Assembly (NCBI GenBank): GCA_963727775.1
Contig: CAVSHB010000001.1
Span: forward strand, 896,001 to 960,000
Source of the DNA: an uncultured Nitrospiraceae bacterium
Lineage (GTDB): Bacteria; Nitrospirota; Thermodesulfovibrionia; Thermodesulfovibrionales; SM23-35
DNA length: 64,000 nucleotides
Direction: 5' to 3'
The translations under genes and the position numbers were made by a program. The notes below the pieces were generated by a model. The model saw nothing but the letters and a program-made list of their open reading frames with translations, searched no databases and was not told where the DNA came from. Shown here in pieces: positions 1-64,000 of the stretch (position 1 is the stretch's first letter; each line of letters starts with the position of its first letter).

Positions 1-669
1 ATAGAAGGTTTTGGGGAGTTTTATATTTTTTTTAACACTGAGCCATTTATTGAAAACTCTATAAGACTTCTCAAGTACTTTCTTCTGCTGATTAGCGCCT
101 CTGCCTTTTTTATAGTCCATATAATATGAGGCGTCATCCCCAAAAACTTCCTTCACAGTATTTAAAAAAATAGTGTTGCCTTCCTTCTCGGCTTTCTTGA
201 CTTCATAAAAGAAACCTTCAAGAGTGATCATGAGGGTGTCAATTTCATCCATCATTATTTGAATAGCTGCCTGTGAGAAGTCTCTGAGACAGAACCCTGA
301 AACCCGATGAAGCGGAAACGTTTGTTCTTCAGACGAATATAGGTATGGGTGAAAATTGATAGCCAAAAGTTGAAGTGCGGAATATTCTGACGCAGACATA
401 TTAAAGTCTTTTTGCCATTTCTGAAGGGTTTTTCCACTCATTATCGCATTGGCTTCTGCAAAGATATCGTGATCCCATCCTTTGCTCCTACCTTTGTATT
501 TCTTCTTTTTAGTGTAATAATTATCGGACAGAGAATCTTCTCTTTTTTTTCTTTTAGCCGGGACTTCAGGAAGATTTTGCAGACAACTATTGCACTCTTT
601 GCCATGGCAAAAAATTGATTTGTTTACATTTAGTTTCACTACCGGGCAGAAAATGATATCCTTTCCCAT
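1..669 (-). CDS. hypothetical protein, partial (runs off the window start)
   Basis: Hand translation from ATG at 669 (MGKDIIFCPVVKLNVNKSIFCHGKECNSC...) is open to position 1; purine-rich RBS upstream; absent from the ORF track because its stop lies outside the window. Confidence 0.6.
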   Translation of the reverse strand, partial: MGKDIIFCPVVKLNVNKSIFCHGKECNSCLQNLPEVPAKRKKREDSLSDNYYTKKKKYKGRSKGWDHDIFAEANAIMSGKTLQKWQKDFNMSASEYSALQLLAINFHPYLYSSEEQTFPLHRVSGFCLRDFSQAAIQIMMDEIDTLMITLEGFFYEVKKAEKEGNTIFLNTVKEVFGDDASYYMDYKKGRGANQQKKVLEKSYRVFNKWLSVKKNIKLPKTFY

Positions 670-926
670 TTATTTTTCCACTCTCCTTTGCACTTCTCCT
701 TAAGCTCTCAAGCCTGTGCTTGAGAGTGCTGCAGCTTTTAGCCTCATTATGCTAGCTTTTGAATATTTATCTACTTAATCTCTTCTTATAAATCCTTCTT
801 CTGCTAATATCTTTTACCAAATTTCTTATTATAACTTGATGGTAGTCAGTGAGAAAAGTTGCACTTTTGATGTCGAAATGCCTCCTGTAGAAATGTTGAT
901 TCTGTCCGACGCATTTTTATGTGAAA

Positions 927-1100
927 ATTAATGACTGAAGATACTGAAGATACTTTTTTAAATAAATATAAAATGTTTTTTTAATAACAATTTTATTAAA
1001 AATATAAAAGTATCTTCAGTATCTTCAGTCATTAATCCAATATAAAATGCATAAAGAAGCTGTAGAAAGAATATCTAAAAAGTATCTTCAGTATCTTCAG
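927..1100. repeat. iteron-like inverted/direct repeats in AT-rich DNA
   Basis: 31-bp perfect inverted repeat 927-957 / 1006-1036 built on tandem ACTGAAGAT units; third copy at 1077-1100. Confidence 0.85.
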
Positions 1101-1386
1101 AAAAAACTAAGATAGTAACACCGTCGAGCTTTCTTAACAGTCTACGGAGTATAACCAGAAAGTATTATAAAGACACAAACATGCCTTTGCCCAAAAAATT
1201 GAGGATTTAATTCCACTTGCGTAGTCCTATATCTTTTCTCCTGCACTTGTTATTTTTATGCACTTTCCATAATATAGCAGAAGAAATATAGTACATGAAG
1301 GTGTATATCATGCGCCGCAAGATGGTGAGTACAATAATCAAAAGACAAGGCCCTTCAACTGAGATTCCCCGATTTATAAGATAAAG

Positions 1387-2442
1387 ATGAAAGATTTGAT
1401 AGGCGTGGAACTATTTTCAGGAGCTGGGGGCATGTCCTTGGGTGCAATGCAAGCAGGGATTGAAACCCAGTTGGCAGTCGAAGTGAATTGCTACGCGGCC
1501 GCAACGTTTGCTTCAAATATAAAAAACACAACTGTTGTTGTGGATGATATTAAAAATATCAAAGAGTTTAAGTTGAAAAAAAAGGCCCCAATAATTTTAT
1601 TCGGGGGGCCACCATGCCAGGGATTTTCAAGTTCCAATCAGAAAAACAGAACTGTTGAAAATCCTCGGAACTGGTTGTTTAAGGAATTTATGCGATGTGC
1701 TAAGCTGGTTATGCCTGACTGGATTGTTATAGAAAATGTTAAAGGTTTAGCAGAAATGCAAAACGGTTTCTTTCTTAAAGAGATATTTAAAAATTTATAC
1801 AAGATAGGTTATACAATTAATTTCAAAGTCTTAAATGCAGAAGATTATGGTGTGCCTCAAAAGCGAGAAAGAGTTTTTATTGTTGCTTCTCTTCACGGAA
1901 TTGCTTTCAGTTTTCCTCCTCCGATGAATGACAGACCTATCATTGTTAAAGATGCAATTTCTGATCTGCCTGAGCTAGCAAATGGAACCATGGAATATAA
2001 AATGGATTACCGGTCTTCTCCGTTTTCTAATTATGCAAAAATAATGCGAGGGAGAAAAAAAAAATCTCTTAACAATTATGTTACAAAAAACTCTGATTTA
2101 GTTGTCAAAAGATATGAACATATTCCGCAGGGAGGTAATTGGCAGAATATCCCGCAAGAATTAATGTTGAATTACAAAGACCACACAAGGTGTCATCATG
2201 GTATTTACAGACGGTTATCTGAAAACCAACCATCTGTTGTGATAGGGAATTATAGGAAGAATATGCTTATCCATCCCACGCAGAACAGAGGGCTTTCAGT
2301 GCGAGAGGCAGCAAGACTTCAGTCTTTCCCTGATTGGTTTGAGTTTAAAGGTCCTTTAATAAGCCAGCAACAGCAAGTTGGGGATGCTGTTCCACCGCTA
2401 TTAGCTAAAGAAGTATTCAAAAGAATCATTGAATCGAGTTGA
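1387..2442 (+). CDS. dcm: DNA (cytosine-5)-methyltransferase
   Basis: Motifs ELFSGAGG, GGPPCQ, ENV, QKRERVF, RLQSFPD, GDAVPP. Confidence 0.95.
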   Translation: MKDLIGVELFSGAGGMSLGAMQAGIETQLAVEVNCYAAATFASNIKNTTVVVDDIKNIKEFKLKKKAPIILFGGPPCQGFSSSNQKNRTVENPRNWLFKEFMRCAKLVMPDWIVIENVKGLAEMQNGFFLKEIFKNLYKIGYTINFKVLNAEDYGVPQKRERVFIVASLHGIAFSFPPPMNDRPIIVKDAISDLPELANGTMEYKMDYRSSPFSNYAKIMRGRKKKSLNNYVTKNSDLVVKRYEHIPQGGNWQNIPQELMLNYKDHTRCHHGIYRRLSENQPSVVIGNYRKNMLIHPTQNRGLSVREAARLQSFPDWFEFKGPLISQQQQVGDAVPPLLAKEVFKRIIESS

Positions 2443-2443
2443 T

Positions 2444-3487
2444 ATGGAGTTAAATAGAAAGACACTTGAAGCTTGGTTAGAAGATCCGCCCGCTGAAGCG
2501 TTTTTCTTAGGAAGGAAGGTGGCTTTTTATTCTTATTATAGGACCCTTAAGGATTATCTTGATAGAGAAGTACATAAATGGGTTACTATAGGTGCGAATC
2601 TGAAAGATCCAAGTATTGTATTAAATGATCATGGACCAGACCATATAGTTTCAGTAATTGATAGGGCAAGCCTCTTGGTTTCTTGTAGAGACTGCACCTT
2701 AAATGCATTAGAAGTTTATCTCCTATTAGTGTCTATCCAGCTTCACGATACAGGAAATATTTTTGGCAGATATGAACATGAACTAAATGCAGAAAAAGTT
2801 ATGTCTGAAGCGGAGAAAAGATGTGGTCGCGATCAAATTGAAATCGCTATTGTCAAAAAAATAGTCGGAGCACATGGAGGAAGAATCAGAGGGATATCAA
2901 ATGGTTATGATAAAATTGGCTTTCTAAGTCCTTTGGAACCTATTATGAATGAAACGATTAGGCTTCAATCGATAGCAGGCATACTGAGGTTTGCTGACGA
3001 ATTAGCTGATGACAAGAGTAGAGCTAACATAATTTCATTAAAGAGCGGTGATATGCCTAAGAAGAGCGAGGTATTTCATGCCTATTCTTCTTCCTTAGAC
3101 TCTGTTTTAATTAAACACGAAGACAAAGCTGTTGAATTGTATTTTAAAATTCCAAAGGATTTTACAACTCGGAAGTTTGGCAAATTAGATGATGAGGTAT
3201 ACCTATTGGATGAAATATACAACAGAATCATGAAAATGCATCTGGAAAGAATATATTGCATGAGGTTTTGTAAGCGCCTAATAGATATTGAAAAAATTTG
3301 TGTATCAATTATTTTTTATGACAATTATATCGATGATATTTTCCCTCGCATAAGTTTTCAACTTAGTGAGTGGGGTTATCCTCAGGCGAACGAAGATGGC
3401 ATATACGGCCTGTGCCCATCTTTGAAAAATGCGGAAGGTGAAAAAATCAATGGTGAATATGTGAAAAACAAAATATTAGGTGCCTAA
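2444..3487 (+). CDS. HD-superfamily phosphohydrolase (conflict-system type)
   Basis: DHGPDH...LHDTG...AHG...RFADELADD; ATG 1 nt after the dcm stop (alternative TTG start 2429). Confidence 0.75.
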   Translation: MELNRKTLEAWLEDPPAEAFFLGRKVAFYSYYRTLKDYLDREVHKWVTIGANLKDPSIVLNDHGPDHIVSVIDRASLLVSCRDCTLNALEVYLLLVSIQLHDTGNIFGRYEHELNAEKVMSEAEKRCGRDQIEIAIVKKIVGAHGGRIRGISNGYDKIGFLSPLEPIMNETIRLQSIAGILRFADELADDKSRANIISLKSGDMPKKSEVFHAYSSSLDSVLIKHEDKAVELYFKIPKDFTTRKFGKLDDEVYLLDEIYNRIMKMHLERIYCMRFCKRLIDIEKICVSIIFYDNYIDDIFPRISFQLSEWGYPQANEDGIYGLCPSLKNAEGEKINGEYVKNKILGA

Positions 3488-3489
3488 AA

Positions 3490-5262
3490 ATGAAAAGTCC
3501 GTTTGAATATACGACTCCTGAGGCTATTCCGGCAAAGGACATTATCGATTTGTTTGTGCCTGTTTTCGGTGAGTATTACAATGTCCCGAATGTAGGCCAT
3601 ACGTTTATAAATGGGCCAAGAGGCTGCGGAAAAAGCATGATGTTCAGATACATGGGGCCTGACTGCCAAATCCTTGCTTGCAATAAGAAGATTTGTGAAT
3701 TAGATTATTTTGCTATTCACATACCAATAAAAGAAGGACAGCTAGATAAGACCGACCTTAGCCTACTTGAGGACAAGCATGGAGAATCGCTCCTTAATGA
3801 ACACTTCATGGTAGTAAATTTTGCAATAAAGATTTTCGAGAAGTTAGGTGATACAGAAATTGATAGTTCTGTTGTAAACATTGATGCATTAAGAACTTTT
3901 TACAATGATTCTTTTTTGAAACTATTGAATTATGCAAGGTGGGATAGAAGTATTGCATTACCTTCAGAAGTAGAGAATTGCAAGTCTTTTTTTTACCATA
4001 TGAAAGAAGTATGCTCAGAGATAAACAGAGAGTTTACGCAGAACTTTATATATAAGTTAGTAGGTGTGACAACTCCTTTGCCTTATGAGGGGCCAATCTG
4101 TTTGTTTTCTGATTTTTTATTGCCAATTCTAACTAAAATAAAAGAATTGCCTTTTATGCCTAAAGGGCCTATTTATTTGTTGATTGATGATGCTGATAAC
4201 CTAAATAGAATTCAAACCAAGATTCTTAATACGTGGGTATCAATGCGTACCTCTAAATCTGTTAGTTTTAAGATATCAACACAGTTAAATTATAAAACCT
4301 ATAGGACAATTAATAATTCAAGGATTGATACACCACATGATTATTCGGAGATTAACATATCAGATATTTATACTGCGAAGAAAAGTTTATATAAAGCAAG
4401 AGTTAAAGAGGCCGTTGAAAGGCGATTAAATAAGTTTGGGTATAGAGATGTCGGAGCAGAGTCATTTTTCCCACAGGACATGGAGCAGGATAAAAAGATA
4501 AAATCGATATTTATTGAATACCAGAATAAATATGAAGGGAAGCGAGGCTATGATTATGCATATCGATATGCCAGACCGGATTTTATGAAATCTTTAAAGG
4601 GTAATTTAGATACATTTAGTTATGCCGGTTTTGACAACTTGGTGAACATATCTTCTGGGATAATGAGGCACTTTATTGATTTTGCAAATCATATGTATGC
4701 CCACCAAATTGCAAAAACAGGGGGAAAAGATTTTACTTATATCGAACCGAGCATTCAGGATTACGAAGTTAAAGAATATTCAAATTGGTTTTTTGATGAA
4801 AATTTTTCAAAGTTGAGAGGTGATGCTGAAAATACAACTGAAACAATTAATGCTTTCGATAAACTCCGTAATTTAATTGAGGCCTTGGGACAAACCTTTA
4901 ACTTAATTCTTTTTTCTGATGCGACGGAGAGAAGGGTTTTTTCTTTTGCACTGCAAAATGATCCTGATGCTGAGCTTAGGAGAATTTTAAACTTGGGTGT
5001 TCAGAATGGATACTTTCAAAAATCACTTATTGGAAATAAAATGGGAACTGGGAAAGCAAGACTTTACATTTTAAATAGATTGCTGGCTCCTCATTTCAAG
5101 CTTGATCCGACGAGTTTTGCTGGGTACAAATTTGTCACGTGTGATGTCTTGAAAGAAGCATTATATAAACCCAATACTGTTGTTGGGCGAGTAAAGACAC
5201 AAGGGGTTGATAATGTTTTTGAAGATCCGCAACATTCTCTCTTCAGAGAGAATGAATTATGA
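3490..5262 (+). CDS. P-loop ATPase, ORC/CDC6-like
   Basis: Walker A GPRGCGKS, Walker B LLIDDAD, downstream SSGIMRHF; 590 aa. Confidence 0.75.
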   Translation: MKSPFEYTTPEAIPAKDIIDLFVPVFGEYYNVPNVGHTFINGPRGCGKSMMFRYMGPDCQILACNKKICELDYFAIHIPIKEGQLDKTDLSLLEDKHGESLLNEHFMVVNFAIKIFEKLGDTEIDSSVVNIDALRTFYNDSFLKLLNYARWDRSIALPSEVENCKSFFYHMKEVCSEINREFTQNFIYKLVGVTTPLPYEGPICLFSDFLLPILTKIKELPFMPKGPIYLLIDDADNLNRIQTKILNTWVSMRTSKSVSFKISTQLNYKTYRTINNSRIDTPHDYSEINISDIYTAKKSLYKARVKEAVERRLNKFGYRDVGAESFFPQDMEQDKKIKSIFIEYQNKYEGKRGYDYAYRYARPDFMKSLKGNLDTFSYAGFDNLVNISSGIMRHFIDFANHMYAHQIAKTGGKDFTYIEPSIQDYEVKEYSNWFFDENFSKLRGDAENTTETINAFDKLRNLIEALGQTFNLILFSDATERRVFSFALQNDPDAELRRILNLGVQNGYFQKSLIGNKMGTGKARLYILNRLLAPHFKLDPTSFAGYKFVTCDVLKEALYKPNTVVGRVKTQGVDNVFEDPQHSLFRENEL

Positions 5263-6218
5263 TAAAAATGCAACTTGGCCAGATTACAAAATCTATAAAA
5301 GACAAGATTGATGTGTTTATTTGTTCTTCAAGCTTTGAAGAACGGTGTTTTGCTGTTCCTGCCGAAGCAGCAATGCTGAACATTACTTCTAAGTTAATTT
5401 TTTATATATCAGATTTAGATGATATCATTGCTCAAAATGCCGATAAACTTGTGGCAGTTCTTGGTGATGCTTCACGAAAAATTGAGCTGCAAATATGTGA
5501 CCCAGCCCTATCACTTAAAAACATGAGTAATGCTTTGAGTGAAGTCTTTTCTGGAGAGAACCCACAATGCTATTTATTGGATATAACGACTTTTACACAT
5601 GAGGGCTTATTAATGCTGTTTAAGCTGCTTCAACTCAGATTGAAAAAAAATGATAGATTATTTTTATGTTATAACGGTGCTAAAGAATATTCATATAACG
5701 AGTCAACTCCTGAGAAGAAATGGCTTTCAAAAGGTGTCAAGACAGTTAGGTCAATATTAGGATATCCTGGATTATTAGACCCATCCAAAAAAAATCATTT
5801 GGTTATTTTGTTTGGCTTTGAGAGAGAACGCACAATGCGGCTGATTGATATCTTCGAGTACGATTTAGTTTCTCTTGCATTTGGGAGCAAAAATGCCTCA
5901 ATAAATGAAAACCATCAGCAGTTAAATGAAACTCGTCATGAAGAATTACTTAAACTTTATCCAAGCGCACAAAAGTTCGAAGTTTCTCTCATTGACGCCA
6001 GCGAAACAAAAGCACAACTCCTCACATATATTGGAGAATTTTCTGAATACAATACAGTCATTGTCCCCATGAATAATAAGATATCATCGCTAGGTGCAGG
6101 ATTAGCGGCGATAGAAAATCCTGAAATTCAGTTATGTTATGTCACTGCTAATCAGTATAATCTCGAAGGTTATTCCCACCCAAGCGACGAATGCTACTTA
6201 TTTGAAGTAACATTTTAG
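5259..6218 (+). CDS. hypothetical protein, tandem Rossmann/CARF-like repeats
   Basis: ATGA overlap with the ATPase; internal repeat SSSFEER...LDITTFTH versus LFGFERER...VPMNNK; fold is inferred. Confidence 0.6.
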   Translation: MIKMQLGQITKSIKDKIDVFICSSSFEERCFAVPAEAAMLNITSKLIFYISDLDDIIAQNADKLVAVLGDASRKIELQICDPALSLKNMSNALSEVFSGENPQCYLLDITTFTHEGLLMLFKLLQLRLKKNDRLFLCYNGAKEYSYNESTPEKKWLSKGVKTVRSILGYPGLLDPSKKNHLVILFGFERERTMRLIDIFEYDLVSLAFGSKNASINENHQQLNETRHEELLKLYPSAQKFEVSLIDASETKAQLLTYIGEFSEYNTVIVPMNNKISSLGAGLAAIENPEIQLCYVTANQYNLEGYSHPSDECYLFEVTF

Positions 6219-6365
6219 GAAGAGAATTCATATTTATTGAATCTGTGATGATAGCTTTGAGAAGGTTTTGCTATCTTTGTCTTTCCGTAATTGGTATTCC
6301 CAAAGGCTGTAAACGATAGGCACACGCAAATCTTTGCTATTATATCTAAGAACCAACAATAACAA

Positions 6366-6806
6366 TCAAATATTACTTCCTTTTCTTCTCTTGATCACAG
6401 CAAGAACCTTGGAAACACACACGTCAGTTCTTCTTGAAATTGTGTCGCCCCAAAAGCGTAATACAATCCATCCATTTTTTCTTAGGTATCTATTAACTCT
6501 TTTGTCTCTTTCGATATTATTCTCAATCTTTTTATGCCAAAATGCTTTGTTCGATTTTATATTTTGTTTTGCTCTGCTCCAATCCTTTCCATGCCAGAAT
6601 TCACTGTCACAAAAGATAGCTATTCTTAAAGACACCAATGCAATATCTGGAGTTCCTTTTATCCTCCGATAGTTTCTTCTATACCTCAAACCGTTAGACC
6701 ATAATGCCCTAGCAAGCGTATTTTCAATAATCGTATTGCAACCCCTGATAGCCTGCATGTTCTTTCTTCGATGCTCTTTTGATAAGTTGTCCATGAATAT
6801 TTTCAC
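6366..6806 (-). CDS. vsr: very short patch repair endonuclease
   Basis: MDNLSKEHRRKNMQAI, GTPDI, FCDSEFWHG, GWIVLRFW. Confidence 0.93.
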   Translation of the reverse strand: MKIFMDNLSKEHRRKNMQAIRGCNTIIENTLARALWSNGLRYRRNYRRIKGTPDIALVSLRIAIFCDSEFWHGKDWSRAKQNIKSNKAFWHKKIENNIERDKRVNRYLRKNGWIVLRFWGDTISRRTDVCVSKVLAVIKRRKGSNI

Positions 6807-6895
6807 TTCTCCAATTTTAATAAATGGCTTTTGTGTTAAGTGATGATTGTGGTAGCATAGTACGTCATATTTTAATTATTGTGGAGTAAATACCA

Positions 6896-7549
6896 ATGGT
6901 TGTTCAAGATGATCGCAGAGAACAAGAGTTAATTGAACGCTTTAACCTTCAATATGTTGAGGGCAGATCAAGCACAGATGCAAAGCTTGAGTTGGATGGT
7001 CAAACAATTTACTTCGAACTTAAATCTACAACAACAGGGTCTGTCACGACAGTTCGTGACTTTGGGCCCGATCACATTAAAAAATGGCAAGGTAAGCACT
7101 GGCTTATTGGTATTTATAACAGCGATCAGATATTGCAACACTGCTTGTATGGTTCCCCAAGAGACATGGAACCATGGATTAAAAAAAAGGAGCAATATAT
7201 TGCATTAGATTTTAATTTAGCTCGGGTTACACCTCCGTTAATCACAGAAGAAACTATGTATGGCCTATTAGGCAAGAAAGAAGTTTATAGTCTTAAAGAT
7301 GCATTTCATATTCAAAAAAGACAGTATTCCAGACAAGACTATAACTCATTAATGGACGTGAAGACTGGTTATTCTCCAGCACGGATGCTACAGATTATCC
7401 GGGAGCGGTGTCAGTACGTTATGGAACGTGGGTCAACCCTTAATAATCCACATATCCCAAGTGCATATTTCAAAGGATGGGAACAAATTGCGCCGGGTGA
7501 TATTAATAAACTTCACGAAAAAATTCGTGTCTATCTACAAAATTCTTGA
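6896..7549 (+). CDS. putative type II restriction endonuclease (PD-(D/E)xK)
   Basis: TDAK...FELKS motif; overlaps a convergent C5 MTase. Confidence 0.6.
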   Translation: MVVQDDRREQELIERFNLQYVEGRSSTDAKLELDGQTIYFELKSTTTGSVTTVRDFGPDHIKKWQGKHWLIGIYNSDQILQHCLYGSPRDMEPWIKKKEQYIALDFNLARVTPPLITEETMYGLLGKKEVYSLKDAFHIQKRQYSRQDYNSLMDVKTGYSPARMLQIIRERCQYVMERGSTLNNPHIPSAYFKGWEQIAPGDINKLHEKIRVYLQNS

Positions 7550-8785
7550 TAGTGCTTTAGCAATATTATATGCAACGGGAGGCGCAACTGAATTACCGAT
7601 AACTCCGATTGCCATATAAACGGGACAATCAAACTTCCAATAACTCGGAAATCCTTGTATAACTGCACAGTCCTCAACTGACAACCTAAAGTGGTTGTTT
7701 GTCGGTGGAAATAATCTTGCTTCTTCTCTATTTCTTGCAACGCCATTCGGCCATATTTGTAGCTTATCCCATTTCCGCAGTGCTGCTGTGCTACTAAGAA
7801 TGGATGTTGTATGTCTTGGCCCTGTCAATCCGCTACGTAATGTTGGAGCAAGCGAGTCATATCCGATTGAAGGTAATCCTAATGCCTCTCTAACCCCCAT
7901 GCATCTCTCAAGATTATCTGCTGAAGAATCTGCAAATAAGGTCAATGCTGCATCTGCTCTGTCTTCCAAAAAGCGACTTGCACTATGAGTAGGCTGTGGT
8001 TGTTTGAATTGTTTTGAAATATATCTCTTATTTGTCCCTACAAAGAAGATTCTTCTCCTTACTTGTGGAACGCCAAAATCATACGCATTAAGTCTAATAA
8101 TTGAAATGTCATAGATAATTTCCAATGGTTTTAAAATTACGCTTGATACATAATCCTTGAATTGCTTACTACCTAATGAAGGAACATTCTCGGCAACAAA
8201 ACATAATGGCTCTGCCTCAAGAACAGCACGAACAAATTCTGGGAACATATCTCTACTATCATTTTTGCCCAGTTGTTTGCCTGCTGTTGAAAAAGGCTGG
8301 CAAGGTGGACCTCCATGAATAACATTGACTTTTCCCCTATACTTCTTCCAATTGACTTTTCTGACATCACCCTTCTCCCCAGAATAAACGTTAATACTCG
8401 GATGATTATTCGTTAATATTTCAGCCCCAATTTCTAATATTTCGTATGAAGCAATATGTGTAAACCCTGCTAATTCAAATCCTATATCTAAGCCTCCACA
8501 GCCACTATATAATGAAATCGCTGTAAGTCCTTTCTTCTTAATCTGTTTCATAACATCTTCTGGTTTGAATAGGGGCATATTTATATCATGAATAGGTGAC
8601 GGCCCTTCTCCATTCAGAGCTTTTTTCTTTAGGCTGGCAGAGGACTTAGACCTGTTACTGTAAACTTCTCTTTCTTTATCGGTCAACGACCATCCATTAT
8701 ACCAAGGAGCTTCAGTGCCTCGATAATAATGTTCCAAGACCGCTTTTGATTTGTTGGTTTTTTGTTTTTTCATCTCTTTTATCAT
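7535..8785 (-). CDS. dcm: DNA (cytosine-5)-methyltransferase
   Basis: SLYSGCGG, GGPPCQ, ENV, QVRRRIF, GNSVAPP. Confidence 0.93.
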   Translation of the reverse strand: MIKEMKKQKTNKSKAVLEHYYRGTEAPWYNGWSLTDKEREVYSNRSKSSASLKKKALNGEGPSPIHDINMPLFKPEDVMKQIKKKGLTAISLYSGCGGLDIGFELAGFTHIASYEILEIGAEILTNNHPSINVYSGEKGDVRKVNWKKYRGKVNVIHGGPPCQPFSTAGKQLGKNDSRDMFPEFVRAVLEAEPLCFVAENVPSLGSKQFKDYVSSVILKPLEIIYDISIIRLNAYDFGVPQVRRRIFFVGTNKRYISKQFKQPQPTHSASRFLEDRADAALTLFADSSADNLERCMGVREALGLPSIGYDSLAPTLRSGLTGPRHTTSILSSTAALRKWDKLQIWPNGVARNREEARLFPPTNNHFRLSVEDCAVIQGFPSYWKFDCPVYMAIGVIGNSVAPPVAYNIAKALSRIL

Positions 8786-9077
8786 ATCACCTTAACGGAT
8801 TTCTATGGTGAAAATCCTCGTCAGTTTGTTTGTAATGAATTATGTCCGCTGAATATGAATGAAAACATTCATTTTGGGAAAAAGCATTGAATTTCAAGGT
8901 TACAATGAAGAGTTTCATGGATCAATTTGATATCTTTACAAAATATACAATTTTGTAAAATTTAAGGGTTAAAACTCGCAATAAAACCAAGGAATTGAGC
9001 GGTTTTCAGGCAAAATAACTTTACATTTGTGCTATAAGTAATGTAAAATATCATATGATAAACAAAGGATATCAGCC

Positions 9078-9662
9078 ATGTTGCCCATATTAAGGAGCAA
9101 AAAAGACCTAACAATTGCATTCAGTCAGAAGCTTCCAAAATATTTCCATAAGCACGAGATCGATGCAATCCTTGATACCGTCAAGCATAATGACAAGTAT
9201 GCTCTCTTGATAAACTTGTTATGGCAAACGGGTGCAAGGGTTTCGGAGATTCTAAATCTCAAGGTCGGGGACATAGATTTTCATAGCAAGGCATTACGAA
9301 TAATTACTCTAAAACAAAAGAACCACCCACAGCGAGCACTTCCAATACAAGGAACACTTCTTGGACAATTAGGCGCGTATATCGCTCTGAAACAGCTTCA
9401 AAAAGACGCCTATTTATTGAAGTTAACAAGACAGAGAGCTCACCAAATAATAATGGATGCTGTTCTAAAGGCTGGCTTTGACAAAGAAAGAGCCCATCCT
9501 CACACATTTAGGCACTCGTTTGCGGTGTTTTCAGTGCTGTCGGGAGTTCCAATTCTGGTAGTAAAAAATTGGTTAGGGCACAGTAATATCCAAAGTACCC
9601 TTGTTTATATGCAAGTACTGGGGAGTGATACGAGGAACTTTTACGAAGGTCTTCAATTCTGA
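9078..9662 (+). CDS. small tyrosine recombinase (catalytic domain only, resolvase-like)
   Basis: GARVSE, TLKQK, HTFRHS, LGHS, catalytic Y in TLVY; 194 aa. Confidence 0.9.
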   Translation: MLPILRSKKDLTIAFSQKLPKYFHKHEIDAILDTVKHNDKYALLINLLWQTGARVSEILNLKVGDIDFHSKALRIITLKQKNHPQRALPIQGTLLGQLGAYIALKQLQKDAYLLKLTRQRAHQIIMDAVLKAGFDKERAHPHTFRHSFAVFSVLSGVPILVVKNWLGHSNIQSTLVYMQVLGSDTRNFYEGLQF

Positions 9663-9808
9663 TTCTTTTAATATGCGAAAAGCAGGTCGAGTTTTGCCTT
9701 CTACACATATGGTCGCCTATCCTTCGGACTTGCCCACAATCATTTTACAGGCCCACCTTTACTGCCTTTACGAATCTATGTCTCGCGATATTTGATAACT
9801 ATTCAATA

Positions 9809-10660
9809 TTAATTGAGTTTTCTTAAATCATCCTGATGCTGTTTTTCTATCATCTCTTTTTCATTTCTCTCTTTTCGGTTTCGAGATTCATAAATATCAT
9901 GACTTATTGAGCTATAATAACTTTGCGGAATAATCAGTAAGAAACCGCGAACAGAAGTCAACACATCAGTAGTAGTTCTCTTAATAAGATATACATTCTC
10001 GTTATTCTGTCGCTTGAAGCATGTCACGGTCACCTTAACAGGTGGCATTTTAACATTCTTGGCATAGCCATACTCAACAAACCACGTATTCCCTTCTGCG
10101 GCGTTCTCAGATAAACTTTTGTAGACATCATCATAGCTGGATATATCCGTAAATGCCATTGCAAATTTATTTTTATAAAAGATGTAATAAACGTCATCTA
10201 AATAAATGGAATAAAACTCCTCCGGTATATCACTAAAATCTACTCCTCTAAGTCCCATAAAACTGGTTATTCCAGCACCTAAACACAAAGCAATAAGGTC
10301 GGCATCGTCTACATGCTGCTGGTCTAAGAAATATTTACCTTTCCATTGAGGATTGCCAGAACAATGCTTTATTTCTTTAAAGTTCTCAAATTCAACTCCC
10401 CAAGGCACCCCTTTATAGTTGCCACTTTTTTCTTCTACCTTTCTATCTTTTTCTGTAACCAAAGGTGAGTCGACAGGTGATCGTTTTTCTTGTTCCATTT
10501 GTTGCCAAGGTACCCAATGTTCTGTTTCCTTATTCCCAGTTTCTGTCTGCGACTGTTTACATGCAGTGAGACCTAAGAACATCATTGACGCACACAAAAC
10601 TGTAAGCATGAAATTACCATATGAGAAGAACCAGTTTTCTTTACCACAGTCTGTTTTCAT
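9809..10660 (-). CDS. putative lipoprotein
   Basis: Hydrophobic N-terminus with lipobox LTAC. Confidence 0.6.
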   Translation of the reverse strand: MKTDCGKENWFFSYGNFMLTVLCASMMFLGLTACKQSQTETGNKETEHWVPWQQMEQEKRSPVDSPLVTEKDRKVEEKSGNYKGVPWGVEFENFKEIKHCSGNPQWKGKYFLDQQHVDDADLIALCLGAGITSFMGLRGVDFSDIPEEFYSIYLDDVYYIFYKNKFAMAFTDISSYDDVYKSLSENAAEGNTWFVEYGYAKNVKMPPVKVTVTCFKRQNNENVYLIKRTTTDVLTSVRGFLLIIPQSYYSSISHDIYESRNRKERNEKEMIEKQHQDDLRKLN

Positions 10661-11114
10661 CTGTCCTTTTCATGTCCCATCCAAATATTTTAGCATTAGA
10701 TCTTTCTATAGTTTCTCTACACCACTTTTATTTAATTTATCCGATGTCAATTTCCACATTTGTCCTCTCTTATATCAGTTCCATTCATCTTTTGTGCTTT
10801 CATTTATCCTTCGATTAATGCTTTAATTTACATATTTATGTAATGAATCTGCAATGTTTCTACTGCTAATATTATCACCTTTTTATTCCACATTTCATAC
10901 TATATACATTCGTTCTTTTTGTCCACCTTTTGAAAACTTCTTGCTCCACTTTGAGCCTTTGGTTACTGTAACAATAATGTAACAGAAATTGTCTCTCTTT
11001 ACCTTAAAATATAGAAAATAGCCTAAAGGATGGAATGAAAAAACTCTTTAAAAATAAATAATTTATGTTAAAATCCAGATAGAAGGCCCAGGTACAAAAT
11101 TTATTGTTTTTGTT

Positions 11115-11158
11115 CTCTCAAGGCTAAAACACGGGTTCGAATCCCGTTGGGACCGCCA
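11115..11158 (+). mobile_element. island attachment site: 3' half of tRNA-Glu(CTC)
   Basis: CTCTCAAGGC...GGGTTCGAATCCC...CCA gives anticodon loop, T-arm and CCA, with no 5' half. Confidence 0.85.
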
Positions 11159-11413
11159 ATAAAAACAAAGGTTTACACGATTTTAGCCGGAACATTTTCA
11201 TCCGACCGTGAAGCAAACGCGAAGGTGAGTTTTGAGATGAGACTTCTTAACGAGTCCACATTGAGGTGCATAATGTAATTACAGAAATAGAAATTTAGAC
11301 TTGATCTTTATGAGACCTCAATTAGGAGATGTTAGATACATCTCCTTTTTCTTTAAGGTAGTAATTTGAATGATGAAGAAACAAGCGTGCGAGGAGCAAA
11401 GATACACTAATAC

Positions 11414-11899
11414 TCACTTTTCGTTGGCTTTTTTGAGAACTTCCTTATAGATTTTATCGCTCAGTCTGAAGTTTTTATGCTTGAGCTCATCAAGCAAAGG
11501 TTTGATCGAAGAGATTAGTCTGAGTTGTTTTGCCAACAATAAAATCCCGGCAAGCCCAATTATGTTGAACCCGGCAGAAGTTGCCGCAGTCCTGGCTCTC
11601 TCATCATCAATGATAAGCCAGTCAGCATTTAATTCCTTTCCAAGTACCAAGACCTCTGCTTCGCCCTGTCCAATTTCCGCAATAAACATTTCAACGGTAC
11701 GCCGATCTTTAATTGTCTTCCTTTTAATCCACTTAGAATTCAGTATTTCCTTGACTCCGGGCCTTCCTTTACCTCCGGTAACAACTTCATTGAAAACCGC
11801 ATCGGGAATGTAAACTTCTCCGCAGATTTGGTTTAGAAGCTCGATTTTTCTGATCTTGGCGAGCCCGATCAGGACAGTAGAATCGCAGACAACTTTCAA
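11414..11899 (-). CDS. PIN-domain protein (DUF3368-like)
   Basis: VVCDSTVLI, IPDAVFNE, GEAE, IIDDERAR. Confidence 0.85.
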   Translation of the reverse strand: MKVVCDSTVLIGLAKIRKIELLNQICGEVYIPDAVFNEVVTGGKGRPGVKEILNSKWIKRKTIKDRRTVEMFIAEIGQGEAEVLVLGKELNADWLIIDDERARTAATSAGFNIIGLAGILLLAKQLRLISSIKPLLDELKHKNFRLSDKIYKEVLKKANEK

Positions 11900-12186
11900 C
11901 TTTTCAGAGCCTTCTTAAGCCTTTCCGAACTTTTCAACTCTTTCTCTAACTGTTCTTCGCTGTAATCTATGACGGCAACATTATTTTCCCCGAGAAACTC
12001 GATAAATTCCCACATCGAAAGACCTGATAATTCCGCAGATTTCCCCAGCGATAATATTTTGTCCTTATAGCATTTGAGGGCCAATAGTTTTTTTGTTTCC
12101 TTCGATATCATTTCTTTTGACAGACCATGAGAAGATAAGGTCTGGTAAAGGTCTTTCGGTAAATCTATAACCGCTTTTACTGCCAT
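11896..12186 (-). CDS. UPF0175-family antitoxin-like protein
   Basis: LSLGKSAELSGLSMWEF; own GGAGG RBS before ATG 12186; overlaps the PIN gene. Confidence 0.8.
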   Translation of the reverse strand: MAVKAVIDLPKDLYQTLSSHGLSKEMISKETKKLLALKCYKDKILSLGKSAELSGLSMWEFIEFLGENNVAVIDYSEEQLEKELKSSERLKKALKS

Positions 12187-12828
12187 GACCGCCTCCAGTC
12201 TTTTAGTGAACCGATTTAATAAATCATAACATTTCACAAGAAAACTTAAAACACCTTTTGGTATTAAGAGTCCCGACTGAATAAAATTTCTTAGCTGGAT
12301 CTTTTTCCTGATTTCTTCTTTTATATTCTCTAACGGTATCATCAACCAATTAAACCCGAATGACATTGCATCACTCGATGCTTTTCTAATTCTTTCTCTA
12401 ACTTCGGTTTCTTCTCTGCCGGATGTATATTTATAGTAGGTCTCTTCCGAAGAGAAAATTTCAAACGCCTTCAAATAGTATTTGCTACTTTCTTCCTGCA
12501 TCATGTCTGCAAGCTCCAACATCAGTGCAAATATATTTTTCTCCTTCTTAACTTCTTTCCTTATTTCCCTTAATTGTTCCTCTTTTACTGGTTTATCCAT
12601 AACGATGCCTAAATCAATGAAAGCATCCTTAGCGGTATCACGTTCATATATCGATGCAAGACTCGGAAAGCCTTCAATTTCCAACGTCCTCAGATTCCTA
12701 TCGTATAACGCGAGATAGCCTTTATTTCCGGGGAGTTGGCTGATAGTGAGAAATTCTAAGTAGAATTTTATGAATTTATCAAAGGTAGGATCAATTTTTT
12801 CTTTCCAAGAACGGGTATTAGATGCCAT
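12187..12828 (-). CDS. hypothetical protein, probably truncated, running in frame into the UPF0175 gene
   Basis: N-terminal ~213 codons of the 310-aa ORF; no recognisable motif. Confidence 0.4.
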
Positions 12829-13158
12829 GCCGAATTATATCAAATCTGAGATTAGCAGCGAAATTTAGTTTGCGGAGTACACCCCGCAAAAATCAGTATA
12901 TGATCCAAATAAATATATCAAAAAACTAACTATATAACTCTAACCAACAGGAATAAAAAAGAAAGCAATAAGACTTAATAGAACCCACAGGCAGAAAAAG
13001 AAGAAATGTCTACGGTCTGATTCTTCTCCAGGGTGGGGAATATCAAAGTACCGCCACTTATCAAGAAGGTTTTCAATAAAAAAGCCAATAGTAATTGTTA
13101 AACAGAAACCAGTAATAGCCCAGAAAGCTAACTTTTCAAAGAAAGTATGACACCCCGT

Positions 13159-13200
13159 TCTCAAGGCTAAAACACGGTTCGAATCCCGTTGGGATCGCCA
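13159..13200 (+). mobile_element. second, slightly degenerate tRNA-Glu 3' fragment (att site)
   Basis: Near-copy of 11116-11158 with one G missing and one substitution. Confidence 0.8.
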
Positions 13201-13277
13201 ATTAAATCAAGCGGTTTACAGCGATATTGCGCATTCTCTCATTTCCGATTGTAGCCGATTTGTTTCACCTGATACAT

Positions 13278-14228
13278 CTACCCATGTTTCAATGTAATGA
13301 AAAAATCAGGTATGTATTCGTTAATTGTGCTTTTGATGTGTTTTTCCCATTTACCCGGTAGTGTGTCTAAATAGGATAAAGCTTTTTTAAGCATATCCGG
13401 ATTTTTCATTATTCCTCTTAAGAGACCGGCAGCCTGCATAAGGTCTTTCTCTTTTTTATCCTTTGTCTTTCTTTTCTGTGATACCAGAATTTTGTGGAAA
13501 GCTAATGTCCAAGGGTTCGGTACAAAATAAACATAATCCTCTTTCCCCATTTTTAAGGGTTGTTCAGACAACATCTGCAGGTACCGTAAAGGAGTTGCTT
13601 TTATTTTTAACGCACGTATAGGTACAGCTTTGTCAGAACCCTTGCCTTTTTCAGGTGTCAGAAACTCAACCTTAAATATACCGTTTGTAAAGTAGGTGGA
13701 ACCATCTGGAGCGAACCCTATCGAAAAACCCATAGGTTTTAGCATTGATTCAACATCGGTTTCTTTTCCCTTATACGGGATATTCAGCATAAAATCTATA
13801 TCCTGGGTCTTAATTGTGGGCAGAGTAAATCCTAGTTCATCTTGCATAACAGGCATACAGTAAGAGCCGATGAGAATTGATTTAATTCCGTGCTGAGAGA
13901 ATATTTTTATTATTTCTACGGCAGTAACCTTCTGTGTATTAATTGCCTTTGCTATAACACGAATATTGCCCAGGATTTCTTTTTTCTGTTTTTCCAGTAA
14001 CTGTCTTCTATTGATAGCCTCCAGAAGTTCAGAGGGCACCGCACCGCCCAACGAAACGGACTTTACCTTCCTGCCCTCCCTCCACTGCCGGTAATAGTAT
14101 GTTGATTTGCCGATTTTTTTTGCAGAGATGTTTCCAGCAGGTAATTCCTTGATATCTTCATTTATCCGGGCAAATTCTTTGATAAAGTATATATAGTTTT
14201 CCTGTAGGGTTTTCTCCACGACGCTCAT
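13278..14228 (-). CDS. nucleotidyltransferase-fold protein (GSU2403-like) with N-terminal YYY beta domain
   Basis: LIGS, TQDID, VEFL, FHK, KKEKD. Confidence 0.7.
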   Translation of the reverse strand: MSVVEKTLQENYIYFIKEFARINEDIKELPAGNISAKKIGKSTYYYRQWREGRKVKSVSLGGAVPSELLEAINRRQLLEKQKKEILGNIRVIAKAINTQKVTAVEIIKIFSQHGIKSILIGSYCMPVMQDELGFTLPTIKTQDIDFMLNIPYKGKETDVESMLKPMGFSIGFAPDGSTYFTNGIFKVEFLTPEKGKGSDKAVPIRALKIKATPLRYLQMLSEQPLKMGKEDYVYFVPNPWTLAFHKILVSQKRKTKDKKEKDLMQAAGLLRGIMKNPDMLKKALSYLDTLPGKWEKHIKSTINEYIPDFFITLKHG

Positions 14229-14431
14229 AATTAACTACATATTAACTACAATAAGATAATAAGTCAATAATGTAGTTAAAGAAATATAATGCTGAAAATG
14301 AAGAGAATCTATGTGCTTAAAAAGGCAGAATCAACGTTTGTCGTCTATGCGTAATAGAAAGAAATCAAGGACTAATGTAGGAATAAACTACATAGCGTCA
14401 ACATATGCCGACTGCCATGGGGAGACTCAAA

Positions 14432-14917
14432 TTATCCTTCTACGATGCTACGGTCATCCCACATGAACCAATTACCAGTATCCGAGAGGAATGAGTAAGT
14501 GTCCTGGAAAATGGCAAAGTGCTCTTTTTCATCCTTGATAAGACATTCAAAAAAAATCTTCTCCGCAGTATCCTTAGCCTCGGCAGCGGCTTTCTGGTAA
14601 AACTTAATTGTTTCTTCTTCCATCTTCATCGCCGTTTCGAGGGCCTGCAGTTCGTCGGTCGTTGCGGACACTCGCTGCAACATGGCTTCTTTGTTCTGCT
14701 CAAAGAGCGTTTTCATGTCTTGCAAGGGGGTCGTTTCAGTGGGTTTAATTTCCTGTCCCTGCGTAACCTTGGTCGCACAGGCGAGATGGTATTGTTCATC
14801 CTCAACAATACTAAGGAACATCTTCTTTCCGACAGGATTATTCGTTTTCCCGGAGCACTTCGTGTAGAAATCAATAGCTTCCTGCTCCATTTTTATTGCC
14901 GTTTCAATAGCGTTCAT
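14432..14917 (-). CDS. rubrerythrin/ferritin-like protein
   Basis: Paired E...FY and ExxH diiron motifs. Confidence 0.85.
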   Translation of the reverse strand: MNAIETAIKMEQEAIDFYTKCSGKTNNPVGKKMFLSIVEDEQYHLACATKVTQGQEIKPTETTPLQDMKTLFEQNKEAMLQRVSATTDELQALETAMKMEEETIKFYQKAAAEAKDTAEKIFFECLIKDEKEHFAIFQDTYSFLSDTGNWFMWDDRSIVEG

Positions 14918-14999
14918 TGTTCTCCTCCTTATCTACTACCTCAGAGACTGTAATAATTGAGGTCCTCTATATTAAGATTATTTAACCAGGACAAAATTT

Positions 15000-15437
15000 T
15001 TACTTCAACTCCCCGGCTTCAGCTTTCCCCAGTTCAATTTTTGCCGTTGCAAGTTTCTTATAATATTTCCGGGCTTTTTCCATATTCTTCGCTGTAATCG
15101 CTTTTAGAAGATCGCCTTCAACCTCCGCGATTTCGAGACGCTTGTAATAATCAAGCATTTCCATAAAGTGGGCCATGACAATCTTCCCGGTTAGCACAGG
15201 ATGATTATTCGTAACGTTATATTGTTTGAACATCAAGCCGTGTTCTAACTCGACTTCAAGTCCAATTCTGAAGTCTTCCAGAGGGATCTTCATTTTTTCA
15301 GTATTTACATGTGGCAGAATGATACGAGCCTCTTTCAAAGTAACCTGTGGTTTATTTAATTTTGTCCAGTCTCTGATCTTCAATTCTTTGCAAATTCTAC
15401 TTACCTCCTGGATAGAAATGTATTCCGGCAATTTCAT
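15000..15437 (-). CDS. DUF5661-like protein
   Basis: GLEVELEHG...TGKIVMAHF...DYYKRL. Confidence 0.7.
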   Translation of the reverse strand: MKLPEYISIQEVSRICKELKIRDWTKLNKPQVTLKEARIILPHVNTEKMKIPLEDFRIGLEVELEHGLMFKQYNVTNNHPVLTGKIVMAHFMEMLDYYKRLEIAEVEGDLLKAITAKNMEKARKYYKKLATAKIELGKAEAGELK

Positions 15438-15527
15438 GAAACCCTCCTTTGGTTTAGTATATAAATAGAATCGCTGAGGCAATTAATCCTTTTCTTGCCT
15501 CAGGTAAGAGCTTTTTCAATCAGCCCA

Positions 15528-15719
15528 TTAATATCGAACTCCTTGCTCTTTATATCCGCAACCCTCTTCTACAAACATTGATTTAGCCGCGCCACAGACG
15601 GGACAAACCCAGTCATCCGGCAATTCCTCAAAAGGCGTCCCTGGTTTGATCCCGGAATCAGAGTCACCTTGCGCAGGATCATAGACATAACCGCAAGCTG
15701 TACACACATATTTTACCAT
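15528..15719 (-). CDS. rubredoxin
   Basis: [10 protein letters not shown]...WVCPVCGA. Confidence 0.95.
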
Positions 15720-15741
15720 TCGCCTTCCTCCTCCTTATGTA

Positions 15742-15993
15742 TTATAGTCCTATTGCTCGCCTGATTTCTGTTTCTTCAAAGCCGATGATGACTTCATCCC
15801 CAATAATAATCGTGGGAAAGCTGCACTCCGGATTGAACTTCCTCACATCTTCAAGAACAGCTATCCTTTCTTCATCAGGGAGCAGATCAACATCTGTAAA
15901 TTCATACTGAATAGCACATTCGTTCAACAACTTTTTGGTGGCCTTACAGTGAACACAGGTACTTAAGGTATAAAGTTTAATGGGTTTTTGCAT
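15742..15993 (-). CDS. glutaredoxin-like protein
   Basis: CVHC, SFPT, IGF; own AAGGAG RBS. Confidence 0.85.
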   Translation of the reverse strand: MQKPIKLYTLSTCVHCKATKKLLNECAIQYEFTDVDLLPDEERIAVLEDVRKFNPECSFPTIIIGDEVIIGFEETEIRRAIGL

Positions 15994-16542
15994 TCTATCT
16001 CCTTCTATGCTATTCTTTAAAAATTCTTTCCATCGCTTATATACTAAGACCTGTTCTATGAAGTTTTCTCGCAGGTCCGGATTATGCAGCCTCCTATCAT
16101 CTATGACCGGGATCAATGGAAAATAACGCATGAATGCTCCACCAAATATGCCCGTGCCCTTATTACTTGGCATCCCCGAGGAAGTATAGACTTTAATGCC
16201 GCTTATCCCGGAACTTGGCGACTTACTCTTGAAAATAAAACCGCAGAGATCCTCCTTTTCAAGCCGTCTTAATTTATCCTCAGCCCATTTTTTCATGCCC
16301 TTGGTATGGTCAACACCGGTTCTTACCGTTACAATACGGGGTGAGGCAGGATCACCGATCAGATGCATTGGTTCTCTTGGTACAGGAAGACCATATTCTA
16401 CTTCCGGACATACCGGAAACCATTCAAAATAATGCCCGAGCGTATCCGTTATCTATTGATCGAGCTTGTGTCCGCCGTCATACCGAACTTTTTCACCAAG
16501 GAGACAAGTACTTATTCCGATTTTGATCTTTTGCACGAGCAT
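15994..16542 (-). pseudogene. DUF523 / 2-thiouracil desulfurase family pseudogene
   Basis: ISTCLLGEKVRYDGG, VCPEVE, KSKSPS; in-frame TAG at 16453-16455; 3' end runs into the glutaredoxin. Confidence 0.75.
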
Positions 16543-16567
16543 GTTCCGGAAGTACAAGCAAGAAAAC

Positions 16568-16807
16568 TTATGCTAACGGTCCGTTATCGTCTTCAGCACT
16601 ATCTTCTTTCGTTCCCATTTCCTCAAGCGCCTTGCCGATTTCTTTTTGTGTGGCCTTCAGGCCATCCTTGCAAAACTTTATCAACTCAGATGCCCTTTTC
16701 ACCTTTGCCGTAAGAACATCGACGTCAACTTCTCCGGATTCTATTTCGCCGACAATTTCTTCAAGTTCGGTTATGGCAGAAGTATATGTCAGTTTATTCT
16801 TCTTCAT
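16568..16807 (-). CDS. xseB: exodeoxyribonuclease VII small subunit
   Basis: ELEEIVGEIESGE pattern; overlaps xseA. Confidence 0.9.
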   Translation of the reverse strand: MKKNKLTYTSAITELEEIVGEIESGEVDVDVLTAKVKRASELIKFCKDGLKATQKEIGKALEEMGTKEDSAEDDNGPLA

Positions 16808-18134
16808 TAATTCTCTCCACCCTGCTTCTTATTGACCCCTGGTATAACTTTGTCTGTATTATATCCCATTCGGATAATTCAGAGACGCGCGTTATCGCTT
16901 TGTTATTCAGGTAGGTTATACTGTATCCCCTTTTCAAAACGTTAATAGGGTCAAGCAATCTTATGTCCTGCTCTAAATGTTTTATTCTATCGGCCTGAGT
17001 CTGTAATAATGATTTCACCGATGAACCCAATTTGTTCCTATCAATATCGATTCTGTTGCTGCCGGCAATGACAGTCCGATTAGTCCCGTTGATCAAGCGA
17101 TGGATGGCTGTATGGAGCCTTTTATCCTCTGTGTGAAATCTCCCACCCGTGATGCGGGCGAAACTCTGGACGATACTCTGAAGCCTGTGATTTTCTTCCT
17201 TCATGAAGTCTTTGGTCCTATGTATCAATCTTCGCTCCAAGTCCGATAGATTTTCCTCAAAAGTCCTGCAGCCGTCAATGATGAACCCCGCAACAGCGGT
17301 CGGCGTCTTCAGCCTTGTATGCGCGACAATATCGACAACCGTGTCATCTCTTTCGTGCCCGATGCCTGTAATAACCGGCAAGGGGAACTTTGCCACTTCG
17401 GCAGCGAGCCTGTAGCTGTCAAAACAGCTCAGGTCCACCTGGGATCCCCCACCCCTGATGATTACCACAATATCGTAAAGACCGGCTTTCCCTTTGATAT
17501 TGGACAATGCCGAGATGATGGACTCCTCTGCGTCCCGTCCCTGCATGAGGGACTGATACAGCTCATGATATATCCTGTAGCCGTAAGGATTGTTTTCTAT
17601 ATGGTTTATAAAGTCTCCGTAGCCCGCTGCGGTTGAAGATGACACAACGGCGATCCTTTGCGGGACTAACGGCAGGGACAGGGTTTTATTGAGATCCATG
17701 AGGCCTTCCTTCTTCAGTCTCTCTATGGTCTCTTTCTTTTTCTTTGCCATCTCGCCGAGTGAATAGGTGGGGTCGATGTCTTTGATGTTTAAGCTCAGGC
17801 CGTAGACTTCATGAAACGTAACGTCCGCCGAAAGCAATACCTGCATCCCTTTTTTTAATGTTTCTCCGGTAGCCATCTCGAATCTGTGGGAGATATTCCG
17901 GTAGGTGTATGCCCATATGTTTGCCTTCATCTGGGCTATCACGGAATCATCCTTTTTTTCTACGAGTTCAAGATAACAATGCCCTTTTGTGTTACCCCGA
18001 ACTTCCGATATTTCGGCAATGACCCACACGGCCTCAGGGAAAGTAAGTTCAACTGTTTCTCTGATTGCGGTATTGAGTTCTGAAAGACTGTATGTATGAT
18101 GATTTTGAAAAAGGTCTTCGGGTAAATTCGCCAT
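16794..18134 (-). CDS. xseA: exodeoxyribonuclease VII large subunit
   Basis: GHCY, RGGGS, TGIGHERD, TPTAVA, RGYSI. Confidence 0.95.
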   Translation of the reverse strand: MANLPEDLFQNHHTYSLSELNTAIRETVELTFPEAVWVIAEISEVRGNTKGHCYLELVEKKDDSVIAQMKANIWAYTYRNISHRFEMATGETLKKGMQVLLSADVTFHEVYGLSLNIKDIDPTYSLGEMAKKKKETIERLKKEGLMDLNKTLSLPLVPQRIAVVSSSTAAGYGDFINHIENNPYGYRIYHELYQSLMQGRDAEESIISALSNIKGKAGLYDIVVIIRGGGSQVDLSCFDSYRLAAEVAKFPLPVITGIGHERDDTVVDIVAHTRLKTPTAVAGFIIDGCRTFEENLSDLERRLIHRTKDFMKEENHRLQSIVQSFARITGGRFHTEDKRLHTAIHRLINGTNRTVIAGSNRIDIDRNKLGSSVKSLLQTQADRIKHLEQDIRLLDPINVLKRGYSITYLNNKAITRVSELSEWDIIQTKLYQGSIRSRVERINEEE

Positions 18135-18701
18135 CTATCTGCCCAATATGTGATCTAAAATATCGCTCAGATTGTTAAAGAGCCTGAGGTCGTTGTTTGC
18201 CAATCCCCTGTTCCACGGGAACAATAATCCTGTCCCCTTGGCTCCACTCGCTAAAGCCTTTTCCAGCACATCCGGAGAGTCATCTATCACGACATCGACG
18301 GCGCCAAACAGGTCGGTCTTATGAAATGAAAGGTGCAGCTCATCATATACAAGCCCATGATTTTCAAGCCACTTCCTGGTCTGTTTCCTGTAATCGGGGG
18401 ACCTATGGCTCGCTATCGTGATGTGATAATCGTTTTCCCTGAGCTTGATTAGAAAATCTCTGGCTTCGGGATAAGGCAAGAAGCCGTCGCTGTCCTGATT
18501 AAAATGAATTACATTTACAGCTCTATAAAAATCCTGCTCGGAACAATATCCCTGCCAGAGGTCCCAGTCTGTCCAACCGTCCGGCGCAGGGAAGTTCTCA
18601 TTGACCCTCTTCAGTTCCTCATAAAGCGCGTCGCAAAACTGCCACAAGGTGTTATCTATGTCAACGATTGCCGTCTTATGCATTTTATATCTCCAATCCA
18701 T
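18135..18701 (-). CDS. HAD-family 5'(3')-nucleotidase-like hydrolase
   Basis: DIDNTL, IDDSP, PWNR. Confidence 0.8.
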   Translation of the reverse strand: MDWRYKMHKTAIVDIDNTLWQFCDALYEELKRVNENFPAPDGWTDWDLWQGYCSEQDFYRAVNVIHFNQDSDGFLPYPEARDFLIKLRENDYHITIASHRSPDYRKQTRKWLENHGLVYDELHLSFHKTDLFGAVDVVIDDSPDVLEKALASGAKGTGLLFPWNRGLANNDLRLFNNLSDILDHILGR

Positions 18702-19267
18702 TTATTAATAATATAAACCAAAAAGCCTTATAATTGTATTTATCAGGCGGTACGATCAAGCAGGGTCTTGAGATGGTTCTTAGGAGGTATCAATTGAGTA
18801 ACAGAGTCTGTCCCTGGTGGTTAGGTTATTTGTTGGCGAGTCCATTGAGACGTTTTTTGCAGGACCCCGAAGGGATTGTGAGACCATATGTTAAGGAAGG
18901 CATGAGTGTCTTGGATATCGGCTGTGGCATGGGATTTTTTTCTTTACCATTGGCGAAGCTGGTGGGCGAGACAGGCAAAGTTGTCTGTCTCGATTTACAG
19001 GAGAAAATGATTAAAGGTCTCATAAGGAGAGCTCAAAAGATCAGATTATCTGACAGAATTGACGCGCGAATCTGTCTTCAGAACTCTCTTGGGGTGAGTG
19101 ACATTGCCGGTAAAATCGATTTCGCGCTGGCCTTTGCGTTAGTTCATGAGGTGCCTGATAAGGAACGTTTGTTTACCGAAATATACAATACAATGAAGCA
19201 GACTGCAGAATTGTTGGTGGCAGAGCCCAAGGGACATGTATCAAAACCGGATTTTGAGAAAACCGTT

Positions 19268-20650
19268 GATAGCGTAAGATCAATTCTGCAAATATGAATC
19301 AGGGTATAATTCTCAATGGAAAAAGCAATCTCTCAAAGAGAGAAAGGAGAATTATACCCATGAGAAGAATTTTATCAAAGAAGGCGAAAAAAGTCATTGA
19401 GGATGGAGTGCAGGAGTTTATGGCGATGCCCCCGTTAGCGGAGTTGACGAGGATCGGAGCGAGGATGATGTTAGAGTCGGCGATGGAAGAAGAAGTGACG
19501 GCATATCTTCAGAGAGACTATTATGAGAGGAATGCCTGCGCTAAAGGAAGCCGGAGTGGATCGAAGCCCAGAACCGTGAAGATCGGTAGCGGTGATATAG
19601 GGCTAAAGATGCCGCAGGTAAGGAATGCCGGTGGCCCATTTCATTCCCGGATATTGCCGCCACGGATGACCCAGATGGATGAAATACAGGAAATCATCCC
19701 TCTTTTGTATATGAACGGCCTGTCCAGCAGGAAGGTAAAGAAAGCTGTGGGTAAACTCATAGGCAAGAAAGGCCTGAGCCATCAGAATGTCATAAGGATC
19801 AGCGGCAGGATCGTCGATGAGTTCAATGCATGGAAGAAGCGGGACTTATCGATGCTGCAGGTGGTGTATCTTGTTCTGGACGGCGTACGGATGGGAGTAA
19901 GGGCCGGGACCAAGGAGAAAGAGGCGGTGCTGGTGGCCTGGGCGTTTCTGGAGGACGGCAGCCGGGAGCTCGTGGGCGTGTCCCTTGGCAACAGTGAATC
20001 GTACAATGCGTGGAAAGGTTTTCTGGAGGATCTCACGAAACGGGGCATAAGTGAACCAATGCTCACGGTTATCGATGGCTGTCCCGGCCTTATCAAGGCG
20101 GTGGATGAAGTCTTCCCTGAATCAGACAAACAGCGCTGCACGAAGCACAGGACTGAAAACGTGCTGGATAAAGTACTGGAACAGGACAAGGCATCAGTAA
20201 AAGAGTCAGTAAGGAAGGTGTTTTACGCCTCGACCTATGAGCACGCAAAGGAGGCCGTGGAAATGTTCAAGAAGAAGTGGCGCATGAAATATCCTTCGGC
20301 AGTGGAATGCCTGACTGAAAATATAGAAGACTGTCTGACCTATTACAAATATCCTTACCAGCACTGGCTTAGAATTCGGACGACCAATATAGTGGAGAGG
20401 AGCTTCAAGGAGGTGAAGCGAAGGGTAAAGGTAGCAGGCCGGTTTCAGAAGGAGGAGCGTGCGCTCACCATGGTTTACTGGCAGCTCCACGAACTTAGAT
20501 GGAACGGTGTAAGCATGACCAAGGAGGCAAAGGCAATCCTTACGAGGATCCGGGCATCAAGGATGCAAAGGGTTGCGGCATAATCGTATCAATGAAAACC
20601 CTTGAGAATAAAGCCCTGAAGAGAATTTACAGAAAAGACTTGACACTGTC
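19268..20650 (+). mobile_element. IS256-family insertion sequence
   Basis: 8-bp TSD AAACCGTT (19260-19267, 20651-20658); imperfect ~26-bp terminal inverted repeats. Confidence 0.92.
19294..20583 (+). CDS. IS256-family transposase
   Basis: LDG, IDGCPGL, QRCTKH, TTNIVERSFKEVKRR. Confidence 0.95.
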   Translation: MNQGIILNGKSNLSKRERRIIPMRRILSKKAKKVIEDGVQEFMAMPPLAELTRIGARMMLESAMEEEVTAYLQRDYYERNACAKGSRSGSKPRTVKIGSGDIGLKMPQVRNAGGPFHSRILPPRMTQMDEIQEIIPLLYMNGLSSRKVKKAVGKLIGKKGLSHQNVIRISGRIVDEFNAWKKRDLSMLQVVYLVLDGVRMGVRAGTKEKEAVLVAWAFLEDGSRELVGVSLGNSESYNAWKGFLEDLTKRGISEPMLTVIDGCPGLIKAVDEVFPESDKQRCTKHRTENVLDKVLEQDKASVKESVRKVFYASTYEHAKEAVEMFKKKWRMKYPSAVECLTENIEDCLTYYKYPYQHWLRIRTTNIVERSFKEVKRRVKVAGRFQKEERALTMVYWQLHELRWNGVSMTKEAKAILTRIRASRMQRVAA

Positions 20651-20754
20651 AAACCGTTTCCATTGCTCAAAGTGCGGGCTTTGAAGTTTCACGTGACTTA
20701 AAAATAAAAAGAAGTCGTGCCGTCTTGTTGCGAACGCGGTGAGACTCGTCTCCC

Positions 20755-22209
20755 TCAGCTGGGGTAAGTTCCGACTAAGACTTTTAATCCACGGCTTCTG
20801 CTTGGATGTTTGAGTTTTCTCAATGCTTTTGCCTCTATTTGTCTGACCCTCTCACGAGTAATGGAAAAATGGTTCCCGACTTCTTCAAGTGTGCAGTCTT
20901 TTTCGCATGCGATACCAAATCTCATCCTAATAATCTCAGCCTCTCTGGGAGATAGAGTATTAAGGACCTTCAGTATATGCTCTGTAACATCATTCTTTTC
21001 CGTATTGGCATATGGGGAAGGGCTATCTTTATCACAGATAACATCACCTATCGTTGAACCTTCATCCCCTATAGGAGTTTGGAGAGCTATTGTGTCACGC
21101 ACTGCTGTGAATACTTCCTCGAGTTTTCCTATCGGCACTTCCAATCTTTTCGCAAGTTCTTCTTTGCTCGGATCTCTTCCGAGCTTCTGTCTTAATTCAG
21201 TGGACGCTTTGGTAGCCTTACTATAAAAGTCAGCCGCATGTACCGGAACTCTGATAGTTTTTGCCTGATCCATTAATCCCCTCGTTATGCCCTGCCTTAT
21301 CCACCATGTTGCATAGGTGCTGAATTTGAACCCCTTTTTATAGTCAAACTTATCTATAGACCTCATGAGACCTATATTCCCTTCCTGAATCAGATCCAGC
21401 AGATTCAATCCCCTTCCTATATAGTGCTTCGCTATATTAATTACCAATCTCAGGTTGTGAGTTATTAATTCATTCTTGGCTTCACTAACAAGGATTCCCG
21501 CCCTGGTTATTCTGTCCCAATTAGCTTTCAATCGGTCAATCTTAATCCCCACCTCTGATTCAACACGCTTATACTCATCCTCAACTTCCTTTGCAAGGGT
21601 AATAAGTTGTATAGAATTGATATCCTGTTTCTTTTTGTCTTTAATTATTTTTTTTAAGTTTTTTAAAGTCCCATATCTTGTAATCTTTCTATCCGCTATT
21701 TCTATTTTTGCCATGAGATCGTCAAGGACCTTTAAGCTTATTACCAATGCTTTATCTGCTTTCTCTTCTTCGGAATTGTTCATGTCCTCTTCGTCTTTTC
21801 CCTCTAAATTCATTTCAGTTCTCTTATATAAAGGCAACGAAGTAATTATCCCTTTAATAATCTCTTTCCCTTCTTCCAATCTTTTGGCAAGCTCTATTTC
21901 TTCGGCCTTTTTAAGTATTGCGATGTTTCCCATCGAATGAAAATATGTTTGGACAATATCCTCTGTTTTTTCATGCTCCTCTTCTTCCTCTGAAGCCAGG
22001 ACTTCTTCTGCAAACGGATCATGATCCTGATCGTCTATAACTTCAACTCCCGCATCATGCAGAAGATCAATCAGTTCTTCCATTTCATCCGTAGAAAAAT
22101 ATTCTGAAGGAACGGCAGCATTTATCTCTGCATAGGTAAGCTTTCCGGAACTCTTGCCTCTATCCATAAGCTCTTCAAAAATCTCTTCAATCGTATCATC
22201 TTTTTCCAT
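20755..22209 (-). CDS. RpoD-like sigma-70 factor
   Basis: Region 1.1, NLRLVINIAK, DLIQEGNIGL, FSTYATWWIRQ, TRERVRQIE. Confidence 0.9.
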   Translation of the reverse strand: MEKDDTIEEIFEELMDRGKSSGKLTYAEINAAVPSEYFSTDEMEELIDLLHDAGVEVIDDQDHDPFAEEVLASEEEEEHEKTEDIVQTYFHSMGNIAILKKAEEIELAKRLEEGKEIIKGIITSLPLYKRTEMNLEGKDEEDMNNSEEEKADKALVISLKVLDDLMAKIEIADRKITRYGTLKNLKKIIKDKKKQDINSIQLITLAKEVEDEYKRVESEVGIKIDRLKANWDRITRAGILVSEAKNELITHNLRLVINIAKHYIGRGLNLLDLIQEGNIGLMRSIDKFDYKKGFKFSTYATWWIRQGITRGLMDQAKTIRVPVHAADFYSKATKASTELRQKLGRDPSKEELAKRLEVPIGKLEEVFTAVRDTIALQTPIGDEGSTIGDVICDKDSPSPYANTEKNDVTEHILKVLNTLSPREAEIIRMRFGIACEKDCTLEEVGNHFSITRERVRQIEAKALRKLKHPSRSRGLKVLVGTYPS

Positions 22210-22483
22210 AGTACTCCTTAAAACAAATTTATTGCTGTTACCCGTGTGAGAAGAATATCCGTCGAGTTTGTTGGTGTATTCCCTTTTGAGCTTGCAACAG
22301 GAGTGAAATAGATAAGGGTTAGACCATGAGAAGCTCACTTACTATTGTACCAAGAATAGTGATTTAATGTTGTATTAGGTCCTTATAATGATTTCAGCTC
22401 CGGGTTAAATTAGGCAAAGGTGATGGTAACGCCGGTCTGCCGGGATATCCCCGGGGCTGCATTTGCATGGTCAGGCCGCCGCG

Positions 22484-23116
22484 CTACTTCGTTATTATTG
22501 ACTTCAACCATTTATACGGTATCAGCATGGACACCCTTTTCTGATAGGCGCGGTATTTTCCCCCAAATTCCCTTACCAGTTTTTTTTCTTCCAGATAAGT
22601 TCCTACAAGCAAATAGGATGTAAGTATCGCATTTACAAGGATTGCGGAGATGTCCAGCGGCCTTGCCCAGATAAGGAGCATACTTGCGAGATACCAGGGA
22701 TGTCGTATGATACTCAGGACACCCGAAGTGTCCAACTCTCCGGCATCGGCTATACCCTTCTTCGAGGTCCTTTCTCGTATCTGTCTGAATCCCAGGAATT
22801 GGGCTGCATCATAGTGGCATGCTCCGAGGAAGAACAATAAAGCAGCTGTTCCCAGTAAGAGAACCTGGATTATCCGCATATATCCATCCCAACGGAATAT
22901 CGGTTCAGTTCGTGCAGAGGATGCATACAAGACTACAGGTATCAGGGTTAGAGCTGAGACCACGTTGAAGAACAGTCGATAAAACCGAAATGTGTGACCC
23001 AGCCTTTTATGAAGATATTCCGTCACCGATATCGATATCAGTGCGCTGTGCAAAACGCACCAGGCAATAACAAGCAAGGAAAGGACGATGTATTTCATGT
23101 AATTTATTGGCTCCAT
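22484..23116 (-). CDS. NnrU / isoprenylcysteine methyltransferase-like membrane protein
   Basis: Transmembrane segments, RHPWY, EEKKL...YRAYQKRV. Confidence 0.8.
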   Translation of the reverse strand: MEPINYMKYIVLSLLVIAWCVLHSALISISVTEYLHKRLGHTFRFYRLFFNVVSALTLIPVVLYASSARTEPIFRWDGYMRIIQVLLLGTAALLFFLGACHYDAAQFLGFRQIRERTSKKGIADAGELDTSGVLSIIRHPWYLASMLLIWARPLDISAILVNAILTSYLLVGTYLEEKKLVREFGGKYRAYQKRVSMLIPYKWLKSIITK

Positions 23117-23123
23117 GACCAGG

Positions 23124-23385
23124 TTATAATACGAAAACGCCTGCTAACTCTCTGAAGCTTGGGCTTGTGGGCGTGAGCTTATGAATGTAACGCACGAGAC
23201 TCAAGAGATAGCTGTCTTTGTCGCAGAGATAGGATTTATATCGCCCCTGAAATAAGTGTCCGACCTTCTCATATTTCCTGTTGAAATACTGTGTATAGGT
23301 AAAATTGATCATCTGCATGATGCGCGATATCGGGTCATTGGGTGTCTCGATCAGGAGATGAACGTGATTAGTCATGAGAACATAT
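23124..23385 (-). pseudogene. RAYT (Y1 HUH) transposase fragment
   Basis: YVLMTNHVHLL, GHLFQGRYKS, RYIH; both ends missing. Confidence 0.8.
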
Positions 23386-23487
23386 GTTCTGGCTGGGGTT
23401 CCACCACCATGAATGGCGGCTACCTTCTCTGATAAATTCACATCTTTGTGACCGCAGAAGATACTTCAGCAGTTCACTGCGCTTCAT
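23386..23487 (-). pseudogene. hicA: truncated HicA toxin
   Basis: MKRSELLKYL...REGSRHSWWWNPSQN, then joins RAYT sequence. Confidence 0.75.
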
Positions 23488-23696
23488 ACCGCGATTTTTT
23501 CTTCTTTATATCCTGAACCTACAGCGGCGATAGCGTCCTTTCGGTTAAAGTCAAGGGCCTCTTTCAGGGTTAGCCGAAGGCTTTTAAGCAGTTCGTCATA
23601 CGTTCCTTCCTGACAGTTTACACCCGGAATTTCCTCTATCCATCCAATCCACCAATTACCTGATTGCTTTATTACTGTTGTATATTCTGCATTCAT
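23484..23696 (-). CDS. hicB: HicB antitoxin (cassette 9)
   Basis: WWIGWIEEIPGVNCQ. Confidence 0.85.
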   Translation of the reverse strand: MNAEYTTVIKQSGNWWIGWIEEIPGVNCQEGTYDELLKSLRLTLKEALDFNRKDAIAAVGSGYKEEKIAV

Positions 23697-23760
23697 AATT
23701 TACCTCCTTATACAAACCATTATAACGTAACATGGGAAACTTTTGGCATCATTCTATTTG

Positions 23761-23820
23761 CTATAACGATGGAAATATACGGCAGAGCAAAGCGGAGTCC
23801 GCATGATTGATTTGTTAAGC
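23761..23820 (-). mobile_element. attC site
   Basis: Minus strand GCTTAAC...GTTATAG. Confidence 0.7.
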
Positions 23821-24099
23821 CCTTTTTTTCTCTAATAAGTATCCTGATACGTATTTATGAATGATACTGGATATTAATGTTTGGTAAGGAATTCCCTCCT
23901 GTGCAGCAATGACTTGCACCTGATCCAAATCTTTTGATGACATCCGAATATTTATTCTCTTGTCTTTTTGCAGTGTGTTCCTTGCGTACTCCTGTAATTT
24001 CTTAATTTCCGCCTTTGGATTCTTAACAGGTTTCCATTCTCCACGCTCATATGAATCAAGAATATCTTTTTCTTCTGCATCTAATATTATCTTTTTCAT
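23815..24099 (-). CDS. CopG/BrnA-like antitoxin (cassette 8)
   Basis: KDKRINIRMS, GIPYQTLI. Confidence 0.85.
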   Translation of the reverse strand: MKKIILDAEEKDILDSYERGEWKPVKNPKAEIKKLQEYARNTLQKDKRINIRMSSKDLDQVQVIAAQEGIPYQTLISSIIHKYVSGYLLEKKRA

Positions 24100-24374
24100 T
24101 TTTTTGACCTCATATATTTGTTTGTAGCTTTTCTGCTGGGAATTATGGTTTTTAAAAATATCTCGTCGCTTTCCTGAACATAAGGAACGAGATAGGCATA
24201 ATCATCAATCATGACTGTCGCTATTTTTTGACCCGGATATTTATTTTGATTTGGGTGTTCAATTGTTTCCAGAATATCTTCCCTTTCCATCAAAATAACG
24301 ACTTGTTCAAAACAAACACCTCTGCTGTTTTTCAATAATTCATTCTTTTCATTGTCCCATCGGAAAACCTTCAT
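24096..24374 (-). CDS. BrnT-like toxin (cassette 8)
   Basis: FRWDNEKNE...RGVCFE...KTIIPSRK. Confidence 0.8.
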   Translation of the reverse strand: MKVFRWDNEKNELLKNSRGVCFEQVVILMEREDILETIEHPNQNKYPGQKIATVMIDDYAYLVPYVQESDEIFLKTIIPSRKATNKYMRSKK

Positions 24375-24422
24375 GATATATAATTACGACATTGTGTGCC
24401 TTTTGTCAATATTATTTTCCGG

Positions 24423-24510
24423 GATTAACGCGGCACTAAGCCGCCCGGCTACAAGCCTTTACCAACTCAAAACGGTGTTAATCCGGGTCGGCTTGAGTGA
24501 TTCGTTATGT
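24423..24510 (-). mobile_element. attC site
   Basis: Minus strand ACATAAC...GTTAATC with palindromic arms. Confidence 0.8.
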
Positions 24511-24513
24511 GGC

Positions 24514-24771
24514 TCACTTGTATACATCTCGTCTATGTCCAACTTTAACAACTATAATATGTAATTCGCGGTCGGAAACTGAATAGATTATTCTGTAAAC
24601 TCCCTGCCGAATTCTGTATCTGTTTTCTCCTGTTAATTTTTCACATCCTTGGGGTCGGGGTGTATTCGCCAGTCCCTGAATCTTCTGAATTATCCGGAGG
24701 CGATCTTTTCGTGGAATGTTCTCAATTTCTTTGACTGCGGATGGCTTGATGAGGATATTATATTTTGCCAC
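24514..24771 (-). CDS. RelE/ParE toxin (cassette 7)
   Basis: PRPQGCEKL, YRIRQGVYRIIY, VGHRRDVY. Confidence 0.9.
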   Translation of the reverse strand: MAKYNILIKPSAVKEIENIPRKDRLRIIQKIQGLANTPRPQGCEKLTGENRYRIRQGVYRIIYSVSDRELHIIVVKVGHRRDVYK

Positions 24772-24991
24772 GCCTCTTCAGGTCCTTGAGAACTTCCTCA
24801 AATGACAGGTTAGTCTCATGTGCCCTTTCTGCAAACGCAGCGATGTCTTCTGCATCTTCCGCGAAGACGATTCGGATTGCCTCATTGACGATATCAGAGA
24901 CAGAACTATCAGTTTCAGCGGCTTTTAGACGAAGAGCCTTATGGATCTGGGGGTCAAAATAAATTGTTGATTTCTTGGCTATTGTTTTCAT
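24758..24991 (-). CDS. CopG-family antitoxin (cassette 7)
   Basis: KSTIYFDP...LRLKAAE; overlaps the toxin. Confidence 0.85.
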   Translation of the reverse strand: MKTIAKKSTIYFDPQIHKALRLKAAETDSSVSDIVNEAIRIVFAEDAEDIAAFAERAHETNLSFEEVLKDLKRRGKI

Positions 24992-25266
24992 GTTTTTAAG
25001 ATACCATCATGAAGGCAAAGCGTCAAGACGCAAAATTATTAATTTGCATCATAAAATGGGGACGGTTCTAATTTATCTCATTGCCGGTCTTTCTCGGCCT
25101 GCCTACCGGGCGTATCACTGCTTTCATTCTATATCTGGCCCCCACTGTCTTAACTAACTCTTCGTCACCATACACAGCCCGCTTTCTCATTACCCCTTTC
25201 ATCGCATCCTTTTCTTTAAGCAGCCCTTTCACGAATTCCCGATAGCTTCTTCGTCGTTCGTTTTCC

Positions 25267-26355
25267 TCATCCGCTATTTAGTGTCCCACTAACGGCTTTA
25301 CAATGAACGACCTTTTCCAAGATGGCATCGACCTTTTTCGTCCAGACAAACGGCTTGGGACTCTCGTTGTTGATCTGGATGAAGTCTTCTATTGCAGCAA
25401 CAAGTTCCGAAACACTGCGAAAAACTCCACAGCGAATGCGTTTCCGTGTGATCTCTCCGAACCATCTCTCCACCAGATTCAACCATGAGGAACTGGTCGG
25501 CGTGAAATGAAGGTGAAATCGGGGATGTTTTTTCAGCCATGCTTTAACCTTGGGATGGTTGTGCGTACCATAATTATCCAGAATCATATGGACGCCCAAT
25601 TCCGAGGGTACGGTGGCGTCGATCTGTCGCAGGAATTTCCGAAATTCGATGTTGCGATGCCTCGGATAACAGGAGCCAATAACTTTTCCCTCCAGCACAT
25701 TCAACGCCGCGAACAGACACGTAGTGCCATTGCGCTTATAGTCATGGGTCATGGTTCGGCAGCGCCCTTTCTTCATCGGCAAGCCGGGTTGTGTCCGATC
25801 CAACGCTTGAACTTGGCTCTTCTCGTCAACACACAGCACCACCGCCTTGTCCGGCGGATTCAAGTACACTCCCACCACGTCCGTCAGTTTTTCAACAAAC
25901 CGCTTGTCCTTGGATAACTTGAATGTCTCAACGCGATGAGGCTGAAGACCGTGCGCGTCCCATATACGTTGCACCGTGGACTTGCCGACTCCCTGAGCCC
26001 TTGCCATCGAACGCACCGACCACTGCGTGGCATCGCGAGGTGTCGTGTGGAGAGTCGCTTCGACAATGGCCTTCACCCGGTCCGGCGGAAGAGCCTGTGG
26101 ACTCGGGCCATGGGGTGCGTCCTCGGCCAATCCCATCGGTCCATGCTCTTCGAAACGTTTGCGCCATTGGATTACTGTCGGGCGGGAGGTGGACAGTTGG
26201 GCCGCGATAGCGTTGTTCGACAAGCCATCCGCCGCCAAAAGACAAATACTCGCTCGCAGTACTGCTCGCTGAGGGCTGGTCTTAGCCCGTTTCCAAGCTT
26301 CCAATGTCCTGCGCTGCTCTTTTGTCATCTCCAGAACTTCTGCTTTTTCCCACAT
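25267..26355 (-). CDS. IS630-family transposase
   Basis: VDEKSQVQAL, HDYKRNGT, LDNYGTH, SWLNLVERWF. Confidence 0.93.
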   Translation of the reverse strand: MWEKAEVLEMTKEQRRTLEAWKRAKTSPQRAVLRASICLLAADGLSNNAIAAQLSTSRPTVIQWRKRFEEHGPMGLAEDAPHGPSPQALPPDRVKAIVEATLHTTPRDATQWSVRSMARAQGVGKSTVQRIWDAHGLQPHRVETFKLSKDKRFVEKLTDVVGVYLNPPDKAVVLCVDEKSQVQALDRTQPGLPMKKGRCRTMTHDYKRNGTTCLFAALNVLEGKVIGSCYPRHRNIEFRKFLRQIDATVPSELGVHMILDNYGTHNHPKVKAWLKKHPRFHLHFTPTSSSWLNLVERWFGEITRKRIRCGVFRSVSELVAAIEDFIQINNESPKPFVWTKKVDAILEKVVHCKAVSGTLNSG

Positions 26356-26412
26356 GCCATATAGCTTACCATGACAACTAATCATTGTCCAGCTTTTAGT
26401 GGGACAGTACAC
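25281..26412 (-). mobile_element. IS630-family insertion sequence
   Basis: Flanking TA at 25279-25280 and 26413-26414; terminal repeats share TGTCCCACTAA. Confidence 0.85.
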
Positions 26413-26660
26413 TAGAATATTGTAAATTGGATGTTTGTCTGTTATCGGATCAACCTTTCCGTAGGCATATGCATTGTAACTGCTCCACCGATAATTCTTA
26501 GGGTCCTCAACTATTCTTGCCCTTACCGGATTTAACTCTACATAGCTTCCACAGGCAAGCAAATAATCGTCCTTTGATACAACGATGCTCTTGTATCTAT
26601 CCTGCCAAAAATGGCCGATGTGACTATATCTTCTTTTATAATGCTGTGCATAGGAGAGGT

Positions 26661-27156
<496 letters not shown>

Positions 27157-27174
27157 TTATTTTATTATTTTGCG

Positions 27175-27265
27175 GTCTAACGACCAAAAATAACCCGCAC
27201 GGGAAATAGACTTGCATGAAAGCAAACCAGCGTTAATTCGTGTCGGGTTGATTTTCTTGTTACCC
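27175..27265 (-). mobile_element. attC site
   Basis: Minus strand GGGTAAC...GTTAGAC; R'' complements the cassette start GTTACCC. Confidence 0.8.
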
Positions 27266-27270
27266 CAGTA

Positions 27271-27552
27271 TTATCTTCGCTTTAAATAGCTTTTGAGGTC
27301 CTTATAATAATTTTCATGTGGACCGATCATGATTAATTCCATATCCGATTTAATCATTCTGTACGAAAGAAGATACTGAAGAGATTTGATTTTGAACTTA
27401 TGGACATAGATGCCTCTGAGATTTCCCTTCTTCTCATCCCCGATCAAAGGATTGTCGGTTATTTGTCTGATTTCGTCGTCAAGTATTTCTTTTTCTTGTT
27501 TTGATAATTTCTTGACTTTGTTTTCAAATGATCGTGACTGATAAATCTTCAT
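27271..27552 (-). CDS. RelE/ParE-like toxin (cassette 5)
   Basis: GDEKKGNL...VHKF...GPHENYY. Confidence 0.85.
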   Translation of the reverse strand: MKIYQSRSFENKVKKLSKQEKEILDDEIRQITDNPLIGDEKKGNLRGIYVHKFKIKSLQYLLSYRMIKSDMELIMIGPHENYYKDLKSYLKRR

Positions 27553-27555
27553 TAT

Positions 27556-27780
27556 TTATCCGAACGTATACTCCGACCGCTCACCCTGTTCTAGTTCCTG
27601 TAGTCCGATAAGAATTTCTTTGATAAGACTGTATGTCAAATCCGGATTGTCTTCTGCACATTTGCCGATCTTTGCCCAGTGCTCTATTTGGCCTGTTATA
27701 GAGCGATGGTCAACATGACTATACTTTTTAGCCTCTTTTACCAATTTTTCGGATATTCTTACAGCCGTTGCCATTTTCAT
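27556..27780 (-). CDS. ParD-like antitoxin (cassette 5)
   Basis: RSITGQIEHWAKIGK...NPDL. Confidence 0.85.
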   Translation of the reverse strand: MKMATAVRISEKLVKEAKKYSHVDHRSITGQIEHWAKIGKCAEDNPDLTYSLIKEILIGLQELEQGERSEYTFG

Positions 27781-27856
27781 ACCTCCGTTCAGTTTTTAAT
27801 TTATTATAAACATTGACATAGCATATTGCAACTAATTGTATACATATTGATTCGTG

Positions 27857-27924
27857 GGGTAACGCTCAAGCTCACGGGGAGGCGTGGCAGTTTCACGCTG
27901 ATCCAGTGCAGCGCATCGTTATGC
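27857..27924 (-). mobile_element. attC site
   Basis: Minus strand GCATAAC...GTTACCC; core nearly identical to 31051-31119. Confidence 0.85.
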
Positions 27925-27957
27925 CTTTCTCCGTTTATATAGATAACCAGTTATTAA

Positions 27958-29578
27958 CCCAAAAAGTGCAGTTGACCTAAAATAATATCCCCGAAGAAAT
28001 TCTCCTTTCGTATTAGAATCAATAGGTTTAAGCGACCATCAACTCTAAACGAAAGGAGAATAGAAATATGCAGTCAAAATGTAGCACAAAGATCGAAATA
28101 AATAAAGTAAGGATTGGATTTACGGAGAAGAAGATGACGGCATATGGGGGATTCAGTTTATTGGCTGCATTTTTTGAAAAGATCAAATTGAGAGGAATTT
28201 TGCAAGAGGTGATTCCGATCCATGAGAGTTCACCCAATGGAATGGGGATATACAGCAAGGTATTGGCATACATCCTTCTGATCTATGCGGGAGGCAGCAG
28301 GTTTTCTCATCTACTTTATCTTGGTTGGCAGGAGATTTTCACCGATCTTTTTGCAGTGAAGAGGCTTCCTATCGCCTCGACGACATTGGGCAGGCTTTTC
28401 AGGAAGATCAGAAAACTGAAGGAAGTGGAAGAGATGTCGGAGGGATTATGGGGATACTTGAAGAGATTGATCCCCTGGAAAGAGCTCAAAGAGGACTGGT
28501 TGACGTTCGATTCTACAGTCCTTGAGCGATACGGAAAACAGGAGGGAGTCAAGAGGGGATATAACCCGAAGAAGAAGGGCCGTGGTAGCCACAGCCCGCT
28601 TCTGGCATTTCTTAACAGAAACAAGTATGTGATAAATCTTTGGAACCGCCCCGGCAACGTGATGTCATGGAACAACATTATTGGATTTTTTGAATCCACA
28701 TGGCAGAGGATCAACGGTCATATCGATATCAAGGGCATTATTGCAGACAGTGGATTTTATCTTAGGGAGTTCATCGAACTGCTTGAGAAGAGAAAATTAA
28801 TCTATATCATAGCCGCTCGCCTATACCGTCCTTTGCAGAGGATGGTTTATGCACAACAAAACTGGAAGCGGATAGAAGAGGGGATATGGATCACGGAGTT
28901 CTTTTTCCAGCATGTCGATTGGATAACCGACAGGAGATTCATTGCAGTCCGGCAGGATATAAAGAAGAGGCCGCATGCGATGGGGAAGGAGTTATCTCTT
29001 TTTAGAGATGAGTTTGATACAGGGAATTATCGTTACAGCGTATGGATAACCAATTCACATGATCCCGCATATGAGGTATGGAAGCAGTGCAGGCCGAGGG
29101 CGAACGATGAGAATACCATCAAGGAACTGAAAGAGGATTTTGCGCTTGGAGGGTTCTCGATGAAGTATTTCTATTCAACAGAGGCGGCAATGCTTATTCG
29201 GGTATTCATCTACAATCTGTTTGTCCTGTTTCGACATCAGATACTGGGGCAGAAAGAAAAGATAGAACGCCTGAAGACCTTGCGGTATAAGTATTTTGTC
29301 CTCCCCGCCCAATTGGGAGGAGATGGCAGAAGGCTGGTATTGCGGATCTCCGTCTTTACACAGAAAGTACGATCAAAACTGTTATACCTCTTTAACCGCA
29401 TAAGACAATACTTTCCGCCAGGTCTTGATAATTGCACTGCAGTTGGATGATGACAATAAACTTCAAAAGGAGGTATGTCAAAAAACAGTGTAAAGATTAG
29501 CTTTGCTAACGCTAATTCCGAGAATGCCTTGATAGGCTTGGATCTATAGGCATGTCTTTTCCAATTGCACTTTTCGGG
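27958..29578 (+). mobile_element. IS1380-family insertion sequence
   Basis: TSD TTAA; terminal inverted repeats CCCAAAAAGTGCAGTT / AATTGCACTTTTCGGG. Confidence 0.9.
28068..29450 (+). CDS. IS1380-family transposase
   Basis: TAYGG, FDST, RPGN, ADSGF, RANDENTIKELK. Confidence 0.92.
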   Translation: MQSKCSTKIEINKVRIGFTEKKMTAYGGFSLLAAFFEKIKLRGILQEVIPIHESSPNGMGIYSKVLAYILLIYAGGSRFSHLLYLGWQEIFTDLFAVKRLPIASTTLGRLFRKIRKLKEVEEMSEGLWGYLKRLIPWKELKEDWLTFDSTVLERYGKQEGVKRGYNPKKKGRGSHSPLLAFLNRNKYVINLWNRPGNVMSWNNIIGFFESTWQRINGHIDIKGIIADSGFYLREFIELLEKRKLIYIIAARLYRPLQRMVYAQQNWKRIEEGIWITEFFFQHVDWITDRRFIAVRQDIKKRPHAMGKELSLFRDEFDTGNYRYSVWITNSHDPAYEVWKQCRPRANDENTIKELKEDFALGGFSMKYFYSTEAAMLIRVFIYNLFVLFRHQILGQKEKIERLKTLRYKYFVLPAQLGGDGRRLVLRISVFTQKVRSKLLYLFNRIRQYFPPGLDNCTAVG

Positions 29579-29826
29579 TTAATGAATTAATAATGAGCGT
29601 TCCGAATATTACGATAAATTTTACGGTCCACGAATAGTCCAGCCCTATCAAATATATAATTGCCGAGAAGACGATTAGGCCAATGAGCAGGTACAAATAA
29701 TAGATAGTGTTGCCGACTTTCTTTTTGAAGTCGGTCAGATACCACGCATTGGAGATGGCACCAAGCAGCCATAATAAGCCAATGAACAAATATAGAAGTT
29801 CATTTTTCATTCTATTTTAATATTCG

Positions 29827-29913
29827 GCATAACGATTTAAATGAGGCGCAGGGGCAACCACCCCTGAAAACCCGCCCCGCTTATTCCCTGTCGCCTCGAT
29901 TTGGGTGTTAGAA
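29827..29913 (-). mobile_element. attC site
   Basis: Minus strand TTCTAAC...GTTATGC. Confidence 0.8.
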
Positions 29914-29916
29914 GCA

Positions 29917-30189
29917 TTATTTTGTCTTGGATGCCTGCTTTTCCAATTTATTAAGAATTGCATCATATCTGTCGGTTTGCTTTTCCCATCTTTCAAGAAG
30001 TTTGTCATAACGTGCAGCTTGTTCCTCCAACTTTTTTTCCTGCTTGTCATACTGAGTTTGCTGTTCTTCCATCGTCTTTAATCGTGCATCATATTCCGCG
30101 GCTTGTCTTTTTTCCGTCGAGCTACCGCTTAACTGATTGCAGCCGGCGACAAGAGCCAAAAGAATAACAAAAGTATAGATTTTCTTCAT
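29917..30189 (-). CDS. small coiled-coil lipoprotein (cassette 3)
   Basis: Lipobox VAGC; repeated RYDxxLxxxExQ. Confidence 0.75.
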   Translation of the reverse strand: MKKIYTFVILLALVAGCNQLSGSSTEKRQAAEYDARLKTMEEQQTQYDKQEKKLEEQAARYDKLLERWEKQTDRYDAILNKLEKQASKTK

Positions 30190-30210
30190 AATGCCTCCTC
30201 AATTTTTTGC

Positions 30211-30273
30211 TTCTAACACACGGCTCATCCTGAGCCGGCTTTTTCGGCGATTGGGTGCAGCCGATGGTTAAGT
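30211..30273 (-). mobile_element. attC site
   Basis: Minus strand ACTTAAC...GTTAGAA. Confidence 0.8.
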
Positions 30274-30280
30274 GATGCTT

Positions 30281-31027
30281 TCATATCGTATTGCTGCCCC
30301 CACAGAACGGGCAACTAACGGATACCAGGGGCTCGGAGTCTCCAGCGAATCCTTGAATAACCTTTGAGAATGAAACAGATCGGCCGCACTTCTCGCAATT
30401 CGTAATTACGAGCTTGGATATCATTCCTGCGGCCATCTTTACTGGCCGATCCACGATGACATGGCTTTCAGAGGCTGAACTGCCACCAAACGAGACGACC
30501 CTCTTGCCGGTTCCTATGCCTGAATTCGTAATAATCTCACCGATCCCTGATCCCTCAACAACGATTCGTTCGGCGGGACCCTTCCCAGTATGCTCGATAT
30601 CAAGGCCGATTCCCGGACCTTCGTTACATACGACACCGCCGATGCCTCCGTTCTTGACGAGGACTTCTCTCCCGGCCATTTCAGGTTTCCCATCTGATAC
30701 CCATTTCTCGTGCTTGTTCTTCCATTCGGTCAAGAGAGAAACGGGGTACTTTGCCTGATCGACATCAATTCTCCGTGCGCATTCTTTACAAAGCCAGATA
30801 CCGTTAGAAATAGCCCCGCGTTGTTCATCCGTCATGTTGGCATCGTATCGAGCCTGACCTGGACGGGCGGCGCGGATGTGGGCTGCTTTGCCCAGATTGA
30901 TGGCTTTGGTTTCATCTGAATGTGGGCCACTTGTTGGTCTTCTGCACTCGGGGTTGGAACAAACTTGCCCGGCCCTCTTCGCCAATGTTTGCTTCATGCC
31001 TTCGGAAAAGTCAGGTCCGCTTGTCAT
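30281..31027 (-). CDS. HNH-type nuclease domain protein with Gly-rich region and Zn ribbon (cassette 2)
   Basis: CSNPEC, AAHI, NGIWLCKEC; C-terminal CEKC...CPFC. Confidence 0.7.
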   Translation of the reverse strand: MTSGPDFSEGMKQTLAKRAGQVCSNPECRRPTSGPHSDETKAINLGKAAHIRAARPGQARYDANMTDEQRGAISNGIWLCKECARRIDVDQAKYPVSLLTEWKNKHEKWVSDGKPEMAGREVLVKNGGIGGVVCNEGPGIGLDIEHTGKGPAERIVVEGSGIGEIITNSGIGTGKRVVSFGGSSASESHVIVDRPVKMAAGMISKLVITNCEKCGRSVSFSKVIQGFAGDSEPLVSVSCPFCGGSNTI

Positions 31028-31050
31028 TTCTCTTCCTTTTCATCTTGTGC

Positions 31051-31119
31051 ACTTAACACCTAAGCTCACGGGGAGGCGTGGGCAGTTTCACGCCGATCCA
31101 GTGCAGCGCTTGGTTGTGT
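31051..31119 (-). mobile_element. attC site
   Basis: Minus strand ACACAAC...GTTAAGT. Confidence 0.85.
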
Positions 31120-31140
31120 GTCTTTTTGAGTCGTATGGTT

Positions 31141-31494
31141 TTAATCGGTTTGGATTTTATTCTCATTTTCTTTCAAGCGCAGCATTTCTAATTTATCATT
31201 TATCTGTATCAGGTAGAAAATACCAACTGCAAGTATGCCGCCAACCAAACCGAAAATAGTCCAAAGTAAAGTTGCAGTTTTCGCTTTACGTGCCAGATGC
31301 CGAAGCCAAAACGCAGCTGCAATCTGTGGTAAGAAAATTACTATATAAATCATTTGCGATGTGCCTTTGACTAATATTGGCACATCGCCGCCGTAGGCTT
31401 GCAGTAAATATATATCTTTAATGATCGGAAGGCAGATCGAGAGCAAGGACAAAATAATGAAATAAACAACATATCGTCGAATATCGCTTTTCAT
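31141..31494 (-). CDS. membrane protein (cassette 1)
   Basis: Three hydrophobic segments; AGGAG RBS. Confidence 0.7.
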   Translation of the reverse strand: MKSDIRRYVVYFIILSLLSICLPIIKDIYLLQAYGGDVPILVKGTSQMIYIVIFLPQIAAAFWLRHLARKAKTATLLWTIFGLVGGILAVGIFYLIQINDKLEMLRLKENENKIQTD

Positions 31495-31509
31495 GTATCT
31501 CCTTTTGTC

Positions 31510-31545
31510 ACACAACCAATGATTATACCGATACGGTTTTATTTG
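31510..31545 (-). mobile_element. putative attI site
   Basis: GTTGTGT core matches the first attC R'' (ACACAAC); lies upstream of the divergent intI. Confidence 0.6.
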
Positions 31546-31673
31546 CCAAATTATATCACACGCAATTACATAAAAAAATCGAATATGATTGAAAACGGCA
31601 CGTTAGCATTTGCATAATTCGGTAATATGTGGATAATAACATGATATAAGGGATTCGGTATAGTAAAGGATTT

Positions 31674-32966
31674 ATGGTAAAAGAGAGTATATTGACCGAT
31701 TTTCAGGCGTTCCTGCGCTCTCGTAAGCTCGTGCCTGATAAAAACATCCCCTATTTTGCCTCATGGGCCAGCAAGTTTCTTTATTTCTGCAATAAAAACA
31801 ATCAGTTGGATAACAATAAACTTGTAATAGAATTTATGGATTCATTGCAAAAAGACCATAGGGTCCCGGACTGGCAAATCCGTCAGGCCAGGCAGGCGGT
31901 TCAGGTTTATCTGGTCAATTTCAAGGTAAAAACAGTATCAGATGCTTTATCTCTATCTGCTGGTAGCGTTGCAAAAGGTCCCGACGTTTCGCGGATAATC
32001 GAAGAGATGAAACGGAGTATTCGCCTGAAACATTATTCTTTAAGCACTGAAAGAAGTTATCTCGACTGGGCAAAGCGGTTTTTCGGATATGTTCGTGATA
32101 CAAAGGGTAATGAAAGCCTGTTTTCTTCCGATGATATCAAACAGTATCTCAGTCATCTCGCCATCAAACGCCGGGTTTCAGCCTCAACCCAGAACCAGGC
32201 ATTGTTGTTAGCTATAAGCAATTAGCGTTAAGCAATAAGCCAAATATTATCAAGCAAGGGGAATCGAATGAAAGACTTTAGGGATCTCAAAGTGTGGGAG
32301 CGTGGGCACAAGTTGACTTTAGAGATATACAAAGTTACGTCAGGTTTCCCTCGCGAGGAAATGTATGGATTGACGAGTCAAATACGTCGTTCCTGTGCTT
32401 CAATACCAACAAATATATCTGAAGGATGTGGCAGGAGCAGGGATACAGAGCTTGCCCGTTTTATTGAGATTGCTATAGGTTCGGCAAGCGAGCTTGAGTA
32501 CCTGATTCAACTGAGTCGTGATCTCGCATTAATAAATGAAGCGGAGTTCAAGTTGTTGATAGCAGAAACAGTCGAACTGAAGAAGATGCTAATATCATTT
32601 TTTCAAAAGCTAAAAGCCAATTGCTAAAAGCTAAGCGCTTAGGAGTGGGGCTGGCAATATGCCTTTCCGTCCGCACGGTTATCTGTTGACCCCCGCAGCG
32701 GGAAGATCAGGCGCCACCATATCAGTGAAACTGCAATCCAATCCGCCATCTCAAGAGCTATTAAGAAGGCTGGTATCGTGAAGCATGCCACGGTCCATAC
32801 GCTACGCCACAGCTTTGCAACACATCTGCTGATGAGCGGGGTGAATATTCGGGAGATGCAAGACATGCTCGGACACAAAAACGTGGAGACTACGATGATC
32901 TATACCCACGTAATGCGCGATATGAAGAATGCGCCTGCAAGTCCGCTGGACTCGCTTTATCTTTAG
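31674..32966 (+). pseudogene. intI: integron integrase, disrupted
   Basis: 5' part RLKHYSLSTERSY...SASTQNQA; 3' part [10 protein letters not shown]...DPRSG..RRHH...[12 protein letters not shown]...LGH...TTMIYTHV; middle absent. Confidence 0.9.
32268..32627 (+). CDS. four helix bundle protein (23S rRNA IVS / Avd-like family)
   Basis: FRDLKVW, FPREEMYGLTSQIRR, SIPTNISEG, GSASELE. Confidence 0.92.
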   Translation: MKDFRDLKVWERGHKLTLEIYKVTSGFPREEMYGLTSQIRRSCASIPTNISEGCGRSRDTELARFIEIAIGSASELEYLIQLSRDLALINEAEFKLLIAETVELKKMLISFFQKLKANC

Positions 32967-33067
32967 TAGGCGCTGTGTTACTTTACTTTCGGCACAGCAA
33001 AGTATTTTGAGTTCGGATTTTGGATGAAGAATTCAACAATGCACCTGAAAGAATGGAGAGATATGCT

Positions 33068-33415
33068 CTATACCAATATCTTATTCTTTCTGCAGACAAT
33101 AATCCCTTCTTTCTTAATAATCCCGCCGACAAAGTCTAATTTATTTTTTGAAGAGTATTCCTCTACAGGATAACCTATAGGCTGGATATCGGCTTTTATT
33201 CCCCACAAATATTTCTGCAGCATCACCTGTGCAGTATAGTGCGATTTATTATTAAATTTATGAGAAAAAACTGCGATGTCAATATCACTGTGAGGCCGAG
33301 CTTGCCCTTTTGCCTGTGAGCCGTATAATATCGCTAAATCAACAGGGATATCTCTTTGAACTTTGATAAGATAGTCTCTTAAGACTTTCTTTACTTCTTT
33401 TTTGATTTGAGCCAT
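33068..33415 (-). CDS. minimal nucleotidyltransferase (MNT)
   Basis: LYGSQAKG, SDIDIAV. Confidence 0.88.
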   Translation of the reverse strand: MAQIKKEVKKVLRDYLIKVQRDIPVDLAILYGSQAKGQARPHSDIDIAVFSHKFNNKSHYTAQVMLQKYLWGIKADIQPIGYPVEEYSSKNKLDFVGGIIKKEGIIVCRKNKILV

Positions 33416-33780
33416 TTATATGCACTCCTTGTCTTTTCCAATAAAACGTATGCTTTCTTTTTGTTTATAGCTTTCCCTAATTTTTCTTTCATTTCAGGAT
33501 ACCGGGCCTCTATGTTAAGAGGATTTAATTTAATAAAAAAATCCTGATATTTTTCCGTAAAAACAAGATTCAAATCTGCACATAGAGTTAAAAGATTATG
33601 TGTATATGGAGGAATCCTGTTATGCTGTTTCACATACAAGCCTTTTAATGCCTTTTCAATTACCTGATGACACATAAAGCCAACGTAAAGGTATCGTCCA
33701 CCATCAAGCATTACTTGAGCGGTTTTCAAATCATAATCCGCCATATTAAACCAGTAATTGATAGCTTTTTCTTTATTCAC
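33391..33780 (-). CDS. HEPN-domain protein
   Basis: ADYDL, EKALK, PPYTHNL, EARYP. Confidence 0.88.
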   Translation of the reverse strand: MNKEKAINYWFNMADYDLKTAQVMLDGGRYLYVGFMCHQVIEKALKGLYVKQHNRIPPYTHNLLTLCADLNLVFTEKYQDFFIKLNPLNIEARYPEMKEKLGKAINKKKAYVLLEKTRSAYKWLKSKKK

Positions 33781-33903
33781 AGCTGTGTAATAGTAATTTT
33801 ACTGATATCAGATTGAAAAATAAAGATAAATACTACCGAGAGAAAATGAGTTCTATAGAACAGGAAAACCGCTGGACTCGCTTTATCTATAGAAGGCGAT
33901 GCA

Positions 33904-35718
33904 TCACTTTACCTTCAGCACCGCCAGGAACGCCTCCTGCGGCAGTTCGATCTTTCCGAACTGCTTCATCCTTTTCTTTCCCTCTTTCTGTTTTTCAAGG
34001 AGTTTTCTCTTACGGGTTATATCACCGCCGTAGCATTTTGCGAGGACATCTTTCCTGAGGGCTTTAACGCTCTCTCTTGCGATGATCTTGTTGCCGATCG
34101 CGGCCTGTATGGCGACTTCGTACATCTGCCTCGGGATGATCGCTCTCAGCTTTTCAGCCAGTTCACGGCCTTTATAATAGGCCTTGTCCTTATGGACTAT
34201 TAAAGACAGGGCGTCAACGACCTCGCCGTTGAGAAGTATATTAAGTTTGACGAGGTCCGATTCCCTGTAGCCGATGAATTCATAGTCCATGGATGCATAA
34301 CCCTTGGACAAAGACTTCAACCTGTCGTAGAAGTCCCATAATATTTCATTCAAGGGCAGTTCGTAATCAACCTTAATCCTGTCTTTCCCGATATAGGAAA
34401 AATTTTTCTGTGTGCCCCTTTTTTCCTGGCACAGGTCGAGTATCGGTCCTATAAAATCGGCAGGCACAAATATAGTCGCAATCACAAAGGGCTCTTCTAT
34501 GTTCTCATAAGCTTCGGGCAGCAGAGAAGGGTTTTCTATATGGATGATTTCTCCGTCTGTTTTCGTTACCCTGTAAACGACGGTGGGCGCGGTGCTCAGG
34601 AGCGCGAGGTCAAATTCACGCTCAAGCCTTTCTTTAACAATCTCCATATGGAGCAAGCCGAGAAAGCCGCATCTGAACCCGAACCCGAGTGCCAAAGAGG
34701 TCTCCGGCTCATAGACGAAGGAGGCGTCATTCAATCTCAATTTATTGAGCGCGTCCCTGAGATTTTCATACTGGTGTGCCTGTGTCGGATAGAAGCCGCA
34801 GAATACCATGGGTTTGATGTCCTTATATCCGGGGCACGGCTCGGTTGCGGGGTTATCGGCGTCGGTCAAGGTATCGCCTATTTTGGTGTCGGTGACATTC
34901 TTGATGCCCGCAATGATAAAGCCGACTTCTCCCGAGGCAAGCTCTTTTGCCGGTTCGATCTTGGGAGAGAATATGCCGACCTGTGATACCTCAAGGACAT
35001 TATCCGTGGCCATGAGCTTGACCTTTTCCCCCGCCGATATCTTCCCGTCGAATATCCTGACAAGGACGATAACGCCCTGATAATTATCAAACCATGAATC
35101 GAATATCAGCGCCTTCAGTGGGTTGCCGTCGTCGCCTTTTGGAGCGGGTATCTTTTTTACGATGGCTTCAAGTATCTCTCTGGTGCCTATCCCTTCTTTC
35201 GCGCTTGCCAATATCGCGTTGGAACAATCGATGCCGATTGCGTCTTCTATCTGCTCCTTTGTCTTCTCCGGGTCGGCACTCGGCAGGTCTATCTTGTTGA
35301 TGACCGGTATTATCTCCAGATTATTCTCTATCGCAAGATACGCGTTTGCCAAAGTCTGGGCCTCAACTCCCTGTGAAGCGTCAACGACAAGCAGGGCTCC
35401 TTCACATGAGGCAAGGCTCCTTGAGACCTCATATGAGAAGTCGACATGTCCGGGGGTGTCTATGAGATTAAGGATATAATCCAGGCCGTCGTCAGCTTTA
35501 TATATCAGCCTTACCGCGTGCGCCTTTATGGTGATGCCCCTTTCCCGCTCGAGGTCCATCGAATCCAGGACCTGCTCCATCATCTCCCTTGAACTGAGGG
35601 CGCCCGTGTATTCAAGGAGCCTGTCCGCGAGCGTGGACTTCCCGTGGTCTATATGGGCTATGATGGAAAAATTCCGGATTCTTTTGGGTGTATTCATCTG
35701 GGCTTTATATTTTATCAT
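33904..35718 (-). CDS. lepA: elongation factor 4
   Basis: [31 protein letters not shown]. Confidence 0.98.
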
Positions 35719-35814
35719 AAAAAAAATATAAGTGTTTTGGAGCTGTTTCGGCCCTATCCTGCGATTGCTTTAAATGAGATTAAATGTTACACTTTAACGA
35801 AAATTTAGGTGTAA

Positions 35815-37278
<1,464 letters not shown>

Positions 37279-37334
37279 TAAGCAGGAAGCAGTAGACAGT
37301 AAACAGCCATTCATCAAATCAGCGATATGAGATT

Positions 37335-38873
37335 ATGCACGAAGAAAAAATATTAGTCCTTGATTTCGGATCGCAGTACACCCAGCTCATAGCAAGGCGT
37401 ATTAGAGAGAGCAGGGTATATTCAGAGATATTCCCCTTTAATGCCTCTATTGAAAAGATAAGGGATTTCAGTCCAAAAGGGATAGTCCTTTCGGGTGGTC
37501 CTTCAAGTGTTTATGGCGCTGCTGCACCGATCCCTGACCTCGCAATATTTAAGCTCGGCATCCCGGTTTTGGGCATCTGTTACGGCATGCAGCTCATGGC
37601 GCATTGTCTCGGCGGCAGGGTCGCAAAAGCGCAGCAAAGGGAATACGGCAAGGCGGAATTAATAATCGATCGCCGGGACGATATATTCGCCGGGATACCG
37701 AAGAAGACCGTTGTCTGGATGAGCCACGGAGACAGGATTGAAAAGTATCCTTCCAGTTTTACTTCTATAGCGCACACAACAAACTCGCCGGTGGCAGCGA
37801 TGGCAAGCACAAAGGACAGATTTTGCGCGCTGCAATTTCATCCGGAGGTTGTTCACACCCCGATGGGTTTTAAAATCTTGAGGAACTTTTTATTCAAGGT
37901 GTGCGGATGCAGACCCGTCTGGACCATGAAATCTTTTATTGATACGACCACCAAAGAAATAATAGAGCGTGTGGGAAGCAAGAAGGTTGTCTGCGGGATA
38001 AGCGGCGGGGTTGATTCTACGGTCGCGGCGGTGCTGGTCCACAGGGCCCTCGGGAAACAGCTCACCTGCATTTTTGTCGACAATGGAGTACTGAGAGAAG
38101 GAGAGGCAAAAAAGGTCGAAATTACTCTCAGGAAGCACTTCCATATGAAAATAGACTGTGTCGATGCTTCGGAGAGGTTCCAGAAAAAATTGAAAGGCGT
38201 CATAGACCCTGAGAAGAAGAGGAAGATAATCGGAAATGAATTCATAAGAGTTTTTGAAGAGGAAGCAAAAAAAATAAAGGGCGTTGAATTCCTGGCGCAG
38301 GGCACTTTATATCCCGACGTCATTGAGAGTGTATCGTTTAAGGGGCCGTCTGCAACTATTAAGAGCCACCATAATGTGGGAGGCCTTCTGAAAAGGATGA
38401 AATTAAAACTTGTAGAGCCTTTGAGAGAATTGTTCAAGGACGAAGTCCGGGTCCTCGGTAAAGACCTCGATATCCCTGAAGAGATAATAAACCGCCAGCC
38501 GTTTCCCGGGCCCGGCCTTGCGATCAGGATAATAGGTGAGGTGACTGCGGACAGGTGCGATATATTGAGAAAAGCGGATATTATCGTGCTGGATGAGATA
38601 AGGAACGCGGGGCTTTACACGAAGCTGTGGCAGTCCTTTGCGGTGCTTTTGCCTGTTAAGAGTGTAGGGGTAATGGGCGATGAAAGGACATACGAAAATG
38701 TTATAGCTGTAAGGGCGGTAAACAGCCTTGACGGTATGACTGCGGATTGGGCGAGGATCCCATACGATGTCCTCGGTTCCATATCCAACAGGATAATAAA
38801 TGAAGTCAAAGGCGTGAACAGAGTGGTCTATGACATAAGTTCAAAACCGCCAAGTACCATAGAGTGGGAGTGA
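37335..38873 (+). CDS. guaA: GMP synthase
   Basis: [28 protein letters not shown]. Confidence 0.98.
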
Positions 38874-38927
38874 AAGATAATTTTTTCAGGATGTCTTGAT
38901 AGGTAAATATATCGGTTACAATAATCC

Positions 38928-39320
38928 ATGACTAAACAAGAAAAAGTTAGTTATTGGATACAATCAGCAGAGAATGACTGGGTGGTTGTAGGCCATCTTT
39001 TTGAAAAAAGAGATTATCCTTATGCTCTGTTTTTCGGACATTTGACTATTGAGAAGCTTCTAAAAGCGATTTTTGTCGGCAAATTCGACGAACCTCCGCC
39101 GTATACTCACAGGCTTACCTATCTGGCTGAAAAGACAGGATTAGAAATATCTCCTGAAAGGCTGGAAATTCTGGAAATAATCACTGACTTTAATCTTGAA
39201 GCCAGATATCCGGATGAAAAATTTTCATTTCATAAAAAGTGCACGAGGGAATTTACCGAAGCAAATTTAAGGAAGATTGAGGAAATAAGAAAATGGCTGT
39301 TAAAACTGATTCGGCAATAA
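38928..39320 (+). CDS. HEPN-domain protein
   Basis: EKLLKA, PPYTHRL, EARYP. Confidence 0.88.
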   Translation: MTKQEKVSYWIQSAENDWVVVGHLFEKRDYPYALFFGHLTIEKLLKAIFVGKFDEPPPYTHRLTYLAEKTGLEISPERLEILEIITDFNLEARYPDEKFSFHKKCTREFTEANLRKIEEIRKWLLKLIRQ

Positions 39321-39613
39321 AACTGATTCGAAGATATATAAAAGAACTTAAAAAAAATAACATACCAATTCAAAAGGCATTTATTTTCGGCTCTTATGCT
39401 AAGGGAAGCCCTAACGAAGAAAGCGACATCGATATTGCATTGGTTTCAACGGCATTTACAGGAGACAGGTTTGAAGACAGAAGAAAGATAGTTCCTTTTA
39501 GAAGGAAGATTGACAGCAGAATTGAGCCGATGCCATTCAGGCCGGAGGATTTCCAAAAAGGCGGAGTACTTATTGATGAGATTAAAAAAACAGGCAAGGA
39601 AATAAACGTATGA
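39293..39613 (+). CDS. minimal nucleotidyltransferase (MNT)
   Basis: FGSYAKG, SDIDIA. Confidence 0.88.
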   Translation: MAVKTDSAIKLIRRYIKELKKNNIPIQKAFIFGSYAKGSPNEESDIDIALVSTAFTGDRFEDRRKIVPFRRKIDSRIEPMPFRPEDFQKGGVLIDEIKKTGKEINV

Positions 39614-39635
39614 GCTATTATAGTAAAGAAAATTT

Positions 39636-40526
39636 ATGGATATAAAAGTTTATCTTAAGGAAAAACGGGAAGTTATTGATTCATATCTGATATCGTATTT
39701 TGAGAATCCGTCCTCACCCCTGGTCCTTCACGAGGCGATAAAATATTCGCTTATGGCCGGCGGCAAAAGGATAAGACCTATTCTTGCTTTGGCCTCATAC
39801 GAGGCGTGCGGCAAAGATAGTAAAGAGATCATTCCGCAGGCTGCGGCCCTGGAACTTATACATACCTACTCACTTATACATGACGATCTGCCTGCGATGG
39901 ACAACGACGATTTGAGGCGCGGCAAACCTACGAACCATAAGGTGTTCGGTGAGGCAATGGCCATACTCGCAGGAGACGCGCTGCTTACCGAGGCATTTTT
40001 GATGATTACGAACACAATGTCTGACGACAAGCCGATCAAATCGTCGGCCTTAACCAGGGTTGTCAGGGAGGTGGCTATTTCAGCCGGCGCATATGGCATG
40101 GTCGGAGGTCAGGCCCAGGACATTCTTTCCGAGGATTCGGAACCCGACAGGGACATCCTGAATTTTATACACCTCCATAAGACCGCGGCGCTTATAACGG
40201 CGTCCGTCAGAATAGGGCCGCTCATAGCGAACAGCGGGAAGAAAGCATTGCGTGCCTTAACAATATATGGAGAGAATATAGGACTTGCCTTTCAGATCGT
40301 TGATGATATACTTGATGTCGAGGGCACTACCGAGGAACTCGGCAAGTCGGCCGGCTCCGACAGCAGGAAAAAGAAGATGACGTATCCGTCTTTGTTCGGG
40401 GTGGAAGGGGCAAGGCAAAAGGCGAACGGTTTGATAGCATCGGCAATAGATGCACTTAAAATATTTTCTTCAGAGGCAGACCCGCTAAGAGAGATCGCCG
40501 GATATCTTATTAAAAGGAGAGCCTGA
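39636..40526 (+). CDS. ispA: farnesyl diphosphate synthase
   Basis: GGKRIRP, HDDLPAMD, FQIVDD. Confidence 0.93.
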   Translation: MDIKVYLKEKREVIDSYLISYFENPSSPLVLHEAIKYSLMAGGKRIRPILALASYEACGKDSKEIIPQAAALELIHTYSLIHDDLPAMDNDDLRRGKPTNHKVFGEAMAILAGDALLTEAFLMITNTMSDDKPIKSSALTRVVREVAISAGAYGMVGGQAQDILSEDSEPDRDILNFIHLHKTAALITASVRIGPLIANSGKKALRALTIYGENIGLAFQIVDDILDVEGTTEELGKSAGSDSRKKKMTYPSLFGVEGARQKANGLIASAIDALKIFSSEADPLREIAGYLIKRRA

Positions 40527-42442
40527 TGGACCTGGCGCATATTAAATCGCCGGAGGACCTGAAAAAGCTCTCTGCAAGGGAATTAAGAAAACTCGCCAAA
40601 GAGCTTAAGAGCACGATAATCGAGCGGGTCTCCAAGAACGGAGGCCATCTGGCGTCCAACCTCGGTGTAATAGAACTGACTATCGCCCTCCATTATGTAT
40701 TTAATTCGCCTGTAGACAAAATTATCTGGGACGTCGGTCATCAGTCATATTCACACAAACTCCTCACCGGCAGGTATGAAAAATTTGAGACTATCAGAAA
40801 ATTCGAAGGCATCTCCGGATTTCCCAAAAGAGACGAAAGCGAATATGATGCCTTCGGCACAGGCCACAGTTCTACATCGATATCGGCGGCCCTCGGAATC
40901 GCGGCAGGAAGAGACAGGAACAAAAAAGACTTCAAAGTTATAGCGGTCATAGGTGACGGGGCTTTGACGGGCGGACTTGCGTTCGAGGGATTAAACAACG
41001 CGGGACATCTCAAGAAGGACCTCATTGTAATCCTGAATGATAATGAGATGTCGATATCACGCAATGTAGGCGCTTTACCTGCGTATCTGAACAGAATAAT
41101 GACCGGGGAACTTTATCAGAGGTTCAAGAAAGACACAAAGGCCTTTCTTGAAGGGATCCCGAAACTTGGAGGGACAGCCGCGAAGATGGCCCAGAAGACG
41201 GAAGAAATGCTGAAAAGGCTTTTCCTTCCGGGAATGCTCTTTGAGGAGCTCGGATTTAATTATGTCGGTCCCTTGGACGGTCATGACATCGAACTCCTGA
41301 TAGGTACATTAAAAAGGATCAAGGGCGAATCTTCTCCCATGCTTGTGCACGTTATAACGAAGAAGGGAAAGGGATATGAATTTTCAGAGAAGGACCCTTC
41401 TCTCTTCCACGGGGTCGGACCGTTTGAACCCGAAACCGGTTCACCGTTAAGCGCAGGCCGGCGGACATATAGCGAAGTATTCGGAGACGTGCTGATTGAA
41501 CTGGCTGACAGAGACGACAGGATAGTTGCTATATCAGCCGCTATGAAAGAAGGCACAGGCCTCGACGGATTTGCAGGGAAATATCCCGGCAGGTTCTACG
41601 ATGTCGGTATTGCAGAACCCCATGCCGTGACTTTCGCGGCGGGATTGGCAACACAGGGCTTAAGACCCGTTGTCGCAATTTATTCTACGTTTCTTCAGAG
41701 GGCATATGATGAAATAATACACGATGTCTGCCTTCAGAACCTTCCGGTCATATTCGCTATCGACAGGGCGGGCATAGTCGGAGAAGACGGCCCGACCCAT
41801 AACGGGTTGTTTGACATATCCTTTCTGAGGCACATCCCGAATCTTGTTGTTATGGAGCCGAAGGATGACAGAGAATTAAGGGCCATGTTTGAGCTTGCAT
41901 TGGCGCAAAACGGTCCTGTTGCAATAAGGTATCCGAGAGGGAGAGTACAATCCATTGCCGATACCTACCCTGAGGTCGCTAAAGGCCTGTCTTCACCTTT
42001 TAAGACCGGAGAGGCGGAGGTCCTTAAAGACGGCAAAGATGTGGCTTTAATAGCCTTGGGCCATACCGTTTCCGAATCGTTATCCGCAGCCGTGAGACTC
42101 GAAAAAGAGGGCATTTCCGCGATGGTCATAAATGCGAGGTTTATTAAACCCATAGACCGTGATCTTATAACGTCCGTGGCCTCGCTCGTCCCTTTAATAA
42201 TCACTGTGGAAGAGAATGTGCTTCAAGGCGGGTTCGGAAGCTCTGTGATTGAATTCCTGAATGAGACAGAAGTCCCTCACGCAAGGGTCAGACGCATAGG
42301 TATTCAGGATATGTTTATCGAACAGGGACAGCAGAAGGAATTGAGAAAAAAATATGGTCTTGATGCTGAGGGAATATATCTGTTTGTCCTGTCTATTCTT
42401 AAAAGAGACAACCTGCAGCTGTTGAAGGCACATACCTTTTGA
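40526..42442 (+). CDS. dxs: 1-deoxy-D-xylulose-5-phosphate synthase
   Basis: GGHLASNLG, GDGA, DRAG. Confidence 0.97.
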   Translation: MDLAHIKSPEDLKKLSARELRKLAKELKSTIIERVSKNGGHLASNLGVIELTIALHYVFNSPVDKIIWDVGHQSYSHKLLTGRYEKFETIRKFEGISGFPKRDESEYDAFGTGHSSTSISAALGIAAGRDRNKKDFKVIAVIGDGALTGGLAFEGLNNAGHLKKDLIVILNDNEMSISRNVGALPAYLNRIMTGELYQRFKKDTKAFLEGIPKLGGTAAKMAQKTEEMLKRLFLPGMLFEELGFNYVGPLDGHDIELLIGTLKRIKGESSPMLVHVITKKGKGYEFSEKDPSLFHGVGPFEPETGSPLSAGRRTYSEVFGDVLIELADRDDRIVAISAAMKEGTGLDGFAGKYPGRFYDVGIAEPHAVTFAAGLATQGLRPVVAIYSTFLQRAYDEIIHDVCLQNLPVIFAIDRAGIVGEDGPTHNGLFDISFLRHIPNLVVMEPKDDRELRAMFELALAQNGPVAIRYPRGRVQSIADTYPEVAKGLSSPFKTGEAEVLKDGKDVALIALGHTVSESLSAAVRLEKEGISAMVINARFIKPIDRDLITSVASLVPLIITVEENVLQGGFGSSVIEFLNETEVPHARVRRIGIQDMFIEQGQQKELRKKYGLDAEGIYLFVLSILKRDNLQLLKAHTF

Positions 42443-43260
42443 AGGACAGATTAGACAAAATTCTTGTTCTGAAAGGTCTTGTAAAGAGCAGAGAGACGGC
42501 AAGGGCTTTTATCATGGAAGGCAAGGTCCTTGTTGATAACCATAAATTAACAAAGGCAGGCAGTCTTGTCGATGAAACTTCAGATATAGTTCTTAAGGAC
42601 GCAGAACCGCCATATGTAAGCAGGGGAGGTCTGAAACTTGAAGCCGCGCTGGATTATTTTCATATCGGAGCAGAAGATAAAATTGTTATGGATGTCGGTT
42701 CTTCAACAGGCGGTTTTACGGACTGTTTATTGAAAAGAGGAGCAAAAAAAATATACGCTGTCGATGTAGGTTATGGACAGCTTGCCTGGTCTTTGAGAAA
42801 TGATCCGAGAGTCGTACTTATGGAGAGGACGAATATAAGGTATCTCGAGCAGCTGGTCCTGGAAAAGGCTGCACCGGCCACAAAGGAGATATCGAGATTC
42901 AGGGGGCGTGAGTTCGAAGACCTTGTAAAAGGAAATATCGACATGGCTTCGATAGACGTTTCGTTTATCTCTCTGACAAAGGTCGTACCCACAGTGATGA
43001 AGTTTCTTAAAGCAGAGGGCGAAGTTGTCGCATTGGTCAAGCCGCAGTTTGAGGTCGGCAAAGGCGAGGTGGGCAAGGGCGGAATTGTAAGAGAAGAAGA
43101 AAAAAGGGTGCAGGCTGTAAAAGCGGTGAGGGAAGATCTGGAAAAAAACGGCCTCAGCACTATCGGTATTTTTCAATCCCCTGTCGTGGGACAAAAAGGG
43201 AATGTGGAATATTTTTTGTATATGAAGAAGGTCGCCCCTTGGAAGATGAAAGATATTTAA
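42439..43260 (+). CDS. tlyA: TlyA rRNA methyltransferase
   Basis: S4 domain, VSRGGLKL, GSSTGGFTD, KPQFE. Confidence 0.93.
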   Translation: MKDRLDKILVLKGLVKSRETARAFIMEGKVLVDNHKLTKAGSLVDETSDIVLKDAEPPYVSRGGLKLEAALDYFHIGAEDKIVMDVGSSTGGFTDCLLKRGAKKIYAVDVGYGQLAWSLRNDPRVVLMERTNIRYLEQLVLEKAAPATKEISRFRGREFEDLVKGNIDMASIDVSFISLTKVVPTVMKFLKAEGEVVALVKPQFEVGKGEVGKGGIVREEEKRVQAVKAVREDLEKNGLSTIGIFQSPVVGQKGNVEYFLYMKKVAPWKMKDI

Positions 43261-43916
43261 TAGGAATTGATTTAGCGACCGCATCACAATTGGTCATAGA
43301 ACTGCTTATTGAAGACGCTTCGGACTCGTCGGTATTTCAGGAGATTGCCAAGGCGAATATAAACAGGCCCGATGTCCTGAAGCTTCTTCTCGAATATCCT
43401 GACACGCCTGATGAGGTCAGAAGTCAGATTACAGTCTCCCTGAATGTTCCGGCAAAACCGAAATCGGAAATCCTCAGGACACACAAGACACCCGAGGAGC
43501 GCGCCTTGACTATCCTCCAGAGGATACAGAGATTAAGCGTTTCCGAGAAGATTCAGCTTGCACTCAGGGGAGGGAAGGAAATAAGGAATATTCTCCTGCG
43601 TGACCCGAATAAGGAAGTATCGCTTACTGTTTTGCAAAACCCCAAAATCACCGAAACGGAAATAGAGCTGGTCGCCAAATCCCGGTCGATAAGCGAAGAG
43701 GCGCTGAGGAGGATAACAAAGAAGAGGGAATGGATGAAGAATTACAATGTGGTTTATGCCCTTGTGACGAACCCTAAGACTCCTCCGGGAATCGCCCTTA
43801 CCCTTGTCGGCGAAATAAAAACAAAGGACCTTGGAGTACTTGAGAAAAACAAAAACGTGACAGAGGGGATCCGCGCCACTGCAAAGAAGCTTCTTCGGGC
43901 AAGAAAAGCACATTAA
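43239..43916 (+). CDS. conserved hypothetical helical protein
   Basis: EKIQLALRG, NPKIT, LVTNPKTP repeats. Confidence 0.75.
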   Translation: MEDERYLIGIDLATASQLVIELLIEDASDSSVFQEIAKANINRPDVLKLLLEYPDTPDEVRSQITVSLNVPAKPKSEILRTHKTPEERALTILQRIQRLSVSEKIQLALRGGKEIRNILLRDPNKEVSLTVLQNPKITETEIELVAKSRSISEEALRRITKKREWMKNYNVVYALVTNPKTPPGIALTLVGEIKTKDLGVLEKNKNVTEGIRATAKKLLRARKAH

Positions 43917-44074
43917 GAGAAACTGTCTGAACCCTCTTGCAAATTTTTTTTAAATACCGTTAAATAAAAATTTGACTGTTGCGTCTGAATACGATTTCAA
44001 TATAGGATTTCCGGGAGCTCAATTCAGGGTTCGATATGATCCTGTAATTAAAAGAATAAGTTTTTGAGGTAATA

Positions 44075-45238
44075 ATGCTGAGGACTTTTAAAATAGAAAA
44101 ATTTCACGCGGGCATCGTTCCCGAATCGACATTGTTTAAGACATTAAAGTATCTTGATAAGGAAGATATCGAGACCCCGTTCCTCCTTATCGACGGCGAC
44201 AAGGTCAGAGAAAAAGCGTCCATGATCGGGAGACATATCAGGAATTCCAGAATGTTTTATGCCGTTAAGGCGAATCCCGATATCGGAATAATAAAGTTTC
44301 TCAACAAAGCGGGAGTCGGCTTTGAGATAGCATCCGAGGGAGAACTGGAAATACTTGCCTCAATAAACGTCGGACCGGAGAGGATTATATCGAGCAATCC
44401 CGTCAAGTCTTTGAAGTTTTTAAGAAAGGCCGCCTCTTATGGCGTGAATTATTTTGCGTTTGATTCGGAAGCCGAAATAGAGAAACTTGCGAAATACATT
44501 CCTTGGTGCAACGTTTATATCAGGCTTTCAGTCCCCAATGAAGGCAGTGAATGGCCGCTGAGCAAGAAATTCGGAGTAGAGCTTGATGAAGCTTTGACAC
44601 TTCTGTGCCGCGCAAGGGACAGGAGACTGAATCCTGTCGGTATTACATTTCACGTCGGTTCCCAGTGTACGAATATTTACAACTGGAATAATGCACTCGA
44701 TAAAGCAAAGATGCTATGGGATGAGGCGGAAAAGAAGGGGATAAAACTTGAGATTTTGAATATAGGCGGCGGATATCCCATAAACTATACCAAAAATGTG
44801 GTCGGCATCGAAGCAATAGAAAAGAATGTGAATACAAGAATTTATGATAGATTCCCGGAAGACACAAAGATATATATCGAGCCGGGCAGAGCGGTTGTGG
44901 GGGACGCAGGAATATTTGTGACAACCGTGATCGGTAAGGCCAAGAGAGAGGACAAAGACTGGCTATATATTGACGTGGGAGTCTTTAACGGGCTTATGGA
45001 AAGCGTCGGTGGAATTAAGTACAGTTATATTATTGAGGATTCAAAGCATACAAGACATAAGAAACAGTGGACAGTGGCAGGCCCGAGCTGTGACAGTTTT
45101 GATGTCATAGACCAGAATGTGACACTTCCCGAACCCCTTGTAGGCAACCTGGTACTTATTTTGTCAAGCGGCGCGTACACTGTCTCATATGCTTCGGAGT
45201 TTAACGGTTTTTCCATACCCAAAACGATTCTTATATAG
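44075..45238 (+). CDS. ornithine/lysine decarboxylase (type III PLP)
   Basis: YAVKAN, FHVGSQ, EPGR, GPSCDS. Confidence 0.9.
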   Translation: MLRTFKIEKFHAGIVPESTLFKTLKYLDKEDIETPFLLIDGDKVREKASMIGRHIRNSRMFYAVKANPDIGIIKFLNKAGVGFEIASEGELEILASINVGPERIISSNPVKSLKFLRKAASYGVNYFAFDSEAEIEKLAKYIPWCNVYIRLSVPNEGSEWPLSKKFGVELDEALTLLCRARDRRLNPVGITFHVGSQCTNIYNWNNALDKAKMLWDEAEKKGIKLEILNIGGGYPINYTKNVVGIEAIEKNVNTRIYDRFPEDTKIYIEPGRAVVGDAGIFVTTVIGKAKREDKDWLYIDVGVFNGLMESVGGIKYSYIIEDSKHTRHKKQWTVAGPSCDSFDVIDQNVTLPEPLVGNLVLILSSGAYTVSYASEFNGFSIPKTILI

Positions 45239-45251
45239 AGAAAGGACAAGA

Positions 45252-46091
45252 ATGATTAAATTTACTGAAAAGGCGCCCTACGCCCCGGTGGAATATTTAT
45301 ACGATGTCGAGGACATTCTTCATAAAAGCAAAAGCAAGTTTCAGGAAATTATGGTAATAAAGAACCCGTATTACGGCAAGATGCTCATCCTTGACGATGT
45401 CGTCCAGATAACCGAACGCGATGAATTCTTCTACCATGAAATGCTTACCCATGTCGCAATGCATGCGCATCCCAACCCCAGGAAGGTCATAGTTATCGGC
45501 GGCGGAGACGGCGGGGTCGTAAGAGAGGTTTTAAAACATGAAACTGTCGAGAAGGTATATTTTATAGAAATAGACGAGGAAGTTATCAATGTTTCAAAAA
45601 AGTTTTTCCCTGCGGTGTCCTCGGGGGTTGACGATCCCCGTGTCGAAATTAAGGTTATGGACGGAGCCGATTTTGTGGCTAAAGCAAAAGCCGACGATAT
45701 CGACGCAGTAATAATAGACTCTACGGATATTATCGGTTTTGCGAGAAGTCTTTTTACAACGGAATTTTTTGCAGCCGTAAAAAAGTGTCTTACCAGGGAA
45801 GGCCTGTTTGTTACGCATACAGAATCACTCCATTTTCATAAGGACATGGTCATAGAGATACAGGAGATACTGAAAAAGGTGTTCCCTATAGTCGACCTTT
45901 TCAGCGCTCCGATCGCAACATATCCCGGTAACTGGTGGGCGTTTGCGATTGCGTCGAAAGGTATTTCACCAAGGGACCTAATGCATGAATATAAGATAAG
46001 GACAAAATATTATAGCGACGAGATACATCGGCAGGCATTTATGCCCAAAGGCATGTATGAGAAACTGATGAATAAAGCCTTGGAGTGGTAA
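45252..46091 (+). CDS. speE: polyamine aminopropyltransferase (spermidine synthase)
   Basis: YHEML, IGGGDGG, IIDSTD. Confidence 0.93.
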   Translation: MIKFTEKAPYAPVEYLYDVEDILHKSKSKFQEIMVIKNPYYGKMLILDDVVQITERDEFFYHEMLTHVAMHAHPNPRKVIVIGGGDGGVVREVLKHETVEKVYFIEIDEEVINVSKKFFPAVSSGVDDPRVEIKVMDGADFVAKAKADDIDAVIIDSTDIIGFARSLFTTEFFAAVKKCLTREGLFVTHTESLHFHKDMVIEIQEILKKVFPIVDLFSAPIATYPGNWWAFAIASKGISPRDLMHEYKIRTKYYSDEIHRQAFMPKGMYEKLMNKALEW

Positions 46092-46155
46092 GTTCAGACA
46101 ATAGTGCAGCTTTGTGTTATATTAAATAATCAGGTTTTTAAGGAGGTCATTTGCA

Positions 46156-46416
46156 ATGCCCATATATGAGTATGAATGCTTTGATTGCGGAAGGCATCGT
46201 GAGGTAATTCAGAAGTTCAGTGATGAGCTGTTAAGTGTCTGTCCTGAATGCGGCGGGCATCTACATAAATTGATTTCCCATAATTCTTTTATCCTAAAAG
46301 GCACAGGATGGTACGTTACGGATTATGCTTCACAGGATCGGAAAAACACTACAAAGACTGAAGGTACCCCTGTGACGAAAGCCGAACCTAAGACAGAGAC
46401 TGCAGCCAAGAATTAA
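46156..46416 (+). CDS. FmdB-family zinc ribbon protein
   Basis: MPIYEYEC..C, CPECGG, KGTGWY. Confidence 0.88.
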   Translation: MPIYEYECFDCGRHREVIQKFSDELLSVCPECGGHLHKLISHNSFILKGTGWYVTDYASQDRKNTTKTEGTPVTKAEPKTETAAKN

Positions 46417-47171
46417 TGGTAAATCCTCATGTCCATGTTCCTTACCACAGGATAGGGGATTATCTTGGATTTATACAGGAAAACCGCATCGACCTCGAGA
46501 TATTTTTTTCTTCTCAGTCCCTTGACTGCGGCGGCAACGCCGGTATTTCAGGGCTCAAAGAAAGACTCGGTTACAATCCTTCTTTTACAATCCACGCGCC
46601 GTTTATGGACCTCTCGCCGGGTGCAGTCGACTCTAAGGTAAGGAAGATTACCCTTGAAAGATTTTCACATATCTTTGACATTGCGGAGATCCTGAGTCCC
46701 AAGGCGATTGTCTTCCATTCGGGATACGAGAAATGGAAATATGAGCTGAGGACCGACGTATGGCTTGAAAACAGTTTGAAGACCTGGGAAGTCTTAATTA
46801 AAAGGGCTGTTGATTTGGGTGTGAAGATAGCCATCGAGAATATTTTTGAGGATGACCCTGACAACCTCAGACTTCTCATGGAGGCGATGGTCTCCGAATA
46901 TTTCGGAATCTGCTTTGATACGGGCCACTTCAATCTGTTTTCAAAAATACCTCTCAAGGAATGGCTTGAGCAGCTGAAGCCTTATATAATCGAACTGCAC
47001 CTTCATGATAACAATAAAGCCTTTGATGAGCACATTGCCATAGGCGACGGCACATTCGACTTTGCTGAGCTTTTTTCGTATTTGAAGGATAAAGACCTGA
47101 TTTATACCATTGAAGGCCATACACCTGAGGATGTTCTGAAGAGCATTGAAAGGTTAAAGTCTTATTTCTGA
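46416..47171 (+). CDS. sugar phosphate isomerase/epimerase (TIM barrel)
   Basis: HAPF, IEN, DTGH, HLHDN. Confidence 0.85.
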   Translation: MVNPHVHVPYHRIGDYLGFIQENRIDLEIFFSSQSLDCGGNAGISGLKERLGYNPSFTIHAPFMDLSPGAVDSKVRKITLERFSHIFDIAEILSPKAIVFHSGYEKWKYELRTDVWLENSLKTWEVLIKRAVDLGVKIAIENIFEDDPDNLRLLMEAMVSEYFGICFDTGHFNLFSKIPLKEWLEQLKPYIIELHLHDNNKAFDEHIAIGDGTFDFAELFSYLKDKDLIYTIEGHTPEDVLKSIERLKSYF

Positions 47172-47278
47172 TTCTTCATTGCTCTGCATGATATAATTGT
47201 GCTGAATATACATTTAAATTGATAGTAATGATCCGCCGGAGGTAGATAAACTGGACTACTTGGAACAATGAGACCCTT

Positions 47279-48312
47279 ATGAGGGGAATTCTACGAATCG
47301 CATACAAACTGCTTGTAAACGACAAAGGCAAATTCGTTGCTTTGCTCGTCGGAATAACCTTTGCTGTCTTTTTGATGGTTATGATGACTTCGATGTTTTC
47401 CGGCATATTATACAGATCATCATCCACTGTAATAAACATCGGAGCCAAGATTTGGGTCATGGATCCGGCGGTGAATAATGTTGCAAACACAATACCTATC
47501 AATCAGTAACTATCGTTGGGTTGGACGATACCAGTCTATTCGGCAGGCCGGAACTCATAGAAGGAAAAATTGAGGATATCTATGCAGAAAACGCTTTTAT
47601 AGTAGTTAAGGATTCGGAATACCCCAAACTTGATAATCCGAAGATCGGAACGGAATTCGAGCTAAATGACCACAGGGGAGTCATCACAGGTATCGCCAAA
47701 GCCGTTACAGGCGGATTATTCGGAACACCTACACTTTATACCACATATAAGAGAGCCCTTCAATACATACCTTCCACGAGATATACCATTTCATACGTTC
47801 TGGTAGAACCCAAGAGCGATGATGCAGTGCAATACATTAAACAGCAAGTGAGTTCGCTTGGGTATCTGGCGTTGACGGCAGATGAATTCAAGCAGAGAAT
47901 CTCTAATTTTTATAAATACCAGACAGGCGTTGGAACTAATGTTCTCATAATGACCATAATAAGTTTTATCGTGGGCTTATCTATTTCCCGGCAGACCTTT
48001 CATACATTTATCCAGGAGAACCTTGATAAATTCGGGGCTCTAAAAGCGATCGGGGCCAAAGGAAAAGAGCTTGTCTATATGATATTATTTCAGGCGACGC
48101 TTACGGCCCTCATCGGTTATGGATTGGGTATCGGACTGGCTTCCCTCTTGATAGCCCTGGCGAAACTCAGGTTGCCCAGCTACGCAGCCAAAATAGCCTA
48201 TACAAATCTCGGGCTCGCTTTTATCATGGTACTTATAATAGCCGGCATTTCGAGTTATATCGGAGTAAGAAAGGTTATCAAGATAGAGCCTTTCGATATT
48301 TTCAGAGGGTAA
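47279..48312 (+). pseudogene. ABC (MacB/DevC-type) permease with internal deletion and frameshift
   Basis: Two fragments; frame changes near 47495. Confidence 0.8.
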
Positions 48313-48313
48313 T

Positions 48314-48826
48314 ATGGTTAATCTGGCAGTTAAAGCAAATGAATTGGTTAAATGGTTTGGGGAAGGAGAAGCCAGAACATATGCCGTGAGAGAGGTAAGT
48401 TTTGAAGCCTACTTTGGGGAAATGCTGTATATTGAAGGGCCGTCAGGCAGCGGCAAGACAACTTTGCTGAGCATGATCTCGGAAATTCTCAGACCCAATT
48501 CGGGCAATGTAGTGGTAGATAATAAAGATATCTGGAGTTTGACGAGTGATCAAATTGCCGATTTCAGATTGCATACGGTAGGATTCGTGTTTCAGGATTA
48601 TCATCTCTTTCCACGGCTGACCACGGTCGAGAATGTAGCAATTCCCCTGATTCTGAAAAAGCTCGACTGGGACGAAGCCATAAAAATCGCTATGGAGTAT
48701 CTGGAAATAGTAGGGCTTAAAGAAAGAGCATACCTTACTCCAGTCAAGTTAAGCGGAGGGGAGCAGCAGCGGGTGGCGATTGCGAGAGCCATCGCCAGTC
48801 GTCCTGATATTTTGATATTGGATGAA
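48314..48826 (+). pseudogene. ABC ATPase truncated at Walker B
   Basis: GPSGSGKT, LSGGEQQR, ILDE, then joins HlyD sequence; H-loop missing. Confidence 0.8.
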
Positions 48827-49551
48827 CTCAAGGCCCAGCCCAGAAAAGAGACTCTTGAAATTGCAAAAGCCCAGGTAGAGTCTGCGAGCGCAAGCCTCAA
48901 AAGCGCGCAGGATCAACTGGATAAGCATATGAACTGAACCCGAAATCGGTGAGTAAGGACGCTTTGGATAACGCAGAAAATGCGTTCAAAGTGGCAAAAG
49001 CAAACCTTGAAATTGTCCGTAAGCAATACGAACTCACCAAAGCCGGGGCCTGGATTTATGATATAAAAAACCAGGAAAATCAGTATGCTGCGTTGTTAAA
49101 AGCCTACACTGCATCAAATGCGCTACTGTACAAATATACCGTAAGAGCGCCAATTGATGGAGCAGTTTTGGCGATAAATATAGCGGTAGGTAACTATATA
49201 TCTTCACAAGGGGCATATGATACTTACACACAAGGATTGGCCCCTGTCATCGTAATGGGCAGTTCTGAAAACTTAATAGGAGTCAGATGTTATATTGATG
49301 AAATACTGTTGCACAGACTGCCTCAAGGAACACAAATGAAGGCGCAAATGTTCATTCGGGGTACGAATATCAGCATTCCTCTGGAATATGTGCGGGTACA
49401 ACCCTATGTATCGCCTAAAATTGAATTGTCGAACCAGAGGACTGAAAGGGTAGACCAAAGAGTATTGCCGGTAATATTCAGGTTTAAAAAGTCGAAAGAT
49501 ATTCAGCTCTATCCCGGCCAATTGGTGGATGTGTATATTGCAGAGAAATAA
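48827..49551 (+). pseudogene. HlyD-family adaptor lacking its N-terminus, frameshifted
   Basis: Coiled coil, VRAPIDG, PGQLVDVYI. Confidence 0.75.
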
Positions 49552-49554
49552 TAT

Positions 49555-49782
49555 GCTCAGTCGCAAGCATTAAAAGCATCAGAAGAAGCGCTGCGACTAA
49601 TCCAGACAAATTATGAGGCCGGCACCGCCGGCTATCTGCAGGTGCTTGTTGCAGATAATCAGTACCATCAGGCGAAGATAGGCTATCTCCAGGCACTGGC
49701 CCAGCGCTTTCAAGACACTGTCGCATTTTTTGTTGTTCTTGGTGGTGGCTGGTGGAACATTAATGAAATAGTCACAAAGTGA
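49555..49782 (+). pseudogene. TolC/NodT outer membrane factor, C-terminal fragment
   Basis: YEAG...YLQVL...LGGGWW with no start. Confidence 0.75.
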
Positions 49783-49854
49783 TACGTCAGAGGACGCGTT
49801 GTGTTTGCAATAATTTCATGACATATTGTCCAGAAGCGCCGGTTGTTGAGTTAA

Positions 49855-50973
49855 TTACAAAGTATCTTTCTGATTCTTCATGGCAAACCCTCTGAGTGAG
49901 GGGCTGCCTTTGCCTTTATATTGGACCATAACCTTGTGTGTTTCACCGAGGGTCCCGGGGAATATCAATCTCTTTATTTTCGAAACTTCGAAAAGATAAT
50001 CAACGGAATCAGAATAGAGTTCCTGAATGAGCTCATCTATACCAAGGGAAATTAAAAAAGTGCCTTGCCGGCAAAAACCGATGGTCATGATCCCGAGGTC
50101 TTCTCCCCATTTCTTTACCGACGAAAAATTGACATGTGCAGTAATATCCTGTTCCCCGATATTGCGATATGGGTCTTCAGTCGCTTGGTGTTTGAAATAG
50201 CACAGCAGTGTTCCCCGGTTTCTGTCTTCGCTGTAGTAATCCCATGAGGGGAACCCATAGTCTATCGTAAATATAAACCCCTCCGATAAAATCTTGTCGG
50301 CTGACCTTATCCAGTCCCTGACCCTCAGATTAATCTCGGTCCGGTAACCTTTGGGAAGGTTTATGGAAAATTCATCCAGATAACCTTTCAATTCAAAAGT
50401 CCGTGGTCGCGCCTTCGTCTCGTAAAACGAACCGTTCTGAATATTTATATAAACCTCTTTAAGTTCTTCTTCCATCTCGACAAGATGCACGGGAAATGCA
50501 TCCAGGAGCTCATTTGAAAGGATACAGCCTTTTATCGCATTTAGTTTTGTCAGAGAGGAAACCCATTTCACTTTGCCGGAATATTTGTCGAGTAATTTTT
50601 CCTGCCTGTTCTGCATGAACGGATTCAGTTCAACAATTACATAAATCAATGAACGAAAAATCTCTCTCTGGTGAAGATAATTCAGGATGTCCATGCATAA
50701 GATCCCGGCGCCTGCACCAGGTTCAACAGCGAAAAACTCCTGAGGTCTGCCCATGATCTCCCACATCTCTTCGAGTTGCTTTCCTATCATTGCTCCGAAC
50801 GCGGGGTGAAGATGCTGGCTTGTATAAAAATCGCCTGCTTTGCCTATCTCGGTGCCGGCCGATGTGTAATATCCGAACTCCGGATCATAGAGCGCCATCT
50901 CCATGAAGGTATCAAAAGTAATCGGACCTTCATTTTTTATTTTTTCTGCTATTTTTTGCTCAATAGGATTCAT
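49855..50973 (-). CDS. SAM-dependent methyltransferase, MidA/NDUFAF7 family
   Basis: GYY, GDFYTS, SNELLDAFP, DYG, DITAHVNF. Confidence 0.9.
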   Translation of the reverse strand: MNPIEQKIAEKIKNEGPITFDTFMEMALYDPEFGYYTSAGTEIGKAGDFYTSQHLHPAFGAMIGKQLEEMWEIMGRPQEFFAVEPGAGAGILCMDILNYLHQREIFRSLIYVIVELNPFMQNRQEKLLDKYSGKVKWVSSLTKLNAIKGCILSNELLDAFPVHLVEMEEELKEVYINIQNGSFYETKARPRTFELKGYLDEFSINLPKGYRTEINLRVRDWIRSADKILSEGFIFTIDYGFPSWDYYSEDRNRGTLLCYFKHQATEDPYRNIGEQDITAHVNFSSVKKWGEDLGIMTIGFCRQGTFLISLGIDELIQELYSDSVDYLFEVSKIKRLIFPGTLGETHKVMVQYKGKGSPSLRGFAMKNQKDTL

Positions 50974-51144
50974 GATTTATTATATTCCAAAATTAATCCA
51001 TTCAATAAATAGTTTAATCGATAAGCAATAGGATAGTTAATCTAAAAAAGCATGAAATTGCTGATTTTCTCAAAACATGCATGAAAAAAAGTAGCCCCCA
51101 AAAACATTCTTGACAATTTTTATCGGCAGGAATAAATTATAACC

Positions 51145-51280
51145 AAATAGCAGCCGAGATCCATTCAAGGAATGGATGCGGGGGACCCAAAGTATGGGGC
51201 GTATTTCCCGGGAAGTCCGGGGATAGGGTACTTTCAAACCCGAGTCCGACAGCTAACCTCGCAGGCATTTGAAAGGGCAA
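51145..51280 (+). ncRNA. cyclic di-AMP (ydaO) riboswitch
   Basis: GCGGGGGACCCA...TGGGGCG...AGGG...CCCGAGTCCGACAGCTAACCTCGCAGGC resembles the ydaO consensus; upstream of kimA. Confidence 0.88.
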
Positions 51281-51292
51281 TAGACAGAAATT

Positions 51293-51325
51293 AAACCGCT
51301 GCCCTGCCGGCGGTTTTTATTTTCT
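51293..51325 (+). terminator. intrinsic terminator of the riboswitch expression platform
   Basis: AAACCGCTG / CGGCGGTTT hairpin followed by T-rich tract. Confidence 0.75.
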
Positions 51326-51357
51326 CCTCTATCTTGCCCTCAAAGGAGAGAATAGAA

Positions 51358-53169
51358 ATGTCGCTTAAAAGAATTCTTATCGGCACTCCCATTGAATCAG
51401 TAAAAGAAAAACATGAGCGTCTCTCAAGGGTAACGGGCCTTGCCGTTTTTTCATCAGATGCTCTCTCATCGGTAGCATATGGAACTGAGGAGATACTCTT
51501 TGCTCTTATCATAGGTGGTACAGCTTTGCTTCATTATGCTTTACCGGTTGCTTTAGGTATTATCATCCTTGTTGCAATCGTTGCCACATCATACTTTCAA
51601 ACCATCCATGCATATCCGTCCGGTGGCGGAGCGTATATTGTCGCAAAAGATAACCTTGGGACTTATCCCGGTCTCATCGCAGGAGCTGCGCTGCTTATTG
51701 ACTATGTCCTTACCGTTACTGTCAGTGTCTCGGCAGGTATAGCAGCACTTACATCGGCATTCCCTGCGCTTCATACCCATACAGTTCTCATGTGTATGAT
51801 TGCCGTGCTGTTTATCATGGTAGTAAATCTGAGAGGAGTGAAAGAATCAGGCAAACTATTTTCAATCCCGGTTTATATTTTTATAGGAAGTCTACTCCTT
51901 TTAATAGCGGAAGGTTTTATCAAAAAAATGTCTGTACCTCATCCGTCTTTTACAGCTTATGGTGAGGCAACTACAAATATAGTGCCTGTTTTCATTATAT
52001 TGAAGGCATTTGCCTCCGGTTGCGCTACACTGACCGGTATAGAAGCCGTATCGAACGGTGTCAGGGCATTCAAAGCCCCGGAGGCAAAAAACGCAGGCAT
52101 TACTTTGATGTGGATGGCAATAATATTAGGGTTGCTTACTCTCGGTATAGCTTATTTTGCGGATTATTACAAGATTCTGCCCAATGAAAACGAAACAGTG
52201 CTTTCACAGATTGCGAGGACTATTTTTTCAAAAGGCGTTATCTATTACATAATCCAATTTGCAACCACTCTCATACTCATTCTTGCTGCAAACACTTCTT
52301 TTGCAGATTTCCCGAGACTCTCTTCGATAATGGCGGTCGACCGTTATCTCCCGAGACAGTTGAGTAATCGCGGGGACAAACTCGTGTTCTCAAACGGCAT
52401 ACTTATATTGGGTTTCCTTTCAGCATTGTTAATTGTGATATTCAGGGGGGACACCCATACCCTGATCCCTCTTTATGCGGTCGGAGTTTTCACGGCCTTT
52501 ACTCTATCGCAAGCGGGTATGGTCAAACACTGGCTTTCCTATAAAGGGGAGGGATGGGTCAAGGGCATTCTGATAAACGGCGTCGGCACTGTTACGACAG
52601 CCGTTGTTCTTGTGATAATCGCTGTTGAAAAGTTTACTCACGGAGCATGGATAGTGCTTATAGCGATACCTGCTCTCGTACTTTTGACCAAGAAGATACA
52701 CAACCATTACCTCGCTATGGCGGAACAACTCTCCTTGCAATGCGCGACTGATATTAATGAGTACGAGCACCATTCCGTCATTGTCCCCATATCCGGTATG
52801 CAGCAAGCAGTAATAGGGGCCATTAAATATGCGAAGGCCCTTTCTGACGACGTGGCAGCGGTGTATGTATGTATCGACCCGGTAGAGACGGATAAGGTAA
52901 GAACAAAGTGGAACAAATTCTGTATGGGCGCTCCATTGATTGTCCTTGACTCTCCTTACCGTTCGATAATAGAACCGTTGGTGGACTATATAGACGAGGT
53001 ACGGAACAGGTATAAGGATGGCGTTATTACAGTAGTGCTCCCCGAGTTTGTACCGTCAAAATGGTGGCACCACCTCCTGCATAACCAGACGGCCTTGTTT
53101 ATGAAGGGTGTTTTACTGTTCAAGAAAGGAGTGGTATCCACAAGTGTCCCATTTCATTTAAGGAAATAA
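51358..53169 (+). CDS. kimA: APC-family K+ transporter
   Basis: SSDALSSVAYGTEE, YPSGGG, TGIEA, LHNQ. Confidence 0.9.
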   Translation: MSLKRILIGTPIESVKEKHERLSRVTGLAVFSSDALSSVAYGTEEILFALIIGGTALLHYALPVALGIIILVAIVATSYFQTIHAYPSGGGAYIVAKDNLGTYPGLIAGAALLIDYVLTVTVSVSAGIAALTSAFPALHTHTVLMCMIAVLFIMVVNLRGVKESGKLFSIPVYIFIGSLLLLIAEGFIKKMSVPHPSFTAYGEATTNIVPVFIILKAFASGCATLTGIEAVSNGVRAFKAPEAKNAGITLMWMAIILGLLTLGIAYFADYYKILPNENETVLSQIARTIFSKGVIYYIIQFATTLILILAANTSFADFPRLSSIMAVDRYLPRQLSNRGDKLVFSNGILILGFLSALLIVIFRGDTHTLIPLYAVGVFTAFTLSQAGMVKHWLSYKGEGWVKGILINGVGTVTTAVVLVIIAVEKFTHGAWIVLIAIPALVLLTKKIHNHYLAMAEQLSLQCATDINEYEHHSVIVPISGMQQAVIGAIKYAKALSDDVAAVYVCIDPVETDKVRTKWNKFCMGAPLIVLDSPYRSIIEPLVDYIDEVRNRYKDGVITVVLPEFVPSKWWHHLLHNQTALFMKGVLLFKKGVVSTSVPFHLRK

Positions 53170-53184
53170 ATGGTCATCTAACCC

Positions 53185-53844
53185 TTATTGTGTTTCTTCT
53201 GCTATTTTCCCGTTCTGTATCAACAAAAGCCTGTCCGCCAGTCTTTCCGCCTGGGCCATATCGTGGGTAGTGATAATAACAATCGATCCCTGGTCCTTTT
53301 TCATTTTAAGGATGATCTTTTCTATCGCCTCTGTATTGTTTTGATCAACAGACGCTGTCGGCTCATCCAGAAAGATTATTTCAGGCCCGATGACTATTGC
53401 TCTGGCAATACCGAGTCTCTGCGTCTCACCGCTCGAAAGCGTCAGCGCTTTTTGGTTTGTTTTATGGTCCAGACCGACAAAATCCAATGCCTTATTTACT
53501 TTGTGTTCTATGTCTTTTCGATTCACACCTCTTATATTCAGTCCGTAGGCGACATTTCCATAGACCGTCGTGTTGAAGACCCCGATCCTCGGCAGGAGGA
53601 GGGTCATCCGTCGTTTCAGTTCCATATCTTTTTTTATGAGATGCCCGTTGGAAGAAAAGCTGATCTCACCCTTATCGGGTTCTTCAATTAGTGAACAGAT
53701 CCTTAAAAATGTAGATTTGCCGGACCCGTTCCGACCCGTGAGGACATAGATCCCGCTTTTATCAAAGGAGAAAGAACATCCCTTCAAGACAGGTCCGCTA
53801 TTGTAACTCTTAAAGACCTCTGAGACCACCAGTTCCAGGCTCAT
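53185..53844 (-). CDS. tupC: tungstate ABC transporter ATPase
   Basis: GRNGSGKS, LSSGE, LDEPT; operon context. Confidence 0.8.
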   Translation of the reverse strand: MSLELVVSEVFKSYNSGPVLKGCSFSFDKSGIYVLTGRNGSGKSTFLRICSLIEEPDKGEISFSSNGHLIKKDMELKRRMTLLLPRIGVFNTTVYGNVAYGLNIRGVNRKDIEHKVNKALDFVGLDHKTNQKALTLSSGETQRLGIARAIVIGPEIIFLDEPTASVDQNNTEAIEKIILKMKKDQGSIVIITTHDMAQAERLADRLLLIQNGKIAEETQ

Positions 53845-54548
53845 GCAGTTGTTCTTGAAATCCCCTTTCGCTGAGTTGTGAAAATGACGGCGTTGATCAT
53901 CAACGAAATGAGTAAGAGTATGATCCCGAGCGCCAGAGCGAGTTCAAAATTACCCTTGTCTGTTTCGAGGGCGATGGTTGTGGTCATAACCCTGGTATAA
54001 CCCGCAATATTTCCGCCGACGATGAGTATGGCTCCGACTTCCGCCATTACCCTTCCGAACCCGGCGATGATACCTGAGATTATCCCGTATCTTGCCTCTT
54101 TGACTATCGTAATCGCTTTCTGATAGGTTGTTGCTCCGAGCGTGAGTGACGCCTGAGCTATTATAGGGTCTACGTTCACGACCGCTGAGTGGCACAGGGA
54201 AGCGACGATAGGGAATGCAAGGACCGTTTGGGCCATGATCATCGCAGAGGGGGTATAGAGCAATGACAGAAAGCCGAAAGGCCCGCTCCTTGACAGCATA
54301 AGATAAAGAAATAGCCCGACGACAACAGGCGGCAGTCCCATAAAGGTGTTCAATACGCTGATAATGAAGCCCCTCCCGGGAAATTTCTTTAACCCGATAA
54401 CAGACCCTGCCGGAATAGCTATGACCGATGCAATGACCAAGGCTGTCCCGGAGACTTGAAGCGAGAGAAATATAATGCCCAGAAGCTCCCTATCCAGGTT
54501 GAAGATCAGTAGAAATGCTTTTGTAAAACTCTCGATAATTGTATCCAT
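53841..54548 (-). CDS. tupB: tungstate ABC transporter permease
   Basis: GLPPVVVGL, EVGA, GGNI, TTTIALE. Confidence 0.9.
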   Translation of the reverse strand: MDTIIESFTKAFLLIFNLDRELLGIIFLSLQVSGTALVIASVIAIPAGSVIGLKKFPGRGFIISVLNTFMGLPPVVVGLFLYLMLSRSGPFGFLSLLYTPSAMIMAQTVLAFPIVASLCHSAVVNVDPIIAQASLTLGATTYQKAITIVKEARYGIISGIIAGFGRVMAEVGAILIVGGNIAGYTRVMTTTIALETDKGNFELALALGIILLLISLMINAVIFTTQRKGISRTTA

Positions 54549-54620
54549 AAAAAAGAATTTAGCGGCCGACTGTGAAAAACATTACCTGCCCCGGTCCAAT
54601 GCGACGTGAAGGACAACATT

Positions 54621-55460
54621 TCATTTCGCATTCGGAATAAACAGTTGATTGCCGAGTTTGTCCTTAAATGATCCGATAGCCTGCTGCCCTTCCTTTGATA
54701 CAAGCCAGTTAACAAGCTCCATAGCTTCTCCATATTTTACATGCTTGTGTTTTTCAGGATTGACCGCCATAACACCGTACTGATTGAATAACGCCGGGTC
54801 GCCCTCAAGGATTATGATCATTTCAAGCTTGTCCTTGTCCTTTGTCGCAAGCCATGTGCCGCGGTCGGTAAGGGTATAGGCCCTTTTTTCGTTGGCAATC
54901 CTCTGGGTTTTCTCCATTCCCTGACCGACTTCAAGATACCATTTCTGTCCTTTGGGCTCTATTCCCATCTTTTTCCATATGGATAATTCTTTTGTATGAG
55001 TTCCTGAATTATCCCCTCTTGAAACGAACGAGGATGAGCCGGCAATTTTCTTGAATGCCTCAGCAGCTGATTTTATACCCTTTATTTTGGAACGATCACC
55101 TGGTGGTCCTATAATTACGAAATCGTTATACATAACATCATGGCGGTTAACAAAAAAACCTTCTTCAACAGCCTTCAATTCCTGCTCCTTTGCATGAACA
55201 AAAACAACGTCGGCGTCGCCGCGCTTGCCCATCTCGATTGCAGCGCCGGTGCCCCGCGCCACAACTTTCACCTTAATACCGGTCTTCTTCTCAAACATGG
55301 GCAATATGTATCCGAACAATCCGGAATTCTCGGTGCTCGTGGTAGATGCACAGATGATCTCCCTCTCTGAAGCAATAGCATTGCCGAAACCAATGAGCAT
55401 TAAGATCCCTGCCAGCATAATGCTACACATTACTTTTTTCATTTTTTCCTCCCTATACAT
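54621..55460 (-). CDS. tupA: tungstate-binding protein
   Basis: Signal peptide, STTSTENSGL, GTG, SRGDNSGT. Confidence 0.9.
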   Translation of the reverse strand: MYREEKMKKVMCSIMLAGILMLIGFGNAIASEREIICASTTSTENSGLFGYILPMFEKKTGIKVKVVARGTGAAIEMGKRGDADVVFVHAKEQELKAVEEGFFVNRHDVMYNDFVIIGPPGDRSKIKGIKSAAEAFKKIAGSSSFVSRGDNSGTHTKELSIWKKMGIEPKGQKWYLEVGQGMEKTQRIANEKRAYTLTDRGTWLATKDKDKLEMIIILEGDPALFNQYGVMAVNPEKHKHVKYGEAMELVNWLVSKEGQQAIGSFKDKLGNQLFIPNAK

Positions 55461-55473
55461 TTATAAGGTTTAA

Positions 55474-56256
55474 TTATTTTTTCTTATCCATAACGGAGGG
55501 CACTGCATCGGGATAGAAGAGATTGATACCGTGTTTCTTATAGCTTGCGATTATACGCTGCCCTTCAAGGGAAGTCACAAAAGCGATGAAATCCATAGCT
55601 TCCCGGTATTTCACTTTCGGGAATTTATTTGGGTTGACGACGATGACACTGTAATTATTCCTCAATATAGGGTCTCCTCCGAGCAGGACCTTCAGATTGA
55701 GCTTGGATTCATATTTAAGAAATGTCCCCATATCAGTTAATGTGTATGCACCCTTCTGTTTTGCCATCAGTAACGTATCAGCCATATTCGCACCGGCCTC
55801 GAAATACCATCCCTTACCCTTCGGGTTGATCCCTGCATCATCCCAGATATCCATCTCTCTGATGTTTGTACCGGAATCGTCACCTCTCGATACAAAAGGT
55901 ACTCCCCTTTCCGCTATTTCCTCAAAGGCTTCTACGGCTGTCTTTACCTTGCCCATCCGTGCGGGGTCCCCCGGAGGGCCGATGACGACAAAATCATTGT
56001 GCATCACAGCCCTTCTGTTCACTCCGTACCCTTCAGCTACAAATTTTTCTTCTCTGAAAGGGTCATGCACAAAGAGTAAATCAGCCTCACCCTTCTTTGC
56101 TATCCGGATTGCCTTACCCGTACCCACAGCGATAACTTCGACCTTCAAATTGTATCTTGTGGATTGCTCAAATGCGGGAATTAGGATATCAAATAATCCT
56201 GAGTTCTGTGTGCTTGTCGTTGAAGCTATTGTAAGGATTGCTTTTCCTTTTATCAT
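55474..56256 (-). CDS. TupA paralogue without evident signal peptide
   Basis: STTSTQNSGL at residue 12, SRGDDSGT. Confidence 0.85.
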   Translation of the reverse strand: MIKGKAILTIASTTSTQNSGLFDILIPAFEQSTRYNLKVEVIAVGTGKAIRIAKKGEADLLFVHDPFREEKFVAEGYGVNRRAVMHNDFVVIGPPGDPARMGKVKTAVEAFEEIAERGVPFVSRGDDSGTNIREMDIWDDAGINPKGKGWYFEAGANMADTLLMAKQKGAYTLTDMGTFLKYESKLNLKVLLGGDPILRNNYSVIVVNPNKFPKVKYREAMDFIAFVTSLEGQRIIASYKKHGINLFYPDAVPSVMDKKK

Positions 56257-56405
56257 TGTACACCCCCTGATACAGGCTTTTATTAATATGAATGATAATT
56301 ATTCTATTCGTGACGGTCAATTGCATTATATTCATATAAAGCATGAAGTATTTTCATAGCTATGTTAATTGACATCGTCTTTTACTAATTCTTAAAATAT
56401 GCCGG

Positions 56406-57311
56406 ATGGAAGACAGCAGGCTTAAGGCGTTCTGCCTTATCGTTGAGATGAAAAGCTTTTCAAGGGCCGCAGAGGCAGCGTTTGTGACCCAGTCCGCCAT
56501 GAGCCATCTCATAAAAAATCTTGAGGATGAATTAGGCGGTAAACTGCTCAATAGATCCGGGAAAACAATTACCCCTACATCCGCCGGAAAAATCCTTTAT
56601 GACCACGCAAAAAAGATACTCGAAGGGTATAAGTCTCTGGAAAATGATATTTATAATGTTGTCAAAAAGATAAAGGGTCCTTTGTACCTGGGTGCAAGCA
56701 CGACGGTAGCTAAATATTTACTGCCGCAAGTCTTTTACGATTTTTCAAGAAACTATCCTGAAGCACAGTTAAATCTTTCAGTTTCGGGGCCGGAAAAGGT
56801 AGTCAGCGAACTCCAACAGGGGAAGATCGATATCGGGATAGTTGAGGGAAATATAAAAGACAAGAGAATTATCTTCAGAGAAATTGCGAGAGACGAGATA
56901 GTTTTAATCGCATCCGACGGCAATCCTCTGACAAAGAGAAAGATTGTAGCTCCACAGTATCTGATGGACCAATCGTTTATACTGCCGGAAGCAGGCTCCG
57001 GCACGCGGGAATTCATCGATGAATTTCTGAGTATAATGAAAATCGAGCCGCAGGACATAAACGTAATAATGACCCTCAGCGACCCTGAATTATTGGTCCA
57101 GATGGTCCAGTCCGGACTGGGCATTGCATTTGTTTCGAAGTGGTCTATTTTTAAAACAATAAAGGAAGGAACGATCAAGATTTTGAAGATGCCCGGGAAA
57201 AGACTTTACAGAAAATTTTATTTTGTCGTGCCGGATAAAGAGCCTTCTACCATGGTCGCAAGAACTTTTCTTGAATTTGTAAAAGGGTATCGTTTCTTCA
57301 TACCCTTTTAG
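56406..57311 (+). CDS. LysR-family transcriptional regulator
   Basis: SFSRAAE...TQSAMS HTH, GAST, EAGSGTR. Confidence 0.93.
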   Translation: MEDSRLKAFCLIVEMKSFSRAAEAAFVTQSAMSHLIKNLEDELGGKLLNRSGKTITPTSAGKILYDHAKKILEGYKSLENDIYNVVKKIKGPLYLGASTTVAKYLLPQVFYDFSRNYPEAQLNLSVSGPEKVVSELQQGKIDIGIVEGNIKDKRIIFREIARDEIVLIASDGNPLTKRKIVAPQYLMDQSFILPEAGSGTREFIDEFLSIMKIEPQDINVIMTLSDPELLVQMVQSGLGIAFVSKWSIFKTIKEGTIKILKMPGKRLYRKFYFVVPDKEPSTMVARTFLEFVKGYRFFIPF

Positions 57312-57499
57312 CTCTTACTTCATAAAATCGCCGACAGATACCGTATTTGCGCTCATTCTCGGCCCAATAAATCGGGCCTCCGAGGTAAATTCTTTCTTCG
57401 AAAGAATTTAAAGCCGCTTAAATACGACATCTGTCAGTACCCATAAATTTAAATGAATTAAGCGGGTTAAGAATTGTGTCACAAGTTGGTCCGGGCCTG

Positions 57500-60157
57500 T
57501 TATAAATCAAGCGGCTCTACCCTCACCGCAGTAAACTTATAGCTATAGGTGTCTGTGTGCCTGTCCCTCGCCCCGCCGATAAGTATGTTGATGAGGTAGT
57601 CCGGATTATGGAATGAAGCGAAAGCGGTACCCTCCAGGATAGCCGCATCAGATCTCACAGGCATGACGATGGAGCCCCTTCGGGAAGACAGCCGCACCTG
57701 TTGGCCGTTCCTGAGATGAAGCCGCTCGATGTCACCGGGGTTCATGTCAAGGCATTCCTCAGTGCCTGTTGCTGTTTCCGTGCGTCTTGTCTGTGCAGAG
57801 TTATTAAAGTGGTAGAGTCTTCTTCCGGTAATAAGTATCAAAGGATATTCTTCCGTCAGTTTTTCCGAGGGCTCATGATATGGAATAGGGTGAAAGGACG
57901 CGCTACCGCTAGGAAAAACGTTATTAATATACAACCGTTCTGTTCCAGGGTGAGATTCATTTGTGCAGGGCCATTGCAGTCCCTTTGTCCCCAGCCTTTT
58001 GTGAGTGATCCCTCTGAAATAATAGGTAAGCGCTGCCATTTCATCGTATATTTCGGCAGAATTTTTGAAATGAGTTTTCAGACCGAGGGCGTTTGAGAGC
58101 TCAAGGAATATTTCCCAGTCCGGCTTGGCAAGGCCGGCCGGCGGGACCGCTTTTCTTAAAAGGCGCACGCGCCTTTCCGTGTTGGTAAACGTGCCCTCTT
58201 TTTCAGCAAAGGAGGCTGCAGGAAGGACTACATGCGCATACTTAGCAGTCTCGGTTAAAAAAAGGTCCTGGTAGACCACAAATTCCACAGACTCCAGCGC
58301 CTTCCTGATATTCAGGGTATCGCCGTGGGTATGCGCGGGGTCTTCACCCCAGATATAGAGGGCCTTTATTTTGCCTTCCCGCGCCGCCTCCATCATTCGT
58401 GCTGAGTTCAAGCCGACTTGCTTTGGCACGGGGGCACCCCACCGTTCGGAGAATTTGCGCCTCACTTCTGCGTCGGTAATGTGCTGATATCCGGGAAGCA
58501 CGTTGGGATAACATCCCATATCACATGCGCCCTGCACATTGTTCTGTCCCCTGAGACATAACACCCCTGCTCCTGGATTACCGATATTGCCGGTAGCAAG
58601 AGCGAGGTTAATGAGTGCAAGCATCCCTTCCGTCCCATACTCATTTTCATCGACACCAAGCCCGCTGACAATCATGGCCCTTCTACTGCTGCCATACATT
58701 CGTGCAGTCTTTATAATTAATTCCCTTGGTACCCCTGTGATCATCTCCGTATCTTCCATGGTCAACGAGAATGCAGCCTCTATGGTTTTTTCCCATTCCC
58801 TTGTGTGTTTTTCGATAAATTCTCTGTAAAAAAGATTTTCCTCTATTATTACCCTCAGTATGCCATTTAAAAGCGCAATAAGACTGCCCGGCCTCACCTG
58901 AAGGTGCAGGTCTGCCTCATCTACAAGTGGAATTTTTCTGGGGTCGATCACAATGAGTCTCGCACCTGCGGATTTTGCCCACTTAATATGCAATGAGGCG
59001 ATGGGATGCGACTCTGTAGTGTTTGATCCTACCACGAGGATAAAATCGGAATATGCAAAATCGGCAAAAGAAGAGGTCGAAGCCCCTATACCAAACGCCC
59101 TACCCAGGGCGACAGCTGCCGGCGCGTGTCAAAGCCGTGCACAGTTGTCAATATTGTTGGTCCCGAGGGCGGCCCGCATCATTCGTTGAAAAAGATAATT
59201 GTCTTCATTTGTGGCGCGTGCAGAACCCATCCCGCCGATTGCTTCCGATCCGTACTTTGTTTTTATTTCAAGAAATCTCTTCGTTATGCAGGAAAGTGCC
59301 GTTTCCCAGGAGGCTTCTCTGAATTTTCCGTTTTCCTTTATGAGCGGCGTTTTGAGCCTGTCGGGGTGATGAATGAAAGGGAAACCGAACCTTCCTTTTA
59401 CACATAAATTGCCTTTGCCGACCGGGTCAAGATCATCCGTTGTCACACCGATTATCCTTTCATCCTTCACGTCAAGGAAGATGCCGCATCCGGTACCGCA
59501 ATAGGTACAGACGCTCCTGACCCTTCTGTCGGGTTTCTCTCTGTAAATTTCTATAATGGCCCCGGTGGGGCAGACCACGGCACATTGTCCGCACATTTCG
59601 CATGTCCTGTCAAAGACTATTTTATTTACCTCGGGCGATAGGACAGGATGCCGGAGGGCGCCTACCTTCCTGATTTCTGAACATACCTTTACACATTTTC
59701 CGCAGCGGATGCATCTATCGAGATTGATCTTCAGCTTTTGGTCTATCACCTCTTCATGTGGTGTTTCTTTTGATGAAAAAACAGGGTGTTCAATCCCGAC
59801 TGACCGGGCAAGTTCAAGAAGCCCGCAAAATTCATATTGCGGACAAGTCGCGCAATCTCCTTTATGATTTCGAAGAATAACTGTAACTCTCTTCTTCCTC
59901 GCTTCCTTTGCCTTTTCGGAATCCGTTTCGATTACCATTCCATGCTCTGCTTTTGTGGTGCACGCAGGTTTGAGCCTTCCGTTGACTTCAACAAAGCAGA
60001 CCTTGCAGTGTCCTGAGATGCTTAAGCGCGGATCGTAACATAAGGTGGGAATAGAGACGCGGTTCCTGTTTGCAACTTGAAGGACCGACTCTCCGGGAAT
60101 AAATCCTGCTATTTTTCCGTTGATGGTTACTACTTTGTTTTGAAAGTGTCCATTCAC
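57500..60157 (-). CDS. formate dehydrogenase alpha subunit (FdhF-like, with 2Fe-2S/4Fe-4S domains), selenoprotein
   Basis: Two track ORFs share a frame across TGA 59129-59131 in NCARL-U-HAP; CTYCGTGC, RGQNNVQG. Confidence 0.92.
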
Positions 60158-60474
60158 ACAAAGCCTCCTTAATATGAAATACAGACGGCCAGCATCATAT
60201 TTTTGAAAGGTCCCCGATGTTTATCCATATTTATTAGAGCAGTTGCTTAAAAGAAAAGTTATATTAATTGAAAAACGGCAGAGAGTCCAATTCAAAGAAT
60301 TCATAGCTTACATGAACGATATTAATTTTGATCGTTATTTACGGAAAATCATGAAAATAATTCACCACATAAATGAAAATAATGAATTTGATTTGCAATC
60401 TGACATAACCTATCATTTAGACATAACTTTTTGCGCATTCTTAAAAGAAATCATTTCCGTGAAAGGTCTGATAC

Positions 60475-61071
60475 GTGAGTATCATTGACACGATGAAAGA
60501 GAATCCCTTCGATATAGAAGAGTATACACATCGCGTTCAGTCTTTTCACGGCCACGTGGCTCCGGGCGTTGTCATCGGCGGGTTCATGGTGCATCTGGCC
60601 AGTGCCGACATTCCGGAAGGCGTACTTTTTAACGCAATCTCTGAAACTCCAGCCTGTCTGCCTGATGCCATTCAGCTGCTCACACCATGTACAGTCGGAA
60701 ACGGGTGGCTCCAGATTATTAACTTTGGCCGTTTTGCGTTAAGCCTCTATGATAAGTACCATGGAAATGGGGTCCGTGTCTTTCTTGACCCCGACAAATT
60801 GGAAAAATGGCCGGAGATAAAAGCCTGGTTCCTCAAACTCAAGTCCAGAAAAGAACAAAATCACGAAGATATTCTTTCTCAGATCAAGCAAGCCGGTGTG
60901 GAAATATGCGGGGTATGTCCTGTGCAGATTAAGCCTGAATTTCTAAAAAAACGTGATAAAGGCAAGATTGCAATTTGTCCTTTATGTGCGGAAGCTTATC
61001 CTTTGAATGATGGCAGCATCTGTCTTGCGTGCCAGGGAACTTCGCCTTACATTGTCCCTGATACTTCATAG
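60475..61071 (+). CDS. FmdE-family protein
   Basis: FHGHVAPG, CLPDAIQ, CTVGNG, CPLC, CLAC. Confidence 0.88.
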   Translation: MSIIDTMKENPFDIEEYTHRVQSFHGHVAPGVVIGGFMVHLASADIPEGVLFNAISETPACLPDAIQLLTPCTVGNGWLQIINFGRFALSLYDKYHGNGVRVFLDPDKLEKWPEIKAWFLKLKSRKEQNHEDILSQIKQAGVEICGVCPVQIKPEFLKKRDKGKIAICPLCAEAYPLNDGSICLACQGTSPYIVPDTS

Positions 61072-61184
61072 AGGAATGCACATGGGAACTATTAGCAGAC
61101 AAGTGGCACAGAATGAATTGTTGTATCTATTGGTAGGATCTTTTTATTAATCATTCTCTAACCTTTTTGTGGAAGGAGGACAGA

Positions 61185-64000
61185 ATGGCATTTACACGTC
61201 GCGAATTTTTGGCTGGATCAGGCGCCCTTGTTGGAGGACTGGCGTTCTCATCTCTCGGGATTGACCTGAGTCCAGTACTGGCTTATGCCGAAGAAATGAA
61301 GAAGATCGACAAGGTGAAGAGCGCCAAACAGACCACGTCTATCTGTTGCTACTGCGCAGTTGGATGCGGGCTGATCGCCAGTACAGATACTAAAACAGGA
61401 AAGATCATCAATATCGAAGGTGATCCTGAACATCCCATCAACGAAGGTTCACTGTGCGCGAAAGGCGCCGGTGCTTATCAGACGACAGCTGCTAATGAAC
61501 ACCGTCTGACGAAGGTGCTTTATCGTGCACCGAAAAGCGACAAATGGCAGACCAAGAGCTGGGACTGGGCCATCACAGAGATCGCGAAAAGGATCAAAAA
61601 GACCCGCGATACAGGCTTCATTGCGAAGAACAGCAAAGGCGAGGTCGTCAATCGCATTGAAAACATTGCCCATATGGGAAGCTCGAACGTAGACAATGAG
61701 GAGTGCTGGCTCATCACCGCCATGGCCCGGTCACTCGGAATTGTTTATATTGATCATCAGGCCCGGGTTTGACACGCCCCCACCGTACCGGCTCTGGCAG
61801 AGTCGTTCGGCCGTGGCGCGATGACAAACCACTGGATAGATATTCAACACAGCGATGTCATACTCATTCAGGGCAGCAATGCTGCGGAAAATCATCCCAT
61901 CTCTTCAAATGGGTTATGAGAGCCAGGGAGAAAGGGGCCAAACTCATTCATGTCGACCCGCGCTTTACAAGAACTTCCTCAAAAGCAGATTTCTATGCCC
62001 CCTTACGTTCTGGTACTGACATTGCTTTTCTTGGCGGGATGATCAAATACATCATAGAAAACGAAAAATATTTCAAGGAATATGTTGTCAATTATACCAA
62101 TGCGCCGTTCCTGGTTAATGATAAGTTCGACTTCAATGACGGTCTTTTCTCCGGGTATGATCCCGGCACCAGGAAATATGACAAGTCAACATGGACGATA
62201 AAAAAGGACGCGAAAGGTATTGCTGAGAAAGATTTCACGTTGCAGAATCCACGTTGCGTTTTCCAGCTTTTGAAGAAACATTATTCCCGTTACGACGTGG
62301 AAACGGTCTCGAAGATTACGGGGACCCCTGTAAAAGACCTTCTCACGGTTTATGAAATGTACTCATCCACGGGCGTGCCCGATAAGGCCGGAACCGTCAT
62401 GTATGCCTTAGGGCAAACACAGCACACTTCAGCAGTTCAAAATATACGAACCCTTTGTATGGTTCAACTCCTGCTCGGAAACATCGGCATCTGCGGGGGC
62501 GGCGTGAACGCCATGCGCGGTGAACCGAACGTGCAGGGCTCAACAGACTTTGCCATATTGTCCGGTTACCTGCCAGGTTATCTTGCTGCACCCAGGGCGT
62601 CACTGCCTACCCTGGACGATTACGTCAAGAAAAATACCCCGAAAACCAGTGACCCACGCTCAGCCAACTGGTGGCAAAATTATCCCAAGTATGCCACCAG
62701 TCTTCTAAAGGCTTGGTATGGTGACAAGGCAAATAAGGAGAATGATTTCGGCTATTCATGGGTCCCCAAGCTCGATGACGGACAGGATGCCAACATCCTG
62801 ATGATGATTGACAGCATGTACGAAAAAAAGATCAAGGGGCTTATCTGCATCGCACAGGACCCTGCCTGCAGCCTGCCCAATGCCAACAAAGTACGCCAGG
62901 GTTTGGCCAACCTTGACTGGACTGTGCATGTGAATATCTTCAACAACGAAACAGCCTCTTTCTGGAAGGGGCCCGGCATGGACCCCAAGAAGGTCAAGAC
63001 AGAGGTCTTTCTACTTCCAGCTGCTGCATCCATAGAAAAGCAGGGAAGCCAGGCCAACAGCGGACGCTGGGTCCAGTGGAAATACGAAGGGCAAAGGCAC
63101 CGGGAGATTGCATCTATACCGGTGATATTGTAATCCGTCTCGTTGCAAAGCTTAAGGAGCTTTATAAGAAAGATAAGAAAGCCGCTTTCCCTGATCCGAT
63201 TATGAACCTCAAGTGGGATTATAACAACGATAAAGGCCGGTTTGATCCTGTGAAGGTAGCCAAGACTATCAATGGCTATTTTCTTGAAGATGTCACCATC
63301 GGCGACAAGACAGGCAAAAAAGGCGATTGCGTGCCATCCTTTGCGATGCTGCAGGCAGACGGCAAGACTTCATCCGGTTGCTGGATCAGCTGCGGATCAT
63401 TCAGCCAGGATGGTACAAACCTCATGCAACGCAGAAAAAAGGAGGACCCAACGGGTCTTGGCCTCTATCCGCAGCGGTCATGGGCATGGCCTGTTAACAG
63501 GCGCATTATCTATAATCGCGCTTCAGTGGACCTGAATGGAAAACCGTACAATCCCAAACGGCCTTTATTGGCCTGGGTGGACGGGAAATGGGTAGGTGAC
63601 GTTCCCGACGGCCCATGGCCTCCAATGAGCGATCTGGAAAAAGGTAAATACCCGTTCATCATGAAGCCGGACGGCGTTTCCTCACTCTTCGGCCCGGGAC
63701 CGGGAGATGGACCATTCCCCGAACATTATGAACCTCTGGAAGGCCCGATGGAGAAAAATCTGCTGTCATCCCAGCTGAAAAACCCTGTCATGAAGATCTT
63801 CTCAGGACCTTGCGATAAATTTTCCGGCTGCGACCCCAAGTACCCTTTTGTGATGACCACCTATTCCAGCACGGAACATTGGTGCACCGGCGCCCTTACC
63901 AGATGGCAGTCATGGCTTACTGAAGCGCAGCCTCAGGTATATGTGGAAATCAGTGAAGAACTGGCACAACCTAGAGGCATCAAGAACGGGGAAAAGGTTA
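61185..64000 (+). CDS. fdnG: Tat-exported formate dehydrogenase-N alpha subunit, selenoprotein; two apparent frameshifts; partial
   Basis: TRREFL, CCYCAVGC, HQARV-U-HAP (TGA 61770-61772), RGEPNVQG; frame changes near 61903 and 63090. Confidence 0.88.

Follow-up and report, generated by a model that had tools for sequence, protein, structure and literature searches.

Organization of the locus

The 64 000 nt stretch of DNA analysed here (the window) carries four co-oriented open reading frames, encoding in order a C5 methylase, an HD-CE hydrolase, an ORC-CDC6-like ATPase and a tandem-CARF protein of the CARF6 type (table 1). As had been proposed, these genes are joined by junctions of 1 nt, 2 nt and an ATGA overlap, and the ATG of the HD gene at 2444 corresponds to the start position in its homologues. 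The operon is indeed AT-rich (GC content of 0.358, versus 0.371 for the island and 0.45 for the genome). Promoter and terminator scans returned numbers of hits close to chance (24 versus 23.4 and 5 versus 3.7, respectively).

Table 1. Position of the cassette genes and of neighbouring features in the window.
Feature	Position	Strand	Evidence
Iteron-like direct and inverted repeats	927..1100	.	
C5-cytosine DNA methyltransferase, 351 aa	1387..2442	+	PF00145, E 1.8e-67; PC motif; target-recognition alignment
HD-CE metal-dependent phosphohydrolase, 347 aa, likely effector	2444..3487	+	PF24391, E 3.4e-24
ORC-CDC6-like AAA+ ATPase, 590 aa, likely switch	3490..5262	+	PF24389, E 8.7e-98
Tandem CARF (CARF6), 319 aa, no effector domain, likely ligand sensor	5259..6218	+	PADLOC PDLC01917
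Vsr T:G mismatch endonuclease, accessory	6366..6806	-	PF03852, TIGR00632
Candidate restriction endonuclease, belonging to an R-M pair distinct from the cassette	6896..7549	+	Weak PADLOC REase_II, E 0.018
Second C5 methyltransferase, in the distinct R-M pair	7535..8785	-	PF00145, E 5.3e-56
Small tyrosine recombinase of the island	9078..9662	+	PF00589
Duplicated tRNA-Glu 3' end, marking the right edge of the 15.2-kb element	11115..11173	+	95% over 60 nt to C1:891933-891992
Further duplicated tRNA-Glu 3' end	13159-13216		

The cassette lies within an integrated satellite-like element of 15.2 kb, whose insertion site is tRNA-Glu. ARAGORN and Rfam detected no tRNA gene in the window; an intact tRNA-Gln/tRNA-Glu pair is located approximately 4 kb upstream of it and duplicated 3' ends of tRNA-Glu are found inside, so that the description of the island as tRNA-anchored holds. 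The integrase of the element, an excisionase-like gene and a primase-polymerase are situated just upstream of the window (locus L001), and the iteron-like repeats may serve as the origin from which the carrier element replicates.

The original prediction also placed a vsr gene and a restriction–modification (R-M) pair beside the operon. Both vsr and a second dcm gene are present, whereas the gene between them gives only a weak match to restriction endonucleases. No homologue of the latter occurs beside relatives of the cassette, and the idea that the cassette guards the neighbouring R-M system was rejected, because no such pair recurs there. Vsr itself is encoded near 13 of 82 related loci (a cluster of 14 including the window), and neighbours of the Vsr or T:G glycosylase type would be consistent with an active cassette methylase.

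Protein families and predicted structures

Profile matches agree with all four domain assignments made earlier, and a structure model further supports that of the CARF protein. The methylase displays the catalytic PC motif. Its three partners matched no nuclease family in profile searches, in line with the previous failure to recognize a restriction nuclease in the operon.

The HD protein belongs to the HD-CE family (86.4 bits against a cut-off of 27 for PF24391), the only named one among the clusters returned by atlas searches, the others being clusters without a name. Its HD motif had been described as intact: the metal ligands H67, H101-D102, H112, H144 and D185 show no variation across 114 aligned homologues, nor does E186. 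The nearest folds to its structure model (pLDDT 94.1) are the C-terminal HD region of GppA/Ppx (Z 12.0) and phosphodiesterases (Z 10–11), with YhaM further down (Z 8.9). The modelled fold is thus nearest to nucleotide phosphohydrolases and its best matches are not nucleases of the Cas3/Cas10 type, bearing in mind that a Z of 12 for a mostly helical fold does not specify a substrate. On balance, a nucleotide seems a somewhat better candidate substrate than a nucleic acid.

Membership of the ATPase in PF24389 is equally clear (328.9 bits). The Walker motifs, reported as intact, are invariant in 57 homologues (Walker A GPRGCGKS and Walker B DD, with residues G42, R44, K48, S49, D233 and D234), and inspection by eye suggests a putative C-terminal winged helix. 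The arginine within the P-loop is shared with a published kinase-AAA-CARF fusion (PMC4012209), and three relatives match the PADLOC model for CARF-kinase-AAA fusions.

The last protein matches the CARF6 model PDLC01917 over residues 5–318 (E 1.5e-75). The CARF fold is repeated, with two domains, though the name of the model lists three, and the two halves align to each other (E 1.3e-5). Can1 (6sce) is the best structural match of its model (pLDDT 94.6), with a Z of 13.9 and an rmsd of 3.6 over 233 aligned residues. S25, D108-T111, K274 and S276 are conserved at predicted ligand-pocket positions, when compared with the published CARF pocket signature (PMC4012209). Foldseek gave no clear match, and sequence searches of solved structures returned nothing useful for the CARF, HD or ATPase proteins.

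Recurrence and co-inheritance of the cassette

The four-gene order is kept in 59 of the 71 relatives with enough flanking DNA, which span 14 phyla, and a methylase adjoins 63 of these 71 loci, so the expected co-occurrence with the methylase is conserved. No restriction nuclease travelling with the cassette recurs among the neighbours of relatives. The cassette is patchily distributed (0 of 40 relatives), and its carriers include cultured strains (L016, L048, L069 and L070).

From sequence comparison, the HD, ATPase and CARF genes share one tree, with conflicts in only 0–1 of 22–30 strong splits. The methylase tree conflicts with those of its partners in 9 of 17 strong splits, and 61 of the 63 cassette methylases nonetheless belong to a single subfamily (defined by a profile built from these same sequences) with a conserved target-recognition region. 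Methylases have been swapped, with retention of the target-recognition subfamily. An apparent CARF-methylase fusion (L035) was discarded, the two being in different frames.

Five cassettes lack an adjacent methylase and keep all the catalytic residues checked. Two of the corresponding assemblies, which like the others may be incomplete, have no close methylase, one genome encodes the subfamily elsewhere and two have borderline relatives. Such intact-looking cassettes fit a methylase that makes a signal rather than one that protects.

The position of the HD gene can also be occupied by a PRTase, TIR, kinase or ParA gene. TIR and kinase domains are fused to the N-terminus of the ATPase in some relatives, and in L266 a ParA-ATPase fusion is followed by CARF and methylase genes; no HD-ATPase fusion was found among longer proteins, a weak test. 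Of 12 strong PF24389 loci from the phylum of the window, a methylase is present at 11 and a CARF match likewise at 11, the effector being variable. Because this slot is exchangeable, methylase, ATPase and CARF form the core, and HD is probably the effector. These comparisons also place the cassette within a wider family, as one of its variants; the swappable effectors of relatives fit an arrangement of ATPase switch, CARF sensor and HD effector.

ThyA or ThyX adjoins 29 of the 82 related loci, none being present at the cassette copy of the window. Integration beside the only thy gene of the host was considered and rejected, as the synthase is a spare copy in 25 of these 29 genomes. Since ThyX is likewise found next to a kinase variant (L274), the link is not explained by HD activity alone.

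Comparison with known systems

All parts of the cassette are catalogued families (PF24389, PF24391 and PADLOC CARF6). Genes 2–4 match the models of catalogued but unnamed cassettes that combine PF24389 and CARF6 (PADLOC PDLC01910-01925) with HD-CE (PF24391) or PRTase-CE (PF24390); neither the HD gene nor the ATPase gene is covered by a PADLOC model. These families reportedly come from Makarova 2020 NAR and Nicastro 2023 NAR. The original prediction had missed the catalogued families, the wider cassette family and the spare thymidylate synthases of relatives. We found no description of the four-gene layout in the literature searched, including the available parts of PMC12839542, PMC11754643, PMC10542128 and PMC8730458, nor any experiment on the cassette; the likeliest source papers and supplements may list the layout, and an earlier computational description is probable.

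Several known systems share individual features with the cassette. Methylase models of type II R-M, Mza, Druantia II and DISARM II match the C5 methylase, but their other genes match none of genes 2–4, and the operon has no cognate restriction endonuclease. Can1 and other CARF effectors of type III CRISPR possess the tandem CARF fold, whereas the cassette CARF has no fused nuclease, and neither Cas10 nor any cyclase-like cluster recurs among the scanned neighbours of related loci, as type III CRISPR or CBASS signalling would entail. The CARF ligand therefore needs another source. STAND/NLR-like proteins (Avs) combine effector, NTPase and sensor in one chain; here they are separate genes, with TIR- and kinase-ATPase fusions in relatives. 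HINPO also pairs an ATPase of the ORC-CDC6 clade with a toxic partner, but its HEPN, inactive nucleotidyltransferase and ParA components are absent from the cassette, and the available part of its description names neither CARF nor methylase (10.64898/2026.10.19.760177).

According to its report, PUA-Cal-HAD detects m6-dAMP arising from the breakdown of host DNA, and dNTPs are depleted in response (10.64898/2026.01.15.699771). By analogy, the two systems would share a nucleotide-degrading effector and a sensor family that is associated with methylases in the absence of restriction enzymes. As far as that source goes, they differ in sensor (PUA versus tandem CARF), effector (calcineurin and HAD versus HD), ATPase (only in the cassette) and mark (adenine versus cytosine); the fusion of a PUA-like sensor to Calcineurin-CE and HAD is absent from the cassette.

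Proposed mechanism and alternatives

A role of the cassette in anti-phage defence is very probable. Our tentative reading, which may well be wrong, is a split NLR-like system triggered by methylated breakdown products of host DNA. The methylase probably marks the host chromosome; its degradation by a phage would release methylated DNA fragments, the predicted CARF ligand; the engaged CARF would switch on the ATPase, and HD would then destroy nucleotides, with an abortive outcome. Effector, NTPase and sensor would thus form an NLR in pieces, the gene order mirroring the domain order of a STAND protein. That the CARF ligand is methylated is itself far from assured. Against this reading, a free methylated mononucleotide would need no fixed target, yet nearly all cassette methylases are of one subfamily, which points to an oligonucleotide ligand or a readout of intact DNA. 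The same subfamily also heads Mza operons, where a self-mark is the natural role.

A restriction-like mechanism has to be weighed: the methylase would protect host sites, and the ATPase would bind unmethylated invader sites and activate HD, whether as a nuclease or as a nucleotide sink, CARF providing a second key. The target-recognition region conserved through methylase swaps and relocation, the sharing of this methylase with Mza and the role of DNA sensor proposed for ORC-CDC6 in the available part of the HINPO report (10.64898/2026.10.19.760177) all favour it. It is nevertheless rather unlikely, as five intact-looking cassettes have no adjacent methylase, the near-invariant CARF is left without a ligand and the best HD fold matches are not Cas3/Cas10-type nucleases, YhaM being matched at a lower score. 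A guard, in which ATPase and CARF monitor the methylase or its product and fire HD upon inhibition by a phage protein, would account for the tight linkage to one subfamily, but is improbable: the discordant methylase tree is unlike that of a physically coupled partner, methylase-less cassettes persist and the neighbouring R-M pair is not conserved. Guard logic of this kind is known for PrrC and retrons.

We likewise give little credence to a thymidine-pathway sensor, in which CARF would bind dUMP/dUTP or uracil-containing fragments arising from infection, a spare synthase lowering the basal signal and the methylase being accessory. Two unrelated synthases recruited in several positions, their presence at 5 of 22 cassette loci but at none of 138 other methylase loci, ThyX beside the kinase variant and a dCTP-deaminase-like gene in L046 speak for it; however, 53 of the 82 loci have no synthase, and the far more constant methylase is left unexplained. 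Finally, the cassette might stabilize the island or tune nucleotide metabolism, without phage protection. Orphan methylases combined with toxins can enforce maintenance, and the location on mobile elements suits such a role, which is made improbable by the patchy spread and by immune hallmarks, namely the exchange of TIR, kinase and PRTase-CE effectors and the CARF sensor.

To return to the split NLR-like reading, a spare thymidylate synthase would relieve pressure on the dTTP pool or prevent a rise in uracil nucleotides. The generalization of this reading, a widespread class of split receptors whose tandem CARF takes fragments of the cell's own methylated DNA for a sign of damage, without cyclase or restriction enzyme, and whose output taxes the supply of thymidine to the point that ThyA or ThyX was captured repeatedly, is unlikely as it stands. 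As the cassette is shorter than 5 kb, has cultured carriers and a swappable effector, one set of mutants could separate the rival mechanisms.

For this CARF family, which lacks a cyclase partner, the proposed reading supplies a ligand that can be tested, and it suggests what a class of orphan methylases may do. That two unrelated thymidylate synthases were captured repeatedly suggests a connection of immunity with the supply of dTTP, which we did not find in the published literature searched. Should the ligand indeed consist of methylated fragments, danger sensing based on the methylome would no longer be confined to a single adenine system, but would also include cytosine marks and CARF domains.

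Conservation of the gene order

All parts of the cassette (C5 methylase, HD-CE hydrolase, ORC-CDC6-like ATPase and tandem CARF protein) are already present in public family libraries, and the adjacent Pfam numbers of its families suggest a single source study. A literature search, which left the Pfam-family source and the CARF classification papers uncovered, yielded no description or test of the four-gene layout. Re-checking of the sequence confirmed the four ORFs, their 1-nt, 2-nt and ATGA junctions and the HD and Walker motifs of the original prediction. Its domain calls were also borne out: Pfam returned C5 methylase, HD-CE and ORC-CDC6-like families, and PADLOC assigned the fourth gene to CARF6 (E 1.5e-75); genes 2 and 3 lack a PADLOC model apart from a P-loop scrap.

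Conservation was assessed on a CARF alignment that drew on the best 80 of 102 loci from genomes (14 named phyla; five of the 80 without phylum assignment) plus two viral loci. ORFs were called throughout, and for 13 odd loci the calls were corrected after rescanning all six frames. Where 500 bp precede the CARF gene, the ATPase lies upstream in 79 of 81 loci; where 3.3 kb do, HD is there in 70 of 74; and where 4.5 kb do, the complete order is found in 59 of 71. A C5 methylase is upstream in 60 of these 71 and downstream in three more, so that the proposed co-occurrence with the methylase is indeed conserved. Frameshifted or interrupted copies exist (L003, L024 and L025), L073 and L077 are orphan CARFs, L009 lacks HD, and five cassettes (L008, L031, L032, L051 and L065) lack an adjacent methylase. 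A profile search gave 2,488 representatives at 50% identity.

Carrier element

The operon is AT-rich (GC 35.8% versus 45% for the genome), and the supposed tRNA-anchored island is a 15,241-bp element bounded by tRNA-Glu and a copy of the tRNA 3' end. Its integrase, HTH_17 gene and primase-polymerase form what we read as a satellite-like set. The ATPase was not detected in any of the 40 relatives searched. The iteron-like repeats, with 54-nt inverted arms and exact 23-24-nt copies, are a possible origin of this element. Approximately 600 bp of the second, 2-kb island have an 88% paralogue on contig C3.

Location of features in and around the element
Feature	Position	Remark
Intact tRNA-Glu	C1:891901-891976	outside window; element boundary
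Iteron-like repeats	window 927-1100	upstream of operon
tRNA-Glu 3'-end copy	window 11115-11173	other element boundary
Second island	window 11174-13216	PIN/DUF3368 and UPF0175 genes (toxin-antitoxin-like); ends in another tRNA-Glu 3' copy
NTP_transf_8 nucleotidyltransferase	window 13278-14228	directly past second att copy
c-di-AMP riboswitch	window 51142-51282	
Divergent synthase match	G000:C1:845958-846326	approx. 50 kb from element

CARF, HD and ATPase proteins

For the CARF model (pLDDT 94.6), Can1 is the top structural match (Z 13.9, rmsd 3.6, 233 aligned), the first 32 matches being CARF and SAVED proteins throughout; the two halves of the protein align to each other (E 1.3e-5), and it lacks an effector domain. 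For HD (pLDDT 94.1), GppA/Ppx offers the nearest fold with its C-terminal HD region (Z 12.0), followed by cyclic-nucleotide phosphodiesterases (Z 10-11). Since the fold is helical, these scores count as modest and single out no substrate. Two extra histidines, H112 and H144, are invariant among homologues, which we take to suggest a two-metal site. The P-loop arginine of the ATPase is likewise invariant, a feature stated for a kinase-AAA+-CARF fusion family (PMC4012209), and three of the seven ATPase relatives scanned matched the PADLOC model of that fusion. Separately, the CARF6 proteins P0288 and P0369 carry a fusion with either TPR repeats or the ATPase domain of a histidine kinase.

A core with an exchangeable effector

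Of 301 genomes drawn independently from the window's phylum, 20 exceeded the PF24389 cut-off and 15 regions were examined, of which the three weakest, without CARF or methylase, were set aside. Among the 12 kept, 11 have a methylase (three C5, eight of N6/N4 type) and 11 a CARF match. In the effector position are HD-CE (two loci, one likely duplicating an earlier one), PRTase-CE (two), a fused kinase (five), a fused TIR (one), a fused ParA (one) and an unknown extension (one). It follows that the core consists of methylase, ATPase and CARF, with HD in the effector slot. The ParA-ORC/CDC6 fusion of one locus, L266, resembles HINPO (10.64898/2026.10.19.760177); however, the genes downstream of it encode a CARF-like protein and an N6 methylase, neither of which is named in the available part of the HINPO account.

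Methylase subfamily

In quick trees of 57 complete cassettes, with which a separate tree analysis agrees, the 22-30 splits with strong support for HD, ATPase and CARF include 0-1 conflicts, whereas the methylase conflicts in 9 of its own 17. Nevertheless, one target-recognition subfamily, scored with a profile made from these same sequences, takes in 61 of 63 cassette methylases (exceptions: L056 and L081), with a median identity to the window methylase of 68% in that region. Of 160 loci from a methylase-anchored search (L171 duplicating L082), 49 belong to the subfamily, and cassette genes occur in 22 of the 49 versus 1 of the 111 outside it. Among 37 subfamily loci with 1 kb downstream, classed from scanned representatives, 19 are cassettes, eight GHKL/histidine-kinase plus receiver operons, seven Mza operons and three methylases with an HhH-GPD glycosylase, and cassette methylases interleave with those of the other three classes.

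In L093, L099, L101, L102 and L167-L170, a methylase of this subfamily is the first gene of a conserved operon that continues with genes for a double GHKL/histidine-kinase protein, a receiver and an unknown product of 205 aa; no nuclease was recognised in the representatives scanned. In L087, L090, L112, L115 and L118, an HhH-GPD glycosylase, likely a stand-in for Vsr, follows the methylase; three of these loci also have two unknown genes, coding for 260 and 820 aa, in convergent orientation.

Thymidylate synthase neighbours

ThyA lies beside 15 and ThyX beside 14 of the 82 loci (best 80 of 102 plus two viral), a synthase being present in 22 of the 59 with both flanks. At least five arrangements occur, including upstream, within the operon, downstream and convergent, and the ATPase tree requires at least three changes for each label. 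The catalytic cysteine and dUMP-specifying asparagine are kept in 14 of 15 ThyA (one is a fragment), and the ThyX motif in 14 of 14. A second synthase is encoded elsewhere in 25 of the 29 genomes concerned, one of them frameshifted. In the methylase-anchored set, whose rows are not independent, synthases occur at 5 of 22 cassette loci versus 0 of 138 others (p 3e-5); within the subfamily, the figures are 5 of 19 versus 0 of 18 (p 0.046; rows again not independent, L174 and L175 looking alike). ThyX also lies beside a kinase-effector variant. The window's own element holds no thymidylate synthase; the single synthase match of its genome is divergent (37.8 bits), and ThyX was not found there.

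Proposed mechanism

Effector, NTPase and sensor follow one another as they do within a STAND/NLR protein, and in relatives effector and ATPase are fused. As no recurring cyclase was found among the neighbours scanned and a methylase is almost always there, the simplest supply of a ligand for CARF would be methylated host DNA that is degraded during infection. Such a source was shown for PUA-Cal-HAD (10.64898/2026.01.15.699771). The five cassettes without adjacent methylase keep the checked catalytic residues, which fits this reading. Subfamily methylases elsewhere in their genomes gave a mixed picture: one match at 226 bits, two borderline (172 and 166) and two genomes with none close (134 and 31).

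The fixed target-recognition region of the cassette methylases suggests that sequence context matters, which would suit an oligonucleotide ligand or an ATPase that reads unmethylated sites; we tentatively favour the former and regard the latter as somewhat less likely. The cassette is a real and widespread variant of a catalogued kind, with a predicted function.
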